Assembly: GCA_016927555.1 (NCBI GenBank)
Contig: JAFGML010000025.1
Span: 1 to 62,288, forward strand
Direction of reading: 5' to 3'
Length of the DNA stretch: 62,288 nt
From: Thermoplasmatota archaeon
GTDB lineage: Archaea; Thermoplasmatota; E2; DHVEG-1
The notes below the pieces were generated by a model. It saw only the letters and a program-made list of their open reading frames with translations, did not search any database and was not told where the DNA came from. How positions within the stretch are numbered: position 1 is the first letter of the stretch; each line of letters begins with the position of its first letter. A program made the position numbers and the translations under genes. This document shows positions 1-62,288 of this stretch, one piece after another.

Positions 1-1
1 A

Positions 2-109
2 GGAAAAGCCTTTCATTTCAAGAAAGGAGACTACGTTATATTTCCTGAAGGTATGAAATGCAACTGGAAGATCAAGAAGGCTGTGAGAAAACACTATACT
101 ATGGGATAA
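2..109 (+). CDS. Cupin (DUF861/EutQ-like) protein, 3' fragment truncated by the window start
   Basis: Manual translation GKAFHFKKGDYVIFPEGMKCNWKIKKAVRKHYTMG* fits the cupin_3 C-terminal pattern KGD-x-V-x-FP-x-G-x2-C-x-W...VRKHY. Confidence 0.7.
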   Translation, partial: GKAFHFKKGDYVIFPEGMKCNWKIKKAVRKHYTMG

Positions 110-233
110 ACTCCTTGTCTTTTCTTCTTTTTTTGTTGTGTTAAAAACCAAGTTCATGCTTCTTTTTCCTTAAGGATATGTTTTTATAATGGTACTGTCT
201 TATTAACTCGTGGTATAGAGGGAGGAAACACAG

Positions 234-881
234 ATGCTGAAGAATTGTTTGTTAAGGAAAGGGTTGGCGGTTGGGATCATTCTCTTGTTCGTTGGTGTCG
301 CAGCTGTGCCTGGCATCAACGTCATTGTGGTGAAAGCATCTCATGAGAACCAACTGGGGGATGCCATCACTCAGCGGGAGCTGGTCTTCCAAACCATCGT
401 TGATTTTGTAAACAACGAGGAGATACAGCGTGTTGTACAGGACGCTCAGATCCGGAGAGGGATGCTCCCAAGTACAGATGGTCAACTCTCCGTAACAACG
501 AGTCAGCTGAAACAACTGTATGTCATTGGGTTGCTGCTGTCAAAGAGGATCAGTGCATTAAGGATGCAGTCGATTGTTAGGACGTATCACTTCAGCACTC
601 TAGTGGCGCAGAAGGACCTCTCCGCTGTCATTGAAAAGACTCCGGCTCTGAAAGCTGAGCTCTCTCAGTTGCAGGACTCTGAGTGCGATTGTGGGAACAC
701 GAAGAGATTCTTATGGCCTTTTCCAGTCCTCTGTTCCATCTTATTTCTCTGTATTATAGGTCTCAATGTTCTTCTCTCCATTGTGTACAATCTAACTGGT
801 GTGTACTGTGTTGATATCTACAATAAATTAGTTGGTATTGTTGGGGTGTTTGCGACACTGCTCCTGTGTCGCTGGATCTAA
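234..881 (+). CDS. Secreted/membrane-anchored hypothetical protein with a Cys-containing hydrophobic C-terminus
   Basis: RBS ggagga upstream; leader RKGLAVGIILLFVG; C-terminal CDC...WPFPVLC followed by hydrophobic helices. Confidence 0.8.
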   Translation: MLKNCLLRKGLAVGIILLFVGVAAVPGINVIVVKASHENQLGDAITQRELVFQTIVDFVNNEEIQRVVQDAQIRRGMLPSTDGQLSVTTSQLKQLYVIGLLLSKRISALRMQSIVRTYHFSTLVAQKDLSAVIEKTPALKAELSQLQDSECDCGNTKRFLWPFPVLCSILFLCIIGLNVLLSIVYNLTGVYCVDIYNKLVGIVGVFATLLLCRWI

Positions 882-903
882 CCGTGTGTATGAGGGATAC
901 TTG

Positions 904-1950
904 ATGAAGAAGAGCTGGTTGGCGGTTGGCATTATTCTCTTGTTCGTTGGAACCTGTATCATTCCATCTGTACCAGCAGAACAGGCCTCTGATAAAAGTA
1001 TCATCACGGTTGATGATGAACCTGGAGATGCAGACTACACCTCCATCAGAGAAGCGGTGAACGCTTCGAACCCAGGGGATACCATTGAGGTGTACAGTGG
1101 AACGTACCCTGAAGAAGGGATTCTGCTTTCAAAAGACAACATCAGTCTTCTCGGCATCGCCCATGAACTCGGAGGAGGTAATGATACCGGAAAACCATTC
1201 ATTCAGGGCAAAGGTTTTGAATCAGTGATGCTCATCGAAGCAAGCCACATCCTTGTCTCGAATTGTACCATAGAAAACCCAGAGACCGACTGTTCGACGT
1301 TTACATGTGGCATTTTCATAGAACGACACCCCGGGTATGAGCAACACCACATCACCATAGCAGACTGTACCATCACGACGTCAGCGCACACAGGAATCTA
1401 CGTGAGTTACACCAGAGATAATGTTCGCATTTGTGGGAATCACATCCGTCAGTGTTTCCTTGATGGCATCACCGTTCTGTCGTACAGTCCTCTCAGTAGT
1501 TTTACCATCACAGGCAATGTGGTAGCAGACTGTCGTGACAGTGGCATCAGCTTCACAGGTGCTGACCATCAGAACGTGTCAGGAAATAGAATTAGAAACT
1601 GTAGTATTGGAATAGAATTTGGCGCGACGAACACCACGGTGTATGGGAATGATATTGATTCGTGTGCCCGTGGGATTCGCTGTGGGGGCGGTGGCAATAC
1701 CTTTGCACAGAATAACTTTCGTAACTATAGCCTCATCGGCTTTGTGTTTTTTAGAAGTGTAATTCAGCCTGGGAAAAACACATGGATCGGTAACTACTGG
1801 GACACCTGGAAGGGTCGTGGTCCAAAGGTCATACTCGGCTTCATCGTCGTTGAGATTTCAATCCCTGAGTGGCTCTACCTCATGTTCTTCGTTCCCTGGG
1901 TTGAATGTGATTGGCATCCCGCAGCAGAACCCTACGACATACCAGCGTGA
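904..1950 (+). CDS. Secreted right-handed beta-helix (NosD/pectin-lyase fold) protein
   Basis: Start moved to MKKSWLAVGIILLF (ATG 904). YTSIREAVNASNPGDTIEVYSGTYPE N-cap, PbH1-like ITGN/VSGN/VYGN repeats, NYWD C-terminal motif. Confidence 0.85.
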   Translation: MKKSWLAVGIILLFVGTCIIPSVPAEQASDKSIITVDDEPGDADYTSIREAVNASNPGDTIEVYSGTYPEEGILLSKDNISLLGIAHELGGGNDTGKPFIQGKGFESVMLIEASHILVSNCTIENPETDCSTFTCGIFIERHPGYEQHHITIADCTITTSAHTGIYVSYTRDNVRICGNHIRQCFLDGITVLSYSPLSSFTITGNVVADCRDSGISFTGADHQNVSGNRIRNCSIGIEFGATNTTVYGNDIDSCARGIRCGGGGNTFAQNNFRNYSLIGFVFFRSVIQPGKNTWIGNYWDTWKGRGPKVILGFIVVEISIPEWLYLMFFVPWVECDWHPAAEPYDIPA

Positions 1951-1954
1951 GATC

Positions 1955-3295
1955 ATGAACATGAAGACCATCCTCTCTGTTGGAATCATTTTCTTGTTCG
2001 TTGGAACCTCTATCATTCCAGTGATTGCACAAGGCACTAAGAACTCTCAATCCTTGCGAGGGAATTGGTGGTATGTCGGTGGGACAGGACCTGGAAATTA
2101 TTCAAGGATTCAGGATGCGATTAATAATTCAAGTACTGGAGATACCGTCTTTGTGTACGATGGTGTATATTATGAAAATGTAGTCATCAATATAACTATC
2201 AATTTAATTGGTGGAAATAGAAACACGACGATTATTGATGGAAAGAAGAATAGTCATGTCATCGTTCTTGGTGCGGATAATATAAAGATAAGTGAGTTTA
2301 CAATACGAAATTGCTCTACTTTCCCTCATGAGTATACCCCTGAACTATTGATTTTCTCCAGCAATAATATAATTTCACACAATGTAATCTTGACCGATGA
2401 AGAGGCGCTGAATTATGGAATTACTATTGCAGGAAACCACAATAATATTATTGGAAATATTTTTATCAATAACTGGATTGGCGTTAAATTTGATGAAGGC
2501 GCCTCATACAATTACATCGCAGAAAATATTTTCAAATCACATCATGGGGTAGTCGGTGAAGCAAGTTGCCGGTTCAACAACATATTTCATAACAACATCT
2601 CAGGGTGGATTAATATTGTAGCAAATGCAAGTGATTGGGAGATTTCTTATAATCGCCTTTCAGGTGCCGGCATTTTCATCCATTATTGTACAAATATGAC
2701 TATCACCGGAAATGAAATCATCAACAGTAATCAAGCAATGAGTTTGTTTGATGATCATTATTTCTCTATCTCTAACAATTCTATTCACGGCCATCTTGAT
2801 ATTAGTTCCTGCTCTTATTTAACAATCATCAACAACACCATCGATACAGCCTCTGTTGGTATCTATTATAATGAGGTGAAGTATGGGAATATTTCCTTTA
2901 ACAAGATTGACGGGTGTGATTATGGATTGCAAATTACTTCTCCTGGAAAATCGAATTTCATCTTCAACAATGAGTTCAGAAATAACGAAGAAGGCTTATA
3001 CACACTCGTAGAGTTTGGGGCCGTAAAAATAACGTGTAACAATTTCATTAATAATTCAAGAGATATTAGCTTTGGACAACTCTTTCCTATCAGACGTCAG
3101 ACACCAAGACACCCTATTTTCGATAAAAACTACTATGATGATTGGAGCGGGGTTGGACCCAAGGTTTTATTGGGTCGTTCACTCATCTTTGCCATCTTCT
3201 TCTGGTATTTTTTTATCCCGATCTGCATCCCTGGGGTGTACTGCGACTGGCATCCTGCACAAGAACCCTATGACCTGCTTGAGGTGAGCTGTTGA
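1955..3295 (+). CDS. Secreted NosD-like beta-helix protein
   Basis: Start moved to MNMKTILSVGIIFLF (ATG 1955). YVGGTGPGNYSRIQDAINNSSTGDTVFVYDGVYYE N-cap and Asn/Ile-rich beta-helix repeats. Confidence 0.85.
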   Translation: MNMKTILSVGIIFLFVGTSIIPVIAQGTKNSQSLRGNWWYVGGTGPGNYSRIQDAINNSSTGDTVFVYDGVYYENVVINITINLIGGNRNTTIIDGKKNSHVIVLGADNIKISEFTIRNCSTFPHEYTPELLIFSSNNIISHNVILTDEEALNYGITIAGNHNNIIGNIFINNWIGVKFDEGASYNYIAENIFKSHHGVVGEASCRFNNIFHNNISGWINIVANASDWEISYNRLSGAGIFIHYCTNMTITGNEIINSNQAMSLFDDHYFSISNNSIHGHLDISSCSYLTIINNTIDTASVGIYYNEVKYGNISFNKIDGCDYGLQITSPGKSNFIFNNEFRNNEEGLYTLVEFGAVKITCNNFINNSRDISFGQLFPIRRQTPRHPIFDKNYYDDWSGVGPKVLLGRSLIFAIFFWYFFIPICIPGVYCDWHPAQEPYDLLEVSC

Positions 3296-4263
3296 AGATA
3301 AAGAGAATCTTAGTGGTAGGAGTGATTCTCTTGTTCATCGGTGTTGCAGTCGTACCAAGTATCAACTTCAACGTCGTAAAAGCAGCCAGCGATAATGATC
3401 TCATTGAAGTTACAAGTCAAGCATGTGGTATCAAAGGATATGGAAACACCACAGTAAAACTTACTGGAGAACAGTACAAGAACCTGGAGCAGTATCTGGT
3501 TGAGTTCAGAGCCAGGTTGAATCGAACAACGACACGGGAAGAAGCTGTACCGCTCTTCAAAGAAGCAGTTGTGAATCTGAACACGTACGGGTTGTTACCA
3601 CAGGGGATGAGTGTTGAACAAGCCCAGGATCTCATTCTCTCCAGGATTCACAACGAGGTACCATCACTGTCTTTGAAACACCCTCCTGTACCTCCATCCT
3701 GTTCCCTGGGAGTCAGCCAGTCTCGGAACATCCTGTGTCTCATCACAGGAGAAGGCACCAACACCTTCTTTCAGACGCTGCTCAACACCCTGGTCATCAA
3801 AACCATCAACCTCTTCATCAACACACCACTCTACTCCATCTACGCTGTGTGTTTAGCCATTGGTATCATCAGCATGTACTACTGGAACATGCAATGGCCG
3901 TTGATCAACCTCCTATTGTACCTTGATTCCTCACTACTTCAAGTGATTCAAGACATGTTCATCTCCCTCACCACCTACACCGGTGTCTCAGCGTTCGACG
4001 TGATCAGGTACTGCCCGTACGTCATCAACGGGCAGTACCAAAGCACAGGCTGGATGCACACCATTGGACTACTGGGACATCAAGCGATGAACGGAACATT
4101 CCGCGGCAGATTTCCACACTGGCCGCTTGGTTTTTTCCAGTTCTTAGGAAACCCAGGGGTCATCGGCTTCACAGGGATACGAATCAACACAGATCCAACA
4201 TCCCATCAGTCATTTTACCTTGGCTCAGCGTTGCTAGTCGCAGTTGACGTCACCACACCCTAG
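3292..4263 (+). CDS. Secreted hypothetical protein (lineage-expanded family)
   Basis: TTG start overlaps the upstream stop by 4 nt; leader KRILVVGVILLFIG; C-terminal GFTGIRI...FYLG motif. Confidence 0.8.
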   Translation: MKIKRILVVGVILLFIGVAVVPSINFNVVKAASDNDLIEVTSQACGIKGYGNTTVKLTGEQYKNLEQYLVEFRARLNRTTTREEAVPLFKEAVVNLNTYGLLPQGMSVEQAQDLILSRIHNEVPSLSLKHPPVPPSCSLGVSQSRNILCLITGEGTNTFFQTLLNTLVIKTINLFINTPLYSIYAVCLAIGIISMYYWNMQWPLINLLLYLDSSLLQVIQDMFISLTTYTGVSAFDVIRYCPYVINGQYQSTGWMHTIGLLGHQAMNGTFRGRFPHWPLGFFQFLGNPGVIGFTGIRINTDPTSHQSFYLGSALLVAVDVTTP

Positions 4264-4279
4264 AAAAAAAGATGGTTTC

Positions 4280-4957
4280 TTATCTGAGAAGACGTGCCAT
4301 CCGCACCGCGTTCTCCATCATCTTATGGTTATTGTTGAAAAACACGTACACCCTCTCAGGGTTCCCCGCAAGGATCCGTTCTCTTATCTCCTGTAACTCT
4401 GTGTCTGAATAGTCATGTGAGTACCACGCGGTCCGCCCATGAACCCGCTCGTAAACCACAGACTCACTCATAACCGTGGTAGGCAGCTTCGGGGCATCGA
4501 TGCTGACGAGCAACACCCCCTGCTTCTTCCCCCAGGCAATGACCTCCTCTGTAAACAGGGTGGGATGACGCAGTTCCACTGCGATCTTCTCTGTCCCCGT
4601 CTGGCTAATGAACCGCTCTAATACGTCAATATCGGTAAACGACGGCGGCAGCTGAAACAGATAATAATGAATCCTCTCCTCCAGGGGTGCAAAGAGTTTT
4701 TTGAAACGCGAAAAACGCTCAACCGCAGCACCACTGAGCTTCTGAAAATGCGTCACCGACCGATGCACTTTGACCACCCAGGCAAGGTTGTTTCCCTTGG
4801 TCGCCCAGGATTTCACCATGTTCGGGTACGGGAACCGGTAGAAACTCATGTTCAACTCTATAGCGTTCAACTGCGATTCCTTGATGTACCACTCTAAAGA
4901 ATTACCGAGGTTCCAGTCGTACGACCATCCTGACGTCCCCACAAACACCTCAATCAT
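4280..4957 (-). CDS. DUF72 (YecE-like) TIM-barrel protein
   Basis: VGTSGWSY, IELNMSFYRFP, KVHRSVTH, LFQLPPSF, AVELRH, YERVHG, YVFFNN motifs. Confidence 0.92.
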   Translation of the reverse strand: MIEVFVGTSGWSYDWNLGNSLEWYIKESQLNAIELNMSFYRFPYPNMVKSWATKGNNLAWVVKVHRSVTHFQKLSGAAVERFSRFKKLFAPLEERIHYYLFQLPPSFTDIDVLERFISQTGTEKIAVELRHPTLFTEEVIAWGKKQGVLLVSIDAPKLPTTVMSESVVYERVHGRTAWYSHDYSDTELQEIRERILAGNPERVYVFFNNNHKMMENAVRMARLLR

Positions 4958-5063
4958 CAGATGAGAGAACAACGATTCTCTTCTTATGATTTATTGTGCT
5001 TGAGACAATACTTTCAGCTCCCTCCTCTTGAGGTATAAAAACCAGTATAAGTATCGAGCTGGT

Positions 5064-5156
5064 ATGACGACATTTGGAAAGCGTGTGAAGAACGCATGGA
5101 AACACATCTACCCTCTCCAAGAGTCAGCCAAAGAGAAAAAGAACAAAAAGAAGTAA
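5064..5156 (+). CDS. Putative leaderless 30-aa basic microprotein (not in ORF track)
   Basis: MTTFGKRVKNAWKHIYPLQESAKEKKNKKK*; TATA-like gtataaaa at about 5034-5041, roughly 25 nt upstream of the ATG. Confidence 0.4.
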   Translation: MTTFGKRVKNAWKHIYPLQESAKEKKNKKK

Positions 5157-5182
5157 GATGTACCCCTCCTTAGGAGACTACC

Positions 5183-5923
5183 ATGTGTTATCGCTATTCC
5201 GTGCCAGGACCTGATCCACTCGTGAAACGCTTCACAGCAACCTTCCCAGAGCACTCCACGTTCACCCGCCAGTACCACGCCTCAGGCTTTGACCTCCCCA
5301 GCCTGCCTGTCATCACCAACACAGATCCAGACCACATCCAGCTATTCACTTGGGGGTTGATCCCCTTCTGGGTCAAAGACAAAACAACCGCTGAGCAGAT
5401 CCGCCTCAAAACCATGAACGCCCGCGCAGAAAGTATCTATGAGAAACCATCGTTCCGCCATGCTGCTGAGACACAACATTGCCTGGTACTCGCGGATGGG
5501 TTCTTTGAATGGCAGGACGTCAACGGCAGGAACTATCCGTACTACATTCGGTTGAAGAGCCATGAACCGTTCGCCATGGCTGGCCTGTGGGACACCTGGA
5601 GGACTACTAAAACAGCTGAAGAACTCCATACCTACACAATCATCACGACGAACGCAAACCCACTAATGGCAAAGATTCACAACAAGAAAAAACGCATGCC
5701 CGTGATTCTTCGCAAGCAGGATGAACACGAATGGATTGATTCCTCGCTTACAAAACAACAAGCTGACGCTCTGCTCGTCCCGTATGGTGACCAGCAGATG
5801 GAGGCGTTTACCATCTCACGGTTAATCACCTCAAAACACCGCAACCCCAATGTCTCTGCAGTGCTCGAGCCGTTCTCCTACCCTGAGCTAGAAACCACAC
5901 CAGGACAACAACGTCTCCTGTGA
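5183..5923 (+). CDS. SOS response-associated peptidase (SRAP/YedK/HMCES family, abasic-site crosslinking protein)
   Basis: N-terminal Cys2 (MCYR), WGLIPFW, NARAES, ADGFFEW (catalytic Glu), IH...RMPVIL (His). Confidence 0.92.
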   Translation: MCYRYSVPGPDPLVKRFTATFPEHSTFTRQYHASGFDLPSLPVITNTDPDHIQLFTWGLIPFWVKDKTTAEQIRLKTMNARAESIYEKPSFRHAAETQHCLVLADGFFEWQDVNGRNYPYYIRLKSHEPFAMAGLWDTWRTTKTAEELHTYTIITTNANPLMAKIHNKKKRMPVILRKQDEHEWIDSSLTKQQADALLVPYGDQQMEAFTISRLITSKHRNPNVSAVLEPFSYPELETTPGQQRLL

Positions 5924-6062
5924 ATACGACTTGAGACGTCCTGTGTTTTTTTGCACGCCTTCCTGTGTCTGAAAATTATATAAGCATCCTACTTATTGGG
6001 GAATCGTCATACCAATAAAATATACCATGTGTCAACCAAGATGAGAACACGAGGTAGAAACC

Positions 6063-6398
6063 ATGGGCTTCATTGAGCGATTAGAAAAAAACATTGCCAG
6101 GCTTGAGAAAAAAATCGAACGGGAGCAGATGAGGATCAACCAACTCCATGAGAAATGTGAGAGTAAAAAGATCACGAAAGCAGAGTTCAACCTGAAACGT
6201 CGGCATCACGATGAGCACATTCATGCGATGAGCGCACGGATCCGGGTGCTGCAAGGTGGTATTGTCCGGGAGAAGCAGCATCAAGAGGAAAAAGCCGAGG
6301 AAAAAGAGAAGAAGAAAGAAGAAAAGGAAAAGAAAAAAGAGCGACAAGAAGAAAAACAAGTACCCGAAGAGGAAGACGAAGCAGACAAAGGACACTAA
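6063..6398 (+). CDS. Small charged coiled-coil hypothetical protein
   Basis: RBS gaggt; heptad-like LEKNIARLEKKIERE; Lys/Glu-rich tail; TATA-like attatataa near 5975. Confidence 0.7.
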   Translation: MGFIERLEKNIARLEKKIEREQMRINQLHEKCESKKITKAEFNLKRRHHDEHIHAMSARIRVLQGGIVREKQHQEEKAEEKEKKKEEKEKKKERQEEKQVPEEEDEADKGH

Positions 6399-6505
6399 TA
6401 AAACTGCTGTAATCTTTCGTATCGTTCCATCTTCTTATCCTGTGTTTTCGTCACTACAACATTTATATAGAGTGGGGGCTATACTTTTGAGTGGAGGAAT
6501 AGTGT

Positions 6506-8470
6506 ATGGGTTCTGTCCGAGGGTTACGGAGTGTTCTCCTTGTAGGTTTAGTTGTTGTATGTGTTCATGGCAGCATGGGACTGGGTGCTCCATGGATCCC
6601 TGATTCCAACCAACACGACAGTGAGGTACAGGTTCTCTGGTGGTACCAGCTTGCTGCACCGTCCTTTGGCTCAGCTGCAGTGGGTGATATCGACGAAGAT
6701 GGTTCCCTTGAAATCGTGTTTGGGACGTACTTCAACGATGAACACGTGTATGCGTTGAATGCAGAGAACGGCTCGCTGCTGTGGAGCTACGATACCGGCG
6801 GGTGTAACGATGCATCCCCGGTGATCGCGGATGTTGACCTGGATGGTCATCTCGACGTGGTCATCCCTGCGTCGTCTCCATCCATGGTGTACTGTTTCAA
6901 CGGGTCGACAGGGCAGGTAAAATGGGCACGGTCCACTGGTGCATCAAACTGCATTGACTCTCCTCCAGCTGTCGCTGATGTTGATAATGACGGAAAACCA
7001 GAGGTCATCCTCGGAACATTCTATGGTAACGTGTTCTGCCTCAACGGTGAAGACGGCAGCATCACCTGGCAGAAGAATCTAGGGTCCACGAGCTACATTC
7101 AGTCCTGTCCAGCTGTTGTTGATGTGGACAACGACGGGCAGCTCGATGTCGTCGTCGCCCAGTGGGCCGGGGACTGCCGGGTCTACGCTCTACGGGGAAA
7201 CAATGGGTCTGTGCTGTGGTACTCTGACCTCCCGCAGGACTACATGTACCACGGCGCGTCGTTTGCTGACCTTGATGAGGACGGCCTCCCTGAGCTTGTC
7301 ATCGGGTGCTACGACAGCCATGTGTACGCCTTCAATGGTGAGGACGGCAGCCTCGCCTGGGAATACATTGCGTCGTACTACATCGGGGCGCCTACCTCAC
7401 TTGGGGATCTGAACAACGACGGGTACATCGAAGTCGTCTGCGTCTCGTACAACAAACTCATTGCACTCTCGCATACGGGTTCCTTGCTCTGGAGTTATTC
7501 GACTGGTGGGAACATGTTCCGAGGCGCAGCGCTTGCTGATGTAGACGGAGGTGACATCCTCGACGTGGTGTTCGGCTCAGACGATGGAATCCTGCGGGCA
7601 GTACGCGGCACCGACGGACAAGTCGTCTGGACCTATGATCTACAAGCACACTACGGACAAACCTTTGAAATGGATCATGCACCGGTGATCGCGGATTTCA
7701 ACAACGACGGGACACTTGACGTGTTCATTGTCGGCGGGTATGGTACCTCTAATCCACCGACCAACAACCATGGGCGTGCGTACGCCCTCACCGCAGGTGA
7801 CGGCACCGGTGCAGGCTGGCCGATGTTCCGCCATGATGCTGCTCACAGCGCGTGTTTTGAGGCATCGATGAATCAACCACCACTGGCGCCAAACATCACT
7901 GGTCCAGGGTACGGCCGGCCGAACGTCAGCTACACCTTTTGCATCACAGTGACAGACCCCAATGGAGACGATCTGTACTGTAACTGGGACTGGGGTGATG
8001 GCACCAGCTCAGGATGGCTCGGGCCGTATCCTTCTGGGCAGATGATGTGTGCCTCCCACGCCTGGGCTCAAGAAGGCACGTATGAGATCGTGGTTCATGT
8101 CAAGGATCAGTACGGAACGCAAGTCACCTCAGAGCCGTTTCCGTTCATCGTCGATGGGACACCACCAGCACTGACGCTCGTCACACCGCAGAAACAAGCA
8201 CTGTACGTGAACGATGAGTACCGCAGAGACTTTTTCGTCACCTTGGTGCTCGGTGCTATCACCCTCGAAGCTGAGGCAGACGACACCGGCTGTGGTGTGG
8301 AGAACGTCTCTTTGTACATCGACCGGGACTGGAAGGCGACATTCACAGAAGAGCCGTACTGCTGGCTGTGGTCCACCACAGCCTTCTTTAGACACACCAT
8401 TTCTGTTGTTGCCTTCGATCGCGTTGGAAACAACGCCAGCATGCAACGCGTGGTCTGGAAGTTTTTCTAA
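6506..8470 (+). CDS. Secreted FG-GAP/PQQ-type beta-propeller protein with PKD and C-terminal Ig-like domains
   Basis: Signal peptide; repeated DxDxDGxxD/E loops and AxNGxxGxxxW blades; PKD motif NWDWGDG...HAW; terminal YID...PY.W.W...HTI.V.AFD.VGN. Confidence 0.88.
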   Translation: MGSVRGLRSVLLVGLVVVCVHGSMGLGAPWIPDSNQHDSEVQVLWWYQLAAPSFGSAAVGDIDEDGSLEIVFGTYFNDEHVYALNAENGSLLWSYDTGGCNDASPVIADVDLDGHLDVVIPASSPSMVYCFNGSTGQVKWARSTGASNCIDSPPAVADVDNDGKPEVILGTFYGNVFCLNGEDGSITWQKNLGSTSYIQSCPAVVDVDNDGQLDVVVAQWAGDCRVYALRGNNGSVLWYSDLPQDYMYHGASFADLDEDGLPELVIGCYDSHVYAFNGEDGSLAWEYIASYYIGAPTSLGDLNNDGYIEVVCVSYNKLIALSHTGSLLWSYSTGGNMFRGAALADVDGGDILDVVFGSDDGILRAVRGTDGQVVWTYDLQAHYGQTFEMDHAPVIADFNNDGTLDVFIVGGYGTSNPPTNNHGRAYALTAGDGTGAGWPMFRHDAAHSACFEASMNQPPLAPNITGPGYGRPNVSYTFCITVTDPNGDDLYCNWDWGDGTSSGWLGPYPSGQMMCASHAWAQEGTYEIVVHVKDQYGTQVTSEPFPFIVDGTPPALTLVTPQKQALYVNDEYRRDFFVTLVLGAITLEAEADDTGCGVENVSLYIDRDWKATFTEEPYCWLWSTTAFFRHTISVVAFDRVGNNASMQRVVWKFF

Positions 8471-8475
8471 CACCC

Positions 8476-8485
8476 TTTTTTTTTT
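8476..8485 (+). terminator. Oligo-T (T10) archaeal terminator after the propeller gene
   Basis: T10 run 5 nt after the stop codon. Confidence 0.6.
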
Positions 8486-8516
8486 AAAACATCGGCTTTC
8501 AACAGAGCAAGTTGTC

Positions 8517-8550
8517 ACGTGTTAACACGTATTGAAATACGTTTATATAC
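8517..8550 (+). promoter_or_regulatory. Orphan TATA box preceded by nested palindromes
   Basis: ACGTGTTAACACGT perfect 14-bp palindrome (8517-8530); ACGTATT-ga-AATACGT (8527-8542); TTTATATA at 8542-8549. Confidence 0.5.
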
Positions 8551-8692
8551 CTCGAGTGGATGTCCGCTACGTTATGAGGAGAGGAGAGAGGTATCCCCTT
8601 ATTCTTCTTTTTTTCATATCTTTCCTCTCTCTCCCTCTCAAAAGCATTCTCTCCGAAAACTACAGGGACCCTGAGTCTCTAAAACGATCTCG

Positions 8693-8980
8693 TTAGTCTC
8701 GCTTGATAGCAAACCCGACAAAGTGACCATCGTACTGCTTCTCAGTGACCTGCACACTCGTCACTTGTGCCAGTGGCGGGCCTCTCTTACACCACTCAAC
8801 CATGTCCTGCACGGTCTGACTGTCACCTTCGAACACTGCTTCCACGTTGCCCTCAGCAGTGTTCTTCACCCACCCGGTCACCCCCAGCGCCTCAGCCTGC
8901 TGCTTAGTGCTCGCCCGATACCACACCCCCTGCACGTGTCCTGAGATCACCACATGGACCTGTCGTTTCATCACCACCAC
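8693..8980 (-). CDS. acyP: Acylphosphatase
   Basis: SGHVQGVWYRA and GWVKNTAEGNVEAVFEG signatures. Confidence 0.93.
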   Translation of the reverse strand: MVVMKRQVHVVISGHVQGVWYRASTKQQAEALGVTGWVKNTAEGNVEAVFEGDSQTVQDMVEWCKRGPPLAQVTSVQVTEKQYDGHFVGFAIKRD

Positions 8981-8983
8981 CAG

Positions 8984-10294
8984 CTATGGCCGAAACCGCA
9001 GCAACGTGCGAGGAAACGGAATCGCATCCTTGATGTTCTCTGCTTTACAGATCCAGGCCACCAACCGCTCCACACCAAGGCCGTACCCTGCATGAGGCAC
9101 CGAACCGTACCGCCGCAGATCAAAGTACCAGTCGTAGTTCTCCACTCGCTCCCCCATCTGCGTGAGACGCTGGGTCATCGCCGCGATATCGGTGCTGCGC
9201 TGTGACCCACCGACGATCTCCCCGTACCCCTCAGGGGCAAGCATATCGAAACACAAGGCTGTCTTTGGGTCCTTCTTATCACTAGGCTTGTAGAACGCCA
9301 TGATCTCCCGCGGGTAGTGCGTCACCACCACCGGCGTTAGAAAATGATTCATCAGCTTGTCTTCCTCAACGGTACGCAAATCCTTTCCCCAGTCTATCTC
9401 CATGCCTTCCTTGTCTTTCAGGATCTGTAGCGCCTCGGTGTACGTGATCGTCGGAAACTCAGACATGCGTATTGTCTCCAGTTTTGTGACATCCTGCCCC
9501 AGGACCTCTAAGTCTTTCTTGTTGTGCTTCAACACCTGGGCGAGAATATATTTGACTTCGTCTTTTGCGATAGAGACAACATCAGACAGATCCATCCAGG
9601 CTGCCTCCATCTCCGCCATCCAGAACTCTGATAAATGCCGTGACGTCTTTGATTTTTCCGCACGGAACGTTGGTCCCATGTTGTAGATCTTCTCTAAGGC
9701 AAAGATCCCTGCCTCAGCGTACAGCTGCCAGGACTGTGATAGGTAGGTTTTCTCATCGTAGTACTTCACCTCAAAGAGCGTCGAGCCTCCTTCACACTGG
9801 TTCGGCTGCAGCACGGGTGCGTCAAACTCGTAGAACCCCTGGCCTCTGAAAAACGAGTGGATCGCACCAACCACTGTGGACCGCACCTTCAGAATCGAGG
9901 TCAGCTTCCGTGACCGAATCCAGAGGTGCCGCTGGTCAAGCAGAAACTCAGGGCTCTGATCCTTCGTAATGGGAAACGGCTCAGCGAACTGCACCATGGT
10001 CAGAGACGACACCTGCAGCTCATAGCCACCTGGTGCTCGTGTGTCTTCTTTCACGACACCGGTGACCTGAACAGACGACTCGATGAGTGCCTTGAGTGCA
10101 TCTTCGAACTCAGCGTCAGGCAGATTCCCCCGCTTCACCGTCGCCTGCAGCACGCCGGTGACATCACGCAACGTCATAAACACGATGTTGCCGCTACTGC
10201 GCGTCCGATAAATCCACCCACGGAGATGCACGGGTTTCCCTGCATAGTCTCCTGTTAGCACGTCCTCAATTGGTGTCCATGTTGTCTTTGACAT
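8984..10294 (-). CDS. asnS: Asparagine--tRNA ligase
   Basis: Start moved to MSKTTW (10294). OB-fold RGW...R.SG, LDQRHLWIRS, YLSQSWQLY, FRAEKSKTSRHLSEFW, YGSVPHAGYGLGVERL. Confidence 0.9.
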   Translation of the reverse strand: MSKTTWTPIEDVLTGDYAGKPVHLRGWIYRTRSSGNIVFMTLRDVTGVLQATVKRGNLPDAEFEDALKALIESSVQVTGVVKEDTRAPGGYELQVSSLTMVQFAEPFPITKDQSPEFLLDQRHLWIRSRKLTSILKVRSTVVGAIHSFFRGQGFYEFDAPVLQPNQCEGGSTLFEVKYYDEKTYLSQSWQLYAEAGIFALEKIYNMGPTFRAEKSKTSRHLSEFWMAEMEAAWMDLSDVVSIAKDEVKYILAQVLKHNKKDLEVLGQDVTKLETIRMSEFPTITYTEALQILKDKEGMEIDWGKDLRTVEEDKLMNHFLTPVVVTHYPREIMAFYKPSDKKDPKTALCFDMLAPEGYGEIVGGSQRSTDIAAMTQRLTQMGERVENYDWYFDLRRYGSVPHAGYGLGVERLVAWICKAENIKDAIPFPRTLLRFRP

Positions 10295-10535
10295 AACCGC
10301 AAACTCACAACCCAACATCGCTTCACTGCATTTATGAATTACGGTGAAGAAACACCACCTCCTTGCCTGGGACTGTTCCCCCTGTCTGACGTCACACCTC
10401 TGCCCGCCTCCTAGGATGCAGGAAACCCCCTGAGAGTTACCCTTAAATACATCTTCTTTTATTATTGGCAATACTTTCTTGTAGTACACAGGATACTATT
10501 CAGAGAGAAATTGTACATTACTGCGAGGTATTCAT

Positions 10536-11240
10536 TTGCCAGAACATGAGAAAGCCCCAGAGCAAGACACAACAGATTCAGAAAAAAAACACACAGAATC
10601 GAAAACATCTGAGAAGCCGACAGAAGAACCAACCACGCCTCCCCCGGAGCCACAGCGACCAGCAGGAAAACAAGATCAGCAGAAGAAGAAAGACAAAAAA
10701 GGAAAAAAACCAGGGCAAGACGAGGGGGCTCCAAAGAAGAAAGAACACGATGAGAATTTCAACTACATCGTCCGTCTGGTCAACACCGATATCAACGGAG
10801 AGCATAACATCGTCCAAGGTTTAACCCAGATTAAAGGCATCGGCCGTCACATGGCAGTGCTCATCTCAGATATCGCTGAGGTTGATCGGAAGTTAAAATT
10901 CGGGAACCTCACCGAACCACAGATTGAGAAAATCCGAGAGGCAGTAGAGAACGTTGACCAGTACGCTCCGTCGTGGATGTTGAATTACCAGAAGGATTAC
11001 TACAGTGGTGAGGACATGCATCTCATCAGCACCGATGTCGCCCAACGCTTACGGGAAGACATCAACATGATGAAGATGATACGATCTTACCGCGGTGTTC
11101 GTCACGAGATGGGATTAAAAGTCCGGGGACAACGCACCAGCTCTAATGGCAGGAAAGGATTAGCCCTCGGCGTCTCCAAACGCAGGGAAGCACCCGCAGC
11201 AACAGGCAAAAAAGAAGAACCAGCAAAGGAGAAGAAGTAG
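10536..11240 (+). CDS. rps13: 30S ribosomal protein uS13 with a long N-terminal extension
   Basis: IVRLVNTDING, IKGIG, SYRGVRHEMGLKVRGQRTSSNGR; TTG start after a gaggt RBS. Confidence 0.95.
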   Translation: MPEHEKAPEQDTTDSEKKHTESKTSEKPTEEPTTPPPEPQRPAGKQDQQKKKDKKGKKPGQDEGAPKKKEHDENFNYIVRLVNTDINGEHNIVQGLTQIKGIGRHMAVLISDIAEVDRKLKFGNLTEPQIEKIREAVENVDQYAPSWMLNYQKDYYSGEDMHLISTDVAQRLREDINMMKMIRSYRGVRHEMGLKVRGQRTSSNGRKGLALGVSKRREAPAATGKKEEPAKEKK

Positions 11241-11251
11241 GAGTGGTGTGA

Positions 11252-12088
11252 ATGAGCAGTCAAAAGTTCCCCCGGAAAAAATATGAAACCCCCCTGCATC
11301 CCTGGAAAGAAAACCGTATCAAGTCTGAGCGCGAGCTCATGAAGAAGTACGGGTTGAAGAACCACAAGGAGGTCTGGAAGGCAAAAACCTACCTCGGGAA
11401 ACACCGTGAGCAGGCGAGAGAGCTGCTTGCGAAGGTTGGTACGGCAAACCCGCAGGTGAAGAAAGAAAGCGAACAGCTGCTGCTCCATCTCACCCGCATG
11501 GGGATTGTTGCGATGGGCGCCTCACTTGATGATGTCCTTGCACTTGAGACCGAATCAGTGCTCTCACGGCGACTCCAGACTCTGGTGTACCTGAAAGGGT
11601 TCTCAAGCACCCCGTACCAAGCCCGTCAGCTCATCAGCCATGGTCACATCTCTGTGGGAGGGAAAACCGTTACGATTCCGAGTTACATGGTAGCCAAGAA
11701 TGATGAGGGGGACATCTCCTATACGATGCAATCACCGCTCACTGAACTGTCTCATCCTGCTCGCCCAAAGACTGATGCCTACAAAGCAGAACCCGGGGTG
11801 TACAAACCTAAGGCAGAGGCGACAGCTGCAGCGGCACCTGAGCCGATGAAGAGAGAGCCAGCTCCAGCACCTGCACCACCAGCAACCCCACCAGCAACCC
11901 CACCAGCAACCCCACCATCGACACAAACCACAGAACCAGCAGCCCCACCGGCACCACCAGCTGAGCCTGCAGCACCAGCAGCGCCACCAACACCACCTTT
12001 GGCACCTGAAGAGCACAAGACAGCAGAGCCAAGCCCCGCAGCACCAGAAGAGAAGAAAAAAGACAAGAAAGAAAAGGAGGGGGCGTAA
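11252..12088 (+). CDS. rps4: 30S ribosomal protein uS4 with a Pro/Ala-rich C-terminal extension
   Basis: YETPLHPW, YGLKNHKEVW, RRLQTLVY, QARQLISHGHI, HPARP. Confidence 0.95.
   Translation: MSSQKFPRKKYETPLHPWKENRIKSERELMKKYGLKNHKEVWKAKTYLGKHREQARELLAKVGTANPQVKKESEQLLLHLTRMGIVAMGASLDDVLALETESVLSRRLQTLVYLKGFSSTPYQARQLISHGHISVGGKTVTIPSYMVAKNDEGDISYTMQSPLTELSHPARPKTDAYKAEPGVYKPKAEATAAAAPEPMKREPAPAPAPPATPPATPPATPPSTQTTEPAAPPAPPAEPAAPAAPPTPPLAPEEHKTAEPSPAAPEEKKKDKKEKEGA
11877..11916 (+). repeat. In-frame 12-bp tandem repeat (caccagcaaccc x3.3) encoding PPAT
   Basis: Read directly in the sequence, inside the uS4 tail. Confidence 0.9.
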
Positions 12089-12091
12089 GGT

Positions 12092-12475
12092 ATGGCGCGC
12101 AAGGGAATTGCACACATTTACTCGTCGTTCAACAACATTATTATTACACTCACAGATTCCACAGGGGCTGAGACGATTACCAAATGCTCTGGTGGCATGG
12201 TGACCAAATCAGCAAAAGATGAAGGCTCACCGTACGTTGCCATGAAAGTCGCACAGGTCGTCGCGGAAGCCGCTCTTGAAAAAGGATTCGACAGCGTCAA
12301 CATCAAGATCAGCGGGAAAGGCGGCAAGAAAGGCGGCAACCCTGGTCGCGGGGCACAAACCGCGATACGATCACTGGTCCGCGCTGGCCTACGCATTGGT
12401 ACCATTGAAGACGTCACCCCCCATCCGCATGACGGCTGTAAACCAAAGGGTGGGAAACGAGGACGACGTATCTAA
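12092..12475 (+). CDS. rps11: 30S ribosomal protein uS11
   Basis: [44 protein letters not shown]. Confidence 0.96.
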
Positions 12476-12485
12476 GGGTGGATCC

Positions 12486-13277
12486 ATGAAAGTCAAGACC
12501 GTGGAGTTAAAGGAGAATAAAGGGGTTCTAAGAATAGAGGATACTGATCCGTACTTTGTGAACTCGCTACGCCGCATCATGCTTGCGGAGCTGCCAAAAC
12601 TCGCGATTGATGACGTGATCATCTACGATAACACCAGTGCGTTGTTCGATGAGATGATTTCACATCGCCTGGGTTTAATCCCTATTCCAACGGACCTGCA
12701 GCTGCTGACCTTCCGCAGTGACTGTAAATGCGCTGGGAAGGGTTGTCCGAATTGCACAGTCCGCTACACCCTCAGCAAAGAAGGGGGCGGGGTCGTGTAC
12801 TCTGGTGATTTACAACCCGAGCAAGCCAGTTTTGCTATCACAGAAACAAAGATTCCGATTGTCGAGTTGACAAAGGACCAACGGGTGATCCTTGAGGTTG
12901 AAGCAGTCCTGGGTCGAGCCCGAGATCATGCGAAATGGCAGGTGGTTCTCGCACCACGCTATAAGATGGAAACCGTCATCACAGTTGATAAAAAACGAAT
13001 GAGTGATGTCAAAGCATTCGTCGAGGATCTCCCCAAGGATCTCGTCGAGTTGAAAGGCGACAAACTCACACTCAAGGATACCTCCAAGTTACCTGAGTTG
13101 GAGATGCACCTTGACAAGAACAAGGTGGATTACATCACGATTACTAGGGACCCGACGACACTGCTGTTCAGCTTTGAAACCGATGGGTCCATGTCTGCGA
13201 AAGCTGCGCTGCAGGAATCCATCACCATTCTGACGAAGAAGTACGAGGAGTTCCGCAAACTCCTCAAAGACATCTAA
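12486..13277 (+). CDS. rpoD: DNA-directed RNA polymerase subunit D (Rpo3)
   Basis: Start moved to MKVKTVELK (12486). NSLRRIMLAELPKLAID, NTSALFDEMISHRLGLIPI, Cys cluster CKC...CPNC, ARDHAKWQ. Confidence 0.95.
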   Translation: MKVKTVELKENKGVLRIEDTDPYFVNSLRRIMLAELPKLAIDDVIIYDNTSALFDEMISHRLGLIPIPTDLQLLTFRSDCKCAGKGCPNCTVRYTLSKEGGGVVYSGDLQPEQASFAITETKIPIVELTKDQRVILEVEAVLGRARDHAKWQVVLAPRYKMETVITVDKKRMSDVKAFVEDLPKDLVELKGDKLTLKDTSKLPELEMHLDKNKVDYITITRDPTTLLFSFETDGSMSAKAALQESITILTKKYEEFRKLLKDI

Positions 13278-13344
13278 CGAGGTGGTGGTTTTCCACCGAA
13301 AACTCTTTTATCCTTCTCCCCTTGCTAGTGTGCGTACCATCTCT

Positions 13345-13417
13345 GGGCCTGTGGGGTAGCTTGGTATCCTTGTGGCTTCGGGAGCCATCGACTTGCGTTC
13401 AAATCGCAACAGGCCCA
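13345..13417 (+). tRNA. tRNA-Pro (anticodon CGG), no intron, CCA not encoded
   Basis: Acceptor stem GGGCCTG/CAGGCCC, anticodon arm GTGGC-TTCGGGA-GCCAT (CGG at 13379-13381), T-arm TTGCG-TTCAAAT-CGCAA. Confidence 0.95.
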
Positions 13418-13443
13418 TACACACTTCTGTGGATTGTCCTCTT

Positions 13444-13824
13444 TTAGTAATAGTAATCAAACAGAAAACCTAAGACCAATAAGAATGCACCAAGAAGATA
13501 AATCAGCAGTGATTTGAACGACGTCTGCCTCCACCGTGGGATCGAGTAGTGCAGCACAAAATTCGTAGCAATGATAATAAACCCAGTAATAGTCAGTAGA
13601 TGCACTGAGGCAATGATGAACTTTGATCCCTCATGGATCAGTGGAGTCACCAGCCCTAGCAGTATTGTTGCACCCAGGAAGATGATGAGTGCTTCTTCCT
13701 TTTTTCGGTATTTTCCACGATGGACGAACCCCTGAGCATTGATCGTGTACAAGAAACTGGATATGAAGGTGATGAAGATACCTGTGAGTACGAGTGCAGA
13801 TTCTTCGAAGAGCCAGTCAACCAT
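13444..13824 (-). CDS. Small multi-pass membrane protein of unknown function
   Basis: About four hydrophobic segments; start placed at MVDWLFEE. Confidence 0.7.
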   Translation of the reverse strand: MVDWLFEESALVLTGIFITFISSFLYTINAQGFVHRGKYRKKEEALIIFLGATILLGLVTPLIHEGSKFIIASVHLLTITGFIIIATNFVLHYSIPRWRQTSFKSLLIYLLGAFLLVLGFLFDYYY

Positions 13825-13920
13825 CACAGGCGATATCCGCACTGTGTTTTTAAACGTGATGAGCTGCACACAGAAACAAACCGTTGCTTTTCGAGAAAAG
13901 TCTTCCTTCCATAGAAGGTA

Positions 13921-14097
13921 TTATTCTTCGACTTCATCATAGATGAGTTCGTCTTCCTCGGTGACCTCCTCCTCATCGACGCCATGATGTCTTGGCATGA
14001 CGTAGTACTCTGTGCGGCAATTCGGACATTCTATCCTGGACTCCAAGGATTTTCGAATCCATCGATGTCCACAAAACGGACAGTTCTCCTTCTTCAT
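13921..14097 (-). CDS. 58-aa C4 zinc-ribbon microprotein with an acidic tail (not in ORF track)
   Basis: MKKENCPFCGHRWIRKSLESRIECPNCRTEYYVMPRHHGVDEEEVTEEDELIYDEVEE*; RBS ggggt upstream. Confidence 0.75.
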   Translation of the reverse strand: MKKENCPFCGHRWIRKSLESRIECPNCRTEYYVMPRHHGVDEEEVTEEDELIYDEVEE

Positions 14098-14167
14098 ATC
14101 AACCCCGAAGGCAACGAATATTCTCCATAGTGTTTAAAAACATATCTCAGGAGGACAGAAGGGGTAT

Positions 14168-15442
14168 TTATGTGTTTTGGGGGAAAAACACAAATAGGCC
14201 GCAGAGGAATCCTTCTGCGAACTTCGCTTGTTTCCCTGCGTTTTTTGGATCAGCGGTCACGAAAATAGCGAGAGGACCAAACCCAAAGCGTGGTATACGC
14301 TGGACCACTACCTTCCCGGGTTCTAGTGATGAAATAGTACTTGCAAATGATGAGTCAATCAAATCCAAGACGCCGCCTTTCAAGGTAATTGACCAGGCTA
14401 TTTCCGTGGTTGTGCTATTCCCAAGATTCCGGAACCCTACAGCGACACCAAGAGGCCCACCCGTGATTTCAAGCTGTGTTTTCACAGGGTAGTTCACATA
14501 GCAGGCTGCGTAGCCGACCTTACACACCCCGTACTCAATGCGCATGTAGCCGTCCTCACCCCAGCCAGGACCCCACGAGTTCCGTAGGAACCAGACACCC
14601 TCGGTGCCTTGCGTGTCATCCCAGCCGACGAGCGCGACTGCGTGGTTGATGGAGGCGTTGGGGTTGTCTTCGTTGAACACCCCGCCGGTGTAGCCTCCAA
14701 AGGCTTGGGTCACAGCACAGGAGACAGAGACAGGACCATACGTCAGAATCGCCTGTTTAATCGCATCAGTCTGGGGAATACCTTGCGAGAACCCGATGAA
14801 CCGCCAGGAGTCAATGTGATACGGATGAGGATAGGGGCCATTGCAGGGGACGTCCCAAGCTTCATACGGAAAGTCTTCTTCTAGCACAGCACCAGTTCCA
14901 TTACACAGCCCTGGTTTCCACTGGTGGTAATCGTGTGCCCACCAGCCGCCGTTACACCCCCAGTTGTTCCGGTTACAGCTTACCAGCCACTGCTCAGAGA
15001 GATCCACCTCGATGTGATCTCTGATGAGGATGTTGCACTCCAGGGGGGCGACAGTGCCAAACGCCCAGCAGCTCCCACACCCACCTTGGTTCTTCACAGG
15101 GGTGCAGCCGCCTAGCTCACGCCAATCAAAGTGCGCTGGTAAGTCCTTCGTGGGAACACAGGGGTCAAAGTCGGCATCTACCCACCAGTTCTCAGGAACC
15201 ACGAGGCCACAGAGCTCTTGGAGCGGACGACTCGTCGCAGGATTCTCCCCCAGGGTAAACGTCCAGCCTTCCTCAATGGCTAGGTCGTGTAATCTGAGGA
15301 TGTCTCCACTGCCAATCCATGGTTCTGTGTTCAATAGGTACGAAGGACTTTCCTCGTTTGTACCACAATCACATGTGCAGACGCCCAACGGCATTGCTAC
15401 GAGTAGTACGCAAAATGCAACAAGCATGAATCTCTTCTTCAT
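14168..15442 (-). CDS. Secreted papain-family (C1A) cysteine peptidase with propeptide and C-terminal Ig-like domain
   Basis: FDWR, KNQGGCGSCWAF (catalytic Cys), LSEQWLVSC, NHAV (His), RNSWGPGWGEDGY (Asn). Confidence 0.95.
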   Translation of the reverse strand: MKKRFMLVAFCVLLVAMPLGVCTCDCGTNEESPSYLLNTEPWIGSGDILRLHDLAIEEGWTFTLGENPATSRPLQELCGLVVPENWWVDADFDPCVPTKDLPAHFDWRELGGCTPVKNQGGCGSCWAFGTVAPLECNILIRDHIEVDLSEQWLVSCNRNNWGCNGGWWAHDYHQWKPGLCNGTGAVLEEDFPYEAWDVPCNGPYPHPYHIDSWRFIGFSQGIPQTDAIKQAILTYGPVSVSCAVTQAFGGYTGGVFNEDNPNASINHAVALVGWDDTQGTEGVWFLRNSWGPGWGEDGYMRIEYGVCKVGYAACYVNYPVKTQLEITGGPLGVAVGFRNLGNSTTTEIAWSITLKGGVLDLIDSSFASTISSLEPGKVVVQRIPRFGFGPLAIFVTADPKNAGKQAKFAEGFLCGLFVFFPQNT

Positions 15443-15711
15443 ATCGTGTTTTTCCCCTATAATTATGTAATATATAACACAATATTTTCAGTGTTTATAT
15501 ATCTATGTGTAATTCCGACGAGACGTTTTGAAATTGTCGTTGGCACCGATTCTGAAAAGGATGCACCATAACAGGTTCAGAAACCACAACAAGTGCTCCA
15601 CGCTGATGAGGTGTACAGCCTCATTCTTCCCATAAACGAGGATGTTGAATATTTTTATACTACTACTGTGATACCATCAGTGCACACGGTGTTCACCGTA
15701 CTGGAGATGGG

Positions 15712-16383
15712 ATGATGGATGAAACGCAGTTGGACAGAGGTACTGATGAATGGGCTGATCCTTCTGAGCAACTAAAAGACACGCAGCACTACGTCAAGGA
15801 ACTTCATATCCAAATCGGTCTTGTAGCCTTGATTTTTGCAGGTCTCACCGCACTCATCATAGGAACGTTCTTCACACTGGCGTACGGACCACTTGTCACC
15901 GAACTTGATGTCCTGCTCTACATGTTCTGTCTCCTGGTTGGCCCAGCGGCCCTGCTGCTGTTCTGGCTGCACCTCTATGAACTGTACGGTATTATGAAAC
16001 GCGGGGAGAAAGCCATACCGCTGACGTTAGATTTCATGTATTTCCTGTACTGTGGTCTTGCGCTGTCGACCATGATGTGGCTGTATTCCTACTATGAATC
16101 CCATGGGATTTCCTTTGCTTTTTTAAGCGGGGGGTGGGCTACAGCAATCGTTGTGCTTACTGGTGAACTCCTGGTTGCCCTGCTGCTTGCGAAACTAATT
16201 GTCACCCGGGTGTTTGCCCCACGGCTTACACACTTCTTTGTAGAACGCCCCGAGAGGACATCACATCAGATGCTCCTCTGGCATCGACCGTTTCTGAAGT
16301 TGAAACATGTATACTACTTCAGAAAGAAACCTGATGTGTCCTCGTGGCAGGATCAGGACTGCTTTGTGCGGTACAGACCCTAG
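15712..16383 (+). CDS. Membrane protein of unknown function (about 4 TM)
   Basis: RBS ggag; four hydrophobic helices and a basic cytoplasmic tail. Confidence 0.75.
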   Translation: MMDETQLDRGTDEWADPSEQLKDTQHYVKELHIQIGLVALIFAGLTALIIGTFFTLAYGPLVTELDVLLYMFCLLVGPAALLLFWLHLYELYGIMKRGEKAIPLTLDFMYFLYCGLALSTMMWLYSYYESHGISFAFLSGGWATAIVVLTGELLVALLLAKLIVTRVFAPRLTHFFVERPERTSHQMLLWHRPFLKLKHVYYFRKKPDVSSWQDQDCFVRYRP

Positions 16384-16470
16384 CGTACATCAGAGAAATA
16401 AAAAAAAAAGCAACTCTGAACCCGTGCTGTGTCAGTTCTCTTGTGAGTTGCGGGTGTGCCCCAGTGTTTT

Positions 16471-16698
16471 TTACAGATTGTTAATTAACGTTGCGATCTG
16501 CTTTCGTTTATCTTCCTCATCAGGGAGCGTGATGGATGATTTCCATTTCTTGGTGCCATCGGTTAGATAGAACCCACGTGAGATGGCTACAAATTCCTTG
16601 GAGATGGATTCACCGACTGCTTTCTTGCGAGCAACCTCGATGAAGTTATTTTTTCCAAATTTTACTTCCTCTGCTTTCAGTGTCTCAAATTCAACCAT
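16471..16698 (-). CDS. Small PC4/whirly-like nucleic-acid-binding protein (putative)
   Basis: TTTATATA box (minus strand, 16772-16779) and RBS gaggt; EFVAISRGFYLTDGTKKWKSSITLP resembles the PC4 beta-sheet core followed by a helix. Confidence 0.55.
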   Translation of the reverse strand: MVEFETLKAEEVKFGKNNFIEVARKKAVGESISKEFVAISRGFYLTDGTKKWKSSITLPDEEDKRKQIATLINNL

Positions 16699-16845
16699 TG
16701 TCTACCTCTTTGCCAGGAGGAAGATGTTCATTGAATTTAAACTTTTTCAATTGTTCAGCTTCTGCTATAAGTATATAAACTAGGAAAAGAAGGAGTAGGT
16801 GGTCCCAACAGTGGGAACCCCCGAAGGAGAGCAGGATAGTTGAAA

Positions 16846-17058
16846 TCAACACAGTCCTTTCACGTGGACGTGTGGTTGGAATGGTAGCGTTGCTTTGAAG
16901 TCCTCCCCTGTTTTTTTCTCGTGCATGAAGATGGGTTTGTTTCTCTGATGCCGAGGTTGGAGAGGAGATGTATACTCCTTCATTCTCTGCTCGTACGCAA
17001 AGACTTTTGCGATGCTTTCTATTTCTTCTAACGCGGTTTCATCAGTCACCGCCCCCAC
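16846..17058 (-). CDS. Small hypothetical ORF with an uncertain start (possibly degenerate)
   Basis: Strong ggaggtga RBS and an upstream TATA, but no in-frame ATG at normal spacing; first GTG lies about 19 nt downstream of the RBS. Confidence 0.35.
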   Translation of the reverse strand: MGAVTDETALEEIESIAKVFAYEQRMKEYTSPLQPRHQRNKPIFMHEKKTGEDFKATLPFQPHVHVKGLC

Positions 17059-17189
17059 GATTTTAATATCCGCGTTTTCACCTCCTCTTATGCTAGACTC
17101 TTGCTAGCATGTATATATTTGTCAGTCGATGGTTATAAATGTTCCGAAAAAATCAAAATCCCCTGGAAAAAAAAATAAAAATACACTGC

Positions 17190-18389
17190 TTAAGGGGAAA
17201 CCGGCAGAAAGAAAAACAGCAATAAAAACCCTTTCATGGTCGCTGGGACCTCCTCGACAGACACGTTCACCGTCATCAGTCCCACACCACAGATCAGATC
17301 GACGGGGACTATCTCTACCATGTCACCAGCCACAAGCGTAGGAATCGTTCCTTCAAACGACCGTTGCCTGGGCAACAGCAGGACAGCGCCTTCAAACCCG
17401 ACACGCCACTCAAGAGAACTCAGATCCTCCCACCCAGAGTTCTTCACAGACACCGTGACACCAAACCCGCCAGACACGGTGATCTGCACATCAGGGCTCA
17501 CCTCTCCCCATGGCTCCATGAACGGGAAGCGATCCGAACTAACGTTCCCTGGAACCAGATAGGGGGTATCACCAATGCCATCGCCGTTGCCGTCGACACC
17601 GGTGTAATCAGACCAGTAGTTCCCCGCAGACCCGTTGTCCCAAGTGTTGCCTGTCGCATCATACGCATTCCGAGAATTCTCAATGAAATTGTTATGATAC
17701 ACTGTATTCCCACCTGAGGTATCACCAATGAGGATTCCCTCCCAGTAACTCTGTCGAATCGTGTTTCCCACAACAAGATTATCAGTTGATGACCACAGAT
17801 AAATGCCATACCCTCGGTTGTTCACAATACGATTCTCCTCAACCACGTTGTGGGAGCTGTACTCGAGGCGGATCCCATGGTAGTTGTTGTTCGCAATGAT
17901 GTTCCCAGATATCGTGTTGTACGATCCACCGTTCACGTACACCCCGTTCATCCGCTGATTATTCACAATCGTATTCCCCGAGACGGTATTGTCGTTTGAC
18001 AGCACACCGATGCCATAGCACGTCCAGAAATCACCAACATTACTGATGCGAAACCCAGAAACCGACACCCCATTCGCATTGAGAGTAATCGCATAGTGAC
18101 CTCCCTCTATACTCGTCGTATTCCTGTCCTCACCCACAAGAGCAAGGGAAACATTAACTACAATACTTTCATAATACGGCGCTGAGTCATCGTACACAAA
18201 GACGGTATCACCAGCAGACGCGTTGTCCACTGCATCCTGGATACGACTGTAGTTCCCAGGACCAGATCCCCCCACGTACAAAACCCCTGCCAAGGTTGTT
18301 GTAGTCGTTGGCTTTGTTTGCAGCACTGCTGAACTAGACAACCCGCTCATCACGACAAGCAGCGTCACGACCACGACACTACACCGCAC
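17190..18389 (-). CDS. Secreted NosD-like beta-helix protein with C-terminal Ig-like domain
   Basis: YVGGSGPGNYSRIQDAVDNASAGDTVFVY, GI.L..SS.N repeats, GNYWSDYTGVDGNGDGIGDTPY, DRFP. Confidence 0.9.
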   Translation of the reverse strand: MRCSVVVVTLLVVMSGLSSSAVLQTKPTTTTTLAGVLYVGGSGPGNYSRIQDAVDNASAGDTVFVYDDSAPYYESIVVNVSLALVGEDRNTTSIEGGHYAITLNANGVSVSGFRISNVGDFWTCYGIGVLSNDNTVSGNTIVNNQRMNGVYVNGGSYNTISGNIIANNNYHGIRLEYSSHNVVEENRIVNNRGYGIYLWSSTDNLVVGNTIRQSYWEGILIGDTSGGNTVYHNNFIENSRNAYDATGNTWDNGSAGNYWSDYTGVDGNGDGIGDTPYLVPGNVSSDRFPFMEPWGEVSPDVQITVSGGFGVTVSVKNSGWEDLSSLEWRVGFEGAVLLLPRQRSFEGTIPTLVAGDMVEIVPVDLICGVGLMTVNVSVEEVPATMKGFLLLFFFLPVSP

Positions 18390-18522
18390 AAGACCATCTC
18401 CCTTTCATAACACGCATTATACGCAGCTACCCTATATAAAATGTAGCTCTCATGATATTTATAGAATAGAAAGTTTTAAAAACAACTAGGGTGGTTCAGA
18501 GTCAACAAAGGAAAGAGGGACC

Positions 18523-18972
18523 ATGGCTACCACACGCTCGTCAGAGGAGGAAGAGACACTCAAGCACCGGTACCTCACCGTGTCCAAAATCTTGCTCCTC
18601 ATCACCATGATGTACATCATCTGGATCGCCTTGCTCCTCATTGGAAGCTTCACTCTGAAGCTCGCAGGAGACTGGGCGGTGCTCACCCTTGAGCAGTGGG
18701 TGCTGTCTGCCATCGCCCTGCTCAGCATCGTCATTGTCATTGAAGTCCTCTTTCTTCTGCACCACATGGTGCTCCAACAGCACCAAGGGAAACCGAAGAA
18801 AACGCGCCAGCCAGCATACCTCAAAGGAAAACAAGTCCACACCATCACACTCCCGCTTGGCGCACAGGGAGGGATCTTCAGTAAAACCTTCATTGCTATT
18901 GACGACCACCGTGTGCTGAACCTCCGCTACCAGATGATCCCACCCTCGGACCTCTGGGGGACACAACGGTAA
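18523..18972 (+). CDS. Membrane protein (2 TM plus soluble C-terminus), unknown function
   Basis: RBS gaggga; two long hydrophobic helices; oligo-T downstream. Confidence 0.75.
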   Translation: MATTRSSEEEETLKHRYLTVSKILLLITMMYIIWIALLLIGSFTLKLAGDWAVLTLEQWVLSAIALLSIVIVIEVLFLLHHMVLQQHQGKPKKTRQPAYLKGKQVHTITLPLGAQGGIFSKTFIAIDDHRVLNLRYQMIPPSDLWGTQR

Positions 18973-18980
18973 AAACATTT

Positions 18981-20078
18981 TTATTTTTTCGCCATCCCCA
19001 GCTCTGTCAACTTCTCAGGGAGATAGGTGTCTGTCACGTAGTCAAGCCCGTACTTCGCTAACGCCTGCTGCTCTGATTTCTTCCCCAGGGACAGCTGCAG
19101 CTTGATCTCATGCTTCCAGAACTGATCCTGGAACCGCGGGTCATCCAGCTCGCTCTTCAACGCTGCGACATCCTCAGTCGTCAGCGTATCCGTCGGCAGC
19201 TTGTAGTTCTCAATGTCTGAGGGAGTCACCCCGAGGTACTGCGCAGCAGGTGTCGCGAGGTACTCTGAGATGTGCGCTGTTTTGATCGCGCCATAGGCGA
19301 CACTGCCGTAAATCCTGAAGCTCCAGGGGTCACAATCTGTGAACACGAGCACCGGCAGCTTCTTTTCCTCATTGAGCCGTTTGATGAACCGTCGTGTCGA
19401 CCGCGCCGGCTGACCCTTGAGGTGCACCAGGACGGCCCTGTAGTCAGTATCAAACCCGTTCTCCACCAACCGGTCGAACATACCACCGGTCTCTATCGCT
19501 ACAATGAAATCAGCATCAACCTGCTTAAACGACAGCTTCTCCTTCTCCACATTGTAGGGAATGCCGTAGCCTGCGTCACCAACATCGTCCTGACAGTGTA
19601 TCTTCTTCTTCGTGTTGTTCCGCGTGACCTCCTCAACAACGAGGTTCCCCATCACCCGTGCGCCATCCTCCTCAGGCCGCAGCTTGAAATCCTCCCTCAT
19701 ACACCCAGTGATGACCTCAAGATCCTCAGCAAGCAAGTCTGATTCGTTCTGACTGCTGAACTTCCCAAGGTTCCACCCCTCAGAAATGTAGTACGTCTCT
19801 CTGAGGGTCGACGACTTCTTGTCCTTAATCATATCTTTGATGAAGTCCACCATGTACATCGTCCGCAGCAGCATGTACGCGCCATCAAGCGAACTGGCTG
19901 CCCGCTGGGTCTTGTTCTTCCCATACTTCCAGACGTTGAGCCGGTCATCAAACTTGATGTTTGCTTTCGTCCGCGTTGACAGTTGCAACGCTGGGATCTC
20001 CGCCTGCTCAAGGTCAGCGTACACCTTTGCTGCAATCGAATCTATTTTTGTTATCACATTGGTGTAATCACGTGCCAT
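18981..20078 (-). CDS. top6A: DNA topoisomerase VI subunit A
   Basis: STLRETYY (catalytic Tyr region), TOPRIM AIETGG and FTDCDPW; start placed at MARDY. Confidence 0.96.
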   Translation of the reverse strand: MARDYTNVITKIDSIAAKVYADLEQAEIPALQLSTRTKANIKFDDRLNVWKYGKNKTQRAASSLDGAYMLLRTMYMVDFIKDMIKDKKSSTLRETYYISEGWNLGKFSSQNESDLLAEDLEVITGCMREDFKLRPEEDGARVMGNLVVEEVTRNNTKKKIHCQDDVGDAGYGIPYNVEKEKLSFKQVDADFIVAIETGGMFDRLVENGFDTDYRAVLVHLKGQPARSTRRFIKRLNEEKKLPVLVFTDCDPWSFRIYGSVAYGAIKTAHISEYLATPAAQYLGVTPSDIENYKLPTDTLTTEDVAALKSELDDPRFQDQFWKHEIKLQLSLGKKSEQQALAKYGLDYVTDTYLPEKLTELGMAKK

Positions 20079-20082
20079 ACTC

Positions 20083-22020
20083 TTAGTCACCCTCCCATTT
20101 GTCAGCACCAATCACAAACGACGGATTGATGTTCTGCACATACAAATCATTCTCATCAAAATCACCTTTGTTGATGCCAGCCAGCTCATAGGTGACATCG
20201 ATTTTTTTCGTAGGCTCTATACTCTCAAGCGACCACTTGAGGTACGAATCAGTCACCTTGGTTGGTTTCGGATGCACCTCACCGACCACCGCGCCCTTCG
20301 GATACAAGGCGTACAAGTTGAACTTCTGCGGCTTACTCTTGTAGTTCACCACCATAATCGTACTTTTGGCTATCCATCCCCCGCTCTCTGCTTGACCTGT
20401 TGGATTCGACACGTTTAGTTTCGTCTGCACAGGTCTTCCCCGTACTTTTTCGTACTCAACCACATCTTCAATCCACACGACATCCATGATTCGCGTAATC
20501 ACTTTTTCCAGAGACGGCACAGGTTTGTTGAGCATATGAGCGGATTTCTTCGCAATCTCAGGTAAAATCTTCGTAATGAGATCAAATTTCTCCCGGGTTT
20601 TCACCCGACGGACTTTCTTGTTGATATGCGTCTGCACCTTGCGTGCGACTTCCCGGAACGCCAGGCGAATCTCGTTTTCAATTTCCTCAACATCCGCAAT
20701 TGCCTCCTTGCTCTCCGATGTGTATGGAATCTGCGTGGAAGCAACGTGGGTGAGAAAGATAGCAGGCCCCACAGGGACTCCGGTGCCAGATGGTTGGTCG
20801 AAGCCGTACCGGCGCCAATCAATTGATGCAATCGCAGTCGTCACTGCACAATCACCCTGCTGGTACAACAACGGGATGCGGTTTGCGAACCGCAGGATTC
20901 TGACGGGTTTATCCTTCGGTAAGTTCCCCCCGTACACAATCCCTACCTCGACGACAAAGGGATTCCCTGAGAACACTGAGGCGGGCCGTGATGCCGTAAA
21001 AATAAACTCTGGTGAGATCTCCTGGGTCTCACTCTTCAAGCTCCGACGAATCAACGTCTCACCAATCGGAGACAGACACTCCGTGGGTGGCGCCATGATT
21101 TTCACTTTCTTAAACGCCTGATGCACAGCAAAGAATTGATCACGGGACATCTGTTGAGGATTCGTATTCCTATCGAGTTGTGCCATCTCACAGACTGCAT
21201 TGACGGTTCGATCACCCATGCTGGAAAACTCGTTTTTCAAAAACGATGCCAGCTTGCGCGCATTGGTCTGCTTCGCCATTTTAATGAGCGTGCCAAGCTC
21301 GATGCCATACGGATGCGGCTTGATCTCCTCGCTCTTCTTAGGGAGCGCATCAGCGGTGCGCTCAAAGGTATGCTCTGTCCCATCTGCTTCCTTGAACACA
21401 ATGCGTGCATGCGGATTGACAATCGAGGTGCTCTGCAGATACTCGTACACGAAGCGCTTCCCACGTTTATAATCAGCTTTAATGCTCACCTCAATACGTG
21501 TGCCTGAGGGTTTGTCCCAGTGGATGATCTGTTGATGTTGGATTTCCCCACGGTTCTTATTGGTATCAATAGCAAGCTCGACAGCCACGGCAGGATGATC
21601 ATTTGCAATCTTTGAGGTGATCTTCGCATGTTTCCCTGTTGTCAACTGGCCGTAGAGCACGACAGCGGAGATACCGATGCCCTGCTGCCCACGACTCTGT
21701 CGTACCGCATGGAAACGAGATCCGTAGAGTAACCGTGCGAATACGTGCGGGATTTGCTGCTTGATGATCCCTGGGCCGTTGTCCTCAACAATAATGATGC
21801 ATTCTTCTTCATGTGGATTCTGGATTTCCACATACAGGTCTGGGAGGATTCCTGATTCCTCACACGCATCCAGGCCATTGTCCACAGCTTCTTTCACACT
21901 CGTGATGAGTGCACGTGTCGGGTTACCAAATCCGAGGATGTGTTTATTGCGTTCAAAGAACTCAGCGACAGAGATTTCTTTTTGTTTTTTTGCTAGCTCA
22001 TAGGCGATTGCTTCGGGCAA
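20083..22020 (-). CDS. top6B: DNA topoisomerase VI subunit B
   Basis: GHKL motifs [29 protein letters not shown]; [10 protein letters not shown]; TTG start after ggaggg. Confidence 0.96.
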
Positions 22021-22276
22021 AACTCTCCCTCCGTTGTAGACTGGTATGGCATCCGCTAACGGTAATACAGAAGACTATTATAAAATTATTGCACACTCAT
22101 AAATATACATGTTTTTTATATATTGGGAAAATAACTCCTACAATTTACAACATTAAGAAGAAACTCTTATATCAATTAAGGAGATGTTAAAAACTCCAGT
22201 TTGGTGGTATGGCCTTTGAAATGTAAGATAAAATTATAATAGAAATATTTATATAATATTAATATAATAATGATGT

Positions 22277-23155
22277 ATGAAAATAAAAGCAGTTGTCGTG
22301 ATACTAGTTATTTTCGTTCCAAGTCTGTCGATTTCGACGGTTGCTCAATCAGATTTTACTCCGTCTTCTAATGAAACCGCAACATATAAAAATATTCAAT
22401 GCCTGCATAAATCTATATCAACCGAAAACATTACTGGCTTAGATCGAACCAACACCTCTTTTGACTTGGAAGTCAATGCTATTGCCTGGGAGTCACCAAT
22501 ACCACTACGAGAGAAACTTATGGGTCTTCGAGATTTTCCTCGTATTTGGTTATGCGATTCCTATCTATGCTTGCAAGTATTAATCGTAAAGAATGGCACT
22601 TATACTCCCCCGCAAGGGAGTTATTTCCTTCTCAACGTCACCATTATCTATATTGATAACACTGAAGTTCAGATAGAGAGTAGCAAACACTGGGCACATG
22701 ACCCCTGGTGGGTCTCAACACTTGACCAGATATTAAGTCTAACATCGGTAGATCCTTTCAAGGAACGTCTCGCGGTACGTATAGAGATAAATTGCAGCGT
22801 ACCTGAAAATAGTACATCAAATAATGTCGTAATAGCGCCGATACGTCCCGGAGTCACCATTCAAGGATGTGTTAGGTATAAGGCTGGAATCTTACGATTA
22901 AAACGACCTGTTGACGATGCAATAGTAACCGTATTAGCCGACGAAAATCATTTTGATGACACATATTGGTGGGAATGGACTGACGATAGCATACTATCCA
23001 AGGGATATTATTGTGTATATGCACCAATCACTAAGAATTTTTCACCATATCAGTTTCAGGTCACTGCAGAAAATGATTCAACAGCTAAAACAAAAACTGT
23101 TTGGATTCTAGATAGGTCTATACCAAAAACAAAAAATTTCGTACTTGTCGAATAA
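22277..23155 (+). CDS. AT-rich secreted hypothetical protein
   Basis: Signal peptide MKIKAVVVILVIF; beta-rich; clearly lower GC than flanking genes. Confidence 0.7.
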   Translation: MKIKAVVVILVIFVPSLSISTVAQSDFTPSSNETATYKNIQCLHKSISTENITGLDRTNTSFDLEVNAIAWESPIPLREKLMGLRDFPRIWLCDSYLCLQVLIVKNGTYTPPQGSYFLLNVTIIYIDNTEVQIESSKHWAHDPWWVSTLDQILSLTSVDPFKERLAVRIEINCSVPENSTSNNVVIAPIRPGVTIQGCVRYKAGILRLKRPVDDAIVTVLADENHFDDTYWWEWTDDSILSKGYYCVYAPITKNFSPYQFQVTAENDSTAKTKTVWILDRSIPKTKNFVLVE

Positions 23156-23407
23156 AAATACAACGCTATACCTTTGCCAACTAACACTTTTTTTTTATAC
23201 TTGTTATTTTTGATTCGACTTAACGAACGCAGTCCGTCCTAGTTGACCGAGAGGAATAGACAACTCTCCTTGTTATTAGGGATTATTTCAACGGTGATAT
23301 ATTACGTGCTAAGTTAATAATGTAGAACTACAGCTAAACCAAACAATTTATAAAGAAAAATCTACTCTGCCCTCTGAAAAACTCACCTCCTGAGAAGGAC
23401 ACCATCT

Positions 23408-26125
23408 ATGACCGACTACGACCAGAAAGCATTCGAACAGAAATGGCAGCAGCAATGGCAGGACATGAAGCTGTACCATTTCGATTTCCACAGCAAGAAA
23501 AAACCGTACAGTATCGATGTACCACCACGCTACGCCTCAGGGCCGCTCCACGCAGGCCACGCGGTGCACTACACCCACATTGATTTTGCAGCACGGTACA
23601 AACGGATGCGAGGCTACAACGTGTTTTTCCCCTTATGTTTCGATGTCAACGGCATCCCCATTGAAGAACGAGTCGAACGGCAACTCAACATCACCCGCAA
23701 GGATATTGACCGCCATGAGTTCACCAAGCTCTGCTCAGAGTTCGCACAAAAGAACATCGCGACCATGACCGAGCAGTTCATCAGACTAGGGGAAAGCATG
23801 GACCCTAGCATCTACTACCAGACCGACGCGGAGTACTACCGCAGAATCACCCAGATATCATTTCTCGAATTATTCAACAAAGGCCACATCTACAAAGGAG
23901 AATTCCCCGTGAACTGGTGCCCCCGTTGCATGACCGCGATGGCAGACGCTGAGGTTGTGTACAGCGACCGGACCACCAAACTTAACACGATAAAATTCTA
24001 TTTCACAAAAAAACAGGATGAGCAACTCCTCAAGTTCCATGGCATCGGAAAAGACCCGCAGGGGATGTACCTGGAGATAGCGACTACCAGGCCAGAGATG
24101 CTTGCTGCGTGTCAGATCGTCGCAGTCCATCCCACAGATGAACGCGCCGCTTGGCTCCTCGATCAAACTGTGAAAGTCCCGACTGTAGACAAAGAAGTCA
24201 AAATCGTTGCAGACGACGCGGTGGACCCCGAGTTTGGCACTGGTGTCGTCATGATTTGCACCGTGGGAGACAAAGAGGATCTCAACTGGGTCTTCAAGTA
24301 CAAACTCCCCCTAGAAATGAGCATTGACGAAGAAGGAAAAATGACTGCGATTACCGGTAAATACCAGGGGATGAAAATCGAGGATGCCCGCGCAGCCATC
24401 ATCAAGGACATGACTGCTGATAAACTTCTATTGAAACAAGAGCCGCTTGCTCAGAACGTTGGCGTCTGCTGGCGCTGCAAGACACCTGTCGAGTTCATCA
24501 ACGCCAGACAATGGTTCCTGAAAACTATCCCGTTCAAACAACTGGTACTGGACGCAAGCAATTCAATGCACTGGTTCCCCGAATTCATGAAGATACGACT
24601 CGAAGACTGGGTTAACTCCCTGGAGTGGGACTGGGTGATCAGCAGACAACGCTACTTCGCCACTCCAATACCTCTGTGGGAGTGCGCATCCTGTGGAGAG
24701 GTCGTCCTTGCACGAGAAGAAGACTGCTACATTGACCCTACGATTGACCAACCACCAGTACCTCGGTGTCCAAAATGCGGTGGCACACTCAAAGGCTGCG
24801 AAGACGTCTTTGACACCTGGATGGATTCCTCGATCTCACCGTTGTATAACACTTTTTGGCGCCGAGATGATCACAAGTTCAAAACCCTCTATCCGATGTC
24901 CCTTCGTCCGCAGGCCCATGACATCATCCGCACCTGGGCGTTCTACACCATCTTACGCTGCACCCTATTAACCGATAAAAAGCCGTTCGACGATATCATG
25001 ATGGGCGGTTTCATCCTCTCCGAGGACGGCACCCCGATGCACGCCAGCCTCGGCAACGTCATCGATCCGCTCGGCATCATTGATGAGTACGGGACAGACG
25101 CGTTCCGCTGCTACGCAGCCAGCTGCGCCCTGGGCGAAGACAACCCGTTCAGACGCAAAGACGTCGTCCGCGGCACCAAGCTCCTCAGGAAACTGTGGAA
25201 CGTGCAGCAGTTCATCGGCAACATCATCAAGAACCACAAACCACAAAGACCAGAGCACCTCCAGGATATCGACCAGTGGATGCTCACCAAGTACAGCAAA
25301 CTGGTGAGCAAGTGCACAGAGAAGATGGATGCCTTTGAGTACTCTCCCACCATGAAAGACGTCGAGTACTTCCTCTGGCATGAATTCGCAGACCACTACC
25401 TCGAGATGATCAAAGGATCCATCTACAACAAAGAGAACGAAGACAGCATCCGATTCACCCTGTACACCATAGGGTTCGGGCTGCTGAAGCTGTTTGCCCC
25501 GTTCTTCCCTCATCTCACCGAGGAGATCTACTACGATGTCTACAAGCAGTTCGAGACAAGCGACAGTATACACATCAGCTCCTGGCCAGAGCCCATCCTG
25601 GAAGACGATGAAAAGGAACAGTCTGGCGAAGCAGTGAAAATCTATATCGCACAGGTACGCTCCTGGAAAAGCGAGCAGGGCATGGCACTCAACGCCCCTC
25701 TCCCTGCGACCGTGACCTACGCAGCACAAGACCTGATTACGAAGCTGAAAACCAATCACCACATCATCGTTTCTACGCTGAAGTACCCACAGACGCACCA
25801 GTTCATCGCAGGGAAACCAGAGATACAGGAAACCATCACGGCAGTCGAACCGGTGTTTTCGAAACTCGGGCCAGCGTTCAAAACAGACAGCAGCACCATT
25901 GCCAGATGGATTAAAGAGAATCAGGAGAAATGTATCACGATTATTGAATCCAAAGGCGACTTAACACTCTCAGAGATACCAGGCGTGGCAGCAAAGAAAA
26001 AAGAAGGTCTGCTCAAAGCAGGGTACCTCCAAGTGAAACGTGATGCTGGTCTGAAAGGCAAGAAGGACAGCACTGTTCTCTCCTTCGATGGGTTCTACCT
26101 AGAGCTCCAGAGGAAGAAACCATGA
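23408..26125 (+). CDS. valS: Valine--tRNA ligase (archaeal type)
   Basis: PPRYASGPLHAGH (HIGH-like), editing motifs ATTRPE and GTGVVM, DWVISRQRYFATPIP, DTWMDSSISP, QAHDIIRTWAFY; KMSKS position reads PMHAS. Confidence 0.95.
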   Translation: MTDYDQKAFEQKWQQQWQDMKLYHFDFHSKKKPYSIDVPPRYASGPLHAGHAVHYTHIDFAARYKRMRGYNVFFPLCFDVNGIPIEERVERQLNITRKDIDRHEFTKLCSEFAQKNIATMTEQFIRLGESMDPSIYYQTDAEYYRRITQISFLELFNKGHIYKGEFPVNWCPRCMTAMADAEVVYSDRTTKLNTIKFYFTKKQDEQLLKFHGIGKDPQGMYLEIATTRPEMLAACQIVAVHPTDERAAWLLDQTVKVPTVDKEVKIVADDAVDPEFGTGVVMICTVGDKEDLNWVFKYKLPLEMSIDEEGKMTAITGKYQGMKIEDARAAIIKDMTADKLLLKQEPLAQNVGVCWRCKTPVEFINARQWFLKTIPFKQLVLDASNSMHWFPEFMKIRLEDWVNSLEWDWVISRQRYFATPIPLWECASCGEVVLAREEDCYIDPTIDQPPVPRCPKCGGTLKGCEDVFDTWMDSSISPLYNTFWRRDDHKFKTLYPMSLRPQAHDIIRTWAFYTILRCTLLTDKKPFDDIMMGGFILSEDGTPMHASLGNVIDPLGIIDEYGTDAFRCYAASCALGEDNPFRRKDVVRGTKLLRKLWNVQQFIGNIIKNHKPQRPEHLQDIDQWMLTKYSKLVSKCTEKMDAFEYSPTMKDVEYFLWHEFADHYLEMIKGSIYNKENEDSIRFTLYTIGFGLLKLFAPFFPHLTEEIYYDVYKQFETSDSIHISSWPEPILEDDEKEQSGEAVKIYIAQVRSWKSEQGMALNAPLPATVTYAAQDLITKLKTNHHIIVSTLKYPQTHQFIAGKPEIQETITAVEPVFSKLGPAFKTDSSTIARWIKENQEKCITIIESKGDLTLSEIPGVAAKKKEGLLKAGYLQVKRDAGLKGKKDSTVLSFDGFYLELQRKKP

Positions 26126-26229
26126 GGCTCAATAAGAAAACCTTACGAGCCTGGGGGCTCAAGATCATCGTCATCCTCATCGTCTTATTCATGATCTTTA
26201 CCGGGTTTTCCGTCGTCCTCTGGAAGTAA
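26122..26229 (+). CDS. 35-aa single-TM microprotein coupled to valS (not in ORF track)
   Basis: ATGA overlap with the valS stop; MRLNKKTLRAWGLKIIVILIVLFMIFTGFSVVLWK*; followed by oligo-T. Confidence 0.6.
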   Translation: MRLNKKTLRAWGLKIIVILIVLFMIFTGFSVVLWK

Positions 26230-26304
26230 CACCTTTTTTTTTCATAAATCGAAAGACATTTAATCCACTTGTCTTTGAGGGAGAAGACATTGAAAGGTGT
26301 ACCT

Positions 26305-27645
26305 ATGGTAGAAACAACACCACCAGCACAGAAGCAGACTCCAGAGAAGACCATGAATCGATGGATCATCGTCATCGGTGGCATCCTCATCCAGCTCGCC
26401 TTAGGTGCTATCTACGCATGGTCCGCATTCACCACTCCACTCCAAGGGACCGCCACTGCTCCCAGCGATTTTGGATTCACCAAAACAGAGACCCAGGCGA
26501 TCTTCAGCGCAGGGCTGCTGTTCTTTGCGATTTTCACGATCATCGGTGGTCGATTACAACTCAAATACGGACCCATGAAAGTCGCTCTTCTTGGTGGCGT
26601 GCTCCTTGGTCTTGGTTACATCCTTGCCAGCTTCACCGGTGCGAACTTCATGGGAAAACTACTCAGCATTGGCATGATAGCAGGATCAGGCATCGGACTT
26701 GCCTACGTCGTTCCCATCGCCACCGGTGTGAAGTGGTTCCCTGACAAAAAAGGACTTGTCAGTGGACTAGCGGTCGCTGGCTTTGGCTTTGGGGCATTCA
26801 TCTGGATACTCATCGCTAACCCACCAAGTATCTTAGGATTCAACGGTTTAATCACCCAATATACCGTCGCCATTGTCGATCGAGCATTCCTCATCTACGG
26901 GATCGCTTTCCTCGTTCTCGTCATCCTTGGTTCCCTGGTGATGAAAAACCCACCAGCAGGATGGAAGCCAAAGGGATGGACCCCTCCTGCTGCGGATGCA
27001 ACTGGTAAAAAAACCACTATGAATTGCAAACCCCGTGAGATGTGCACCAAAAAAGAATTCTACCTGCTCTGGACGATGTTCTTCATCGGGGCACTTGCAG
27101 GCTTAATGGTGATTGGCAATGTGCAGAACTTCGCCAAAAGTCCGACTGATGGGTTCACTGCATACGGGTTTGGTGCGCAGGAAGCAGTTGATTTTGCGGT
27201 GCTTGGAGCCGCGATTTGTCTACCGATTTTCAATGGCGCAGGACGCATCATCTGGGGTCAAATCTCTGATAAGATCGGACGGCGGAAGGCGCTGCTGTCC
27301 ATGTTTCTCTTCCAAGGAGTCATGATGGTTATCTTCTTCTACACGACCACGAATCCGTATTTCTTCTACATCGTCGCAGCACTGATCGGTTTTAACTTCG
27401 GTGGGAACTTCGCCCTCTTCCCCGCAGCATGCGCTGATTCCTTTGGTGCGGAGAACCTTGGGTTGAACTACGGGTTCATCTTCACCAGCTACGGCATCGG
27501 CGGTATCGCAGGCCCACTGCTTGCTGGGTATGTCCAGGATGCACAAATGAGCTTCCTGTTCGCGTTCCTCCCTGCAGCAGTGATGTGCTTCATCGCTGCT
27601 GGACTCGCCATCATCTACAGAGAAACCACGCTAAAAGCAGCATAG
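26305..27645 (+). CDS. MFS transporter, oxalate/formate antiporter (OFA) family
   Basis: LGAIYAWSAF, GSGIGLAY, KWFPDKKGLVSGLAVAGFG, NGAGRIIWGQISDKIGR, FGAENLGLNYG. Confidence 0.9.
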   Translation: MVETTPPAQKQTPEKTMNRWIIVIGGILIQLALGAIYAWSAFTTPLQGTATAPSDFGFTKTETQAIFSAGLLFFAIFTIIGGRLQLKYGPMKVALLGGVLLGLGYILASFTGANFMGKLLSIGMIAGSGIGLAYVVPIATGVKWFPDKKGLVSGLAVAGFGFGAFIWILIANPPSILGFNGLITQYTVAIVDRAFLIYGIAFLVLVILGSLVMKNPPAGWKPKGWTPPAADATGKKTTMNCKPREMCTKKEFYLLWTMFFIGALAGLMVIGNVQNFAKSPTDGFTAYGFGAQEAVDFAVLGAAICLPIFNGAGRIIWGQISDKIGRRKALLSMFLFQGVMMVIFFYTTTNPYFFYIVAALIGFNFGGNFALFPAACADSFGAENLGLNYGFIFTSYGIGGIAGPLLAGYVQDAQMSFLFAFLPAAVMCFIAAGLAIIYRETTLKAA

Positions 27646-27659
27646 CGAAAAGAAAGATG

Positions 27660-27693
27660 CGGTTGTCACCCTCAACCGTCATTTTTTTTTTTT
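27660..27693 (+). terminator. Hairpin plus T12 terminator between convergent genes
   Basis: cggttg-tcaccct-caaccg stem followed by a T12 run; A-rich on the upstream side. Confidence 0.65.
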
Positions 27694-28075
27694 AGAAGAT
27701 GTGATGGACGGTCCACTGCTCATCGACCCACAAACCAATGATAGAAGCAGTAAAACCCCATGACTGAACAGTGTGCTTGGCCTTCTCCAATTGCTGCAGC
27801 TGGACGTCCTTTCCCACCGGGTTTCCTGCGCAATCACCATGGCCGATGACTGCAATGCACGAGGATCCATGTTTGTTCACTGAGATGCCGGTCCGTGTTT
27901 TCAACGATGCCACCACATCAGCTGGTTTGTTGTCAGCAAGTACTTTAATAGGACCTGGCTCTGTAATCATGTCCACGTACTCCGCTTTATAGCGGTGTTT
28001 CATCCATTCAATGATGGGCAATTGCACCCGTCCATCCATACAGTTAATAGCGGTCACAAACGTCCTCGGACTCAT
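27692..28075 (-). CDS. Minimal beta-carbonic anhydrase-like protein
   Basis: Zn ligands CMDGR and GHGDCAG; DMITEPG. Confidence 0.75.
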   Translation of the reverse strand: MSPRTFVTAINCMDGRVQLPIIEWMKHRYKAEYVDMITEPGPIKVLADNKPADVVASLKTRTGISVNKHGSSCIAVIGHGDCAGNPVGKDVQLQQLEKAKHTVQSWGFTASIIGLWVDEQWTVHHIF

Positions 28076-28097
28076 ATCACATCACCTTTCTCTTCCT

Positions 28098-29102
28098 TCA
28101 CACCTCGATCAGCTGATATTGGGACGACCCCAACCCGATCTCCTCCCCATAGGTTACTTGTTTAAAAGGATTTATTTTATTAATCTTTTTGAACACATCA
28201 GGTTTCACCGTATGAATCACATCAAGCGTCGCTTTGTCGATAGCAACCGGGTCTGTTGCCACCAGATACCCGATGTCAGGACAGATGATCGGCCCTGCTC
28301 TAGGATCACAATCACAGCCTCGGGAAATCCGCTTCAGCTCATTGATATAGATTATGTTCTTCTTCCGCACACAGGCTTTGGCTGAACACGCCAGCAGGTA
28401 CTGCAGATCCGCATCCTGGTACCTCAGAGCATCGGTTGGACATTCGTCCACACAGGCACCACACCCGAGACACTTGTTTTTATGGTACTTCCATGATTCT
28501 TTTGTCACGGTTATGGCTTGAAACGGACACGCCTCAGCGCAGACACCGCACAAGGTGCAGGCATCCTTATGATACACGGGATAGCTCCCGTCATGCATCC
28601 TTGTTTTTGTCTCCTTGGTGACTCCCCCCATCCCAAAGTTCTTGATAGCGCCACCCATTCCGGTCTGAATATGCCCTTTGACATGGGATAAGGCAAGCAC
28701 ATGCGTGGCCTGCTTCAAATGAGTAGCGACCTCGTAGGTTCTTCCTTCGACTGTTGTTGGGACTCCTGTGTCATCTATTACAACCTCACAACCAACCTGC
28801 TCTGGAGTGAATCCATGATGAGACGCAAGCTTCAGATATCCTTCTTTTGTGTATCGAGACCCATGGTACGCCACCGTCGTATCGAAGAGGAAAGGATCTG
28901 CATCAATTGCTTTGAGCTCATCGACTACTTGTTTGACGAACTCAGGTTTCATGAAATAGGGGTTGTGTTTCTCCCCCATGTGGAGTTTCACGAGCACCTG
29001 CTGTCCTGACAATTCTTTGAAGGGAACGCGCGAGAGCGCAGTCGCAAGTTTCTCTGGATGTTTAAAAAAAACAACGGTGTTCATCCAACTTTTTTCTCCC
29101 AC
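28098..29102 (-). CDS. DUF362 protein with an inserted 2x[4Fe-4S] ferredoxin domain
   Basis: VKLHMGE, HVKGH, GGAIKNFGMG, CTLCGVCAEACP, CLGCGACVDECP, CDC, DPVAIDKA. Confidence 0.85.
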   Translation of the reverse strand: MGEKSWMNTVVFFKHPEKLATALSRVPFKELSGQQVLVKLHMGEKHNPYFMKPEFVKQVVDELKAIDADPFLFDTTVAYHGSRYTKEGYLKLASHHGFTPEQVGCEVVIDDTGVPTTVEGRTYEVATHLKQATHVLALSHVKGHIQTGMGGAIKNFGMGGVTKETKTRMHDGSYPVYHKDACTLCGVCAEACPFQAITVTKESWKYHKNKCLGCGACVDECPTDALRYQDADLQYLLACSAKACVRKKNIIYINELKRISRGCDCDPRAGPIICPDIGYLVATDPVAIDKATLDVIHTVKPDVFKKINKINPFKQVTYGEEIGLGSSQYQLIEV

Positions 29103-30373
29103 TTCTTCAGCTTCAACACACTGCCTAACGAACCACCCTCTTTGATTTCCTCCCGGATGCGGTTCTCCTGCTCTTTGACATCGAGGGCTCGGTTCGCTAT
29201 CTCCTGGGCGATTTCTTGGGGCACGACCACGACACCAGAATCATCGCCGATGATCCAGTCACCGGTCTGCACCGTCTGACCACCGCAGGTGATTTCTGCG
29301 CCGATTTCCCCACAGCCCTTTGGTTCTCCAGCGTTCGGGACGATATGTCGTGAAAAAATCGGAAACCTGATTTTGATCAAATCATCGTAGTCTCTGACTG
29401 CGCCGTCGACGACGACGCCAGCAAGGCCTCTGAGTTTAGCACTCCAGGTCGCCAGCTCCCCCCAGACTGCAGTAGATCCACCGTTAACGTCGACAACGAG
29501 CACCTCTCCTCTCTGTGCTTTATCTATGGCTTCAATAGGTTTTGCCCAGTCACCGTCGATGGTTCGCACAGTCAATGCCCGACCTACCATGTGAAACCCT
29601 TTCATAATCGGTCGTACTCCTTGGAGCGCTCCTTGTTTGTGCATCGCATCGGAGATATTCGGCGTGGAGACCTTTGCGAACGCTAACTGGAGCTGCGCCA
29701 TATCATACTTCTTAAACAACTCGGAATGGATTTTCTTTTTCTGAAGCACTGCTTTTTTGATCACTGCTGTGGCCTTGGTCACATCCTTTGCTTTTGTAAT
29801 CGCCCCACCAACAATGATGATACAGGCTCCCGCAGATAGCACCTCGGCAACGGTTTCACTGTTAAGCCCACCAGCGACAGCAACAGGAAGCCTGGTGTGT
29901 TTCACTAAGTCGGTGAGCACCCGGAGGGGGTGTTGCCCACGCATCTGTTGATCTATCCCCACGTGGATGCAGAGGTAGTCGACTCCGAGTTTTTCCAAGC
30001 TGTGCGCTCGTTTCACCGGGTGAGGGACACCGATGAGATCCACCATGATTTTCACACCATATTTCCGTGCGGATTTCACTGCATCAACAATCGTGCTGTC
30101 ATCAGAGGCACCTAGCAGACACACGATATCTGCGCCTGCCTTTGCCGCCATCTCTGTTTCCAACGCCCCGGTATCCATAGTCTTCATATCAGCAACGATG
30201 GTCGTCTGCGGAAAGCTACTGCGGAACTGACGCACGACCTCCATCCCTTCGCTCTTAATCAGGGGTGTACCGACCTCAACCCAGTCAGCACCACCAGCGA
30301 GTGCATCACGTGCGATGGAGACCGCCCGATGAGCATTTATCACATCCACTGCGACTTGTACGACGGGTTTCAT
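29081..30373 (-). CDS. hps: 3-hexulose-6-phosphate synthase fused to an RraA/HMG-aldolase-like domain
   Basis: HPS motifs QVAVD, EVGTPLIKSEG, VADMKTMDTG; RraA-like STPNISDAM, AVWGELA, VVDGAVRD, GDDSGVVVVP. Confidence 0.88.
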   Translation of the reverse strand: MKPVVQVAVDVINAHRAVSIARDALAGGADWVEVGTPLIKSEGMEVVRQFRSSFPQTTIVADMKTMDTGALETEMAAKAGADIVCLLGASDDSTIVDAVKSARKYGVKIMVDLIGVPHPVKRAHSLEKLGVDYLCIHVGIDQQMRGQHPLRVLTDLVKHTRLPVAVAGGLNSETVAEVLSAGACIIIVGGAITKAKDVTKATAVIKKAVLQKKKIHSELFKKYDMAQLQLAFAKVSTPNISDAMHKQGALQGVRPIMKGFHMVGRALTVRTIDGDWAKPIEAIDKAQRGEVLVVDVNGGSTAVWGELATWSAKLRGLAGVVVDGAVRDYDDLIKIRFPIFSRHIVPNAGEPKGCGEIGAEITCGGQTVQTGDWIIGDDSGVVVVPQEIAQEIANRALDVKEQENRIREEIKEGGSLGSVLKLKKWEKKVG

Positions 30374-30455
30374 CACAGGAGGATACAGACGTCTTATTTA
30401 AAAAGGTAATGCACAGAGCGCCTCTGGAGCAGGAGGTTCTCGAACGTCTTTCGAG

Positions 30456-31163
30456 TTAGCTGAGACGTCGATGTTTCCAGAAGCGATAGAGGACAATAGA
30501 CAGGGAGACGACAATGATGCCGCAGCATATCACCAGGATCAGCGAGAACCCCAGGAGATTAAAGGCTGATGCTTGCGGGGAGACGTTGATAGCGATCGTA
30601 TTGGGGAGAAACCCGCTTTTCTCCACATGAATCTCATAGGTTTCGCTTTTCCGAACACCGGGAGTGGATAACGGAACGGTTCCGTTCAAGTCTGTCGAAT
30701 AACTCTGGTTCTGATAGGTGACGGTGACGTTGTCGACTATAAGTCCTTGTTCATCAACCACCGTGAGTGTAAAGAAGGTATTTTCAGAGATGTACGAGGA
30801 GGTCACCAGGGCGAAGAGCTGCGGGATATTCTTGATGGTCACCTGACAGGTGGTGGCATTGAAGCCCTCCTTTTCCGCGGTGAGCAACACTGACTTGTTT
30901 TGAGTAGGCTCGACACGGGGCGCCTGCAACCGCACAGCACCGGATTCGTTCGTCAAATACACTAGAGTAATAAAGCTCATGGTCACATTAGCTATAGGGG
31001 TGTTGTCTGCAGTCACCGTCACTTCAAACCACGCGTTTTCATCAACTTCAGTAGGACAGAGAAGGGAAAGATCTGCTGCCTGTGTGCATGAAGCACACCG
31101 TAGCAGGGGAAACAGCACAAGAATCAGAAGAAGAATTGTACGGATGCCCTGTGTCCTTTGCAT
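30456..31163 (-). CDS. Surface protein with two Ig-like repeats and a C-terminal TM anchor
   Basis: Duplicated F.(V/L)TV...I.NVT...Y.T...G.V.L..P.V...AEK.GF units; signal peptide; TM helix plus basic tail. Confidence 0.75.
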   Translation of the reverse strand: MQRTQGIRTILLLILVLFPLLRCASCTQAADLSLLCPTEVDENAWFEVTVTADNTPIANVTMSFITLVYLTNESGAVRLQAPRVEPTQNKSVLLTAEKEGFNATTCQVTIKNIPQLFALVTSSYISENTFFTLTVVDEQGLIVDNVTVTYQNQSYSTDLNGTVPLSTPGVRKSETYEIHVEKSGFLPNTIAINVSPQASAFNLLGFSLILVICCGIIVVSLSIVLYRFWKHRRLS

Positions 31164-31288
31164 ACCTGCCAACGACTCAGAAGCAGCATGAGGGTTTATA
31201 TCATTTTCAGGGGTTGTTTGGTGTTTCCCAAACATTTTCTGACACTATAAATAGCAGCAGGAAAATAACATCTACTGAGGCGTATAAC

Positions 31289-31375
31289 ATGACCTCTGCA
31301 TCCAAACAGTTCCTTGCCTTGCTCATTGTCGTTTCGACCATTGTCGTACTCGCAAAAATATTCCTCCAGGTCTAA
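31289..31375 (+). CDS. Putative 28-aa single-TM microprotein
   Basis: MTSASKQFLALLIVVSTIVVLAKIFLQV*; TATA-like ctataaata near 31246, gagg RBS, T-run after the stop. Confidence 0.4.
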   Translation: MTSASKQFLALLIVVSTIVVLAKIFLQV

Positions 31376-31442
31376 ACCCTATTTTTTTTTAAAAAAACTT
31401 ATATATAGTACAAACCCATAAATGATATGGGGGATATGTCCA

Positions 31443-32534
31443 ATGCGTCGTGATCACCGATTCTTCCACCGAGGCATGCTGTTCGCTGCCCTGTGCTCTC
31501 TGCTGTTCCTTGCGTTCTCGTTTTCCACGACTGCAGACCGAGGAGGTTCTTCTGTTGAATCACTTGACCCCTATCACTATCATACGTATCAAGAACTCAC
31601 TGATGAGCTGCATGCCTACCAAGCAAACTATTCTTCTCTGATGACCGTGTCCTCCCTTGGGACGTCCTATGAAGGCCGGGACATCTGGGTTGTGAAACTC
31701 TCAGATAACGTAGACCAACAAGAGGATGAGCCTGGTGTGCTGTTCATGGGAGCCCACCATGGTAATGAAAAACCAAGCTACGAGGTCTGCCTGTTCTTCA
31801 TTCGTTACATGGTGGAGCACTACGACAACGATACTGTCCCTGAGGTGCGGGAGGCGCTCAACACCACGCAGATCTATCTCATCCCGATGGTAAACCCAGA
31901 TGGTGTCGAGGCAGACACCAGGAAGAACTGCGTTCCAAACCATGGGCCTTTCGGCTTCAAACCAACCATCACTTCCTATGGGGTGAACCTGAATCGTAAC
32001 TACGCAGACCAGTGGTTCCTGTCGTACCTTCTCCCAGTCCACTACTACCTCCCGTTCATTCTATGGGATGATAGTGGCAATTATCGTGGACCCTCCCCCT
32101 TCTCTGAGAATGAGACTCGGGCAGTACGGGATTTCGTGCTGGCACATGACCTGTGCCTCTCCTTGTCCTACCATACGTTTGGAGAATTCATTGTCTACCC
32201 CTGGATGCACAGCTCACAGCCCACTCCAGATGAACCCCTGTTCCGCTCCATTGGTGAGAACATCACACAGATCAACCACTACACGCTGTATACGAAGACC
32301 TGGTCCATGATACCCCGTTTAGGAGGAACGCTGGGGAGCTCAGAGAACTGGTTGTACCGGGAGAAAGGCATCCTTGCGTACACGGTAGAGCTCTGCACCC
32401 AACGAGCACCAACCAACCCGCAAGTCGTCTACAACGTCTGCATGACCCACACCATGGTGCATCTGTACCTCTGTCAGCGGGCGCAGACCATCGAAGCAGA
32501 ACGACACCTGCTTCATCAGACCTTCACAGGATGA
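31443..32534 (+). CDS. Secreted M14 zinc carboxypeptidase (carboxypeptidase T-like)
   Basis: GAHHGNE (HxxE), NPDG, NLNRNY, FSENET, LSYHT, YTVEL. Confidence 0.93.
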   Translation: MRRDHRFFHRGMLFAALCSLLFLAFSFSTTADRGGSSVESLDPYHYHTYQELTDELHAYQANYSSLMTVSSLGTSYEGRDIWVVKLSDNVDQQEDEPGVLFMGAHHGNEKPSYEVCLFFIRYMVEHYDNDTVPEVREALNTTQIYLIPMVNPDGVEADTRKNCVPNHGPFGFKPTITSYGVNLNRNYADQWFLSYLLPVHYYLPFILWDDSGNYRGPSPFSENETRAVRDFVLAHDLCLSLSYHTFGEFIVYPWMHSSQPTPDEPLFRSIGENITQINHYTLYTKTWSMIPRLGGTLGSSENWLYREKGILAYTVELCTQRAPTNPQVVYNVCMTHTMVHLYLCQRAQTIEAERHLLHQTFTG

Positions 32535-32615
32535 ATTTAAACAGTTATTTTTCTATATGGAGGAACACTGTTTCTCTTTTATCAAATAACCATCCTTGTA
32601 TTCATAATAACTAGG

Positions 32616-32681
32616 AGAGAATGGGGTCTTATGTGAGGTGGTGAGGAGATGTGTTTGAAAAGACTAATGCCCCCATTCTCT
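32616..32681. repeat. Inverted repeat / stem-loop in a convergent intergenic region
   Basis: agagaatgggg (32616-32626) and ccccattctct (32671-32681) form a perfect 11-bp IR, extended inward by gtctt/aagac. Confidence 0.7.
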
Positions 32682-32818
32682 AGATTATATATAGTTCCTT
32701 CAAGTATATATAATTTATTATTATAATTGTTTATTATATATCTTTTCTATATATTACACCTACTGTTAATACGGTAAAAACGAGAGAACGAAAGGGGTCC
32801 CTGCGGAGTGTGGGGGCC

Positions 32819-33472
32819 TTAGTGCAACTCCTGTATCATCGCGTACAACAGCTGGGTGACGATTGCTTCAAAGCACCCACCGATGTTCAAGCAGGTCACC
32901 AAGGTAATGGTCGCGATAACTAACCCCAGGGTAATCGCCAGCGGAATAAAGACAAGGACCGTGATGAAGCACCCTAAGGCACTCGAGGTACTCAGACCCA
33001 GCGGCTGAGGAGAGTCGATGAGGGAAACAGGGAAATCAACCTCGCTAACGTACTCGTGTAGCAGCTCTGGGTGCTGTCGTACGTCATCAAAGTAGCGTTC
33101 CACATCAGCGACACTGTACCCATAGGACTGTAACAGCTGACGCACCTGAGGAGACGTGGTAATCTTTTTGAAGTAACCCTTGACGAGAATCGGGTTATTC
33201 TGCAGGAGCTGGAACGCTTTGTCCAACTGCGCCTGCAGCGTCGTACGCCCTGACTGGAAGAAATTCGTGGTTTTCCCTCGCCCTAGGTAATTGCGCGCGA
33301 TGATGCTGTTGGTGTGCTGCGCTGTTGACTGAGCGGTACGGACAGCAAAGAGTGGTGACTCGACTGATGAGCTTTCAGGTTGTGAGGATGGAACGCCAAT
33401 GACAGATGATAACGACGCCAGAATGAGAAGTACAGCTGCTCCACTACTCACACACATGGTCTTTTTCATCAT
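32819..33472 (-). CDS. Secreted/membrane hypothetical protein, paralog 1
   Basis: MKKTMCV leader; SPLF.VRT motif; conserved hydrophobic Cys-containing C-terminus. Confidence 0.82.
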   Translation of the reverse strand: MMKKTMCVSSGAAVLLILASLSSVIGVPSSQPESSSVESPLFAVRTAQSTAQHTNSIIARNYLGRGKTTNFFQSGRTTLQAQLDKAFQLLQNNPILVKGYFKKITTSPQVRQLLQSYGYSVADVERYFDDVRQHPELLHEYVSEVDFPVSLIDSPQPLGLSTSSALGCFITVLVFIPLAITLGLVIATITLVTCLNIGGCFEAIVTQLLYAMIQELH

Positions 33473-33648
33473 ACTAAAACCCCATAGTACGTATATATTA
33501 TAAGGTTTAACTATATAACTATATCGTAGAGGAAATAAAAAAAAACGCCTTCTGATAAACACACAGCCTCACGTGGCGATATGTTCATCGACAGACGGAA
33601 TGTTCAATCACAGAGTCTGGTTCTCTTCCTGCTTTTTTCCCACGGTCT

Positions 33649-34305
33649 TTACGAGAGTCCCTGGATCATACTGTTGAAGAGATTCTCAAAGCAGTTGTTG
33701 ATGTTCAAACAGGTCACCAGTGTCATTGTGGCGATCAGTATTGACAGAACGAGAAACACAGGCAGCAGGACGATGATGGTGATGACGCAGCCTAGGCCAC
33801 TGGATGTGTTGAGGAGCTGTGCCGGTTGGAACCCCCCGGGTACTTGTATTGATTCTTCGATAGCACCCATCTCACCAGCGAGCAGTTCAGGGGTGTGCTT
33901 CACCTGGTTGAAGTACGCTATGACCTGTTGTTCACTTAATCCTTGCTCCTGTAGTGTGCACTGTATCTGTGGATTGCGGAGGGCGTTTCGTAAATTTTTT
34001 TCAATGATGCCAGGGGAGATGCGTAGCAATTGCAGTCCCCGCTCGATGAGTGACTGCGTTGACGACAAGCGACCAAAGAACAGAGGTGATGTTTCCCCTT
34101 TTCCGAGGTACATCGTGTGGACTGAGGTGTCAAGGTGATGCCCTGTGGATCGTGAGGTCCGAACAGAAAACAAAGGTGATTGTATCGTGTCCTCGGTGTG
34201 TTCTCCTGGTGAGGTGTTCCACCCAATGACCGATGAGATTGAGGCTAGAATCAGAACAACAGCTGCTGTACAACTTACCACTACCAACCTTTTCTTCATA
34301 CGCAT
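33649..34305 (-). CDS. Secreted/membrane hypothetical protein, paralog 2
   Basis: MRMKKRLVV leader; same SPLF.VRT, YLG.G.T and TLVTCLNI..CFE motifs as paralog 1. Confidence 0.82.
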   Translation of the reverse strand: MRMKKRLVVVSCTAAVVLILASISSVIGWNTSPGEHTEDTIQSPLFSVRTSRSTGHHLDTSVHTMYLGKGETSPLFFGRLSSTQSLIERGLQLLRISPGIIEKNLRNALRNPQIQCTLQEQGLSEQQVIAYFNQVKHTPELLAGEMGAIEESIQVPGGFQPAQLLNTSSGLGCVITIIVLLPVFLVLSILIATMTLVTCLNINNCFENLFNSMIQGLS

Positions 34306-34423
34306 TCCTCTTCTAAGTGATATATCCCGCCTCATGTATAAAAATATATCGAAGGACGAATCGTAAAAAGGCTATCTCTGTACGCTTGCAGTATCTTGAT
34401 GGTGTTCCTCTCTCGGCTCCTAC

Positions 34424-35074
34424 TTACTTTTTCGCAGAAACCCAGACCGCACTCCCGAGCGGGAGCACCGTCTTCCCACTCATGGTGTTCAGCAGAATCG
34501 CTGCCGCGCCATAAAAGGACAACAGCGAGGTTAGTACCAGAAACACCCCTGCTGGTTGTGCGGTCCACTCAACCAGGTAGTGGAGAATGAGTAAGATGAC
34601 CGCGAGGTCCACAGCAAGTAAAATGGCTACAAACGTTTTGTTGGTCCTTAACGCTGCTACCGTAGCGATGAGCGAAAACACAAGGATACCTATCAGTCCA
34701 AACGCATAGTGTGTGAGATCAAAAGGCACACCAGTAAAGATGGTGATACACAGAGTCACTGCGATGGAGTACATCGTCATTGCGTACACCGAAAAGACGG
34801 TTGCACCGAAAATGTTGTTCCGTTTGAACTCCATCGTACCAGCGATGAGCTGCGCGGTAGCACCAAAGAACAACACCCAGGGGATCGCGAGTGATTTTGC
34901 AGTTGTCGATGTTAATCTGAGGTCTATGGATCCTAACACGAGTGCAGCAATAGCTAAGCCTAGCAATCCTAATGCAGCCGGCTCTGCAACCGGCGTTGCT
35001 GTGCCTACTGTGTCTGAAGATTTTTGCTTCTGCTGGTTTGCTTGAGTCGGTGTCGACTTTGAATCATGCTCCAT
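34424..35074 (-). CDS. Acetate/succinate uptake channel, SatP/GPR1/FUN34/YaaH family
   Basis: AEPAALGLLGL, FFGATAQLIAG.MEF.R.N.FGAT.F..Y; six hydrophobic helices. Confidence 0.85.
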   Translation of the reverse strand: MEHDSKSTPTQANQQKQKSSDTVGTATPVAEPAALGLLGLAIAALVLGSIDLRLTSTTAKSLAIPWVLFFGATAQLIAGTMEFKRNNIFGATVFSVYAMTMYSIAVTLCITIFTGVPFDLTHYAFGLIGILVFSLIATVAALRTNKTFVAILLAVDLAVILLILHYLVEWTAQPAGVFLVLTSLLSFYGAAAILLNTMSGKTVLPLGSAVWVSAKK

Positions 35075-37402
35075 TTACTTCCACTGCTCCCAATACCGTT
35101 TCTTCACCGTTGGCGGGTGTTCGCCTTTTTCGTACACCCCACCCCACGTATTCAACCCCTGTTGCTCATCGTTGTCAATTTTTTCTTGCAGCATCTGCAG
35201 CATCTTTATCTCGGTAAACCCAAGCTGCTTCATTTTCTGCGGTGTCGGAATCCCATTGGGTGTCCACCCGCGACGGTAGTACACCGCATCTGCGAGCTTC
35301 TCATACTGATTCCGGCGGTAGGCGTACAACCTCGTGAGTTTCTCCTTCGTCGTCATCGTCTCAACCTCGCCTTTCGAAAGACCCAGTTTGTCAACCAGCT
35401 GGGTGTCATACCGCTCCTTCCGTGAGACGTACTCCATCTCTGTGACTGGCCCCATTGCCCGGAAGGGGATCCAATCATCCTTTCGCTGCCCGCGACCGAG
35501 CCACACGTTCATCGCACGCTGCCAGTTGTAGCACCGCTCGCTTTGCAGAATCAAGTCCTCTTTTGTGACACTCCATCCAGTCATCGCATTCTGGTACGCC
35601 ACGTAGTTCTCTACATGCTCTGGGACCTTTGACGGCTCTGCGGTCTCGGCGTTGTTTGCCGGCTCGATGTCATTCCAGGGCAACTTACAGAGGCCGTTGA
35701 GCCCAAACCACGTCCGCCACATCGGGAAGTAGTGCAGCGCCTCTGCTTTCATCTCAAACGTCGGAATCGCATTGTTCACCATGTCCATGAAGATGAGCCA
35801 TGCTTCATCATGTTGTGGTCCTTTCAACGTCAGTCCATACCCACCCTGCATCGCCAGTGACTCCTTGGTGACATACTCTGAGAACTCCAGACCTTTGCTC
35901 TCCATGCCCGCGTCATTCACAAGCTGGGGATCCCCCCACTGGTTCTTGATGATCCAGTCTTTCACCCGTCGGACTCCTTTGCCTGCGACTTTGATGAACT
36001 CAGCATGGTCCCCTTGTGCCATGCGATGGAGCAACTCAAGGGCGGCATCAGCGTTGCCAAAGCACAGCTCCAAACCATTGCATCGCTCCTTGTTCAAGAT
36101 GCCGTACTCATACATCTCCATGTAAAACGCGGTCGCTGTGCCTGCTGAAATCGTATCAATACCATAGGTGTCACAGTAGAAGTTGAACTCCAGCACCCAA
36201 AGTGGGTCCCAGATGCTCATGTTCGCACAAGCACCAATGGTCTCATACTCAGGGCCGTCCACCGTGACTTTCTCGCCTTTATACGGCCCGGTCATCACCG
36301 TGTAGCCATCTACGGTTTTTGCACACGCCATCGTGCACCCATGCCAGCACCCATCAGGAATGATTTTCGTAAACAGTTCGTAGAAATGCGGTGAGAAGAT
36401 CTTCGAAGCTTTCGGAAAACTCCCGAACCGATAATTCTCTGTGGGTAACAAATCATAGGCATCCATGATCTCCACGAGATGTCCGGTCCCAACAGTACGC
36501 ATGTTGCATTGGTACCGATCGAGATCACGGATTTCACGATGCAGTTTCGTGCCGACTTTCGCCAGTGTCACAGGATCAGCTGGATGATTGGACACCCCAT
36601 CAAATCGTTCGACTTTCACGACGAGCGCCTTTATTTTCTTATCTCGGAGCACGGTGCCCAGTCCACCACGACCTGCTTGCTTGATACGAGGCACTTTCCG
36701 CCGGATGTCATAGAAGGAGAAATTCAGGCACCCCCAGAAGCTGTGCTCAGCTGCTGTCCCTGAGGAGACCACTGAGACTTTCTGTCGTGCTTTATCTGTG
36801 TGTTCTGTCGCGTACATCTCCGTGAGCTGCTCACTGAGCAAATGAGTGTCTGTTTCTTCTAACGGAGCAGTTTCAATAGTGACTGTTCCTTTTTCTCCAT
36901 CAATAACAACAATAACGTCTTCGCTGGCCTTCCCTTGTATCTCCAGTGCATCAAACCCAGCGAACTTCAGGTACGGGCCGAAGAAGCCACCTACGTTACA
37001 ATCGCAAATAATGTTTGTGGAAGGAGAAACACTCAAACACAGAGATTTCCCTGAGCCTGCATACTGGGTGGTGCCGCAGAGCGGACCAGTCGTGATGAGC
37101 AGCTCATTCTCCTCGCTGTCCCATCGTGTCGTCGGCTGAATTGACTCCCATATCAGCTTGAGCCCAAATCCTCGACCACCGGTGAACAACTTCTTCATCT
37201 GGTCTGAGACAGGTTTTTCTGAGATCTCCTTCGTGCCTACATTGACGTACAGTGTTCTGTTTGCGTACCCTCTCTCAACACTCCCTTTTGTATAGGAATA
37301 GGATGCCAGCTTCTTATGAGCCGCTTTCAAGCGCTGTACATCCCACTGATGGGGTGTGTTTCCAGTACTGTACTCCTCGACCGGTATCTGTCCTTCCATC
37401 AT
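35075..37402 (-). CDS. Tungsten-type aldehyde:ferredoxin oxidoreductase, catalytic subunit
   Basis: GGRGFG, GPL.G, AGRGGLG, GCWHGCTMAC, GPEYET, CDTYGIDTIS, KGLE, GLCKLPW, YYRRGW...G.PT; start placed at MMEGQ. Confidence 0.93.
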   Translation of the reverse strand: MMEGQIPVEEYSTGNTPHQWDVQRLKAAHKKLASYSYTKGSVERGYANRTLYVNVGTKEISEKPVSDQMKKLFTGGRGFGLKLIWESIQPTTRWDSEENELLITTGPLCGTTQYAGSGKSLCLSVSPSTNIICDCNVGGFFGPYLKFAGFDALEIQGKASEDVIVVIDGEKGTVTIETAPLEETDTHLLSEQLTEMYATEHTDKARQKVSVVSSGTAAEHSFWGCLNFSFYDIRRKVPRIKQAGRGGLGTVLRDKKIKALVVKVERFDGVSNHPADPVTLAKVGTKLHREIRDLDRYQCNMRTVGTGHLVEIMDAYDLLPTENYRFGSFPKASKIFSPHFYELFTKIIPDGCWHGCTMACAKTVDGYTVMTGPYKGEKVTVDGPEYETIGACANMSIWDPLWVLEFNFYCDTYGIDTISAGTATAFYMEMYEYGILNKERCNGLELCFGNADAALELLHRMAQGDHAEFIKVAGKGVRRVKDWIIKNQWGDPQLVNDAGMESKGLEFSEYVTKESLAMQGGYGLTLKGPQHDEAWLIFMDMVNNAIPTFEMKAEALHYFPMWRTWFGLNGLCKLPWNDIEPANNAETAEPSKVPEHVENYVAYQNAMTGWSVTKEDLILQSERCYNWQRAMNVWLGRGQRKDDWIPFRAMGPVTEMEYVSRKERYDTQLVDKLGLSKGEVETMTTKEKLTRLYAYRRNQYEKLADAVYYRRGWTPNGIPTPQKMKQLGFTEIKMLQMLQEKIDNDEQQGLNTWGGVYEKGEHPPTVKKRYWEQWK

Positions 37403-37403
37403 G

Positions 37404-37853
37404 TTACGCCCCTTGTTTATGGTAGACGACTTGCTTGATGTCCTCAATATTTCTTTCCACCAGCTCTAGTGCTTTTGTTGGACAGGCACGCACGCAGGAG
37501 CCACAGGAGATGCACTTGAACGGCTCGATGCGCACGTCTGTTTTACGCATCGCACCAATAGGGCAGAACCCGACGCAGGCTTGACACCCGATGCACGTTT
37601 CTTTATCGAGCCACACCACACCGTTTTTCCTCCGTGTCAAAGCACCTACCGGGCACATGTCGAGACACAACCCACGTTGATCGCAGACGTGCATCGCGAA
37701 ATCTTTGTTGTGCTTGAGAATACGGATGGCGGAGAGCTCTCCACCTTTCTTTGATTTAAAATGGACTTGTGAGCATGCTTTTTCACAGTCAAGACAACCG
37801 GTGCATTTCTCCGCATGGAAGATGAGGACTTTCACAGTGGTTGGTTGGCTCAT
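37404..37853 (-). CDS. 4Fe-4S poly-ferredoxin subunit (AOR small subunit-like)
   Basis: CTGCLDCEKAC, CDQRGLCLDMCP, CIGCQACVGFCP, CISCGSCVRACP. Confidence 0.9.
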   Translation of the reverse strand: MSQPTTVKVLIFHAEKCTGCLDCEKACSQVHFKSKKGGELSAIRILKHNKDFAMHVCDQRGLCLDMCPVGALTRRKNGVVWLDKETCIGCQACVGFCPIGAMRKTDVRIEPFKCISCGSCVRACPTKALELVERNIEDIKQVVYHKQGA

Positions 37854-37866
37854 TTTTGAAACCTCG

Positions 37867-38517
37867 CTACAACCACCAGATGATGATGGTGTTTGTGATC
37901 ACCACTATCCAGCAGAGGGCTGACACTCCATAGGTGAGGGGGTAGTACAATCGATCTGTTACGTGAATGTCAATGTGTTGTACTGCAAAGACCACAGGAA
38001 CGGTCACTGCTCCGAGCAGGGCAGCAAGCAACCCGCTCGCAAGGATGTTGGGGATAAATCCAATCAGATTCGCGAGGTGGAACCCTGCTGACGAGACGAA
38101 GGGGGTGAGGATCTGTGTGATGATGTACCCGCTGATGTACACGAGATAGGTGATGGTGGTCCCAAGACTTGTCTGTATGGTCACTGTCTGCTTCTGTTTC
38201 ATATCGACCGACAGCCCTGTCCAGATGAGGTCAAAGAGGACTCCTTCTGCCATAATCGCTATGGCAGAGCATAGGAAACACCCGCCAAATGGGTTGAATA
38301 ACCGTAGGCTTCCTGCGATCAGGCCGATGCCTGCCTGCATCCCAGGTTGTCGAAACGCTAGTCTACTGTACGAGAGCAGGCCAATGGCAAACACACTGGT
38401 CATAATCGCTCCCGCAGGGAGATTGACATCACGTAGGAATGAGCCAATGATGCACTCTGAAAACCCCCAGAGCGACCCAAAGACGAGGATTGCTGCAATC
38501 AGCTTCGTTCTTTCCAT
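37867..38517 (-). CDS. About 6-TM membrane protein resembling ECF S-components
   Basis: Size and hydropathy; LWGFSE..IG, P.G.G...G..A, AIAIMAEG pattern. Family call is by resemblance only. Confidence 0.55.
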   Translation of the reverse strand: MERTKLIAAILVFGSLWGFSECIIGSFLRDVNLPAGAIMTSVFAIGLLSYSRLAFRQPGMQAGIGLIAGSLRLFNPFGGCFLCSAIAIMAEGVLFDLIWTGLSVDMKQKQTVTIQTSLGTTITYLVYISGYIITQILTPFVSSAGFHLANLIGFIPNILASGLLAALLGAVTVPVVFAVQHIDIHVTDRLYYPLTYGVSALCWIVVITNTIIIWWL

Positions 38518-38519
38518 AG

Positions 38520-38915
38520 TTACATCACCTCGATTCGTACGATATCATCGACTCGAAACGCTTTTGGTAGATCTGTGAAAACTGCTTTTCCCTCAGCCGT
38601 CAGCAACCCGTTCCTCAAATTCTCCCAGGTCACGGTTTTTTCATAGCCATCTGCTCCAACGAGGGTGTACTGATGGTGCCCGGGGTCAGAGACACCGGCT
38701 GTGATGATCAGGTCATCAAATGCAATACCTGAATAGTTGAGGTTAGGAAACTCCCGTGGTTGTACCAGGGAAAACAGCTGGTCGAGAGTGTACATCTGTC
38801 CGTTCACCTCGACAGACTCTGTGGGGAGTTGCGTTGTGTACACGTACATCGATGATACACTCCCGGTGAGTAAAACGAGTAGCGCACACAGTGGAATGAG
38901 TTGTTCCTTCCCCAT
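38520..38915 (-). CDS. Membrane-anchored truncated molybdopterin-binding (SUOX/MsrP-like) fold protein without the catalytic Cys
   Basis: YTLDQL, YSGIAFDDLI...G, LVGADGY...V.W.NL, RV.DIV.IEV. Confidence 0.6.
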   Translation of the reverse strand: MGKEQLIPLCALLVLLTGSVSSMYVYTTQLPTESVEVNGQMYTLDQLFSLVQPREFPNLNYSGIAFDDLIITAGVSDPGHHQYTLVGADGYEKTVTWENLRNGLLTAEGKAVFTDLPKAFRVDDIVRIEVM

Positions 38916-38948
38916 CGGTATCGAAGGGAGGGATGCTCCAAGAGCTAT

Positions 38949-39689
38949 TTAATCGTTATGACATGCAGCGCGCACACCGTTCTTCCGTACTCGCTCAGCA
39001 AAATGCCGTAGCGTCTCTTCATCTTGGGGTCGCCATTGAATACGCTCCAGGAGCGCATAGGCGATTTCTGTGTTGAGGTGCTCGACAGGCCATTTCGCGG
39101 CTCGAAGGTAGGCGTTGATACACGCGTGGCAGAGCTGCACTTTTTCCTTGGTAAACATGGGGTCTGTGCTGAGTAGCGATGCGCAGAGTGTCGCGACATC
39201 TTCGCTTGGTTTTCCGGGACGTGACTCCTCAAAGTCAACGCCCCAGACACGGTCTTTGCTGAAAATAAAATTACGCAGGCTTGCGTCACCACGGATGCGA
39301 AATCCATCCTCTGATCTGAATAACGAATGGAATTGAACCAACCAGTCAGCTAGTAGCAGAATGATGCGTTCTTTCTCCTGGAATGTCTTGTGACTATCGT
39401 TGATGATATCACAGACATTTTCCCCCATGATGTAGCTCATGATCAGGACGTTGTTGTCTGTATCTTTGTCAAGAGGCGAGGGTATCGCGAGCTCAGCGCA
39501 CCCTTTTTGTAGAATGCTGTACTCAAGGTCCATGTTCTGCTTCAAGCCTGGGACAAACCATTTGAACACCCGGGGTTGGCCTTCATAGACGACATAGCCG
39601 ACTGTGTTTTTTTTACTCTCAAACTCTTTTTGTAACAACGCGGATTGGTACTTCTCCTCTTTCTTCAGAAGGTCTTTAATATCTCTCAT
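38949..39689 (-). CDS. APH/choline-kinase/RIO-like phosphotransferase
   Basis: VFKWF (beta-3 Lys), E helix, LIMSYIMGE, RGDASLRNF catalytic loop, GVDFE, EDVA. Confidence 0.75.
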   Translation of the reverse strand: MRDIKDLLKKEEKYQSALLQKEFESKKNTVGYVVYEGQPRVFKWFVPGLKQNMDLEYSILQKGCAELAIPSPLDKDTDNNVLIMSYIMGENVCDIINDSHKTFQEKERIILLLADWLVQFHSLFRSEDGFRIRGDASLRNFIFSKDRVWGVDFEESRPGKPSEDVATLCASLLSTDPMFTKEKVQLCHACINAYLRAAKWPVEHLNTEIAYALLERIQWRPQDEETLRHFAERVRKNGVRAACHND

Positions 39690-39743
39690 TCTCAATGACG
39701 AGTAATAGACGAAAAGACATAAAGGTTGTGATGAGAAACAACT

Positions 39744-40349
39744 CTATGTCCCTGGAGTGACCTCTATTAGAGTCACCATCTTCAGCCAGAATTCTGAGGG
39801 AGTAAAGGCGCCCTCATCAACGTACGCTATCCGTAAGGGACCAACATCAGTGTCATTTATATATTCATCATTTTCCTTGTACACGAGCACCATCGTTACC
39901 TCTCCAGATTCAAGGACTTCTCCTGCGTCATTGTACATTGGAACGATTCCTTTGATTTCGCTGAGAGTATAGGTTCTTGAATAATTATCAATAGAGGTAA
40001 CAGTGATACTGTAATTATTCGGGAGCCCTTGGAGGTGTTCCAGCAGAACGAGAAGGGGAACCCCTGTGTATTCGAAGGGACCAGTCGTGCTCACTGTTGG
40101 AAGAACCTTTGTCTTAATGTACCCCCCACTTCCTGTGATTGGTTCTAATGCTTCTAAATCATCTAACGTGTAATTTGTGTATGAACCATTGAATGAAACA
40201 GTGAGAAGTGTTGTTGATGGTACTAGCGGGGTCGTTGAGTCTTGTTCTGTTTGCGGTGGTGGGAGATTCACGTAGATGAACACAGCTAGTGAGAGGAGAA
40301 GTGCGCCGGCGACTGCTGCTGAAAGGATGATATGTGTTGTTTTTGCCAT
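39744..40349 (-). CDS. Membrane-anchored molybdopterin-binding (SUOX/MsrP-like) fold protein with no Cys
   Basis: YTLDDLEAL, EYTGVPLLVLLE, VTSIDNY, VLVYKENDE, GPLRI, WLKMVTLIEV. Confidence 0.72.
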   Translation of the reverse strand: MAKTTHIILSAAVAGALLLSLAVFIYVNLPPPQTEQDSTTPLVPSTTLLTVSFNGSYTNYTLDDLEALEPITGSGGYIKTKVLPTVSTTGPFEYTGVPLLVLLEHLQGLPNNYSITVTSIDNYSRTYTLSEIKGIVPMYNDAGEVLESGEVTMVLVYKENDEYINDTDVGPLRIAYVDEGAFTPSEFWLKMVTLIEVTPGT

Positions 40350-40373
40350 GCGATGGCGTATTTGCTAGTTCTA

Positions 40374-41294
40374 TTAAACAGTTTCTAACACCTCAGGGCT
40401 GCGCGTTGTCCGTGCTGTCAGGACGATACCGATGAGGATAATTCCGCCACCAATCACTGTGTAGGCTGATGGTACTTGTGCCGCCCAGGACACGGCGATG
40501 AATTGTGGAATGAGAAATGCTAACAACGACGAGCCTATCGGTTCTCCGAGCAGAGCCACGGACATCACCGAAGCGTTGATGTGGCCAAGGGACCAGTTGT
40601 AGAGTGTATGGCCGAAGATACCAGAGATTAACGCCATGAAGAAGATGAGGATGGAGTCGTTTGAACTCACAATATGTACCGGTTCTCCCAGTAGCAGGCA
40701 GATGAACAACAACGTGATGGTGCTGACGCTGTAGACGACGAAGGCGTACGATACCGTTGAGACTGTTCTCCTCAGCTTGCGTCCTCCGAGGATGTAGAGT
40801 CCTGCAGCGGCACCTCCGAGCATGGCTAGGATGTTGCCTTCGATGGTGTTGAATCCAAACGCTGAGAACCCGTAGTTCCCTATGACGAGGACGGCGATAC
40901 CAACCAGGGAGATGGTGATGCCGAACACGTTCACCCAGCTGAGTTTCTCTTTGAAGAAGTAGAACGAGACTGGTGCGACGAGAACCGGGTGTGCTGTGAC
41001 CAGGACCACTGAACTAGCAACCGACGTCAGTGTTAACGACGTGATCCACAGCGCGAAGTGTGCTGCAAGGATCACCCCGATGAGTATCATAATTCCTACG
41101 GTGAGTCGTGGGAGCGCTCGGAGTTCATTTCGTATTGGTTTTCGTAGGAGGACAAGTGGGGCGAGAAGAAGGGTGGTGAAGAGGATGCGGTAGAATGCGA
41201 TGCTGAGTGGTGGTGCGGTACAGGATAAAATAAAAATAGATGCGAAGGATACTGCGACGATAGAAATAAACAGGCCCAGGTAGTGCTTCTGCAT
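40374..41294 (-). CDS. EamA/DMT family transporter
   Basis: Two EamA halves; IAFYR, AHF.LWITSL..TSVASSVVL, GHTLYNWSL, LGEPIGSSLLA. Confidence 0.9.
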   Translation of the reverse strand: MQKHYLGLFISIVAVSFASIFILSCTAPPLSIAFYRILFTTLLLAPLVLLRKPIRNELRALPRLTVGIMILIGVILAAHFALWITSLTLTSVASSVVLVTAHPVLVAPVSFYFFKEKLSWVNVFGITISLVGIAVLVIGNYGFSAFGFNTIEGNILAMLGGAAAGLYILGGRKLRRTVSTVSYAFVVYSVSTITLLFICLLLGEPVHIVSSNDSILIFFMALISGIFGHTLYNWSLGHINASVMSVALLGEPIGSSLLAFLIPQFIAVSWAAQVPSAYTVIGGGIILIGIVLTARTTRSPEVLETV

Positions 41295-41341
41295 CGCAGT
41301 GAGTAATCGTGCGCCCCGCTATTTGTTTTTCTCTCTTTGTT

Positions 41342-42532
41342 TTACGAGGGCTGAGCGAATGGTTTCGAGTAGTTCACGAGGAGGACGAGGGAGAAGAGCA
41401 GGGTGAGTGCCCCCAGTAAGGCAAACGGCATCCAGATGCCGATGAGATCAGCAAGCAGGCCACCTGCGAAGAGCAGGATGGTTCCTCCACCAGTTTGGAA
41501 AGTAAAGGTGAGTCCAAAGGTCCAGCCTTCCACAGATTCATGGGTGACCTCAGAGATGAACGATGCCAAAGCAGGATACGTGAGGAACACCGCAATGCCA
41601 AGGAGGATCATCAGGATGATGAGGATCCAGAGGGTGGTGACCACGGCCAACGCAAGGCTAATACTTCCTATGAGAATGTAGGAGATGAGGAGGAGTTTTT
41701 TCCTACCAACATACGATTGTATTGTGCCATAGGACAAGGACGCAAGGCTTCCCACCACCGCCCACAGGGCGATTAACACTCCGATGAGGGGCAGCGAATA
41801 CGTAGTTTTTTCTGTCAGCAGTAACGGCAGGTAGGTCACGATGATGCCCCAGCAGGCTCCGCTGATGACAAACGCAGGGACTAAGCGGCGCATGGATCGT
41901 ATTCGTTTCATAGCATCGTGCAGTGTCTCCTTAACAGAGTGCTGTGTTGTATCCCGGGGGACAATGAGCAGTGATTTCTCCAGGGCTGTAGTCAAACCTA
42001 GACTGAGCAGTAAGATCAGGGTGCCGAGGACTGCCCAGATGAACAAGGGAATGGTCCAGTGGGTCAGCTCGCTGATGAACAGCGTTGTTGCAAGAGCAGT
42101 GAAGACACCAATGTCTGCTGCGCCACTCTGAATGCCCATAGCCCAATCCAACTTTCCTCTCTTGTAGGTTCGTGAGATCCATCCGGTGCCGATGGGGTGG
42201 AAGAACGCAGTCGCGAATCGCAGTAGGAAGACGAAGAGCAGCAGCGTGAGGTAGTTCGAGCTGAAGGTGAGCAGTAGCAATGCAATGCAGGTGAACAGGA
42301 TGCCGATGTGAAGAAAGATATCGACGTTTTTCCCGTCAGCTAGCCTTCCGAGTATCAATTGTCCAACAAGGGTGAGGAACAGTCCTCCGCCCGTGATGAT
42401 TCCCACCTCAGTGTAACTGAGGGTGAAGAGATCTTTGAAGACAGGAAACAGAATAGCGATGACCGTGACTGCGGCATCGTTCACTGCATGAATCATACTC
42501 ACGCTCGTCAGAATCCTTCCCTGAGGTGTCAT
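41342..42532 (-). CDS. MFS transporter (FSR-like)
   Basis: HAVND, GRLAD, FFHP.G; 12 hydrophobic segments. Confidence 0.88.
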   Translation of the reverse strand: MTPQGRILTSVSMIHAVNDAAVTVIAILFPVFKDLFTLSYTEVGIITGGGLFLTLVGQLILGRLADGKNVDIFLHIGILFTCIALLLLTFSSNYLTLLLFVFLLRFATAFFHPIGTGWISRTYKRGKLDWAMGIQSGAADIGVFTALATTLFISELTHWTIPLFIWAVLGTLILLLSLGLTTALEKSLLIVPRDTTQHSVKETLHDAMKRIRSMRRLVPAFVISGACWGIIVTYLPLLLTEKTTYSLPLIGVLIALWAVVGSLASLSYGTIQSYVGRKKLLLISYILIGSISLALAVVTTLWILIILMILLGIAVFLTYPALASFISEVTHESVEGWTFGLTFTFQTGGGTILLFAGGLLADLIGIWMPFALLGALTLLFSLVLLVNYSKPFAQPS

Positions 42533-42625
42533 GGTGTGCTAGGCGGGTAAGGGTTGACACATTATATTCCTTGCTGGTGCTGTCGAAGGATAAAACATAA
42601 ACCCTCTGGTGTGTTATCATTTTTT

Positions 42626-43234
42626 ATGTCAGCCCCTGTTGTGTATGGAGTCTATGGACCATCTGATTCTGGAAAAACAAGGCTTGTGGAACAGCTCGTT
42701 ACTACTTTTACTAAAGACGGGTATAGTGTTGCGACAGTGAAACAAACACACAAAGCCATATCCTTAGACATGGCGCACAAAGACACCTGGCGACACCATG
42801 CTGCTGGAGCCAGGCTCGTGGTCTTCTCCTCTGCTTCTGAGACCGTTTTTCTTGTCCACCATCGTCTTGACAGTAGTACTATTCTTCAGAGAGTACACGA
42901 CTTCGGCGGGATAGATCTTGTCCTTGTGGAAGGAGCCCGCGATCCATCTATACCGAAGATACAGCTTGGGATGGGGAAAAAACGGACTCACACTCTTCTG
43001 ACGTACTCCAATAATTACTCTGATGTTCTATCAATAATCAAAAAAGAGTTGAAAATGAAACAATCGTTACATCGCATTCACATCACTGTTAATGGGAAAA
43101 GTATCCCTCTCTCCGCATTCCCTGAAAGCATTTTTACCAATACGCTCATTGGAATGTTGCAATCGTTGAAAGGCGTCCGTGACATCACTGATGTCACGAT
43201 TCAGTTACACCATAACAAAAAGAAAAAACGCTGA
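42626..43234 (+). CDS. mobB: Molybdopterin-guanine dinucleotide biosynthesis protein MobB with archaeal C-terminal domain
   Basis: Start moved to MSAPVV. P-loop GPSDSGKT, VATVKQTH, KDTWRHHAAGA, LVLVEG; C-terminal ITVNGK.IPL..FP..I. Confidence 0.9.
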   Translation: MSAPVVYGVYGPSDSGKTRLVEQLVTTFTKDGYSVATVKQTHKAISLDMAHKDTWRHHAAGARLVVFSSASETVFLVHHRLDSSTILQRVHDFGGIDLVLVEGARDPSIPKIQLGMGKKRTHTLLTYSNNYSDVLSIIKKELKMKQSLHRIHITVNGKSIPLSAFPESIFTNTLIGMLQSLKGVRDITDVTIQLHHNKKKKR

Positions 43235-43254
43235 TCTCTTTTTTTTGATTCTCG

Positions 43255-43377
43255 TCATATGGAACCGGTAACGTTAATCACCAGTAACAGGAGGATAATC
43301 AAGGAAATAATGCATATACTTACGATGTCTTCCGCTTTCTCTTTTCTAGTCCGTATGTTGCATCCCGTCCCGCTCAT
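43255..43377 (-). CDS. Possible 40-aa single-TM microprotein
   Basis: MSGTGCNIRTRKEKAEDIVSICIISLIILLLLVINVTGSI*; no clear RBS. Confidence 0.25.
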   Translation of the reverse strand: MSGTGCNIRTRKEKAEDIVSICIISLIILLLLVINVTGSI

Positions 43378-43651
43378 TCGTATGAACTATCACCATTTAA
43401 ATCTTTACTATTTTTTCAACAACACGCTTCGTCATCGGCGCATCACTCGTCGTTCCAGAAGAGCTTCTTCGCACCTACATATCCACGTGTATATGCAGTT
43501 GCCAAAAAATCATATAAACCCTTTTTTTGGAATTTTCAGTCACTGACAGACTTGGAACAACCAGTGACCGGCGTTGACTTCTTGTTTGTGTCCGTTTTGC
43601 CATGGGGCGTTCTGGTTAAGTCTTTAAACCATCCTTCGATGTTGGTTGTAC

Positions 43652-44074
43652 ATGAGACCAAGAACGCCGGCTCTTACAGTGGACGGTATTCTTCTGAGAG
43701 GGCAGTCGGTCCTCCTCGTGCAGCGAAAGCATCCACCGTTCCAGGGGGCCTGGGCGTTACCCGGCGGGTTTGTCGAGTACGGCGAAACCACTGAGAAAGC
43801 ACTGGTGCGGGAGATGCTTGAGGAAACCAGTCTGCATGTGTCCATACGCTCGCTGGTTGGCGTGTACTCTGATCCACAGCGGGATCCACGGGGCCATACT
43901 GTGACTGTCGCGTACCTTGTGCGACGAGTAAGCGGGTCCTTAGAGGCTGGTGATGACGCCAGCACTGTAAAGTTTTTCAAGCGGCAGCAGTTACCGGTAT
44001 TAGCATTTGATCATGCAAGAATCCTGAAGGATGCATTCGCGAGGGGTGCATATGGAGTTTTGTCCAAAGTGTAA
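43652..44074 (+). CDS. NUDIX hydrolase (ADP-ribose pyrophosphatase-like)
   Basis: WALPGGFVEYGETTEKALVREMLEET Nudix box; RDPRGH; LAFDH. Confidence 0.92.
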   Translation: MRPRTPALTVDGILLRGQSVLLVQRKHPPFQGAWALPGGFVEYGETTEKALVREMLEETSLHVSIRSLVGVYSDPQRDPRGHTVTVAYLVRRVSGSLEAGDDASTVKFFKRQQLPVLAFDHARILKDAFARGAYGVLSKV

Positions 44075-44351
44075 GGTCTTGATGGTTCCAAAGGATGACA
44101 AGTTCGTCTGTACGAAGTGTGGTGCTACAAAAAAGAAAGGTGGCCGATCTGTCGTAGTTGAGAAGCAGAAGCAGAAAGAAACCGTGGTGCTCGAAAAGAA
44201 GATTGACATTCTCCCTAAAATCCGCATAGAATGTCCGAAGTGTGGGAATAAAGAGGCGTATTGGGTGTTGCGGCAGACCAGGGCTAGCGATGAACCTGAG
44301 ACCAGGATTTTTACGTGTACAAAATGTGAGCATCGGTGGCGGCAATATTAA
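44052..44351 (+). CDS. tfs: Transcript cleavage factor TFS (RpoM/TFIIS family)
   Basis: Start moved to MEFCPKC. Two Zn ribbons and the catalytic hairpin QTRASDEPETR. Confidence 0.93.
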   Translation: MEFCPKCKVLMVPKDDKFVCTKCGATKKKGGRSVVVEKQKQKETVVLEKKIDILPKIRIECPKCGNKEAYWVLRQTRASDEPETRIFTCTKCEHRWRQY

Positions 44352-44403
44352 GATCAACGTGAAGAGAAAAGTATATTAACAATTGTTAATTAGGGGGTGT
44401 GGG

Positions 44404-44910
44404 ATGAACAGAAGCACCGACCTCTCCTCCATCTACCCTCGCCTCATCAGCACCTATGAAGAGGTGAAACGAGCCGTGCAACACAGTGAGGGGCGCTCCC
44501 GCGCAGGACTCATGCTCGGACTGCAGGAAATCGGGACATCACAACGCGGGTTTATAGGGGCGTACTACCCAATCGCATCAAATATCATCATTGTGAATAA
44601 AACACCTCTCCGCCGCATTCTTGAGACCAACACCACGTTGCTTGAACCCTACTCGTTTCACATTCTGCTGCACGAGTACATACACTCCCTCGGCTACCTC
44701 GATGAAGCCATCACCACTCGCAAAACCTATGAAATCAGTAAGCAACACTTTGGAGCCCGTCACATCGTCACAGAACTCTCAACCAATATCAGAAAGTACT
44801 TCCCGAGCCTCGTCTATCCGCTACAAGGGTGGATTCCCGCAGGAGAACCCCTGCGCATTGAACTGGTTCCGGGGTTTGATTACTCCAACACCACACCCTA
44901 CATCACGTAA
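44404..44910 (+). CDS. Uncharacterised HExxH metallopeptidase-like protein
   Basis: LLHEYIHSLGYLDE motif; IGAYY strand. Confidence 0.7.
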   Translation: MNRSTDLSSIYPRLISTYEEVKRAVQHSEGRSRAGLMLGLQEIGTSQRGFIGAYYPIASNIIIVNKTPLRRILETNTTLLEPYSFHILLHEYIHSLGYLDEAITTRKTYEISKQHFGARHIVTELSTNIRKYFPSLVYPLQGWIPAGEPLRIELVPGFDYSNTTPYIT

Positions 44911-45030
44911 AAAATGGTAAAAAATGACGAGAACCTGATTTTTTTATCATTTTATATATAAAAAACAGAAAATTATATAAATACCCGAAAACAATAGAGA
45001 TGCAATCACTCTATCAAAAGAGGTCTGAGT

Positions 45031-45696
45031 ATGATGAAAAAAACTCTCATAGCAGGAAGCATGGCACTCCTCTTCATAGCCGTCTGTTTCGTCCCGGCCA
45101 GTGCACTCCCGGTTCAATCGAATGAAGACGCTTTGCAAGAGGCAACGCTCCTTGAGACCTTCATGGAGAAAGTCGAGGCTATTGCCGCTGAATCAACTAC
45201 CTTCAATGCGTTTGCCGAAAAACTCCAGAACCTGTGCTTAAGCACCGAATTTGGGAAACATCCTGTGATCCGGGAAATCATCGTAAGAATCCTGCAGAAC
45301 CTTCTCAGAGAACGAGACTTCGTCATCGGAGGGATCAATGTCGGAGATCTCCTCGGGAAACTCATCAAAAAGCACCAACCTTCCTTTTTTGTCATCAGCT
45401 TTGGTGCCTATACGAGACTTAACCCACGAAAAGAGAACTCCATTGATCGATTCAAAGAACGCCTCTCCCTCTGGCGCTACACTGATGCAGCGAAGTTGCT
45501 CAAGGGCAGAACACTCATCCTGGAGCGACACCCCTTTGGAGTACACCAGAAGCTACAGGGGCCACAGCTCGGGTTGATGAGAGGCTTTAAAGGAATCTAC
45601 CTTGATATTGAAAGCAAGCTGACTGGGAATTCCTACGTCTTCTTCATCGGCCGTGTCAGTCGCATCCGCGCCTTTGATCTCACGCCACTCAAATAG
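45031..45696 (+). CDS. Secreted hypothetical protein, paralog A
   Basis: Own TATA (ttatataaa); leader MMKKTLIAGSMALLF; shares motifs with 45868..46533. Confidence 0.8.
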   Translation: MMKKTLIAGSMALLFIAVCFVPASALPVQSNEDALQEATLLETFMEKVEAIAAESTTFNAFAEKLQNLCLSTEFGKHPVIREIIVRILQNLLRERDFVIGGINVGDLLGKLIKKHQPSFFVISFGAYTRLNPRKENSIDRFKERLSLWRYTDAAKLLKGRTLILERHPFGVHQKLQGPQLGLMRGFKGIYLDIESKLTGNSYVFFIGRVSRIRAFDLTPLK

Positions 45697-45867
45697 ACAC
45701 CCCTCTTTTTTTTTCTTCCTTTTTCAGTCAAAATTTTACTTATTCACTCAGTCTTTTCTTGTCATTTTTCGGCATTTGCCTTACTCCTATAGTAGAAAAT
45801 TATATAAATGGTTAAGATAATATAGATTTACAGAAAACGATTTAAATTCGGAAAAGAGGGCCAAAAT

Positions 45868-46533
45868 ATGAAAACCATAAAAGGCATGCTTGCAGTTGGC
45901 GTCATTCTACTGTTCTTCGGACTCGCACTCAGTCCAGCAACAGCACGCACGACAATCAAAGAAAAAATAGAGGTAGGAATTATTGGGGACCTCCCCGCAC
46001 TCACGCTCTCTGAGAACGACCTGAGCACCCTAGAGCGTTTCTTACCAGCCTTATTTGAGAAGATGCAATCAGCCACCTCCCAAACTGAGGTCATTGATGC
46101 TCTACACGCGTTAATGAAAGAATACGGGAGACACCCTGTTCTCGTCTTTCTCATGAATCTCCTGATCAAACTCATCCGCCTCAACTTCAACGTCAATCAA
46201 CTTCGTCCCCTCCGAAAAACCGCTTTTGTGATGAGCCTAGGATTCACCAGCAAGTACCTGGCGTTAGGAAAAAATAAGATCAGCATCTCAAAACCTCTCA
46301 CCTCCTGGCTCTACACAGGACGATCTAACCTTGTCCTCAACAGCCGCACCCTTGTCCTTGACCTTCACCCCTTCACCTCACGGATGATCTCTGGAAGGCA
46401 AATCGGGGTCATGACCAACTTCATTGGCCTGTACATCCACTTCCACGGGAGCATCACCGATAAGGCAAAGACCTTCTTCGTTGGGTACGCAGGGGCCATA
46501 CGAGGATTCGACCTCTCACCTATCCACTGCTAA
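45868..46533 (+). CDS. Secreted hypothetical protein, paralog B
   Basis: Own TATA (ttatataaa); leader KGMLAVGVILLFFG; FV(I/M)S.G, W.YT, RTL.L..HPF, R.FDL.P shared with paralog A. Confidence 0.8.
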   Translation: MKTIKGMLAVGVILLFFGLALSPATARTTIKEKIEVGIIGDLPALTLSENDLSTLERFLPALFEKMQSATSQTEVIDALHALMKEYGRHPVLVFLMNLLIKLIRLNFNVNQLRPLRKTAFVMSLGFTSKYLALGKNKISISKPLTSWLYTGRSNLVLNSRTLVLDLHPFTSRMISGRQIGVMTNFIGLYIHFHGSITDKAKTFFVGYAGAIRGFDLSPIHC

Positions 46534-46638
46534 GCCTCTCATCCTCGTTTTTTTTTCCCTCTTTTTATTCTCCTTTTTTTTTCCTTAAGCAGAAAAAAAC
46601 AATCCTTATAAGACTCTGTTCCTTTGTCGTTGCACAGT

Positions 46639-47148
46639 ATGCCCAGAGCACCTCCCCCGGTCACTGTTCTCCGGAGTCGACGACGGAAAAAAACCATACA
46701 AGCCAAGTATGGAAAGGATGGCCTGTTGATTTACCTGCCTGCGGGAATGAGCCACACAGAAGAGAAAAAGTGGATAGACAGGATGGTTCAACGGAATCAG
46801 CGGTGGCTGCAGCGACAGCGTGAGAGACAGACTGATTCCTGGCTGACGCAGCGGGCTGCACAGCTGAACACGGAGTACTTCAACGGAGAACTGGAGTTCT
46901 CCATCTCTTTTGTGTCCAACCAGCGCTCCCGGTTTGGCAGCTGCACCTCGCTGGATAAGACCATCCGCATTTCAGAGAAGGTGAGCAGCATGCCCGCCTG
47001 GGTGCAGGACTACATCATTCTCCACGAGCTTACTCACCTCGTGTACCCCGATCATTCCCCACAGTTCTGGGAGGTGGTGAACCGCTATCGGTACGCGGAG
47101 CGGGCGAAAGGGTACCTCATCGCCCTTGGCCATGGAAGCGACGAGTAG
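46639..47148 (+). CDS. YgjP/DUF45 (M48/SprT-like) metallopeptidase family protein
   Basis: RFGSCT, IRIS, DYIILHELTHLVYPDHSPQFW. Confidence 0.88.
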   Translation: MPRAPPPVTVLRSRRRKKTIQAKYGKDGLLIYLPAGMSHTEEKKWIDRMVQRNQRWLQRQRERQTDSWLTQRAAQLNTEYFNGELEFSISFVSNQRSRFGSCTSLDKTIRISEKVSSMPAWVQDYIILHELTHLVYPDHSPQFWEVVNRYRYAERAKGYLIALGHGSDE

Positions 47149-47255
47149 GCTACGCACTCTCCTCTGGAACCAGAGAACGCAAGCGTACGGACGGCGCAAC
47201 CATCAAACTATATATATTTCTTTCATCATATCATCCTGTGGTGTGAGGGTTCGTT

Positions 47256-47663
47256 ATGAAGACACTGACTGAAGAATTTGGGTGGAATGCTGGCAAGGTG
47301 TGGAAGATACTCAGCACAAATGGTCCACTGAGAGAGGACGTGTTACTGAAAACCACAAAGCTCTCAGAAGATGAGCTGTGGACTGCCGTTGGCTGGTTAG
47401 CACGGGAGAATAAAATCTCTAAGGAGAACAATCTCTATAAGCTCGGTCAGACGAATTTAACTGAAAAAATTGGTACTGATGCAGGAAAAGTCTGGGCAAC
47501 AGTGTCACAACAAGGAGATGTGGACATCTCCACGATCGCACGCAACGCACGGCTCACCGAGGTTGACGCCTACTGCGCCCTCGGGTGGCTTGCCCGAGAA
47601 GACAAGATTCACTGTAAGAAAATACGCATCAAAGGATCAAAGATAAAGGTCTCATTGAAGTAA
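47256..47663 (+). CDS. Tandem winged-helix (DUF2582-like) protein, copy 1
   Basis: Two repeats of G.(N/D)AGKVW...GWLARE(N/D)KI. Confidence 0.85.
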   Translation: MKTLTEEFGWNAGKVWKILSTNGPLREDVLLKTTKLSEDELWTAVGWLARENKISKENNLYKLGQTNLTEKIGTDAGKVWATVSQQGDVDISTIARNARLTEVDAYCALGWLAREDKIHCKKIRIKGSKIKVSLK

Positions 47664-47872
47664 GTCGACTACGTTGAACCACTGCGAGTCGATCTAAACA
47701 CATGGTACTTTGCTCTTTTTTCTGACACAAAAACTATATAAGAGGCTTTAACGTTCAGGGTGCCTGAAGAGAAGAATATATCATTTCATTTTCCATGTTT
47801 TTTGGATGATGTAAAGAGCACATTATATTTTTCTTGGACCAGATACCTTCGTGTACCGAAGAAGGTCATACT

Positions 47873-48049
47873 ATGAACAGACGACCAAATAACCGTAGAA
47901 AAACAAACCAAGATTCAATTCACAAGATACTGATTCGATGTAACCTGCTTCAGCGCCCGGTCTATGAGCATGAAGCCTGTCCACAATATGAAAAAAAAGC
48001 CGGGTCAGAATCCCAAAAGAACTGTAAAACGTGCATCCATTCATTTTAA
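47873..48049 (+). CDS. 58-aa Cys-containing microprotein
   Basis: MNRRPNNRRKTNQDSIHKILIRCNLLQRPVYEHEACPQYEKKAGSESQKNCKTCIHSF*; RBS aaggt. Confidence 0.55.
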   Translation: MNRRPNNRRKTNQDSIHKILIRCNLLQRPVYEHEACPQYEKKAGSESQKNCKTCIHSF

Positions 48050-48108
48050 ACCAAAAAACCATGATAGAATCTTTTTTCTAGACATACCTACATAGGAGGT
48101 GATTACTT

Positions 48109-48312
48109 TTGAAAGGAATCGTGAAATTTTACGACATTCGAAAAGGCTACGGCTTCATTCGAGGCAATGATGGCAAAACCATCTTTGTCCACAAAACGGC
48201 TATACCGTTTTTCGATATCTTTCTTACACCCGGTGAGATTGTTGAATATCACATCGGGAACTCAAAGAAAGGACTGTGCGCCGTCGATGTCAAAAAAGTA
48301 AAGGACACCTAG
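48109..48312 (+). CDS. Cold-shock domain protein
   Basis: KGIVKFY, RNP1 KGYGFI, RNP2 IFVH; TTG start after ggaggtg. Confidence 0.92.
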   Translation: MKGIVKFYDIRKGYGFIRGNDGKTIFVHKTAIPFFDIFLTPGEIVEYHIGNSKKGLCAVDVKKVKDT

Positions 48313-48321
48313 TCCTCTGAC

Positions 48322-48846
48322 TCAACGAGACGGTGTACTGCTTGTCGCAGAAAACCGAGCATACTCCCCTTGGAGGTGCTTTGCTGATAAGGCTTGGTAG
48401 ATCTCAGCGTTTTTTCGTGCAACAGACCGAAAGGATGCATCCTGCTTGATGATTCTCCCAGGGATGCCAAGCACAAGACTGTGCGCAGGGACAACCATGT
48501 TCTCAGTGACTAGAGCGCACGCACCGATGATGGAACCTTCGTGGATCTGAGCGCCATTGAGGACTGTCGCGTGGATGCCGATGAGGCACTCATCTTCGAT
48601 GGTTGCCCCATGAATCATCGCAGCATGACCAATCGTCACCTGTTTCCCTATGGAGACGGTATGGTCTACATCGGTGTGGATCACGCAGCAATCCTGAACA
48701 TTGGATCCTTCATCGATGACGATCGTGTTCTGATCCCCGCGTATCACCGCGTGGGGAAACACACCGCACTTCTTTCCGATGGTGACTGCACCAATGAGAA
48801 CCGCTGTTGGATCTACATAACTAGAGGGATGGATCTGTGGTGTCAT
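48322..48846 (-). CDS. Gamma-carbonic anhydrase family (hexapeptide repeat) protein
   Basis: VIRGD, IDEGSNVQD..VIH, IGH.AMIHG. Confidence 0.92.
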   Translation of the reverse strand: MTPQIHPSSYVDPTAVLIGAVTIGKKCGVFPHAVIRGDQNTIVIDEGSNVQDCCVIHTDVDHTVSIGKQVTIGHAAMIHGATIEDECLIGIHATVLNGAQIHEGSIIGACALVTENMVVPAHSLVLGIPGRIIKQDASFRSVARKNAEIYQALSAKHLQGEYARFSATSSTPSR

Positions 48847-48967
48847 ACGACAGTCTTCATCCCCTCAACACCAACGCCTCTCTTATACTTTTTTGCGTCT
48901 CTGGGTTTTCATACAAAGCACAAAATATTTAATCAGCCACACTATGCTTCTCTCAGAGTGAGAGACG

Positions 48968-49375
48968 ATGAGTGAGTTTGTGTCGATGTTCGGTGAATAT
49001 GCTGGTACTATTTGGCAGACGTTGCATCAACTGGGACCACTCTCTGAAAAAGAGCTGCTCGCGAAGACCCACCTCACTGTACCCCAGCTGCATGCTGCTA
49101 TCGGATGGCTTGCCAGAGAAAATAAGATCCGCAAAGAAAACAACACGTACGCCATTGGGGACACCAACATGAATCCTACCGTAGGCAAGGATGCAGGAAA
49201 GATTTGGCATGCACTCAACGTCTGGGGTGAGGTTGATACCCTCTCACTGTCTCGCTTGTCACGTCTCAAGGAATCAGAGGTATTCAGCGCAGTAGGATGG
49301 CTCGCACGAGAAGGAAAAGTCGACGGCGTACTGAAAAATATTGATGAGAAAAAAATACTCTTCTGGTTGAAGTAA
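48968..49375 (+). CDS. Tandem winged-helix (DUF2582-like) protein, copy 2
   Basis: G..AG.IW...IGWLARENKI and G.DAGKIW...VGWLAREGKV repeats. Confidence 0.85.
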   Translation: MSEFVSMFGEYAGTIWQTLHQLGPLSEKELLAKTHLTVPQLHAAIGWLARENKIRKENNTYAIGDTNMNPTVGKDAGKIWHALNVWGEVDTLSLSRLSRLKESEVFSAVGWLAREGKVDGVLKNIDEKKILFWLK

Positions 49376-49396
49376 CGTAGAAAAAAAACGCTCGTC

Positions 49397-50053
49397 TTAC
49401 TCTTTTGATGTTCGTTTGAACAGACCTTTGAGTTTCTCACCAAAGCCGCTGCCCTTGGTGGTTTCCTCTGTTGTGGTTTTTCTCCGTAGGAGCTTTGAGG
49501 TAAGCCGGTTGAGTTGTGCTTTCATCCCTTTGGCATGTTCGCCTTCAGATTCCTCAGAGTCCTTCTTTCGCTTCAAGAAACTCCATCGTCGATGCTCCGT
49601 TGGCTGTGAAGGTTTCTTCAGAGGCAGTCCCATGAGCTGTCCTTCGTCATCCAACGCCAAGGTAAACGTGCTGCGTAGTGGTGTGACCATCTCGTGTGGT
49701 ACTTCAGTGGCTGTCGATGGTTCTCCCGGGCTGATCTCCTTCTTTTTTCTCCAAGCAAACCGCTGACGTGCTTTCTCTAACAATTGTCCACTGTGAATGT
49801 CATGTACGACAGGGCGTCGTTGTCGTAGTATTCTTTTTCTGTGCAGTGGTTTCTGGGGGGTGTCCTCATCAGGGGGTACAGCGATGTGCGACGGAAGCTC
49901 CACTTCCTGAAGGAGCGTCTCTACGTCTACGAGTTCCTTCTCAAGGAGGTCGGGATTTCTGACTTTCTCTTGTAGAGAGTCAAGGTCTTTGAATAGTGCC
50001 ATGATCTCTTCGTGTGTTTTTACTCCTGAAGAGTCTCTCCGTTGTTCGTCCAC
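49397..50053 (-). CDS. Charged, largely disordered hypothetical protein
   Basis: 218-codon ORF, GTG start, Lys/Glu/Pro-rich. Confidence 0.65.
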   Translation of the reverse strand: MDEQRRDSSGVKTHEEIMALFKDLDSLQEKVRNPDLLEKELVDVETLLQEVELPSHIAVPPDEDTPQKPLHRKRILRQRRPVVHDIHSGQLLEKARQRFAWRKKKEISPGEPSTATEVPHEMVTPLRSTFTLALDDEGQLMGLPLKKPSQPTEHRRWSFLKRKKDSEESEGEHAKGMKAQLNRLTSKLLRRKTTTEETTKGSGFGEKLKGLFKRTSKE

Positions 50054-50173
50054 GTTTCGTCTCGCCTCTCAGCATTCTATTGTCGTGTTTCAAAGAAAGA
50101 TAACAGATTTTGCTAAAAAAACCTATCCTTTTGTGGTTTTTATTTTCGCGCTGAAGCTTTTTTCTCGTCGTCA

Positions 50174-50311
50174 CTAGAGTGGAAGGAATTTCTCGTACCG
50201 GACCTTTGACTCATCGCAATGTGGGCAGTACTCTTCTATGACGAAGAGTGAATCGATTTTCCGTACGGGTGTTTGCTTCATTTCGTGTTTACAGACTTTA
50301 CAGTAACTCAA
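50174..50311 (-). CDS. 45-aa C4 zinc-ribbon microprotein (not in ORF track)
   Basis: TTG start; (M)SYCKVCKHEMKQTPVRKIDSLFVIEEYCPHCDESKVRYEKFLPL*; ggggg RBS; AT-rich promoter upstream. Confidence 0.65.
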   Translation of the reverse strand: MSYCKVCKHEMKQTPVRKIDSLFVIEEYCPHCDESKVRYEKFLPL

Positions 50312-50587
50312 AAACAATGCCCCCAATACTATATGAAAGGGTTATAATATATAAATATTTCTATAAAATGTGCTCTTCCTACATTGTCACTAAAGAGTGG
50401 CTATGGATTCATTGTTCTTTTATCTCTGCTTACAATTTGATTTCTGGATAGGTTTCACAGGAGGATTTTTCTCCTTACATCACCCTCCGCAGGTTTGACA
50501 AAACAATAAAAAATACCGTCATGGTTATATAGGCATTATCCTATTCTTTTCCCAGACGAAGACTATAACGTAGGGAGGCAGTTCGTT

Positions 50588-51325
50588 ATGTTCACTGCAA
50601 AGGTAAAATCAGAAATCATTAAAGGAATCATCGATGTGACATCACCACTGGTGAATGAGGCAAAATTCAACATCAACGCTAAGGGAATCGCGATTCGTGC
50701 AGTTGACCCTGCGCATGTCGCCATGGTTGACTTGGAGCTGCAGAGTTCAGCGTTCGAAGAGTACTCTGCTGATACCATGGAGCTTGGTATTGACCTGGAT
50801 AAGCTCAGTGGGATTATGAAGCTGGCAACTGCAGGAGACTCTGTGTCCTTTGAGTACGATGAGGAGTCGAACCGTCTCATAGTGAAAATTGGTAATCTTG
50901 TACGACGGATGGGTCTCATTGACACAGCAGGGATGCCTGATTCAAAAGTACCCCATCTGGATTTACCAGCAAAAGCGGTCGTGAAAGCCTCAGAGCTCAG
51001 CAAAGGAGTGCGAGCCTCAGAAGCCGTCTCTGATCACCTCGCCTTGAGTGTCGATAAAGATTCGTTTGAACTGTTCGCTGAGGGCGACACTGATACGGTG
51101 AACCTGAAGCTCCCAAAGAGCATGCTGGTGGAGCTCCATGCGCCTGGGAAGTTTAAGAGCCTGTTCTCCATCGATTACTTCAGCAACATGATTAAACCAG
51201 TGAAAGTTGAAGACCCCATCACCATCAACCTGGGGAACGACAACCCTATCCGCGTCGACTTTGATATCGCTGAGAAGCACGGTCATGTGACCTACCTCTT
51301 AGCCCCGCGTATTGAATCAGAGTAA
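50588..51325 (+). CDS. pcn: DNA polymerase sliding clamp PCNA
   Basis: AVDPAHVAMV, LGIDLDKL, DNPIRVDF, YLLAPRIE. Confidence 0.96.
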   Translation: MFTAKVKSEIIKGIIDVTSPLVNEAKFNINAKGIAIRAVDPAHVAMVDLELQSSAFEEYSADTMELGIDLDKLSGIMKLATAGDSVSFEYDEESNRLIVKIGNLVRRMGLIDTAGMPDSKVPHLDLPAKAVVKASELSKGVRASEAVSDHLALSVDKDSFELFAEGDTDTVNLKLPKSMLVELHAPGKFKSLFSIDYFSNMIKPVKVEDPITINLGNDNPIRVDFDIAEKHGHVTYLLAPRIESE

Positions 51326-51352
51326 CCGTCACAGTAGTATTTTTTCAGAGGG

Positions 51353-51703
51353 GTGGTGCGCATCGTCAAGGGAGCCAGACGTTATCGGTACATTCGTTTC
51401 TGTGTCACGTACCATGGAAGCGAGAGACAGGAGACGAAAGAAGCGCTGCTCTCATCACTACGACGACACACCGTTGATCTTTTTTCACTGAGACTCCAGG
51501 ATCTTGGATTGTGGTTACTCTACTGGGATGGAGCCGTAGGGATTATCAAATGCCGGCATCGTGAGAAAGACCGCACCATCCGTCTGCTTCAGTCGATGAC
51601 GGCGATCCAAGACACACCGGTGCAGATTATCACGACGGGTACCTCAGGGACCCTGCGTTCATTACAGACAGTTCATCAGGACTCTTTTGTATACCATCAG
51701 TAG
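51353..51703 (+). CDS. rnp2: RNase P protein Pop5/Rpp14
   Basis: RYRYI.F, GII.C.H, TSGTLRSL. Confidence 0.8.
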   Translation: MVRIVKGARRYRYIRFCVTYHGSERQETKEALLSSLRRHTVDLFSLRLQDLGLWLLYWDGAVGIIKCRHREKDRTIRLLQSMTAIQDTPVQIITTGTSGTLRSLQTVHQDSFVYHQ

Positions 51704-52224
51704 CGGAATTCGTTGAGCAGCTGGATTTCAGGGTTTTGAATACCACAGACTTTCACAGGGAAGATTTCTTCAACAAGGTAACACTCTCGGACGTAATTCT
51801 GATACACTCTGTGAAAGAGTGAACAAAACTTTTTTGCATGCTTGATATCCTCCGCGGTGAACACCACCATCCAGTCGAAGTGGCCATGGAGGTAGATGCT
51901 GGTTTGGATGTAAATCCCTATTTTTTCCGCGTTTTTTTCAATGTCTCGTGTGAGGATGATGTCGATGAGTGCATCCAGGGGTTCATTTGTTTTTTTTATA
52001 AACATGTAGAACGTCTTTGTGTGTAGTTTCTTCTGATCAACAACAGGATGATATCCCCAGATGGTGTGATTCGCTTCAAGTTTTTTAATGATCCGCCAAA
52101 CTTTCTGTCGTGAGAACCCGCATCGTTCCGCAATGCGATCAATGTTCCTCTCCCCGGTCTCGAGGAGTGCTTGAATGACTCTCTTTTCGCTGTCGTCTCT
52201 ACGCATGGTTCTTCTCTTTGGCAT
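51697..52224 (-). CDS. Lrp/AsnC family transcriptional regulator
   Basis: HTH IAERCGFSRQKVWRIIKKLE..IWGYHPVVD; RAM-like LHG.FDW; start could also be 52206. Confidence 0.85.
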   Translation of the reverse strand: MPKRRTMRRDDSEKRVIQALLETGERNIDRIAERCGFSRQKVWRIIKKLEANHTIWGYHPVVDQKKLHTKTFYMFIKKTNEPLDALIDIILTRDIEKNAEKIGIYIQTSIYLHGHFDWMVVFTAEDIKHAKKFCSLFHRVYQNYVRECYLVEEIFPVKVCGIQNPEIQLLNEFRY

Positions 52225-52344
52225 AGGAGTCCCTTGAAGTGACAAGGGCCTTGGTGTTTAATAGTGTTGTGAATAGCTACCTTTCGGCAGGGGTGAGTGT
52301 CAACCTGAGGCAAACGACCTACACTGAAAGAAAGAATGCTCTCT

Positions 52345-53793
52345 TCATTGTTGTTGTATGGCATTCCAGGTCAACAGAGGGTTCTTGATTGCGCTGACTT
52401 CATCAATGCGGCGCACGGTGGTGTGATGGGGTGCGCTCTTCACAAGCTCTGGGTCTTCAGTGGCAATCGACAGTAAGGCATCGATGTACTGGTCCAAGGT
52501 CTTCTTTGCCTCAGTCTCTGTTGGCTCAATCATCAGTGCTTCTTTGACGAGGAGTGGAAAGTAGATGGTTGGCGGATGCAGCCCGTAATCCAGGAGTCGT
52601 TTCGCGATGTCTAGCGCTCTGATGCCCTTGTCAGCATGGAGACGTTCAGCGCTGATGACGAACTCATGTTTCCGGAGTTCCGCGTACGGCATCGTGTACA
52701 GACCACTGTCGATTATTTTTTTCTTCATGTAGTTGGCGTTTAGCACCGCGACTTCAGATGCTTCTGTTAACCCGTTTCCACCCATGAGGCGGATGTAGAT
52801 GTAGGCTTTGACCAGGGCAGAGACGTTCCCGTAGGTGAGTTTAATTTTTCCTATGCTGTCAGGGTAGTTGTAGTCAAAGGAGTACGTTGTGTTCTTTTTG
52901 ATCACACGGGGGACGGGAAGAAAGCGTTGAAGTGTTGATTGTACTCCCACGGGTCCTGATCCAGGACCGCCGCCACCATGCGGTGTCGCAAAGGTCTTAT
53001 GGAGGTTCAAATGGACGATGTCAAAGCCCATGTCCCCGGGTCGTGCCTTGCCCATGATGGCATTCATGTTGGCGCCATCATAGTAGAGGAGTGCGCCGGC
53101 CTGGTGGACGAGGTCAGCGATGTCGAGGATCTCTGCTTCGAAGATGCCCAGCGTGTTAGGGTTGGTCAGCATGAAGCAGGCGGTGCGTGAGGAGAGGGTC
53201 TGCTTTAAGACCTTGAGGTCCACGGTTCCTTCTGCTGTCGAGGGAATTTCTATGACCTTGTATCCTGCCATGGCTGCGCTGGCTGGGTTCGTCCCGTGGG
53301 AGGTGTCAGGGAGGATGATTTCATCGCGGTGGAACTCCTTGTGGTGCTCATGGAACGCCCGGGTGATGAGCAACCCGGTGAACTCGCCTTGTGCCCCTGC
53401 CGCTGGTTGCAGGGTGAACGCGTTCATGCCTGTGATGTCGCAGAGGGCGGCTTCAAGGTCGTACATGAGCTGGAGGGTTCCTTGCAGTGTTGATTCGTCT
53501 TGGTAGGGGTGTACCAGGGAGAAGTGCTCCCAACGGCTGATCTCCTCGCAGAGCTTCGGGTTGTACTTCATTGTGCACGAGCCGAGGGGATAAATCCCTG
53601 ATTCTATACCGTAGTTCATCTGGCTGAGGTGGAAGAAATGGCGTACCACCTGTGTCTCATCAAGCGATGGGATGTGCGGGGGTGCCGTCCGCTGCAGTGA
53701 GCGTGGGAGTCCTGCTGTTCGTGCGTCTTGCTCTGCTCTTTTCTCCTCAAGTTCTCTGAGCAGCGGCTCCTCGTAGACTGCGCTGTGGTACAT
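52345..53793 (-). CDS. gcvPB: Glycine cleavage P-protein subunit 2
   Basis: YPLGSCTMKYNPK, LQPAAGAQGE, HGTNPASA, NLHKTF (PLP Lys), PHGGGGPG, MIEPTE. Confidence 0.97.
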   Translation of the reverse strand: MYHSAVYEEPLLRELEEKRAEQDARTAGLPRSLQRTAPPHIPSLDETQVVRHFFHLSQMNYGIESGIYPLGSCTMKYNPKLCEEISRWEHFSLVHPYQDESTLQGTLQLMYDLEAALCDITGMNAFTLQPAAGAQGEFTGLLITRAFHEHHKEFHRDEIILPDTSHGTNPASAAMAGYKVIEIPSTAEGTVDLKVLKQTLSSRTACFMLTNPNTLGIFEAEILDIADLVHQAGALLYYDGANMNAIMGKARPGDMGFDIVHLNLHKTFATPHGGGGPGSGPVGVQSTLQRFLPVPRVIKKNTTYSFDYNYPDSIGKIKLTYGNVSALVKAYIYIRLMGGNGLTEASEVAVLNANYMKKKIIDSGLYTMPYAELRKHEFVISAERLHADKGIRALDIAKRLLDYGLHPPTIYFPLLVKEALMIEPTETEAKKTLDQYIDALLSIATEDPELVKSAPHHTTVRRIDEVSAIKNPLLTWNAIQQQ

Positions 53794-55133
53794 CAGGAGA
53801 CCTCCTTTAGCAGGGAGAGGAGATGCTCAACGTGCTCCTTGGTGTGCATCTCAGTGACACCAAAGAGCAGGCAGTCCTTCAGCGCCGGGTAGTGTGGGTG
53901 CAGGGGCAGCCCACCCTGGATGCCCTTGCTCAATAGGTGACGCTGTACTCGTACGGCATCCTGGTGGTGTATGACGAATTCGTTGAAATGGACCCCTGAA
54001 AACCTCAGGGTGAACCCTGGGATGGCCGCTATCTGTTGTGCGAGATCCTGGGCTTTCGTGAAGTTGAGGAGACTGAGTTCCTTCAGTCCAGTGCTGCCCA
54101 GCAAGGACAGGTAGACTGCTGCTGCGAGCATGTTGAGTCCTTCGTTGGTGCAGATGTTACTCGTGGCTTTCTCTCGACGGATGTGTTGTTCCCTCGTTTG
54201 CATCGTCATGCAGAACGCACGCTTCCCCTGCGTATCTTTCGTCATGCCGATAATGCGGCCAGGCAGCTGTCGCACATGGTCGCTTTTACAAGCGAAGAGT
54301 CCAAGGGTCGATCCCCCACAGTCCAGGGGGTTCCCCAGGCTTTTTCCTTCGCCGATGACAATATCTGCTCCATAGTCACCTGGGCTTTTCACAATGCCTA
54401 GGGAGAGCGGGTCGGCGCCTACGACGAAGAGGGAGTGATGCTGGTGCGTGAGGCGAGAGACGTCATCGACTGCGTCTTCGAACACACCGAAGAAATTCGG
54501 GTTCTCCAAATACACCCCTGCGGTGTCTACATCAATGGTTCTGGTGAGATCATCGATGTCCATTGTTCCTGTGTGCGCATCGTACTTGGTTTCTCTGATG
54601 AGGATTCCTGCTCCTCTGGTGTAATTCATCAAGATACTCTTCTTCTCCCAGGAGATGTTCCCAGGGATGATGAAGGTTTTTTTTCTGGTGAGACGAGTAG
54701 CCATCAGCGCAGCTTCTCCAAGAGCTGTTCCTCCATCGTAGACTGAGGCGTTGGACACATCCATGCCGGTGAGCTCCGCAACCATGCTCTGATACTCGAA
54801 GATAGCCTGTAAGAATCCTTGCGACGCCTCAGGTTGATACGGGGTGTAGGCTGTGTAAAATTCAGAGCGGGAGAGTACTGCTTTGACTGCTGCTGGGATG
54901 TAGTGGGGTTTCATTCCCCCGCCAAGGAAGCTTGGCATCTGGTGGAAGGGTGTGTTGCGTTCAGCCAGGCGTCTCATGTGCTCTTCGACGTGTTGTTGGC
55001 TGTCCCCTTTTGGTAGGGAGAGTGGAGGTGTTCGAAGTGTCTTTGGTATGTCTGAAAAGAGGTCGTTTATATTTTTTAGCCCTAGCTCATGTACCATCTG
55101 TTGTTTGAGCGGAGAATTTGGGATAAACTGCAT
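53793..55133 (-). CDS. gcvPA: Glycine cleavage P-protein subunit 1
   Basis: SFLGGG, EFYTAYTPYQPEASQG, NASVYDG, REQHIRREKATSNICTN. Confidence 0.97.
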   Translation of the reverse strand: MQFIPNSPLKQQMVHELGLKNINDLFSDIPKTLRTPPLSLPKGDSQQHVEEHMRRLAERNTPFHQMPSFLGGGMKPHYIPAAVKAVLSRSEFYTAYTPYQPEASQGFLQAIFEYQSMVAELTGMDVSNASVYDGGTALGEAALMATRLTRKKTFIIPGNISWEKKSILMNYTRGAGILIRETKYDAHTGTMDIDDLTRTIDVDTAGVYLENPNFFGVFEDAVDDVSRLTHQHHSLFVVGADPLSLGIVKSPGDYGADIVIGEGKSLGNPLDCGGSTLGLFACKSDHVRQLPGRIIGMTKDTQGKRAFCMTMQTREQHIRREKATSNICTNEGLNMLAAAVYLSLLGSTGLKELSLLNFTKAQDLAQQIAAIPGFTLRFSGVHFNEFVIHHQDAVRVQRHLLSKGIQGGLPLHPHYPALKDCLLFGVTEMHTKEHVEHLLSLLKEVS

Positions 55134-55187
55134 GGTTGCCCCCACAGGGGGTAACTCTCAGTGATTAAAGAAACTTCTCCTCCTCAG

Positions 55188-55679
55188 TTATGTGTTGGTG
55201 AACAGAGCAGCTGCGTTGAGGTTCTCTATGGAGAGATCCCAGAGATGTACCGAGAGGGCATTCCAGAGGGTGTCGTCGATTCTCTCGGTTATTTTCCCGA
55301 GGATCTGGTACTCATAAATCGGCCCTTCTAAGTGTGACATGTCGCCTGTAGCAGTGTAGTATGTCTTGATTCCTTTCTCCACCTGGATCTTCATGACACG
55401 CTGGTAGAGGATAGTGTCTGTGTTGCTGTGGTAGAGGATTGTATCACCTGGTGTGACCTGGTACTCGTGGTGGGTTGGGTTCTGGACGATGAGGTAGCTT
55501 GATGGTGTGTCCGTGATGCTGACTTTGTCGGTTTTCAGACATTGGTAGCAGGAGGGATGGTAAAAGGAATCGAGGAAGGTGTCTATGCCCAGGAGCTGGG
55601 TCATCGTCAGAAATGGGAGATTGGCGATGATGACGAAGACGCAGAGTTTTAGGAGAGCTACTTGTGTTGTTTTCTTCAT
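55188..55679 (-). CDS. Degenerate S26 signal-peptidase-like membrane protein (probably inactive)
   Basis: PGDTILY, LYQRV, TATGD, QILGK follow the archaeal Sec11 box order, but the SGSM serine box and the HRV histidine are absent. Confidence 0.55.
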   Translation of the reverse strand: MKKTTQVALLKLCVFVIIANLPFLTMTQLLGIDTFLDSFYHPSCYQCLKTDKVSITDTPSSYLIVQNPTHHEYQVTPGDTILYHSNTDTILYQRVMKIQVEKGIKTYYTATGDMSHLEGPIYEYQILGKITERIDDTLWNALSVHLWDLSIENLNAAALFTNT

Positions 55680-55840
55680 CTCGTCACCTCTCTATTGTTA
55701 TCTTGTCTCGTGCTAGCGTTTGTCAATAAGGCTATATAAGGATTCTCCGTCAAAACACCAAAAAGACAGAATGCCACTCCTCGGAGGCAGGGGGGTTTTA
55801 AAAAAAACATTAAGAAGGGGGGAGTCATTACACAGGTGGT

Positions 55841-56800
55841 ATGCAAGACATCTGGACAGAGAAGTACCGGCCGAAAACCCTCTCTGATCTTGTCGGTCAA
55901 GACAACATCATCGAACGACTCAAGGCCTACGCGACGACCAAGAACGTCCCCCATCTGATTTTCGCTGGGCCACCCGGAACAGGTAAGACAACAGCAGCCC
56001 TTGCCTTAGCCCACGAGGTCTTCGGGGAGCACCACTGGACGCAGAACTTACACGAGCTCAACGCCAGCGACGAGCGAGGCATTGGCATCATCAGAGGGAA
56101 AATAAAGGATTTCGCACGGACCTCACCAATAGGAGCGAGCTTTAAAATCATCTTTCTTGACGAGGCAGACTCACTGACCCAAGACGCCCAGGCCGCGTTA
56201 CGACGAACCATAGAACGCTACACCCACATCTGCCGCTTCATCCTCTCAGTCAACTACTCCTCAAAGGTCATCGAACCTATCCAGTCACGATGTGCAGTCT
56301 TCCGCTTCAAACCACTCACCTCTGAGGATATCAAGAAGTACATCCGGAAGATTGCGATAAAAGAGCACCTGGAGATCACAGACGATGGCTTGGAAGCCCT
56401 CATCTTCATCGCCAGAGGAGATATGCGTAAAGCCATCAACGTCCTGCAGGTAGGAGCCTCCCTGGAGAAGAAGATCACCGCAGAGCTGCTCTACGAGACC
56501 TCAGCGACAGCCCGACCTGAGGACATCAAGGCCCTGCTGAGCACCGCGCTCTCTGGGAACTTCATGGCAGCACGAAACCAACTCTACGAACTCCTGATTA
56601 CCTCCGGTGTGAGTGGTGAAGAAATCATCAAGCAGATCCATCGCAGCATCTTTGACCTCACTATCCCAGACGAGCACAAGGTCTCCTTGATGGAGAAAAC
56701 AGGGGAAGCAGAGTTCAGGCTCGTTGAAGGCAGCAATGACCACATCCAGCTGGAATCATTGCTTGCCCAGTTCGTCCTGTTGGGCAAAAGACTAAAGTAA
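55841..56800 (+). CDS. rfcS: Replication factor C small subunit (no intein)
   Basis: WTEKYRP, GPPGTGKTT, NASDERG, DEAD, IQSRC, GDMRKAIN. Confidence 0.97.
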   Translation: MQDIWTEKYRPKTLSDLVGQDNIIERLKAYATTKNVPHLIFAGPPGTGKTTAALALAHEVFGEHHWTQNLHELNASDERGIGIIRGKIKDFARTSPIGASFKIIFLDEADSLTQDAQAALRRTIERYTHICRFILSVNYSSKVIEPIQSRCAVFRFKPLTSEDIKKYIRKIAIKEHLEITDDGLEALIFIARGDMRKAINVLQVGASLEKKITAELLYETSATARPEDIKALLSTALSGNFMAARNQLYELLITSGVSGEEIIKQIHRSIFDLTIPDEHKVSLMEKTGEAEFRLVEGSNDHIQLESLLAQFVLLGKRLK

Positions 56801-58129
56801 CTTCTTTTTCTTCAAGAACGGAAGGACAACATCCTCCAGTTTCTTGGCGGTCTGCTCATCAACACCATAGCGGACCCGTGCCAGTGGTTTCTTTGTCTTC
56901 AACACACGAGTCAAGTCAATAGGAGTGCCGCTCAGGACCACATCACAGTCGATGTTGTTGATCGTCTGCTCCAGCTCACGTATCTGCTTCTTGCCGTACC
57001 CCATAGCTGGGAGCACATTGGTCAGGTGAGGGTATTTCTTAAACGTCTCAATGATAGAGCCGACCGCAAACGGGCGGGGGTCCACCAGAGTTTTCGCTCC
57101 GTACTGCTTCGCAGCAACTGTGCCTGCACCGTACGGCATCCCCCCATGGGTGACCGTTGGGCCATCTTCGATTACCAGCACCGTTTTTCCCTTAATTGCT
57201 GCAGGGTCATCCACCTGGACGGAGGACACCCCATCGATGATGCGTGCAGTCGGATTAATTGTCTTGATATTGCTCCGAACAGTTTCAATATCCTGTTTCT
57301 GTGCGGTATTCACCTTGTTGATGACCACGACATCCGCAGCCCGTACGTTCACTTCACCGGGGTAGTACTGCAGCTCATGGCCTGGTCGATGCGGGTCAGC
57401 TATCGTGATGAGCAGATCAGGTTTGATAAAGGAGAAATCATTGTTCCCCCCATCCCAGATGATGACATCTGCTTCTCTTTCTGCGGTATGCAGTATCTCC
57501 TGATAATCCACACCTGCGTACACGACGCCGTGTAAATCAATGTACGGTTCGTACTCCTCCCGCTCCTCAATCGTGCAATTGTACCTCTCGAGGTCTTCAT
57601 AGCTGGCGAACCGCTGGCAAATCTGCGTCATTAAATCTTGATCGTACGGCATGGGATGACGAATCGACGCTCCCTTCAAGCCGTTCTCCTGCAGCATCTT
57701 GAAAATCGTTCGAGACACCTGGGATTTCCCACACCCTGTCCGCACAGCGCACACGGCTATCACTGGCTTGTTTGAGGCCAGCATCGTACTCTTTGGGCCC
57801 AGTAACACAAAATCTGCTCCAGCGGCGTTCACCACAGCTGATTTTCCCATCACATAAGAGTACGGGAGGTCACTGTACGCAAAGACCACGAGGTCAACAT
57901 CGTGCTTCTGGATCAACTCAGGCAGATGATCCTCCTTATAAATAGGGATGCCATCCGAGTAGCCTTCTCCTGCGAGTTTTGCTGGGTACTTCCGGCCTGC
58001 GATATCTGGGATTTGAGTCGCGGTAAACGCAACGACATGATACAGGCTGTTCCCTCTGAAGTACACATTGAAATTATGGAAATCTCTGCCTGCCGCACCC
58101 ATGATGATGACATTCTTTTTCTTAGTCAC
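56792..58129 (-). CDS. cDPG-synthetase-related P-loop NTPase, probable arginine synthetase (ArcE-type)
   Basis: GAAGRDFHNFN N-terminus, AVRTGCGKSQ P-loop, IRHPMPY, TIEEREEYE, WDGGNND, EDGPTVTHG; GTG start at 58129. Confidence 0.75.
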   Translation of the reverse strand: MTKKKNVIIMGAAGRDFHNFNVYFRGNSLYHVVAFTATQIPDIAGRKYPAKLAGEGYSDGIPIYKEDHLPELIQKHDVDLVVFAYSDLPYSYVMGKSAVVNAAGADFVLLGPKSTMLASNKPVIAVCAVRTGCGKSQVSRTIFKMLQENGLKGASIRHPMPYDQDLMTQICQRFASYEDLERYNCTIEEREEYEPYIDLHGVVYAGVDYQEILHTAEREADVIIWDGGNNDFSFIKPDLLITIADPHRPGHELQYYPGEVNVRAADVVVINKVNTAQKQDIETVRSNIKTINPTARIIDGVSSVQVDDPAAIKGKTVLVIEDGPTVTHGGMPYGAGTVAAKQYGAKTLVDPRPFAVGSIIETFKKYPHLTNVLPAMGYGKKQIRELEQTINNIDCDVVLSGTPIDLTRVLKTKKPLARVRYGVDEQTAKKLEDVVLPFLKKKKLL

Positions 58130-58261
58130 AAGAACCCCTGATGCCCAGGAATCAGATAGCGGTTTATATAGATTATTCTCCCTATAGAACGGCATCACTA
58201 GTCCTTGTTTCCATTAACTACAAATAGGCTGGTTCGTATTCATGACCGGTGGAAAGAGTCA

Positions 58262-58459
58262 ATGAACCGAGAAGCAGTACCCCTCATCATCGGCATCCTC
58301 CTCCCCATCGTTCTCGTCTCGCTCATCGTCCTATACCTAGCAGGGTATGATGTGACCTTGGTTCTTAGGCAAATCGACCTCATCTACTACGTGACTGTGC
58401 TGCCGTTTGGCCTGGGTCTCCTCGTCGTCTTCTTCTGGTTCTGGAAACCAAGAAGCTAG
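58262..58459 (+). CDS. Small 2-TM membrane protein
   Basis: MNREAVPLIIGILLPIVLVSLIVLY...LPFGLGLLVVFFWFWK. Confidence 0.65.
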   Translation: MNREAVPLIIGILLPIVLVSLIVLYLAGYDVTLVLRQIDLIYYVTVLPFGLGLLVVFFWFWKPRS

Positions 58460-58683
58460 CCACAAGCCTTACTCTTTTAAAACAACGTTGAATCGCTGTA
58501 ATGCTCTCCTCACTTTAAATAAAGAAAGTTATAAATACGATTAAACTATATCAACAGTCTATTGGATGAGATGCGCGAAAAGTAGAGAATTGTAGTGTTC
58601 TAGTTAGTCTACTCTTTCGTCTCAAGGAAAGTGGGAAGATGGGATGCAACACATCGGAAGGAGAGCAGTAACGGAGGGGTACG

Positions 58684-61131
58684 ATGAGCACAGAAGAAAA
58701 CCCTAAAAAAGTACCCCTTCACCATGTAAAAAAAAGAAATGTTTCAGACATCGAAAAACAAGTCGATGAAATCATAAAAGCACAGCAATCAAAACCCTCG
58801 ACTGTACCACCGTCCACCGCTCCTCCTGCTCCCAGTGTCCCTCACGAGAAGGACCGCCCGTCATTCTTTTTTGTGAAAAGCAAGAAAAAAAAGGAACCCC
58901 GCCCAGTACACAATGAGGAAATTGACCGCTACCGCGTTACTTTTGGCCTTGAATCTGAAAAAACAGAAAACAAGGCACTCAAACCAACACCAGTGCCCCG
59001 GAAGGAACCCATCCGTAATCCAGAAAAAAAAGTACCGTCCGTCACAGAAAAACCCTCTCCACCTGCAATGGTAACAGGTGGGAAAAGAGACGTGAAACAA
59101 CCATCGGTACCTCCGGAACAAAAGAAACATATTTTATTTGGCACAAAGAAAAAAGAAGCAAAACAAATAGAAAAAAAAGTTGAACCAGCACCACCGGCTC
59201 TTAAAAAACAGATGCCGCCTGCTCCTCTTACCAGCTCTCCTCAACCTGGACCTTCTGAGAAAAAAATCTGGTTTGATCGACCACAACCCGCCGAACCAAA
59301 ACAACAAATGCAACCAGCAGTCCGTGCACCCACCGAAGCACAAAAACCTAAGGAGCCTGCTCTGAGAGAACCAGAGCACCATACGCTGAAAGACACCCCA
59401 ATATCTCCACCTCAAAAGGAGACACCAATTGCAAGGGAGATACGAGACGATGTCGAACCACCCGTCTTCCAAGACAAGCCACCAAAGAAAGGATTCGCTC
59501 CCCTATCAACACCGACAACCTTCCCAACACGAGGGGGACCTGCTTCTACGACTAATGTTAATGTACAAGAGATTACTCCAGATGGTCACATCCACTACAG
59601 CACCATAGCAGCCTCACTAAAAACACTCACCCTGCAGCACCTCGGATACTCTGAATCCACCGTGGAAGAAATTGATTTCTATCCACTCCAAGAACCCTAT
59701 GCGTACGTAGAGATCATCCGAGAGCGGGACACACTCGATAAGCTGTACGTCCTCATCGAGGTTGAACTGACCGATGAAGAGAAACGCATCCTCCAATTCA
59801 TAAAAGAGACACTGACGGGTTTTTCGATAAAAACCGAGGATCTTGAAGTAAAAGGTGAAGAAAGCTACCTGAATGAAAAAGTCGACGTCATCATCGACGA
59901 CTACATGCTGCACGTCGAAGCAGAATCAAAAAAACGAATTCTGTACTACCTGAAAAAAGATTTCCTTGGGCTAGGAAAACTCGAAGTGCTCATGAGAGAC
60001 CCCAACATCGAGGATATCTCCTGCGATGGAGCTAGTGTGTATCTCTTTTTATATCACCGTCGCTACGGGTCATTGAAGAGTAACGTACAATTCGATAACG
60101 AAGATGAACTCAGCGCGTTCGTGGTAAAACTTGCGCAGAAGTGCGGCAAGCACATCTCCATTGCTGAGCCGATGCTGGATGCAACCATGCCTGATGGGTC
60201 ACGTATCCAGATGACGCTGAGTCAAGAGGTGACGACAAAAGGATCAACCTTCACGATTCGGAAGTTCAGTGAAGACCCCTTCTCTCCCCCAGATCTCATT
60301 GAGTTCAATACCATGTCCGCTGAGATGGTGGCGTACATGTGGCTTGCGGTGGAGAACGGAGTGAACGCACTCATCGCAGGCGGCACAGCTGCGGGGAAAA
60401 CATCGACACTCAACGCCCTCTGCCTCTTCATCCCACGAGAGTCAAAAATTGTGACCATCGAAGAAACCAGAGAGATACACCTACCACACCCCAACTGGAT
60501 TCCTGGGGTCGTCCGCTCAGGATTTGGTGAAGTGGTCGGCAACAAGGTCATCGGTGAAATTGACTTATACGACCTCATGAAGGCAGCGCTCCGTCAGCGA
60601 CCTGAGTACATCTTGGTCGGTGAGATCCGAGGCAAAGAGGCCTACGTGCTGTTCCAGGCCATGGCTACTGGTCACACCACGTACTCCACGGTGCATGCGG
60701 ACTCCGCGCAATCCCTGATTCATCGGCTGGAGGGAAAACCCATTGAGATTCCACGCATCATGCTGCAGGCACTCGACATCGTGTGTATCCAAGTGATCTC
60801 CCGTGTGAAGAATAAACGGGCACGTCGCTGTAAACAAATCATTGAAATCATCGACATCGACCCCACGACAAAAGAAATTCTCACCAACGAGGTCTTCCGC
60901 TGGGACCCAATCGAAGATAAATTCACGTACTCCGGAAAAAGCTACATTTTAGAACGCATCCGGGCTGAGAAAGACATGGACCGGGAGACGATGATCAGTG
61001 AAATCAAAAACCGCACCTCACTCTTAGAATGGATGAATAAGAACAATATCCGTGAGTTCAAGAAAGTCGCAACCTTGGTCGCCCAATACACGGCGAATTC
61101 CTCTGAGGTTATGAAAAAAATAAAAGAATGA
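58684..61131 (+). CDS. Type II/IV secretion (archaeal pilus/FlaI-VirB11-like) ATPase with a long disordered N-terminus
   Basis: DPNIEDISCDG, DATMPDGSRIQ, FTIRKF, Walker A GGTAAGKT, Asp box TIEETRE, Walker B ILVGEIRG, His box GHTTYSTVHA. Confidence 0.93.
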   Translation: MSTEENPKKVPLHHVKKRNVSDIEKQVDEIIKAQQSKPSTVPPSTAPPAPSVPHEKDRPSFFFVKSKKKKEPRPVHNEEIDRYRVTFGLESEKTENKALKPTPVPRKEPIRNPEKKVPSVTEKPSPPAMVTGGKRDVKQPSVPPEQKKHILFGTKKKEAKQIEKKVEPAPPALKKQMPPAPLTSSPQPGPSEKKIWFDRPQPAEPKQQMQPAVRAPTEAQKPKEPALREPEHHTLKDTPISPPQKETPIAREIRDDVEPPVFQDKPPKKGFAPLSTPTTFPTRGGPASTTNVNVQEITPDGHIHYSTIAASLKTLTLQHLGYSESTVEEIDFYPLQEPYAYVEIIRERDTLDKLYVLIEVELTDEEKRILQFIKETLTGFSIKTEDLEVKGEESYLNEKVDVIIDDYMLHVEAESKKRILYYLKKDFLGLGKLEVLMRDPNIEDISCDGASVYLFLYHRRYGSLKSNVQFDNEDELSAFVVKLAQKCGKHISIAEPMLDATMPDGSRIQMTLSQEVTTKGSTFTIRKFSEDPFSPPDLIEFNTMSAEMVAYMWLAVENGVNALIAGGTAAGKTSTLNALCLFIPRESKIVTIEETREIHLPHPNWIPGVVRSGFGEVVGNKVIGEIDLYDLMKAALRQRPEYILVGEIRGKEAYVLFQAMATGHTTYSTVHADSAQSLIHRLEGKPIEIPRIMLQALDIVCIQVISRVKNKRARRCKQIIEIIDIDPTTKEILTNEVFRWDPIEDKFTYSGKSYILERIRAEKDMDRETMISEIKNRTSLLEWMNKNNIREFKKVATLVAQYTANSSEVMKKIKE
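60130..60659 (+). repeat. Direct repeat (offset 1629 nt) shared by the tandem ATPases, with three near-identical tracts
   Basis: 60130-60194 = 61759-61823 (65/65); 60310-60380 vs 61939-62009 (1 mismatch); 60565-60659 vs 62194-62288 (2 mismatches). Confidence 0.9.
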
Positions 61132-61134
61132 GCT

Positions 61135-62288
61135 ATGATAAAAAAAATCGCGATTTGCCCTGACTGCCACACGGAAATTTCCTGTGAGGGTGAACCAGGT
61201 CAAAAGGTAACAATCACCTGCATCCACTGCGGTAAAAAAGGAATCGTAGTGTTTGATACTACACCAATATCTGCTGAACAAAGCACCTTGCAGCAGCTTG
61301 ATTATTACCCCGTGTATGAACCGTATGTGTTCGTTAAAATCTTCAAAGACACCGTGACCCTTGATAAGATATACAAAGTCAGTGAACCACTGCTAGCTGC
61401 CTCAGAGCAGACGACACTGAAATTCATCCAAGAGCACATCATGAACTCTGTTGATGTGCTGTTAAGTGAACTAGAACAAACCAAAGTCGAACCATTTCTT
61501 CTCGAACGCATCGAAACCATCACTGCGCATCATAAAATAAAGATTGATGATGCATTGAAAGAAAAACTCCTGTATTATGTCAAACGTGATTTCATAGATA
61601 ACGGAGCCATTGACCCGTTGATGCGCGATCCGAACATCGAGGATATCTCCTGTGACGGGGCGGGTCTACCTGTGTTTCTGTATCACCGTCACTACGGCTC
61701 GCTGAAAAGTAACATCATGTTTCCTGACGAAGCCACCCTGTCTGAGTTTGTCGTGAAGCTTGCGCAGAAGTGCGGCAAGCACATCTCCATTGCTGAGCCG
61801 ATGCTGGATGCAACCATGCCTGACGGGTCACGTATCCAGATGACACTGAGCAAGGCGGTGACGACGCACGGGTCGACGTTTACGATTAGAAAATTCCGTT
61901 CGGATCCTATCACCGCGACAGATCTCATCTCGTATAAAACCATGTCCGCTGAGATGGTGGCATACATGTGGCTTGCGGTGGAGAACGGAGTGAACGCACT
62001 CATCGCAGGTGGTACGGCTGCTGGGAAAACCTCCACGTTGAATGCGATTTCTCTGTTCATTCCCCGGGAATCAAAGATTGTGTCAATAGAGGAAACCCGG
62101 GAGATAAACTTACCACATCCGAACTGGATCCCCGGGGTGGTACGCTCAGGGTTTGGTGAAGTCGTCGGGGACCGAATCATTGGTGAGATTGATTTATACG
62201 ACCTCATGAAGGCAGCGCTCCGTCAGCGGCCTGAGTACATCTTGGTCGGAGAGATCCGAGGCAAAGAGGCCTACGTGCTGTTCCAGGC
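61135..62288 (+). CDS. Second type II/IV secretion ATPase with an N-terminal Zn ribbon, truncated by the window end (not in ORF track)
   Basis: Manual translation MIKKIAICPDCHTEISCEGEPGQKVTITCIHCGKKG...DPNIEDISCDG...GGTAAGKT...ILVGEIRG. Confidence 0.92.
   Translation, partial: MIKKIAICPDCHTEISCEGEPGQKVTITCIHCGKKGIVVFDTTPISAEQSTLQQLDYYPVYEPYVFVKIFKDTVTLDKIYKVSEPLLAASEQTTLKFIQEHIMNSVDVLLSELEQTKVEPFLLERIETITAHHKIKIDDALKEKLLYYVKRDFIDNGAIDPLMRDPNIEDISCDGAGLPVFLYHRHYGSLKSNIMFPDEATLSEFVVKLAQKCGKHISIAEPMLDATMPDGSRIQMTLSKAVTTHGSTFTIRKFRSDPITATDLISYKTMSAEMVAYMWLAVENGVNALIAGGTAAGKTSTLNAISLFIPRESKIVSIEETREINLPHPNWIPGVVRSGFGEVVGDRIIGEIDLYDLMKAALRQRPEYILVGEIRGKEAYVLFQ

Follow-up and report, generated by a model that had tools for sequence, protein, structure and literature searches.

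Natural Departures from the KMSKS Signature

Nearly all class I aminoacyl-tRNA synthetases carry the sequence KMSKS in a catalytic loop, and the second lysine of this motif, which places a positive charge at the alpha-phosphate/pyrophosphate during the transition state of adenylation, is taught to be a constant of catalysis throughout the class. The exceptions known to us, TrpRS, TyrRS, and ArgRS, all lie outside the editing Val/Ile/Leu group. For ArgRS without a canonical KMSK, Sekine et al. are said to have described, in 2001, a compensating 'HIGH-loop lysine', and in human TyrRS (KMSSS) K+ replaces the second lysine, as Austin and First reportedly found in 2002. As for T. thermophilus ValRS (1GAX/1IVS), the best solved relative of the enzyme described here, we take P41, P42, D81, W456, I491, and W495 to form its valine pocket and D276 and D279 to serve in editing.

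In human TrpRS (KMSAS), Arg162 is located 8 residues before His170 of the HVGH sequence, in the beta5-alpha7 loop, where it binds ATP at the gamma-phosphate and Trp-AMP at the alpha-phosphate; it has been put forward as a stand-in for the second lysine, which is missing (PMC2275098). The authors of that work themselves favor Ser351 of KMSAS over Arg162 for the phosphate contacts of the lysine (PMC2275098). In the class Ia enzymes, HIGH, the other signature, is naturally altered in IleRS2, where the variant confers hyper-resistance to mupirocin (PMC10485003).

A Full-Length Archaeal-Type ValRS

The window, that is, the whole stretch of 62,288 nucleotides that was analyzed (contig JAFGML010000025.1 of assembly GCA_016927555.1, from a Thermoplasmatota archaeon), contains an intact open reading frame of 905 aa at 23408..26125 on the + strand. 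The original prediction had called this gene a ValRS, and the family models agree: the protein scores 948.8 bits against NCBIfam NF009687 (archaeal-type valine--tRNA ligase; cut-off 738) and 784.8 bits against TIGR00422 (cut-off 612.1), and the models for IleRS, LeuRS, and MetRS all score below their own cut-offs. A misidentified IleRS or LeuRS is ruled out by these scores, the other class I genes of the assembly having been identified separately. Pfam places tRNA-synt_1 at residues 12-578 and Anticodon_1 at 622-767, and the architecture is that of a Rossmann catalytic domain, into which the CP1 editing domain is inserted, with a helical domain for anticodon binding after it. In structure, the protein best matches the ValRS 1gax (Foldseek E = 4.8e-51, TM about 0.6), to which residues 4-759 also align by phmmer (E = 1.9e-100). 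IleRS2 structures are likewise among the fold matches.

Apart from the KMSKS loop, the functional regions of the enzyme follow the T. thermophilus pattern. The HIGH motif reads HAGH (aa 48-51; 23549..23560, +), as originally noted; this is a canonical H-x-G-H form, and H48, G50, and H51 are invariant in alignment A1. The residues aligned by phmmer to the valine pocket (P39, P40, D79, W471, I506, and W510) are also invariant in A1. The CP1 editing motifs, TTRPE at 226-230, GTG at 277-279, D288, and D291 (24083..24280, +), align to the T. thermophilus editing region, and T226, T227, R228, P229, E230, G277, G279, D288, and D291 are all invariant in A1; their functional role is presumably that of their equivalents in the bacterial enzyme. 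By sequence, the query is a full-length ValRS, in which the HIGH, valine-pocket, editing, and anticodon-binding parts are all intact.

The likeness to T. thermophilus ValRS covers the fold, the domain order, HIGH, the valine pocket, the CP1 motifs, and the G..GNVIDP residues that frame the KMSKS loop. The two enzymes differ at four sites of interest (K528 to P543, S530 to H545, K531 to A546, and Pro43 to Arg41), and the query falls in NF009687, the archaeal-type family, rather than in the bacterial one, and is longer by about 100 aa at its C-terminus. This C-terminal extension, at about aa 808-905 (25829..26122, +), begins past the end of the ValRS family model, whose match stops at nt 25828. 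It is also covered in homologues of 900-930 aa, and an AF2 model gives it helices and strands with block pLDDT mostly of 72-90.

PMHAS in the Position of KMSKS

Where the class I KMSKS loop is expected, the query reads PMHAS (aa 543-547; 25034..25048, +; codons ccg atg cac gcc agc). Codon 543 begins at nt 25034, and the context is GGFILSEDGT-PMHAS-LGNVIDP. In the phmmer alignment, PMHAS lies over K528-M-S-K531-S532 of T. thermophilus ValRS 1gax, and the flanking G..GNVIDP agrees, so that both the sequence and the placement given in the original prediction stand. The loop lacks both lysines, including the second, which is the minimum that the class I signature asks for; membership of class I and of the ValRS family rests on overall homology and not on this motif. 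Residues 527-566 are without any Lys or Arg. In IleRS and CysRS of the same genome, KMSKS is retained, and the change is therefore specific to ValRS.

The loop sequence is conserved among relatives. Among 120 homologues with 78% identity or more in this region, PMHAS is found in 114, PMHTS in one, and PMLAS in one; in the remaining four, a simple pattern match located no motif. Across relatives, the motif draws on every one of the 4 codons for Pro, on both for His, and on 6 for Ser, a spread over synonymous codons which indicates that the amino acids are kept under selection. The query valS is, on this sequence evidence, under purifying selection.

The third motif position, His545 (25040..25042, +), is a candidate substitute for the first lysine and is invariant in A1. 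Of 142 motif-bearing representatives, 118 begin the motif with K/R and none of these has histidine at the third position, against 17 of the 24 that begin it with another residue. In several independent lineages, the histidine goes together with loss of the first lysine.

Copy Number and Distribution

The ValRS family profile gives a single match above cut-off in the source assembly, where the other class I matches were identified as IleRS and CysRS. That assembly is 84.7% complete, and a second gene could be missing from it. The count was also one valS match per genome across 145 genomes from the class and 147 from the phylum, one-contig, 99%-complete genomes included, and in relatives with genomes of that quality the PMH-type enzyme is the sole ValRS. 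The second valS for which the original prediction advised a search was, in short, found neither in the source assembly nor in the complete relatives. Being the only ValRS-like gene in both, the query is predicted, on indirect grounds, to charge tRNA-Val.

The distribution of PMH(A/T)S across Thermoplasmatota, which the original prediction had proposed to map, proved far broader than it assumed. The pattern G-x-P-M-H-x-S-x-G-N, searched strictly at the DNA level, occurs in 197 of 401 phylum genomes, almost always once in each, and the reversed control pattern gave 1 match. PMH[A/T/S]S is present in complete Methanomethylophilaceae genomes, and Methanomassiliicoccales-type genomes are included in its range. 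This map comes from the genome search; a scan of a contig collection with the query gave one related locus. The enzymes with PMH[A/T/S]S form a single clade (support 100 in FastTree and 99 SH-aLRT in IQ-TREE), which extends over many Thermoplasmatota families with source names that are marine, gut, and sediment. The motif is, as far as sequences tell, a marker of one ValRS clade in roughly half of the sampled Thermoplasmatota, and the earlier suggestion of a lineage marker is upheld.

With this distribution, an inactive paralogue, a pseudo-enzyme, or an assembly or sequencing artefact has next to no chance of explaining the locus, the incomplete assembly being the one point in its favor. The reading frame is intact, the motif recurs in hundreds of independent assemblies and is under codon-level selection, and the type to which it belongs (type A, below) is the only ValRS in one-contig, 99%-complete relatives. 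Homologue conservation, single copy, and synonymous codon variation together contradict a sequencing error, a pseudogene, and an inactive paralogue. The original argument that a change over several codons is unlikely to be a single sequencing error holds, given the motif in 114 of 120 close homologues and in 197 of 401 genomes. The query is very probably the functional, sole, housekeeping ValRS of this marine archaeon.

Three ValRS types alternate among the families of the phylum, even inside one family (f7), which suggests gene replacement. Type B ('HIGA') was considered as a possible NCBIfam alt_ValS, and this was rejected on score (416.7 bits against a cut-off of 900).

Arg41 and Its Coupling to Position 546

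The candidate surrogate for the second KMSKS lysine is Arg41 (codon cgc; 23528..23530, +), which stands in the sequence 'PPR', 7 residues before HIGH. It is invariant in A1 and is encoded by all six Arg codons across relatives, and other ValRS have Pro at this position. Of all 905 positions, only three carry clade-specific basic residues in a 145-row alignment (R41, K289, and R582), and R41 is the only one of these gains that is Pro again in a subclade with PMHKS. Comparison of PMH[A/T/S]S with PMHKS rows gives 8 fixed differences, among which only position 41 has the PMHKS rows in the outgroup state. Position 546 behaves likewise, with K in 108/108 outgroup rows; it falls outside the count of 8 because it is too variable (T/A/S) within the clade. 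Both motifs are present in 301 proteins, of which 292 combine R41 with the absence of Lys546, 8 combine P41 with K546, and one is a singleton exception. This exception, P0121, reads PPP, HVGR, and PMHTS, and comes from a one-member metagenome cluster on a contig of 3,974 bp; no relative above 58% identity was found for it among the 401 genomes.

The query lacks the second lysine (A546), has a conserved basic residue between beta1 and the HIGH helix (R41), and belongs to a group in which positions 41 and 546 covary, through few independent events. In ML trees, the PMHKS/Pro41 subclade is nested in the clade, and its placement outside is not rejected by the AU test (p = 0.234). The coupling may accordingly represent a single event, should the PMHKS subclade be basal, or two, should it be nested, and with this p value we claim the coupling and make no claim of a reversal. 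What appears to be new here is the coupling, seen in the sequences, between loss of the second lysine and one other residue, Arg41.

The place of Arg41 in the structure is consistent with such a role. In the AF2 model, R41 lies between the strand at 32-35 and the helix at 49-67. The model is poor at the key sites, with pLDDT < 50 for the KMSKS loop (535-549) and a mean of 56 for the HIGH-loop block (41-50), and the structural argument for Arg41 is one of secondary-structure position and precedent. Human TrpRS, of the eukaryotic/archaeal type, is a precedent: as in the query, its second lysine is replaced by Ala, and the loop that joins the first strand to the HIGH helix holds a conserved Arg (Arg162, 8 before His170; Arg41, 7 before His48). 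Human TrpRS is, however, a dimeric enzyme of subclass Ic without an editing domain, and its first lysine, K349, is retained and binds the alpha-phosphate; the query has neither lysine. ArgRS also combines a degenerate KMSK with a compensating basic residue upstream of HIGH, but this is a lysine about 3 residues before HIGH rather than 7, tRNA is needed for activation, and the family is a different one. Judged by this analogy and by the covariation, it is an even call whether Arg41 is the surrogate for the second KMSKS lysine.

Arginine at position 41 is not the sole solution to the loss of the lysine, since the f41 ValRS, which belongs to another clade and reads K-AFSSS-RG, also lacks the second lysine, yet has PPP. 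Arg41 replaces T. thermophilus Pro43, beside the valine-pocket prolines, and judging from that alignment it could instead contribute to binding of the amino acid or of A76. This possibility enters into a second explanation, in which a bound K+ or extra Mg2+ stands in for the second lysine and Arg41 is otherwise employed, for instance in holding the valine carboxylate or A76. Human TyrRS (KMSSS) offers a precedent, being an active class I enzyme with a natural loss of the second lysine, although its compensation is by a cation and not a side chain and its first lysine is kept. Ser547, His545, and backbone carbonyls in the loop could ligate an ion, and the archaeal cytoplasm is rich in K+. We nevertheless regard a cation as unlikely, as it leaves unexplained why Arg41 is present in the 292 enzymes without Lys546 and Pro41 in the 8 with it, and the lineages of the clade, from marine, gut, and sediment sources, differ in their ionic conditions.

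The same covariation bears on whether the missing charge is compensated at all. The query could be a slower enzyme or weaker binder of ATP, tolerated in slow growers, or could activate valine only with tRNA, as do ArgRS, GluRS, and GlnRS, with Arg41 as a neutral or unrelated marker. The class I enzymes that require tRNA do include ArgRS, in which KMSK is degenerate, and many members of the clade are, from their source names, oligotrophs or slow-growing methanogens. This account is nonetheless distinctly unlikely: P-M-H-x-S, its His invariant, has persisted through deep divergence (about 50% identity), as in a working rather than a relaxed loop, and Lys546 occurs only together with the absence of Arg41, which argues for a constraint on charge.

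A Proposed Relocation of Catalytic Charge

Taken as a whole, the evidence leans modestly toward reading the query as the working, sole ValRS of a lineage subtype (type A) whose charge has moved to Arg41. In type A enzymes, the mobile loop K-M-S-K-S has become P-M-H-A/T/S-S, with both lysines gone, and the positive charge for the transition state would come from Arg41, in the loop that links strand beta1 to the HIGH helix. His545 probably takes over the hydrogen bonding of the first lysine. The chemistry itself, in which the valine carboxylate attacks ATP in line, is presumed to be the same, such that only the residue supplying the charge would have moved. That the whole clade has shifted this charge from the mobile KMSKS loop to a fixed HIGH-loop arginine, with His in place of the first lysine, is put forward tentatively, as a proposal from sequence comparison that falls just short of an even chance. 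The original prediction, which had inferred an alternative catalytic chemistry with His or a distant basic residue as substitute, fits in its second part, as Arg41 strictly covaries with loss of the second lysine and His545 appears only where the first is lost; its first part fares less well, as the sequence evidence fits the same chemistry with a relocated positive charge.

If relocation to Arg41 is correct, closure of the loop would no longer deliver the catalytic lysines, and this would be the first such case in an editing class Ia enzyme (Val/Ile/Leu type). PMHKS with Pro41 would then be a natural back-switch between two interchangeable solutions, and ATP kinetics, coupling to tRNA, or sensitivity to inhibitors could change. 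The paired states, Arg41 without lysine and Pro41 with lysine, make a direct and testable prediction. An essential single-copy ValRS without both lysines in about half of a phylum amounts to a natural experiment on the replacement of the motif, and the range of type A takes in abundant marine group II-like archaea as well as Methanomethylophilus-type gut methanogens.

The origin of the loop is a separate matter. It might have been selected for a lower affinity to a natural inhibitor of the KMSKS loop or ATP site, an idea that concerns origin and not mechanism and is compatible with a charge relocated to Arg41. We know of no ValRS inhibitor relevant to these habitats, which counts against the idea. 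The patchy spread of three ValRS types within one phylum points to repeated gene replacement, and this alternation among families speaks for selection by an inhibitor. IleRS2 adds a parallel, with its HIGH variant and mupirocin hyper-resistance (PMC10485003): it is a class Ia relative in which a supposedly essential signature motif is naturally altered in an active enzyme, though the motif is HIGH, the enzyme is bacterial, and the change is tied to antibiotic resistance. Selection by an inhibitor is given a small chance.

The original prediction had allowed that the variant might already be well characterized in relatives; a literature search by motif strings and by ValRS/KMSKS/Thermoplasma/Methanomassiliicoccales found no paper describing a PMH[A/T/S]S ValRS. 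PMH[A/T/S]S can serve as a simple marker for the type A clade, and its members will defeat annotation rules built on a 'KMSKS region' or an ATP-binding lysine. Hundreds of PMH-type proteins are already present in the databases, annotated plainly as valine--tRNA ligase.

The valS Gene and the PMHAS Site

The valS open reading frame spans positions 23408–26125 (+ strand) and translates into 905 residues, in which codons 543 onward (ccg atg cac gcc agc; fifteen bases on the + strand, starting at nt 25034) encode PMHAS in place of KMSKS. Codon reading of the ORF confirmed the coordinates, residues, and numbering given for this site in the original prediction. The surrounding peptide reads GGFILSEDGT-PMHAS-LGNVIDP, the HIGH motif is H48-A-G-H51, and residues 527–566 include no lysine and no arginine.

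Most probably, the protein functions as a normal ValRS. It passes the curated ValRS equivalog model NF009687 (948.8 bits; cut-off 738) as well as a second one, TIGR00422 (784.8 bits; cut-off 612), and falls below cut-off in the IleRS, LeuRS, and MetRS family models. Pfam assigns it a class I catalytic domain and an anticodon-binding domain, and T. thermophilus ValRS (1gax) is both its closest solved structure by sequence and the top fold match of its AlphaFold2 model (mean pLDDT 80). In the residue alignment, the counterpart of PMHAS in the Thermus enzyme is K528-M-S-K531-S532, and the two proteins share the G and the GNVIDP on either side. The query has all the residues that align with the valine pocket and editing aspartates of Thermus ValRS, and these do not vary in a 42-sequence alignment with identity down to ~50%. 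The fold of this protein (P0001) is predicted well overall; the sole segments with pLDDT <50 are 78–82, 138–140, 471–481, 503–505, and 535–549, which cover the pocket equivalents D79 and W471, the stretch immediately ahead of I506, and the PMHAS loop, itself modeled at low confidence.

The final ~100 residues (aa 808–905; 25829–26122, + strand) extend past the end of the ValRS family model, are kept in relatives of 900–930 aa, and are predicted to form helices and then strands (block pLDDT mostly 72–90). ARAGORN calls a tRNA-Ser(tga) at 25828–25911 (− strand), antisense within the 3′ part of valS and starting exactly at the end of the family model; the call is probably a false positive, since an Rfam search of this region found no tRNA at E ≤ 1.

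A sequencing error had been considered unlikely, which was borne out by close homologues from independent assemblies (n = 120), where PMHAS is found in 114, PMHTS and PMLAS in one each, and no motif by simple pattern match in four. Over the fetched loci, the Met and His of the motif are unvarying and synonymous codons vary, with all four Pro, both His, and six Ser codons in use. A search for a second valS, as had been proposed, gave a single family-model ValRS for the assembly to which the window belongs (84.7% complete), the remaining class I matches being IleRS, MetRS-like, and CysRS. The IleRS and CysRS retain canonical KMSKS, and the motif change is therefore specific to ValRS.

Distribution of the Variant in Thermoplasmatota

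The proposed mapping of the motif was carried out with the family model, which was run on 151 genomes from the class and 151 from the phylum; the motif was read in ~110 fetched loci. Three ValRS types are present in the phylum: type A, that of the query, with PPRYASG-x-L-H-x-G-H before HIGH and PMH[A/T/S]S (rarely PMHTH) at the loop; type B, with PPPYPSG-x-W-H-I-G-A and KMSKS; and type C, with PPPTVSG-x-M-H-I-G-H and KMSKS. Besides f1, the family of the query, type A is present in no fewer than 30 coded families, recognized through family-model loci (f2, f3, f6, f9, f11–13, f16–19, f21, f23, f27, f28, f32, f33, f37–40, and f42–45) or a strict DNA pattern (f48–52), and f47 matched a type A protein without matching the DNA pattern. 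Of the 401 genomes sampled in the phylum, 197 (95/162 genera) contain this pattern, G-x-P-M-H-x-S-x-G-N, almost always once, and they include all 54 sampled from f1; the reversed pattern, used as a control, gave one match. Family f11 has many one-contig, 99% complete genomes in which type A is the sole ValRS, and the closest public proteins to its enzyme are named Methanomethylophilus, Methanomethylophilaceae, and Methanoplasma.

The idea of a lineage marker holds in that type A forms one monophyletic clade, with support of 100 (FastTree, 145 rows) and 99 (IQ-TREE LG+C20, 53 rows). In the 150 top representatives of 50%-identity clusters, drawn from 1.8 billion proteins, loss of both lysines is limited to this clade; nearly all other ValRS-like representatives retain the second lysine, even with the first lost, and display loops such as MMHKS, EMHKS, AMHKS, PMHKS, AMSKS, and KISKS. 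Type A proteins are already in public databases, labeled simply valine--tRNA ligase, and a full-text literature search for an earlier characterization in relatives (motif strings; ValRS with KMSKS and relevant taxa) returned no description of the variant.

Coupling of Arg41 with Loss of the Second Lysine

Three positions of the 905 are basic in the type A clade and not in other ValRS: Arg41, Lys289 (editing domain), and Arg582. Arg41, for which all six Arg codons are in use, replaces the last Pro of the PPP found in nearly all other ValRS (Pro43 in the Thermus enzyme) and precedes the first His of HIGH by seven residues; in the AlphaFold2 model it lies in a low-confidence loop between strand 32–35 and helix 49–67. 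Within type A, a PMHKS subclade made up of five metagenome proteins and members of families f7 and f8 has a lysine at the fourth motif place, i.e., the second lysine is present, and PPP in every member with an available N-terminus, so that the arginine is absent there. Across the 301 proteins with both motifs readable, 292 have Arg41 without Lys546, eight have Pro41 with Lys546, and a single exception (P0121) combines Pro41 with Thr546 and has Arg as the last of the four HIGH residues. PMH[A/T/S]S and PMHKS rows have different fixed residues at just eight positions, and only at position 41 do the PMHKS rows have the state of all other ValRS. Position 546 follows the same pattern (K in 108/108 outgroup rows) and is outside the eight because it is too variable in the clade (T/A/S).

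The ML trees place the PMHKS subclade inside type A, where its sister group is formed by the class-level relatives of the query; this, if these trees are right, implies a paired back-switch. An AU test did not reject placement of the subclade outside type A (p = 0.234), so the coupling has one or two events, together with the singleton, behind it. This singleton, an 890-aa type A ValRS from a single 3,974-bp Logan contig, has PPP, HVGR at HIGH, and PMHTS, with no relatives of >58% identity among the 401 sampled genomes; its HIGH-region Arg may provide the charge by a third route.

Proposed Mechanism

The query ValRS is an essential class Ia synthetase without either signature lysine, for which a specific, testable compensation can be proposed. 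The HIGH-loop Arg41 would stand in for the second KMSKS lysine as the source of the positive charge stabilizing the adenylation transition state, and His545 would take over the contact of the first. ArgRS enzymes without KMSK reportedly use a HIGH-loop lysine (work by Sekine, 2001). Alternatively, a cation might replace the lysine, by analogy with human TyrRS, for which Austin & First are said to have described such a replacement in 2002.

The closest precedent for the Arg41 proposal is human TrpRS, whose motif is KMSAS. Its Arg162, in the β5-α7 loop 8 residues upstream of His170 of HVGH, binds the γ-phosphate of ATP and the α-phosphate of Trp-AMP and has been proposed as a surrogate of the missing lysine, although the authors of the structure prefer Ser351 for part of this role (PMC2275098). 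The enzyme could also be uncompensated, and hence slower or tRNA-dependent. In parallel with IleRS2, whose HIGH motif is altered (PMC10485003), a natural inhibitor might have selected the variant; this would explain its origin and not its working mode.

As for the His545 part of the proposal, His occupies the third motif position in 17/24 representatives without K/R at the first position and in 0/118 with K/R there, a pattern that holds in several unrelated lineages, independent of the Arg41 coupling.

Other Altered Synthetases

Judging by its sequence, a type C ValRS of f41 (L062, genome G219) is an independent loss of the second lysine in a different context: its loop reads GG-K-AFSSS-RG, without lysine at that position, and PPP and HIGH are present, so Arg at site 41 is not the sole solution. 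It is the only ValRS of a 99%-complete genome.

Type B ValRS is a mirror image of the query, with W-H-I/V-G-A at HIGH (last His to Ala) and KMSKS kept (L040, L041, L045–L055, L078, L082, L086, L087, L089–L091, L100, L102–L104, and L110; families f5, f7, f14, f20, f25, f26, and f29–f31). One member scores 714 bits against NF009687, just below the cut-off of 738, and an assignment as alt_ValS was rejected by family-model score for the member tested. Family f7 is split by genome, with type A PMHKS in G071 (L039) and type B in G092 and G086 (L040, L041), a split suggestive of valS having been replaced through transfer.

Loops of the xMHKS type (MMHKS, PMHKS, EMHKS, AMHKS, and MMHRH) recur in unrelated ValRS- and IleRS-like lineages (representatives P0122, P0128, P0146, P0164, P0198, P0217, and P0264). 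One Thermoplasmatota genome (L145; G163:C8:101500-107500) has a ~1,050-aa ORF, IleRS-like by eye, whose KMSKS loop reads GHPMHKSAGN and whose HIGH motif reads HLGT. In the genome of the window itself, IleRS has the canonical motifs (KMSKS and HPGH).

Follow-up and report, generated by a model that had tools for sequence, protein, structure and literature searches.

A predicted uptake and salvage module for ready-made tungsten/molybdenum pyranopterin cofactor in a Thermoplasmatota archaeon

To our knowledge, the textbook view is that each cell with a molybdenum or tungsten enzyme must make the labile pterin cofactor itself. How, then, is an aldehyde:ferredoxin oxidoreductase (AOR) supplied in a Thermoplasmatota archaeon in whose genome we found none of the canonical genes sought for making this cofactor? 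In this work, we analyzed the window around this AOR (the whole stretch of 62,288 nucleotides) and compared it with related archaeal and bacterial loci. The reading that we favor, with moderate confidence, is that the locus is a predicted uptake or salvage system for ready-made W/Mo pyranopterin cofactor, or a very late precursor, that would replace de novo synthesis. Its set of surface binder, membrane protein, and NTPase would probably be the first known prokaryotic importer of a W/Mo-pterin cofactor; no prokaryotic counterpart and no prokaryotic importer of Moco/Wco was found in the literature searched.

The gene order on the minus strand is MFS transporter, EamA transporter, P201, kinase, P131, TM6, ferredoxin, AOR, and SatP, with mobB divergent. 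From P131 onward the genes form a tight run, with spacers of 2 nt (P131/TM6), 13 nt (TM6/ferredoxin), 1 nt (ferredoxin/AOR), and 0 nt (AOR/SatP). The coordinates and gaps that we recomputed are identical to those of an earlier sequence-only reading, which had proposed pterin cofactor salvage by a system built around the AOR operon. The salvage idea was supported in the genomic comparisons below; the AOR-centered unit, the roles given to EamA and MFS, and the inclusion of SatP were not. The AOR itself (35075..37402 from the ATG, minus strand; 775 aa) is a long, YdhV-like enzyme that matches AFOR_N (166 bits) and AFOR_C (289 bits). Aligned to 1AOR, it retains the Cys cluster motif, GPEYE, CDxxGxDTIS, and AGRGG; the second DxxGLC motif reads GLNGLC, in which the Asp is not evident. 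This AOR is presumed to be the client enzyme of the imported cofactor. Its electron partner is a YdhY-like poly-ferredoxin with 4x[4Fe-4S] (37404..37853, minus strand; Pfam/NCBIfam).

The window holds no moa, moe, or Wtp genes, as the first reading had stated, and this absence extends to the whole genome (G000; estimated 85% complete), in which we found no MoaA C-domain, MoaC, MoaB, MoeA, MoaE, or WtpA, the one type of tungstate-binding protein that the search covered. A tblastn search of the same genome detected no MoeA, MoaB, MoaC, WtpA, MOSC, or MoaE. The canonical route, which combines biosynthesis with oxyanion ABC uptake (WtpABC/ModABC plus MoaABC-MoeA) and serves the same end as the proposed module, namely W/Mo-pterin for AOR, is wholly absent from this genome. 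Search controls for canonical biosynthesis were matched in 11 of 14 reference genomes. Of the 34 other genomes of the same order, all but G005 are likewise without MoaC, the MoaA C-domain, and MoeA_N; in G005 the three lie together on one 7-kb contig. Because MoeA, MoaB, and WtpA are missing too, a metal-loaded cofactor would be the simplest cargo. MoaE was undetectable in Moa-positive relatives as well, so the class may use non-canonical steps that homology searches miss.

Across a class-wide sample of 197 genomes, mostly MAGs, AOR was found in 148 and TM6 in 129. Among the 148 AOR-positive genomes, 122 have TM6 and no MoaC, 14 have MoaC and no TM6, and the exceptions to this exclusion are two genomes with both and ten with neither (Fisher p = 1.4e-11, kinship ignored). 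Carriers of the module are without moaA, moaC, and moeA, in line with the salvage proposal. The alternation of TM6 and MoaC occurs within genera g14, g73, and g74 and between genera of family f10; G042, from genus g17 of family f1, has MoaC and no TM6. We rejected MAG incompleteness as the cause of the missing Moa genes, since these genes are absent from 122 AOR-positive genomes with TM6, which include four single-contig assemblies (estimated 64-89% complete) and MAGs estimated to be >95% complete. The alternative supply, present in the minority of relatives without TM6, is a single cassette, WtpABC-MoaA-MoaC-MoaB-MoeA. Species by species, a three-gene core appears to stand in for this seven-gene biosynthesis and tungstate-uptake cassette, and it is a testable candidate.

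Because the cassette also carries WtpABC, the complementarity could equally indicate metal uptake. P131, TM6, and the NTPase would then form a new tungstate, molybdate, or thiometallate uptake system that replaces WtpABC, with the pterin sourced elsewhere; the missing WtpA in the present genome fits such a role. We regard this explanation as unlikely, since the genomes with TM6 are without MoaA, MoaC, MoaB, and MoeA, so that an imported metal would have neither a pterin partner nor an insertase. Moreover, the partner protein of TM6 adopts the fold of a pterin binder rather than that of an oxyanion binder.

This partner, P131 (38520..38915, minus strand; 131 aa), lies immediately upstream of TM6 in every locus read, both in the archaeal class and in bacteria. 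It consists of a mini-SUOX (PruR-like) domain with an N-terminal membrane anchor, formed by a single hydrophobic helix, and its ectodomain is Cys-free. The best Foldseek matches of its AF2 model (pLDDT 79) are PruR (7kp2, 7kou, and 7kos), followed by sulfite oxidase and YedY; the match to PruR is marginal (E 1.6e-3, TM-score about 0.54). An HMM search against PDB sequences gave four chance-level matches (best E 0.3), and no sequence similarity between P131 and PruR was detected by HMMER. The invariant residues Y91, W97, and F120 are at most candidates for a pterin sandwich, which in PruR-type proteins involves conserved Asn/Tyr/Trp residues; these proteins also have a PW motif. P201 (39744..40349, minus strand; 201 aa) is a second, longer membrane-anchored SUOX-fold protein and a proposed accessory binder. 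It is Cys-free over its whole length, carries the SUOX C-terminal motif LAYxxNG..L..GPLRIAFV..W.K.V..IE, and has PruR 7kom as its best PDB sequence match (E 0.059). Profile comparison identifies P201 and P131 as remote homologues or distant paralogues (hhalign probability 78%, E 1.7e-5), and this is the sole link between them, BLASTP giving zero similarity. Pfam and NCBIfam searches returned zero matches for P131, P201, and TM6; neither P131 nor P201 belongs to the SUOX enzymes by a Pfam Oxidored_molyb match or a Mo-ligand cysteine. Both, as shown here, are PruR-like mini-SUOX domains anchored at the cell surface, and both lack the cysteine that would bind the metal. Their earlier description as Moco-fold proteins is supported by Foldseek for P131 and by homology and the match to PruR 7kom for P201.

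PruR is a periplasmic pterin binder (PMC11194511), and its pocket was reported to be too short for Moco. Like P131 and P201, PruR (Agrobacterium Atu3496, with Vibrio and Klebsiella homologues; PDB 7kos, 7kp2, 7kom, and 7rkb) is small, exported, made up almost entirely of the SUOX-type fold, and without a Mo-ligating cysteine; extracytoplasmic pterin binding is its role and the proposed role of P131 and P201. In contrast, PruR comes from proteobacteria, its ligands are small pterins (tetrahydromonapterin), and its signal goes to the GGDEF-EAL protein DcpA, whereas P131 is archaeal and membrane-anchored, with a 6-TM protein and a P-loop NTPase as partners. Given that the nearest solved structures belong to a signaling protein (PMC11194511) and that genomes of this order encode a kinase beside the binder, the surface binder might sense pterins and signal through TM6 and the NTPase or kinase, with no import. 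This seems extremely improbable. In the loci read, P131 has no DcpA-type GGDEF-EAL operon partner, the downstream gene being always TM6; no other output domain was found, and TM6 is without a cytoplasmic signaling domain. The exclusion with the biosynthetic cassette and the Moco-riboswitch context described below also favor supply.

For the supply of cofactor by uptake, the candidate permease is TM6 (37867..38517, minus strand), a 216-aa polytopic protein with six transmembrane helices and the invariant residues W17, G18, E21, C80, and C83. The invariant membrane Cys and Glu could bind a thiometallate, a point in favor of the metal-uptake explanation. The AF2 model of TM6, built from a shallow alignment, is poor (pLDDT 55). 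Its two best Foldseek matches are the S-components 5edl and 5kbw (TM about 0.5, probability 0.96 and 0.92, E 0.44), and all remaining matches have TM < 0.3, so that ECF S-components are the sole fold matches. The TM6 HMM matched nothing among PDB sequences, S-components included, and a homologue search with a diverse profile returned close relatives only. The description of TM6 as S-component-like thus agrees with its only fold matches, at the weak level set by a pLDDT of 55 and an E of 0.44. Similar to TM6, the ECF S-components YkoE (5edl) and RibU (5kbw) have about 200 aa and six helices and carry a small-xxx-small motif in TM1; they serve scarce cofactors, as TM6 would. However, ECF importers are energized by an ABC ATPase and normally have no extracytoplasmic binding protein, whereas the TM6 module has such a protein and its linked NTPase is MobB or of the THEP1 type. 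No EcfT or ABC ATPase gene lies beside TM6 in about 35 loci, where NTPase_1 or MobB is found instead. As no EcfT/EcfA module accompanies it in the loci read, TM6 is not a demonstrated ECF system.

The NTPase of the present locus is MobB (42554..43234, plus strand; probable start 42626), a P-loop GTPase with the sequence GPSDSGKT that scores 101.6 bits against TIGR00176 (cut-off 76.2) and 95.8 bits against PF03205 (cut-off 26.6, E 2.5e-27). It is syntenic in family f1 and lies 4 kb from P131-TM6 at this locus. Its family includes E. coli MobB (molybdopterin-guanine dinucleotide synthesis protein B), likewise a P-loop GTPase with a link to Moco handling. In contrast to this dispensable protein, the MobB of our locus occurs without MobA, MoeA, or Moa genes and is coupled genomically to a membrane protein. 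In families f4, f10, and f11, the P131-TM6 pair sits with NTPase_1 and apart from AOR; the order P131-TM6-NTPase_1 was found at 11 f4/f10 loci, and in two proteins TM6 is fused to NTPase_1/DUF2478. In bacteria, MobB directly adjoins TM6 homologues (L004, L042, L043, L051, and L134), and one bacterium has the order P131-TM6-MobB. The conserved core is P131, TM6, and a P-loop NTPase, which is NTPase_1 in the sister families and MobB in bacteria.

Bacterial loci of this kind can also contain TonB receptors. MobB, a TonB receptor, and TM6 form a single operon in L051, and at four loci a Moco riboswitch (RF01055, 72-80 bits) lies directly 5' of the TonB receptor beside MobB-TM6. The MobB-TM6 pair of Aminicenantes adjoins a TonB receptor under a Moco riboswitch. 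As the Moco riboswitch also governs metal transporters (PMC2408646), this context would fit metal uptake too. An association with Mo/W biology in other genomes, which the salvage proposal had called for, is seen in the exclusion with Moa-Wtp, in the adjacency or fusion to MobB/NTPase_1, and in the TonB neighbor with its Moco riboswitch.

The same neighborhoods bear on a structural role, in which P131 and TM6 would be electron-transfer partners or a membrane anchor for aldehyde oxidation by AOR and ferredoxin. The E. coli YdhV/YdhY system has membrane partners, and the enzyme here is YdhV/YdhY-like. Furthermore, the P131-TM6-Fdx-AOR operon is tight (gaps of 2, 13, and 1 nt), the ferredoxin lies between TM6 and AOR in every f1-f3 locus, and the same gene order accompanies AORs of two different subfamilies in f1-f3 and in L133. 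Nevertheless, we consider this role very unlikely. The pair sits with NTPase_1 and away from AOR in f4, f10, and f11, which also contradicts a system built around AOR. In bacteria, the neighbors of the homologues are MobB and TonB receptors, with no AOR among them. TM6 has no evident redox cofactor motif, and the anticorrelation with Moa would be left unexplained.

Other genes of the run have narrower distributions. The small Bud32/RIO/APH-like kinase (38949..39695, minus strand) has the invariant catalytic residues K45, E58, RGDxxLRN (D137, N142), and DFEE (D154). Its Pfam matches to APH, RIO1, and ABC1 are weak, that to APH being limited to the catalytic loop; among PDB entries, archaeal Bud32-type kinases come closest, and it scores 28 bits against NCBIfam Bud32 (cut-off 199). 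The kinase is kept between P201 and P131 in f1-f3, and P201 is kept in f1 and f2; both are missing from f4/f10 modules and are add-ons particular to the present order. A metagenome scan with the kinase profile yielded only relatives with 55-68% identity and was uninformative for bacterial kinases. The EamA-family transporter (40374..41294, minus strand; PF00892) is adjacent only in the f1 loci L001, L019-L022, and L034, and the MFS_1 transporter (41342..42532, minus strand; PF07690) is present only in L001, L002, and L022. Their synteny is confined to a family and a genus, respectively, and gives no support to their proposed role as importers. SatP, an AceTr acetate-type channel (34424..35074, minus strand; PF01184, NF038013), is co-oriented with AOR; in relatives it is missing or vestigial at the same position, and its membership in the unit is specific to the present genome. 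It probably serves AOR metabolically and stands outside the uptake module.

The central idea of salvage through outward-facing, non-catalytic Moco-fold proteins, an S-component-like protein, and MobB came through these genomic comparisons. In the proposed mechanism, P131 (and P201) would capture the cofactor extracellularly, for example after its release from detrital Mo/W proteins. TM6, as an S-component-like permease with the invariant W17, E21, C80, and C83, would carry it through the membrane. MobB, or NTPase_1 in the sister families, would power this step or take the cargo and hand it to apo-AOR. A role in re-phosphorylating the imported form, or in processing it in another way, may fall to the Bud32-like kinase; a dephospho-MPT step would be pure inference. 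Free Moco is very labile, and uptake of the intact cofactor would be chemically demanding.

More tentatively, at somewhat less than even confidence, we propose that intact W/Mo cofactor may be vitamin-like in anoxic sediments, that most species of this archaeal class may be auxotrophic for it, and that they may acquire it by a new importer of mini-SUOX protein, S-component-like permease, and MobB/THEP1 NTPase, with MobB as the cytoplasmic receiver or energizer. In bacteria, the same core is wired to a Moco riboswitch and a TonB receptor. If the proposal is true, Moco/Wco would join the cofactors traded in microbial communities. It would also suggest a function for MobB, long an orphan, and for THEP1/DUF2478 NTPases, and provide a tool to deliver cofactor into Moco-deficient cells. 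The metabolism of abundant sediment archaea related to Thermoplasmatales archaeon SM1-50 would have to be reconstructed differently; these archaea have been credited with AOR activity in a study that does not mention molybdenum or tungsten (PMC9585477). Dietary Moco acquisition is described in Caenorhabditis elegans, which likewise relies on Moco that is already made and probably comes from protein, rather than synthesizing it; this is a eukaryote, and the part of that account available to us names no transporter (PMC7849362).

Some neighbors of the bacterial TM6 homologues were rejected as further components. The small proteins that follow TM6 in L051 are not P131-like. In Aminicenantes, the 438-aa protein encoded 5' of MobB has no relation to the additional membrane domain that the TM6 fusions carry. 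The apparent 162-aa ORF in L004 is not a separate protein; it is the plug of the TonB receptor, split by masked bases.

Nine co-oriented genes occupy the minus strand of the window at 34424-42532. From the 5' end, these encode an MFS protein (41342-42532; MFS_1), an EamA protein (40374-41294), the 201-aa protein P201 (39744-40349), a kinase-like protein (38949-39695), the 131-aa protein P131 (38520-38915), the 216-aa polytopic membrane protein TM6 (37867-38517), a poly-ferredoxin with four [4Fe-4S] motifs (37404-37853), a 775-aa aldehyde:ferredoxin oxidoreductase (AOR; 35075-37402; AFOR_N and AFOR_C), and a SatP-type channel (34424-35074; SatP). Against Pfam and NCBIfam, no family match was found for P201, P131, or TM6, and the kinase-like protein gave only weak APH and Bud32 matches. 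The tight P131-TM6-ferredoxin-AOR-SatP unit described in the sequence-only reading is present with gaps of 2, 13, 1, and 0 nt, and mobB (42554-43234; MobB) is indeed divergent from the nine genes, its start likely being 42626 given the position of the P-loop. The nearest named relative is 'Thermoplasmatales archaeon SM1-50', and other close relatives are Thermoplasmata MAGs. The SM1-50 locus is syntenic throughout except for SatP, which was found at this position in the window and in none of the relatives.

The AOR gene is nearly universal in genomes of this lineage, and the window AOR keeps the [4Fe-4S] cysteines, GPEYE, CDxxGxDTIS, and AGRGG of the Pyrococcus AOR. The sequence-only reading asked whether carriers of the operon lack moaA, moaC, and moaE. 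Neither the window's genome, which is 85% complete, nor any other sampled genome of the same order, G005 excepted, has MoaC, the C-terminal domain of MoaA, or MoeA_N; MoaE was absent from the window's genome, in which tblastn with proteins of a relative as queries found no match to MoeA, MoaB, MoaC, MOSC, or WtpA either. In G005, the sole genome of the same genus with such genes, MoaA, MoaC, MoaE, and MoeA are all located on one 7.2-kb contig (C21; L024). This genome also has the TM6 module, and the contig may represent contamination or a recent acquisition. With AOR kept and the Moa/Moe genes missing, a tungsto-/molybdo-bispterin enzyme is retained without recognisable pterin synthesis.

Each of the 197 species genomes in the class, which are MAG-based, was searched for TM6, MoaC, and AOR. 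Among the 148 genomes with AOR, 122 have TM6 without MoaC, 14 have MoaC without TM6, two have both, and 10, mostly <90% complete, have neither (Fisher p = 1.4e-11 for the anticorrelation, phylogeny not corrected for). The two states alternate within genera g14 (G178-G181 versus G177 and G039), g73 (G182 versus G183 and G184), and g74 (G186 and G188 versus G185 and G187), as well as within families f10 and f1 (G165 and G042). In the MoaC-bearing genomes, the alternative genes form a single compact cassette of WtpA, permease, ABC/TOBE, MoaA, MoaC, MoaB, and MoeA, hereafter the Moa-Wtp cassette. Two such cassettes from genomes of different orders (L025 4173-10559 and L040 6160-12566) have 71% DNA identity over 6.5 kb, which suggests transfer as a unit or unusually strong conservation. 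The alternating states and the compactness of the Moa-Wtp unit therefore indicate a choice between two cassettes, and this choice argues more strongly than any other evidence that the TM6 module provides the same thing as the Moa-Wtp cassette. No MoaE (PF02391) match was obtained in the cassette-bearing genomes G039, G177, G183-G193, and G042, while controls matched, and a small MOSC-domain gene adjoins the cassette (L040 12153-12584). With MoaE undetectable even in these relatives, the class may hide non-canonical steps, and its MPT-synthase step may be one of them.

About 40 loci were read with local HMM searches. The gene order P201-kinase-P131-TM6-ferredoxin-AOR is found in families f1-f3, which belong to the window's order, with two different AOR subfamilies (775-aa YdhV-like in f1; canonical, ~610 aa in f2 and f3). 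In families f4 and f10, P131 and TM6 are directly followed by a ~165-aa P-loop NTPase (NTPase_1; PF03266/DUF2478), and in the one f11 locus (L032) no NTPase_1 gene follows the pair. The supposed conservation of the neighbourhood with AOR thus holds for P131-TM6-ferredoxin-AOR in f1-f3 and fails in f4, f10, and f11, where AOR is not adjacent. Synteny extends to EamA in f1 only and to MFS within the genus only. This comparison indicates a conserved core of P131, TM6, and P-loop NTPase, with the kinase and P201 as additions of the window's order. A 63-86-aa membrane protein with a weak DUF3149 match precedes P131 in f10 (L031 7971-8159, L035 1986-2243, L030, and L037) and may be an additional component. 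At an f2 locus with AOR elsewhere (L015 2456-3058; G030), a ThiF/MoeB-like E1 gene lies directly after TM6.

The two proteins read as non-catalytic Moco-fold proteins proved to be real examples of the PruR/SUOX fold. The AlphaFold model of P131 (pLDDT 79) is closest in the PDB to the PruR 'putative pterin-binding proteins' of Vibrio, Agrobacterium, and Klebsiella, a marginal match (E 1.6e-3, TM-score ~0.54), followed by sulfite oxidase and YedY. P201 shows LAYxxNG..L..GPLRIAFV..W.K.V..IE, a C-terminal signature classic for SUOX proteins, is remotely homologous to P131 (hhalign 78%, E 1.7e-5), and has PruR 7kom as its best PDB sequence match (E 0.059). Each has one N-terminal hydrophobic helix and an exposed domain without cysteine; the helix, as an anchor, and the lysine immediately ahead of it suggest that both probably face outward. 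PruR is a proteobacterial periplasmic SUOX-fold protein without the Mo-ligating cysteine that holds small pterins between Tyr and Trp (PMC11194511), in a pocket that is reportedly not long enough for Moco. Signalling of the PruR kind by the TM6 module would be in keeping with this fold, yet the output domain is absent, and such a role is very improbable.

TM6 is strongly conserved, with W17, G18, E21, C80, and C83 invariant even in relatives of 33-46% identity. The family is small and undescribed, since a complete scan of 1.8 billion representative proteins yielded no more than 122 clusters. As for the proposed S-component likeness, TM-scores near 0.5 were reached only by the ECF S-components 5edl (YkoE-type) and 5kbw (RibU), with every other chain <0.3; these are the closest folds to a model of pLDDT 55, poor because the alignment is shallow, so that an S-component-like topology is hinted at rather than proven.

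Distant homologues of TM6 are associated with Mo/W loci, as had been anticipated. A P131 homologue (hhalign 99.9%) precedes the 38%-identical TM6 P0248, and P131-like, TM6, and MobB genes are consecutive at a bacterial locus (L134). MobB is paired with TM6 in Aminicenantes and forms one operon with a TonB receptor and TM6 at L051, while TM6 is followed by an NTPase_1 gene at L009 and is fused to an NTPase_1/DUF2478 domain in two long proteins. Given these partners, the divergent window MobB, at a distance of 4 kb, plausibly corresponds to NTPase_1. The notion that P131 and TM6 anchor AOR-ferredoxin to the membrane fits the window's operon; being at odds with the f4/f10 and bacterial contexts and with the TM6-Moa anticorrelation, it is quite unlikely. 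At four Aminicenantes loci, an RF01055 Mo/W-cofactor riboswitch (72-80 bits, gathering score 36; minus strand, L004 12568-12688, L042 10599-10719, L041 5015-5135, and L043 10426-10546) is directly upstream of a TonB-dependent receptor convergent with MobB-TM6. This receptor is a candidate outer-membrane importer of cofactor or metal. That the TM6 module itself is a new metal transporter would fit this riboswitch context and the loss of WtpABC, but AOR would then have no pterin, and we consider this unlikely. In a Planctomycetaceae MAG (L048 3705-8555), a Fer4_11 protein and an NrfD-cytochrome c3 fusion immediately precede a distant TM6 homologue, a different, respiratory-looking context.

Pterin-cofactor import by the TM6 module is the favoured reading, with moderate confidence. 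In it, P131 and P201 would bind a cofactor of the pterin type at the cell exterior and TM6 would move it across the membrane; MobB or NTPase_1 would energise translocation, or take the cargo and pass it to apo-AOR, and the kinase may act on cofactor that has lost its phosphate. The cargo would most simply be metal-loaded cofactor, because MoeA, MoaB, and WtpA are also missing. Archaea of this lineage are regarded as detrital-protein degraders in anoxic sediment. Such degradation could plausibly supply protein-bound cofactor, with C. elegans as a parallel case (PMC7849362). The literature searched contained no description of a prokaryotic Moco/pterin-cofactor importer and no report of pathway loss in these archaea; the fold families are known ones, unlike the proposed function and the three-part architecture.

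Just downstream of SatP in the window, two tandem paralogous proteins are encoded on the minus strand (33649-34335 and 32819-33562), with a similar signal/anchor sequence (…AVLLILAS(L/I)SSVIG…) and a C-terminal membrane segment in common (…LVTCLNI..CFE…).
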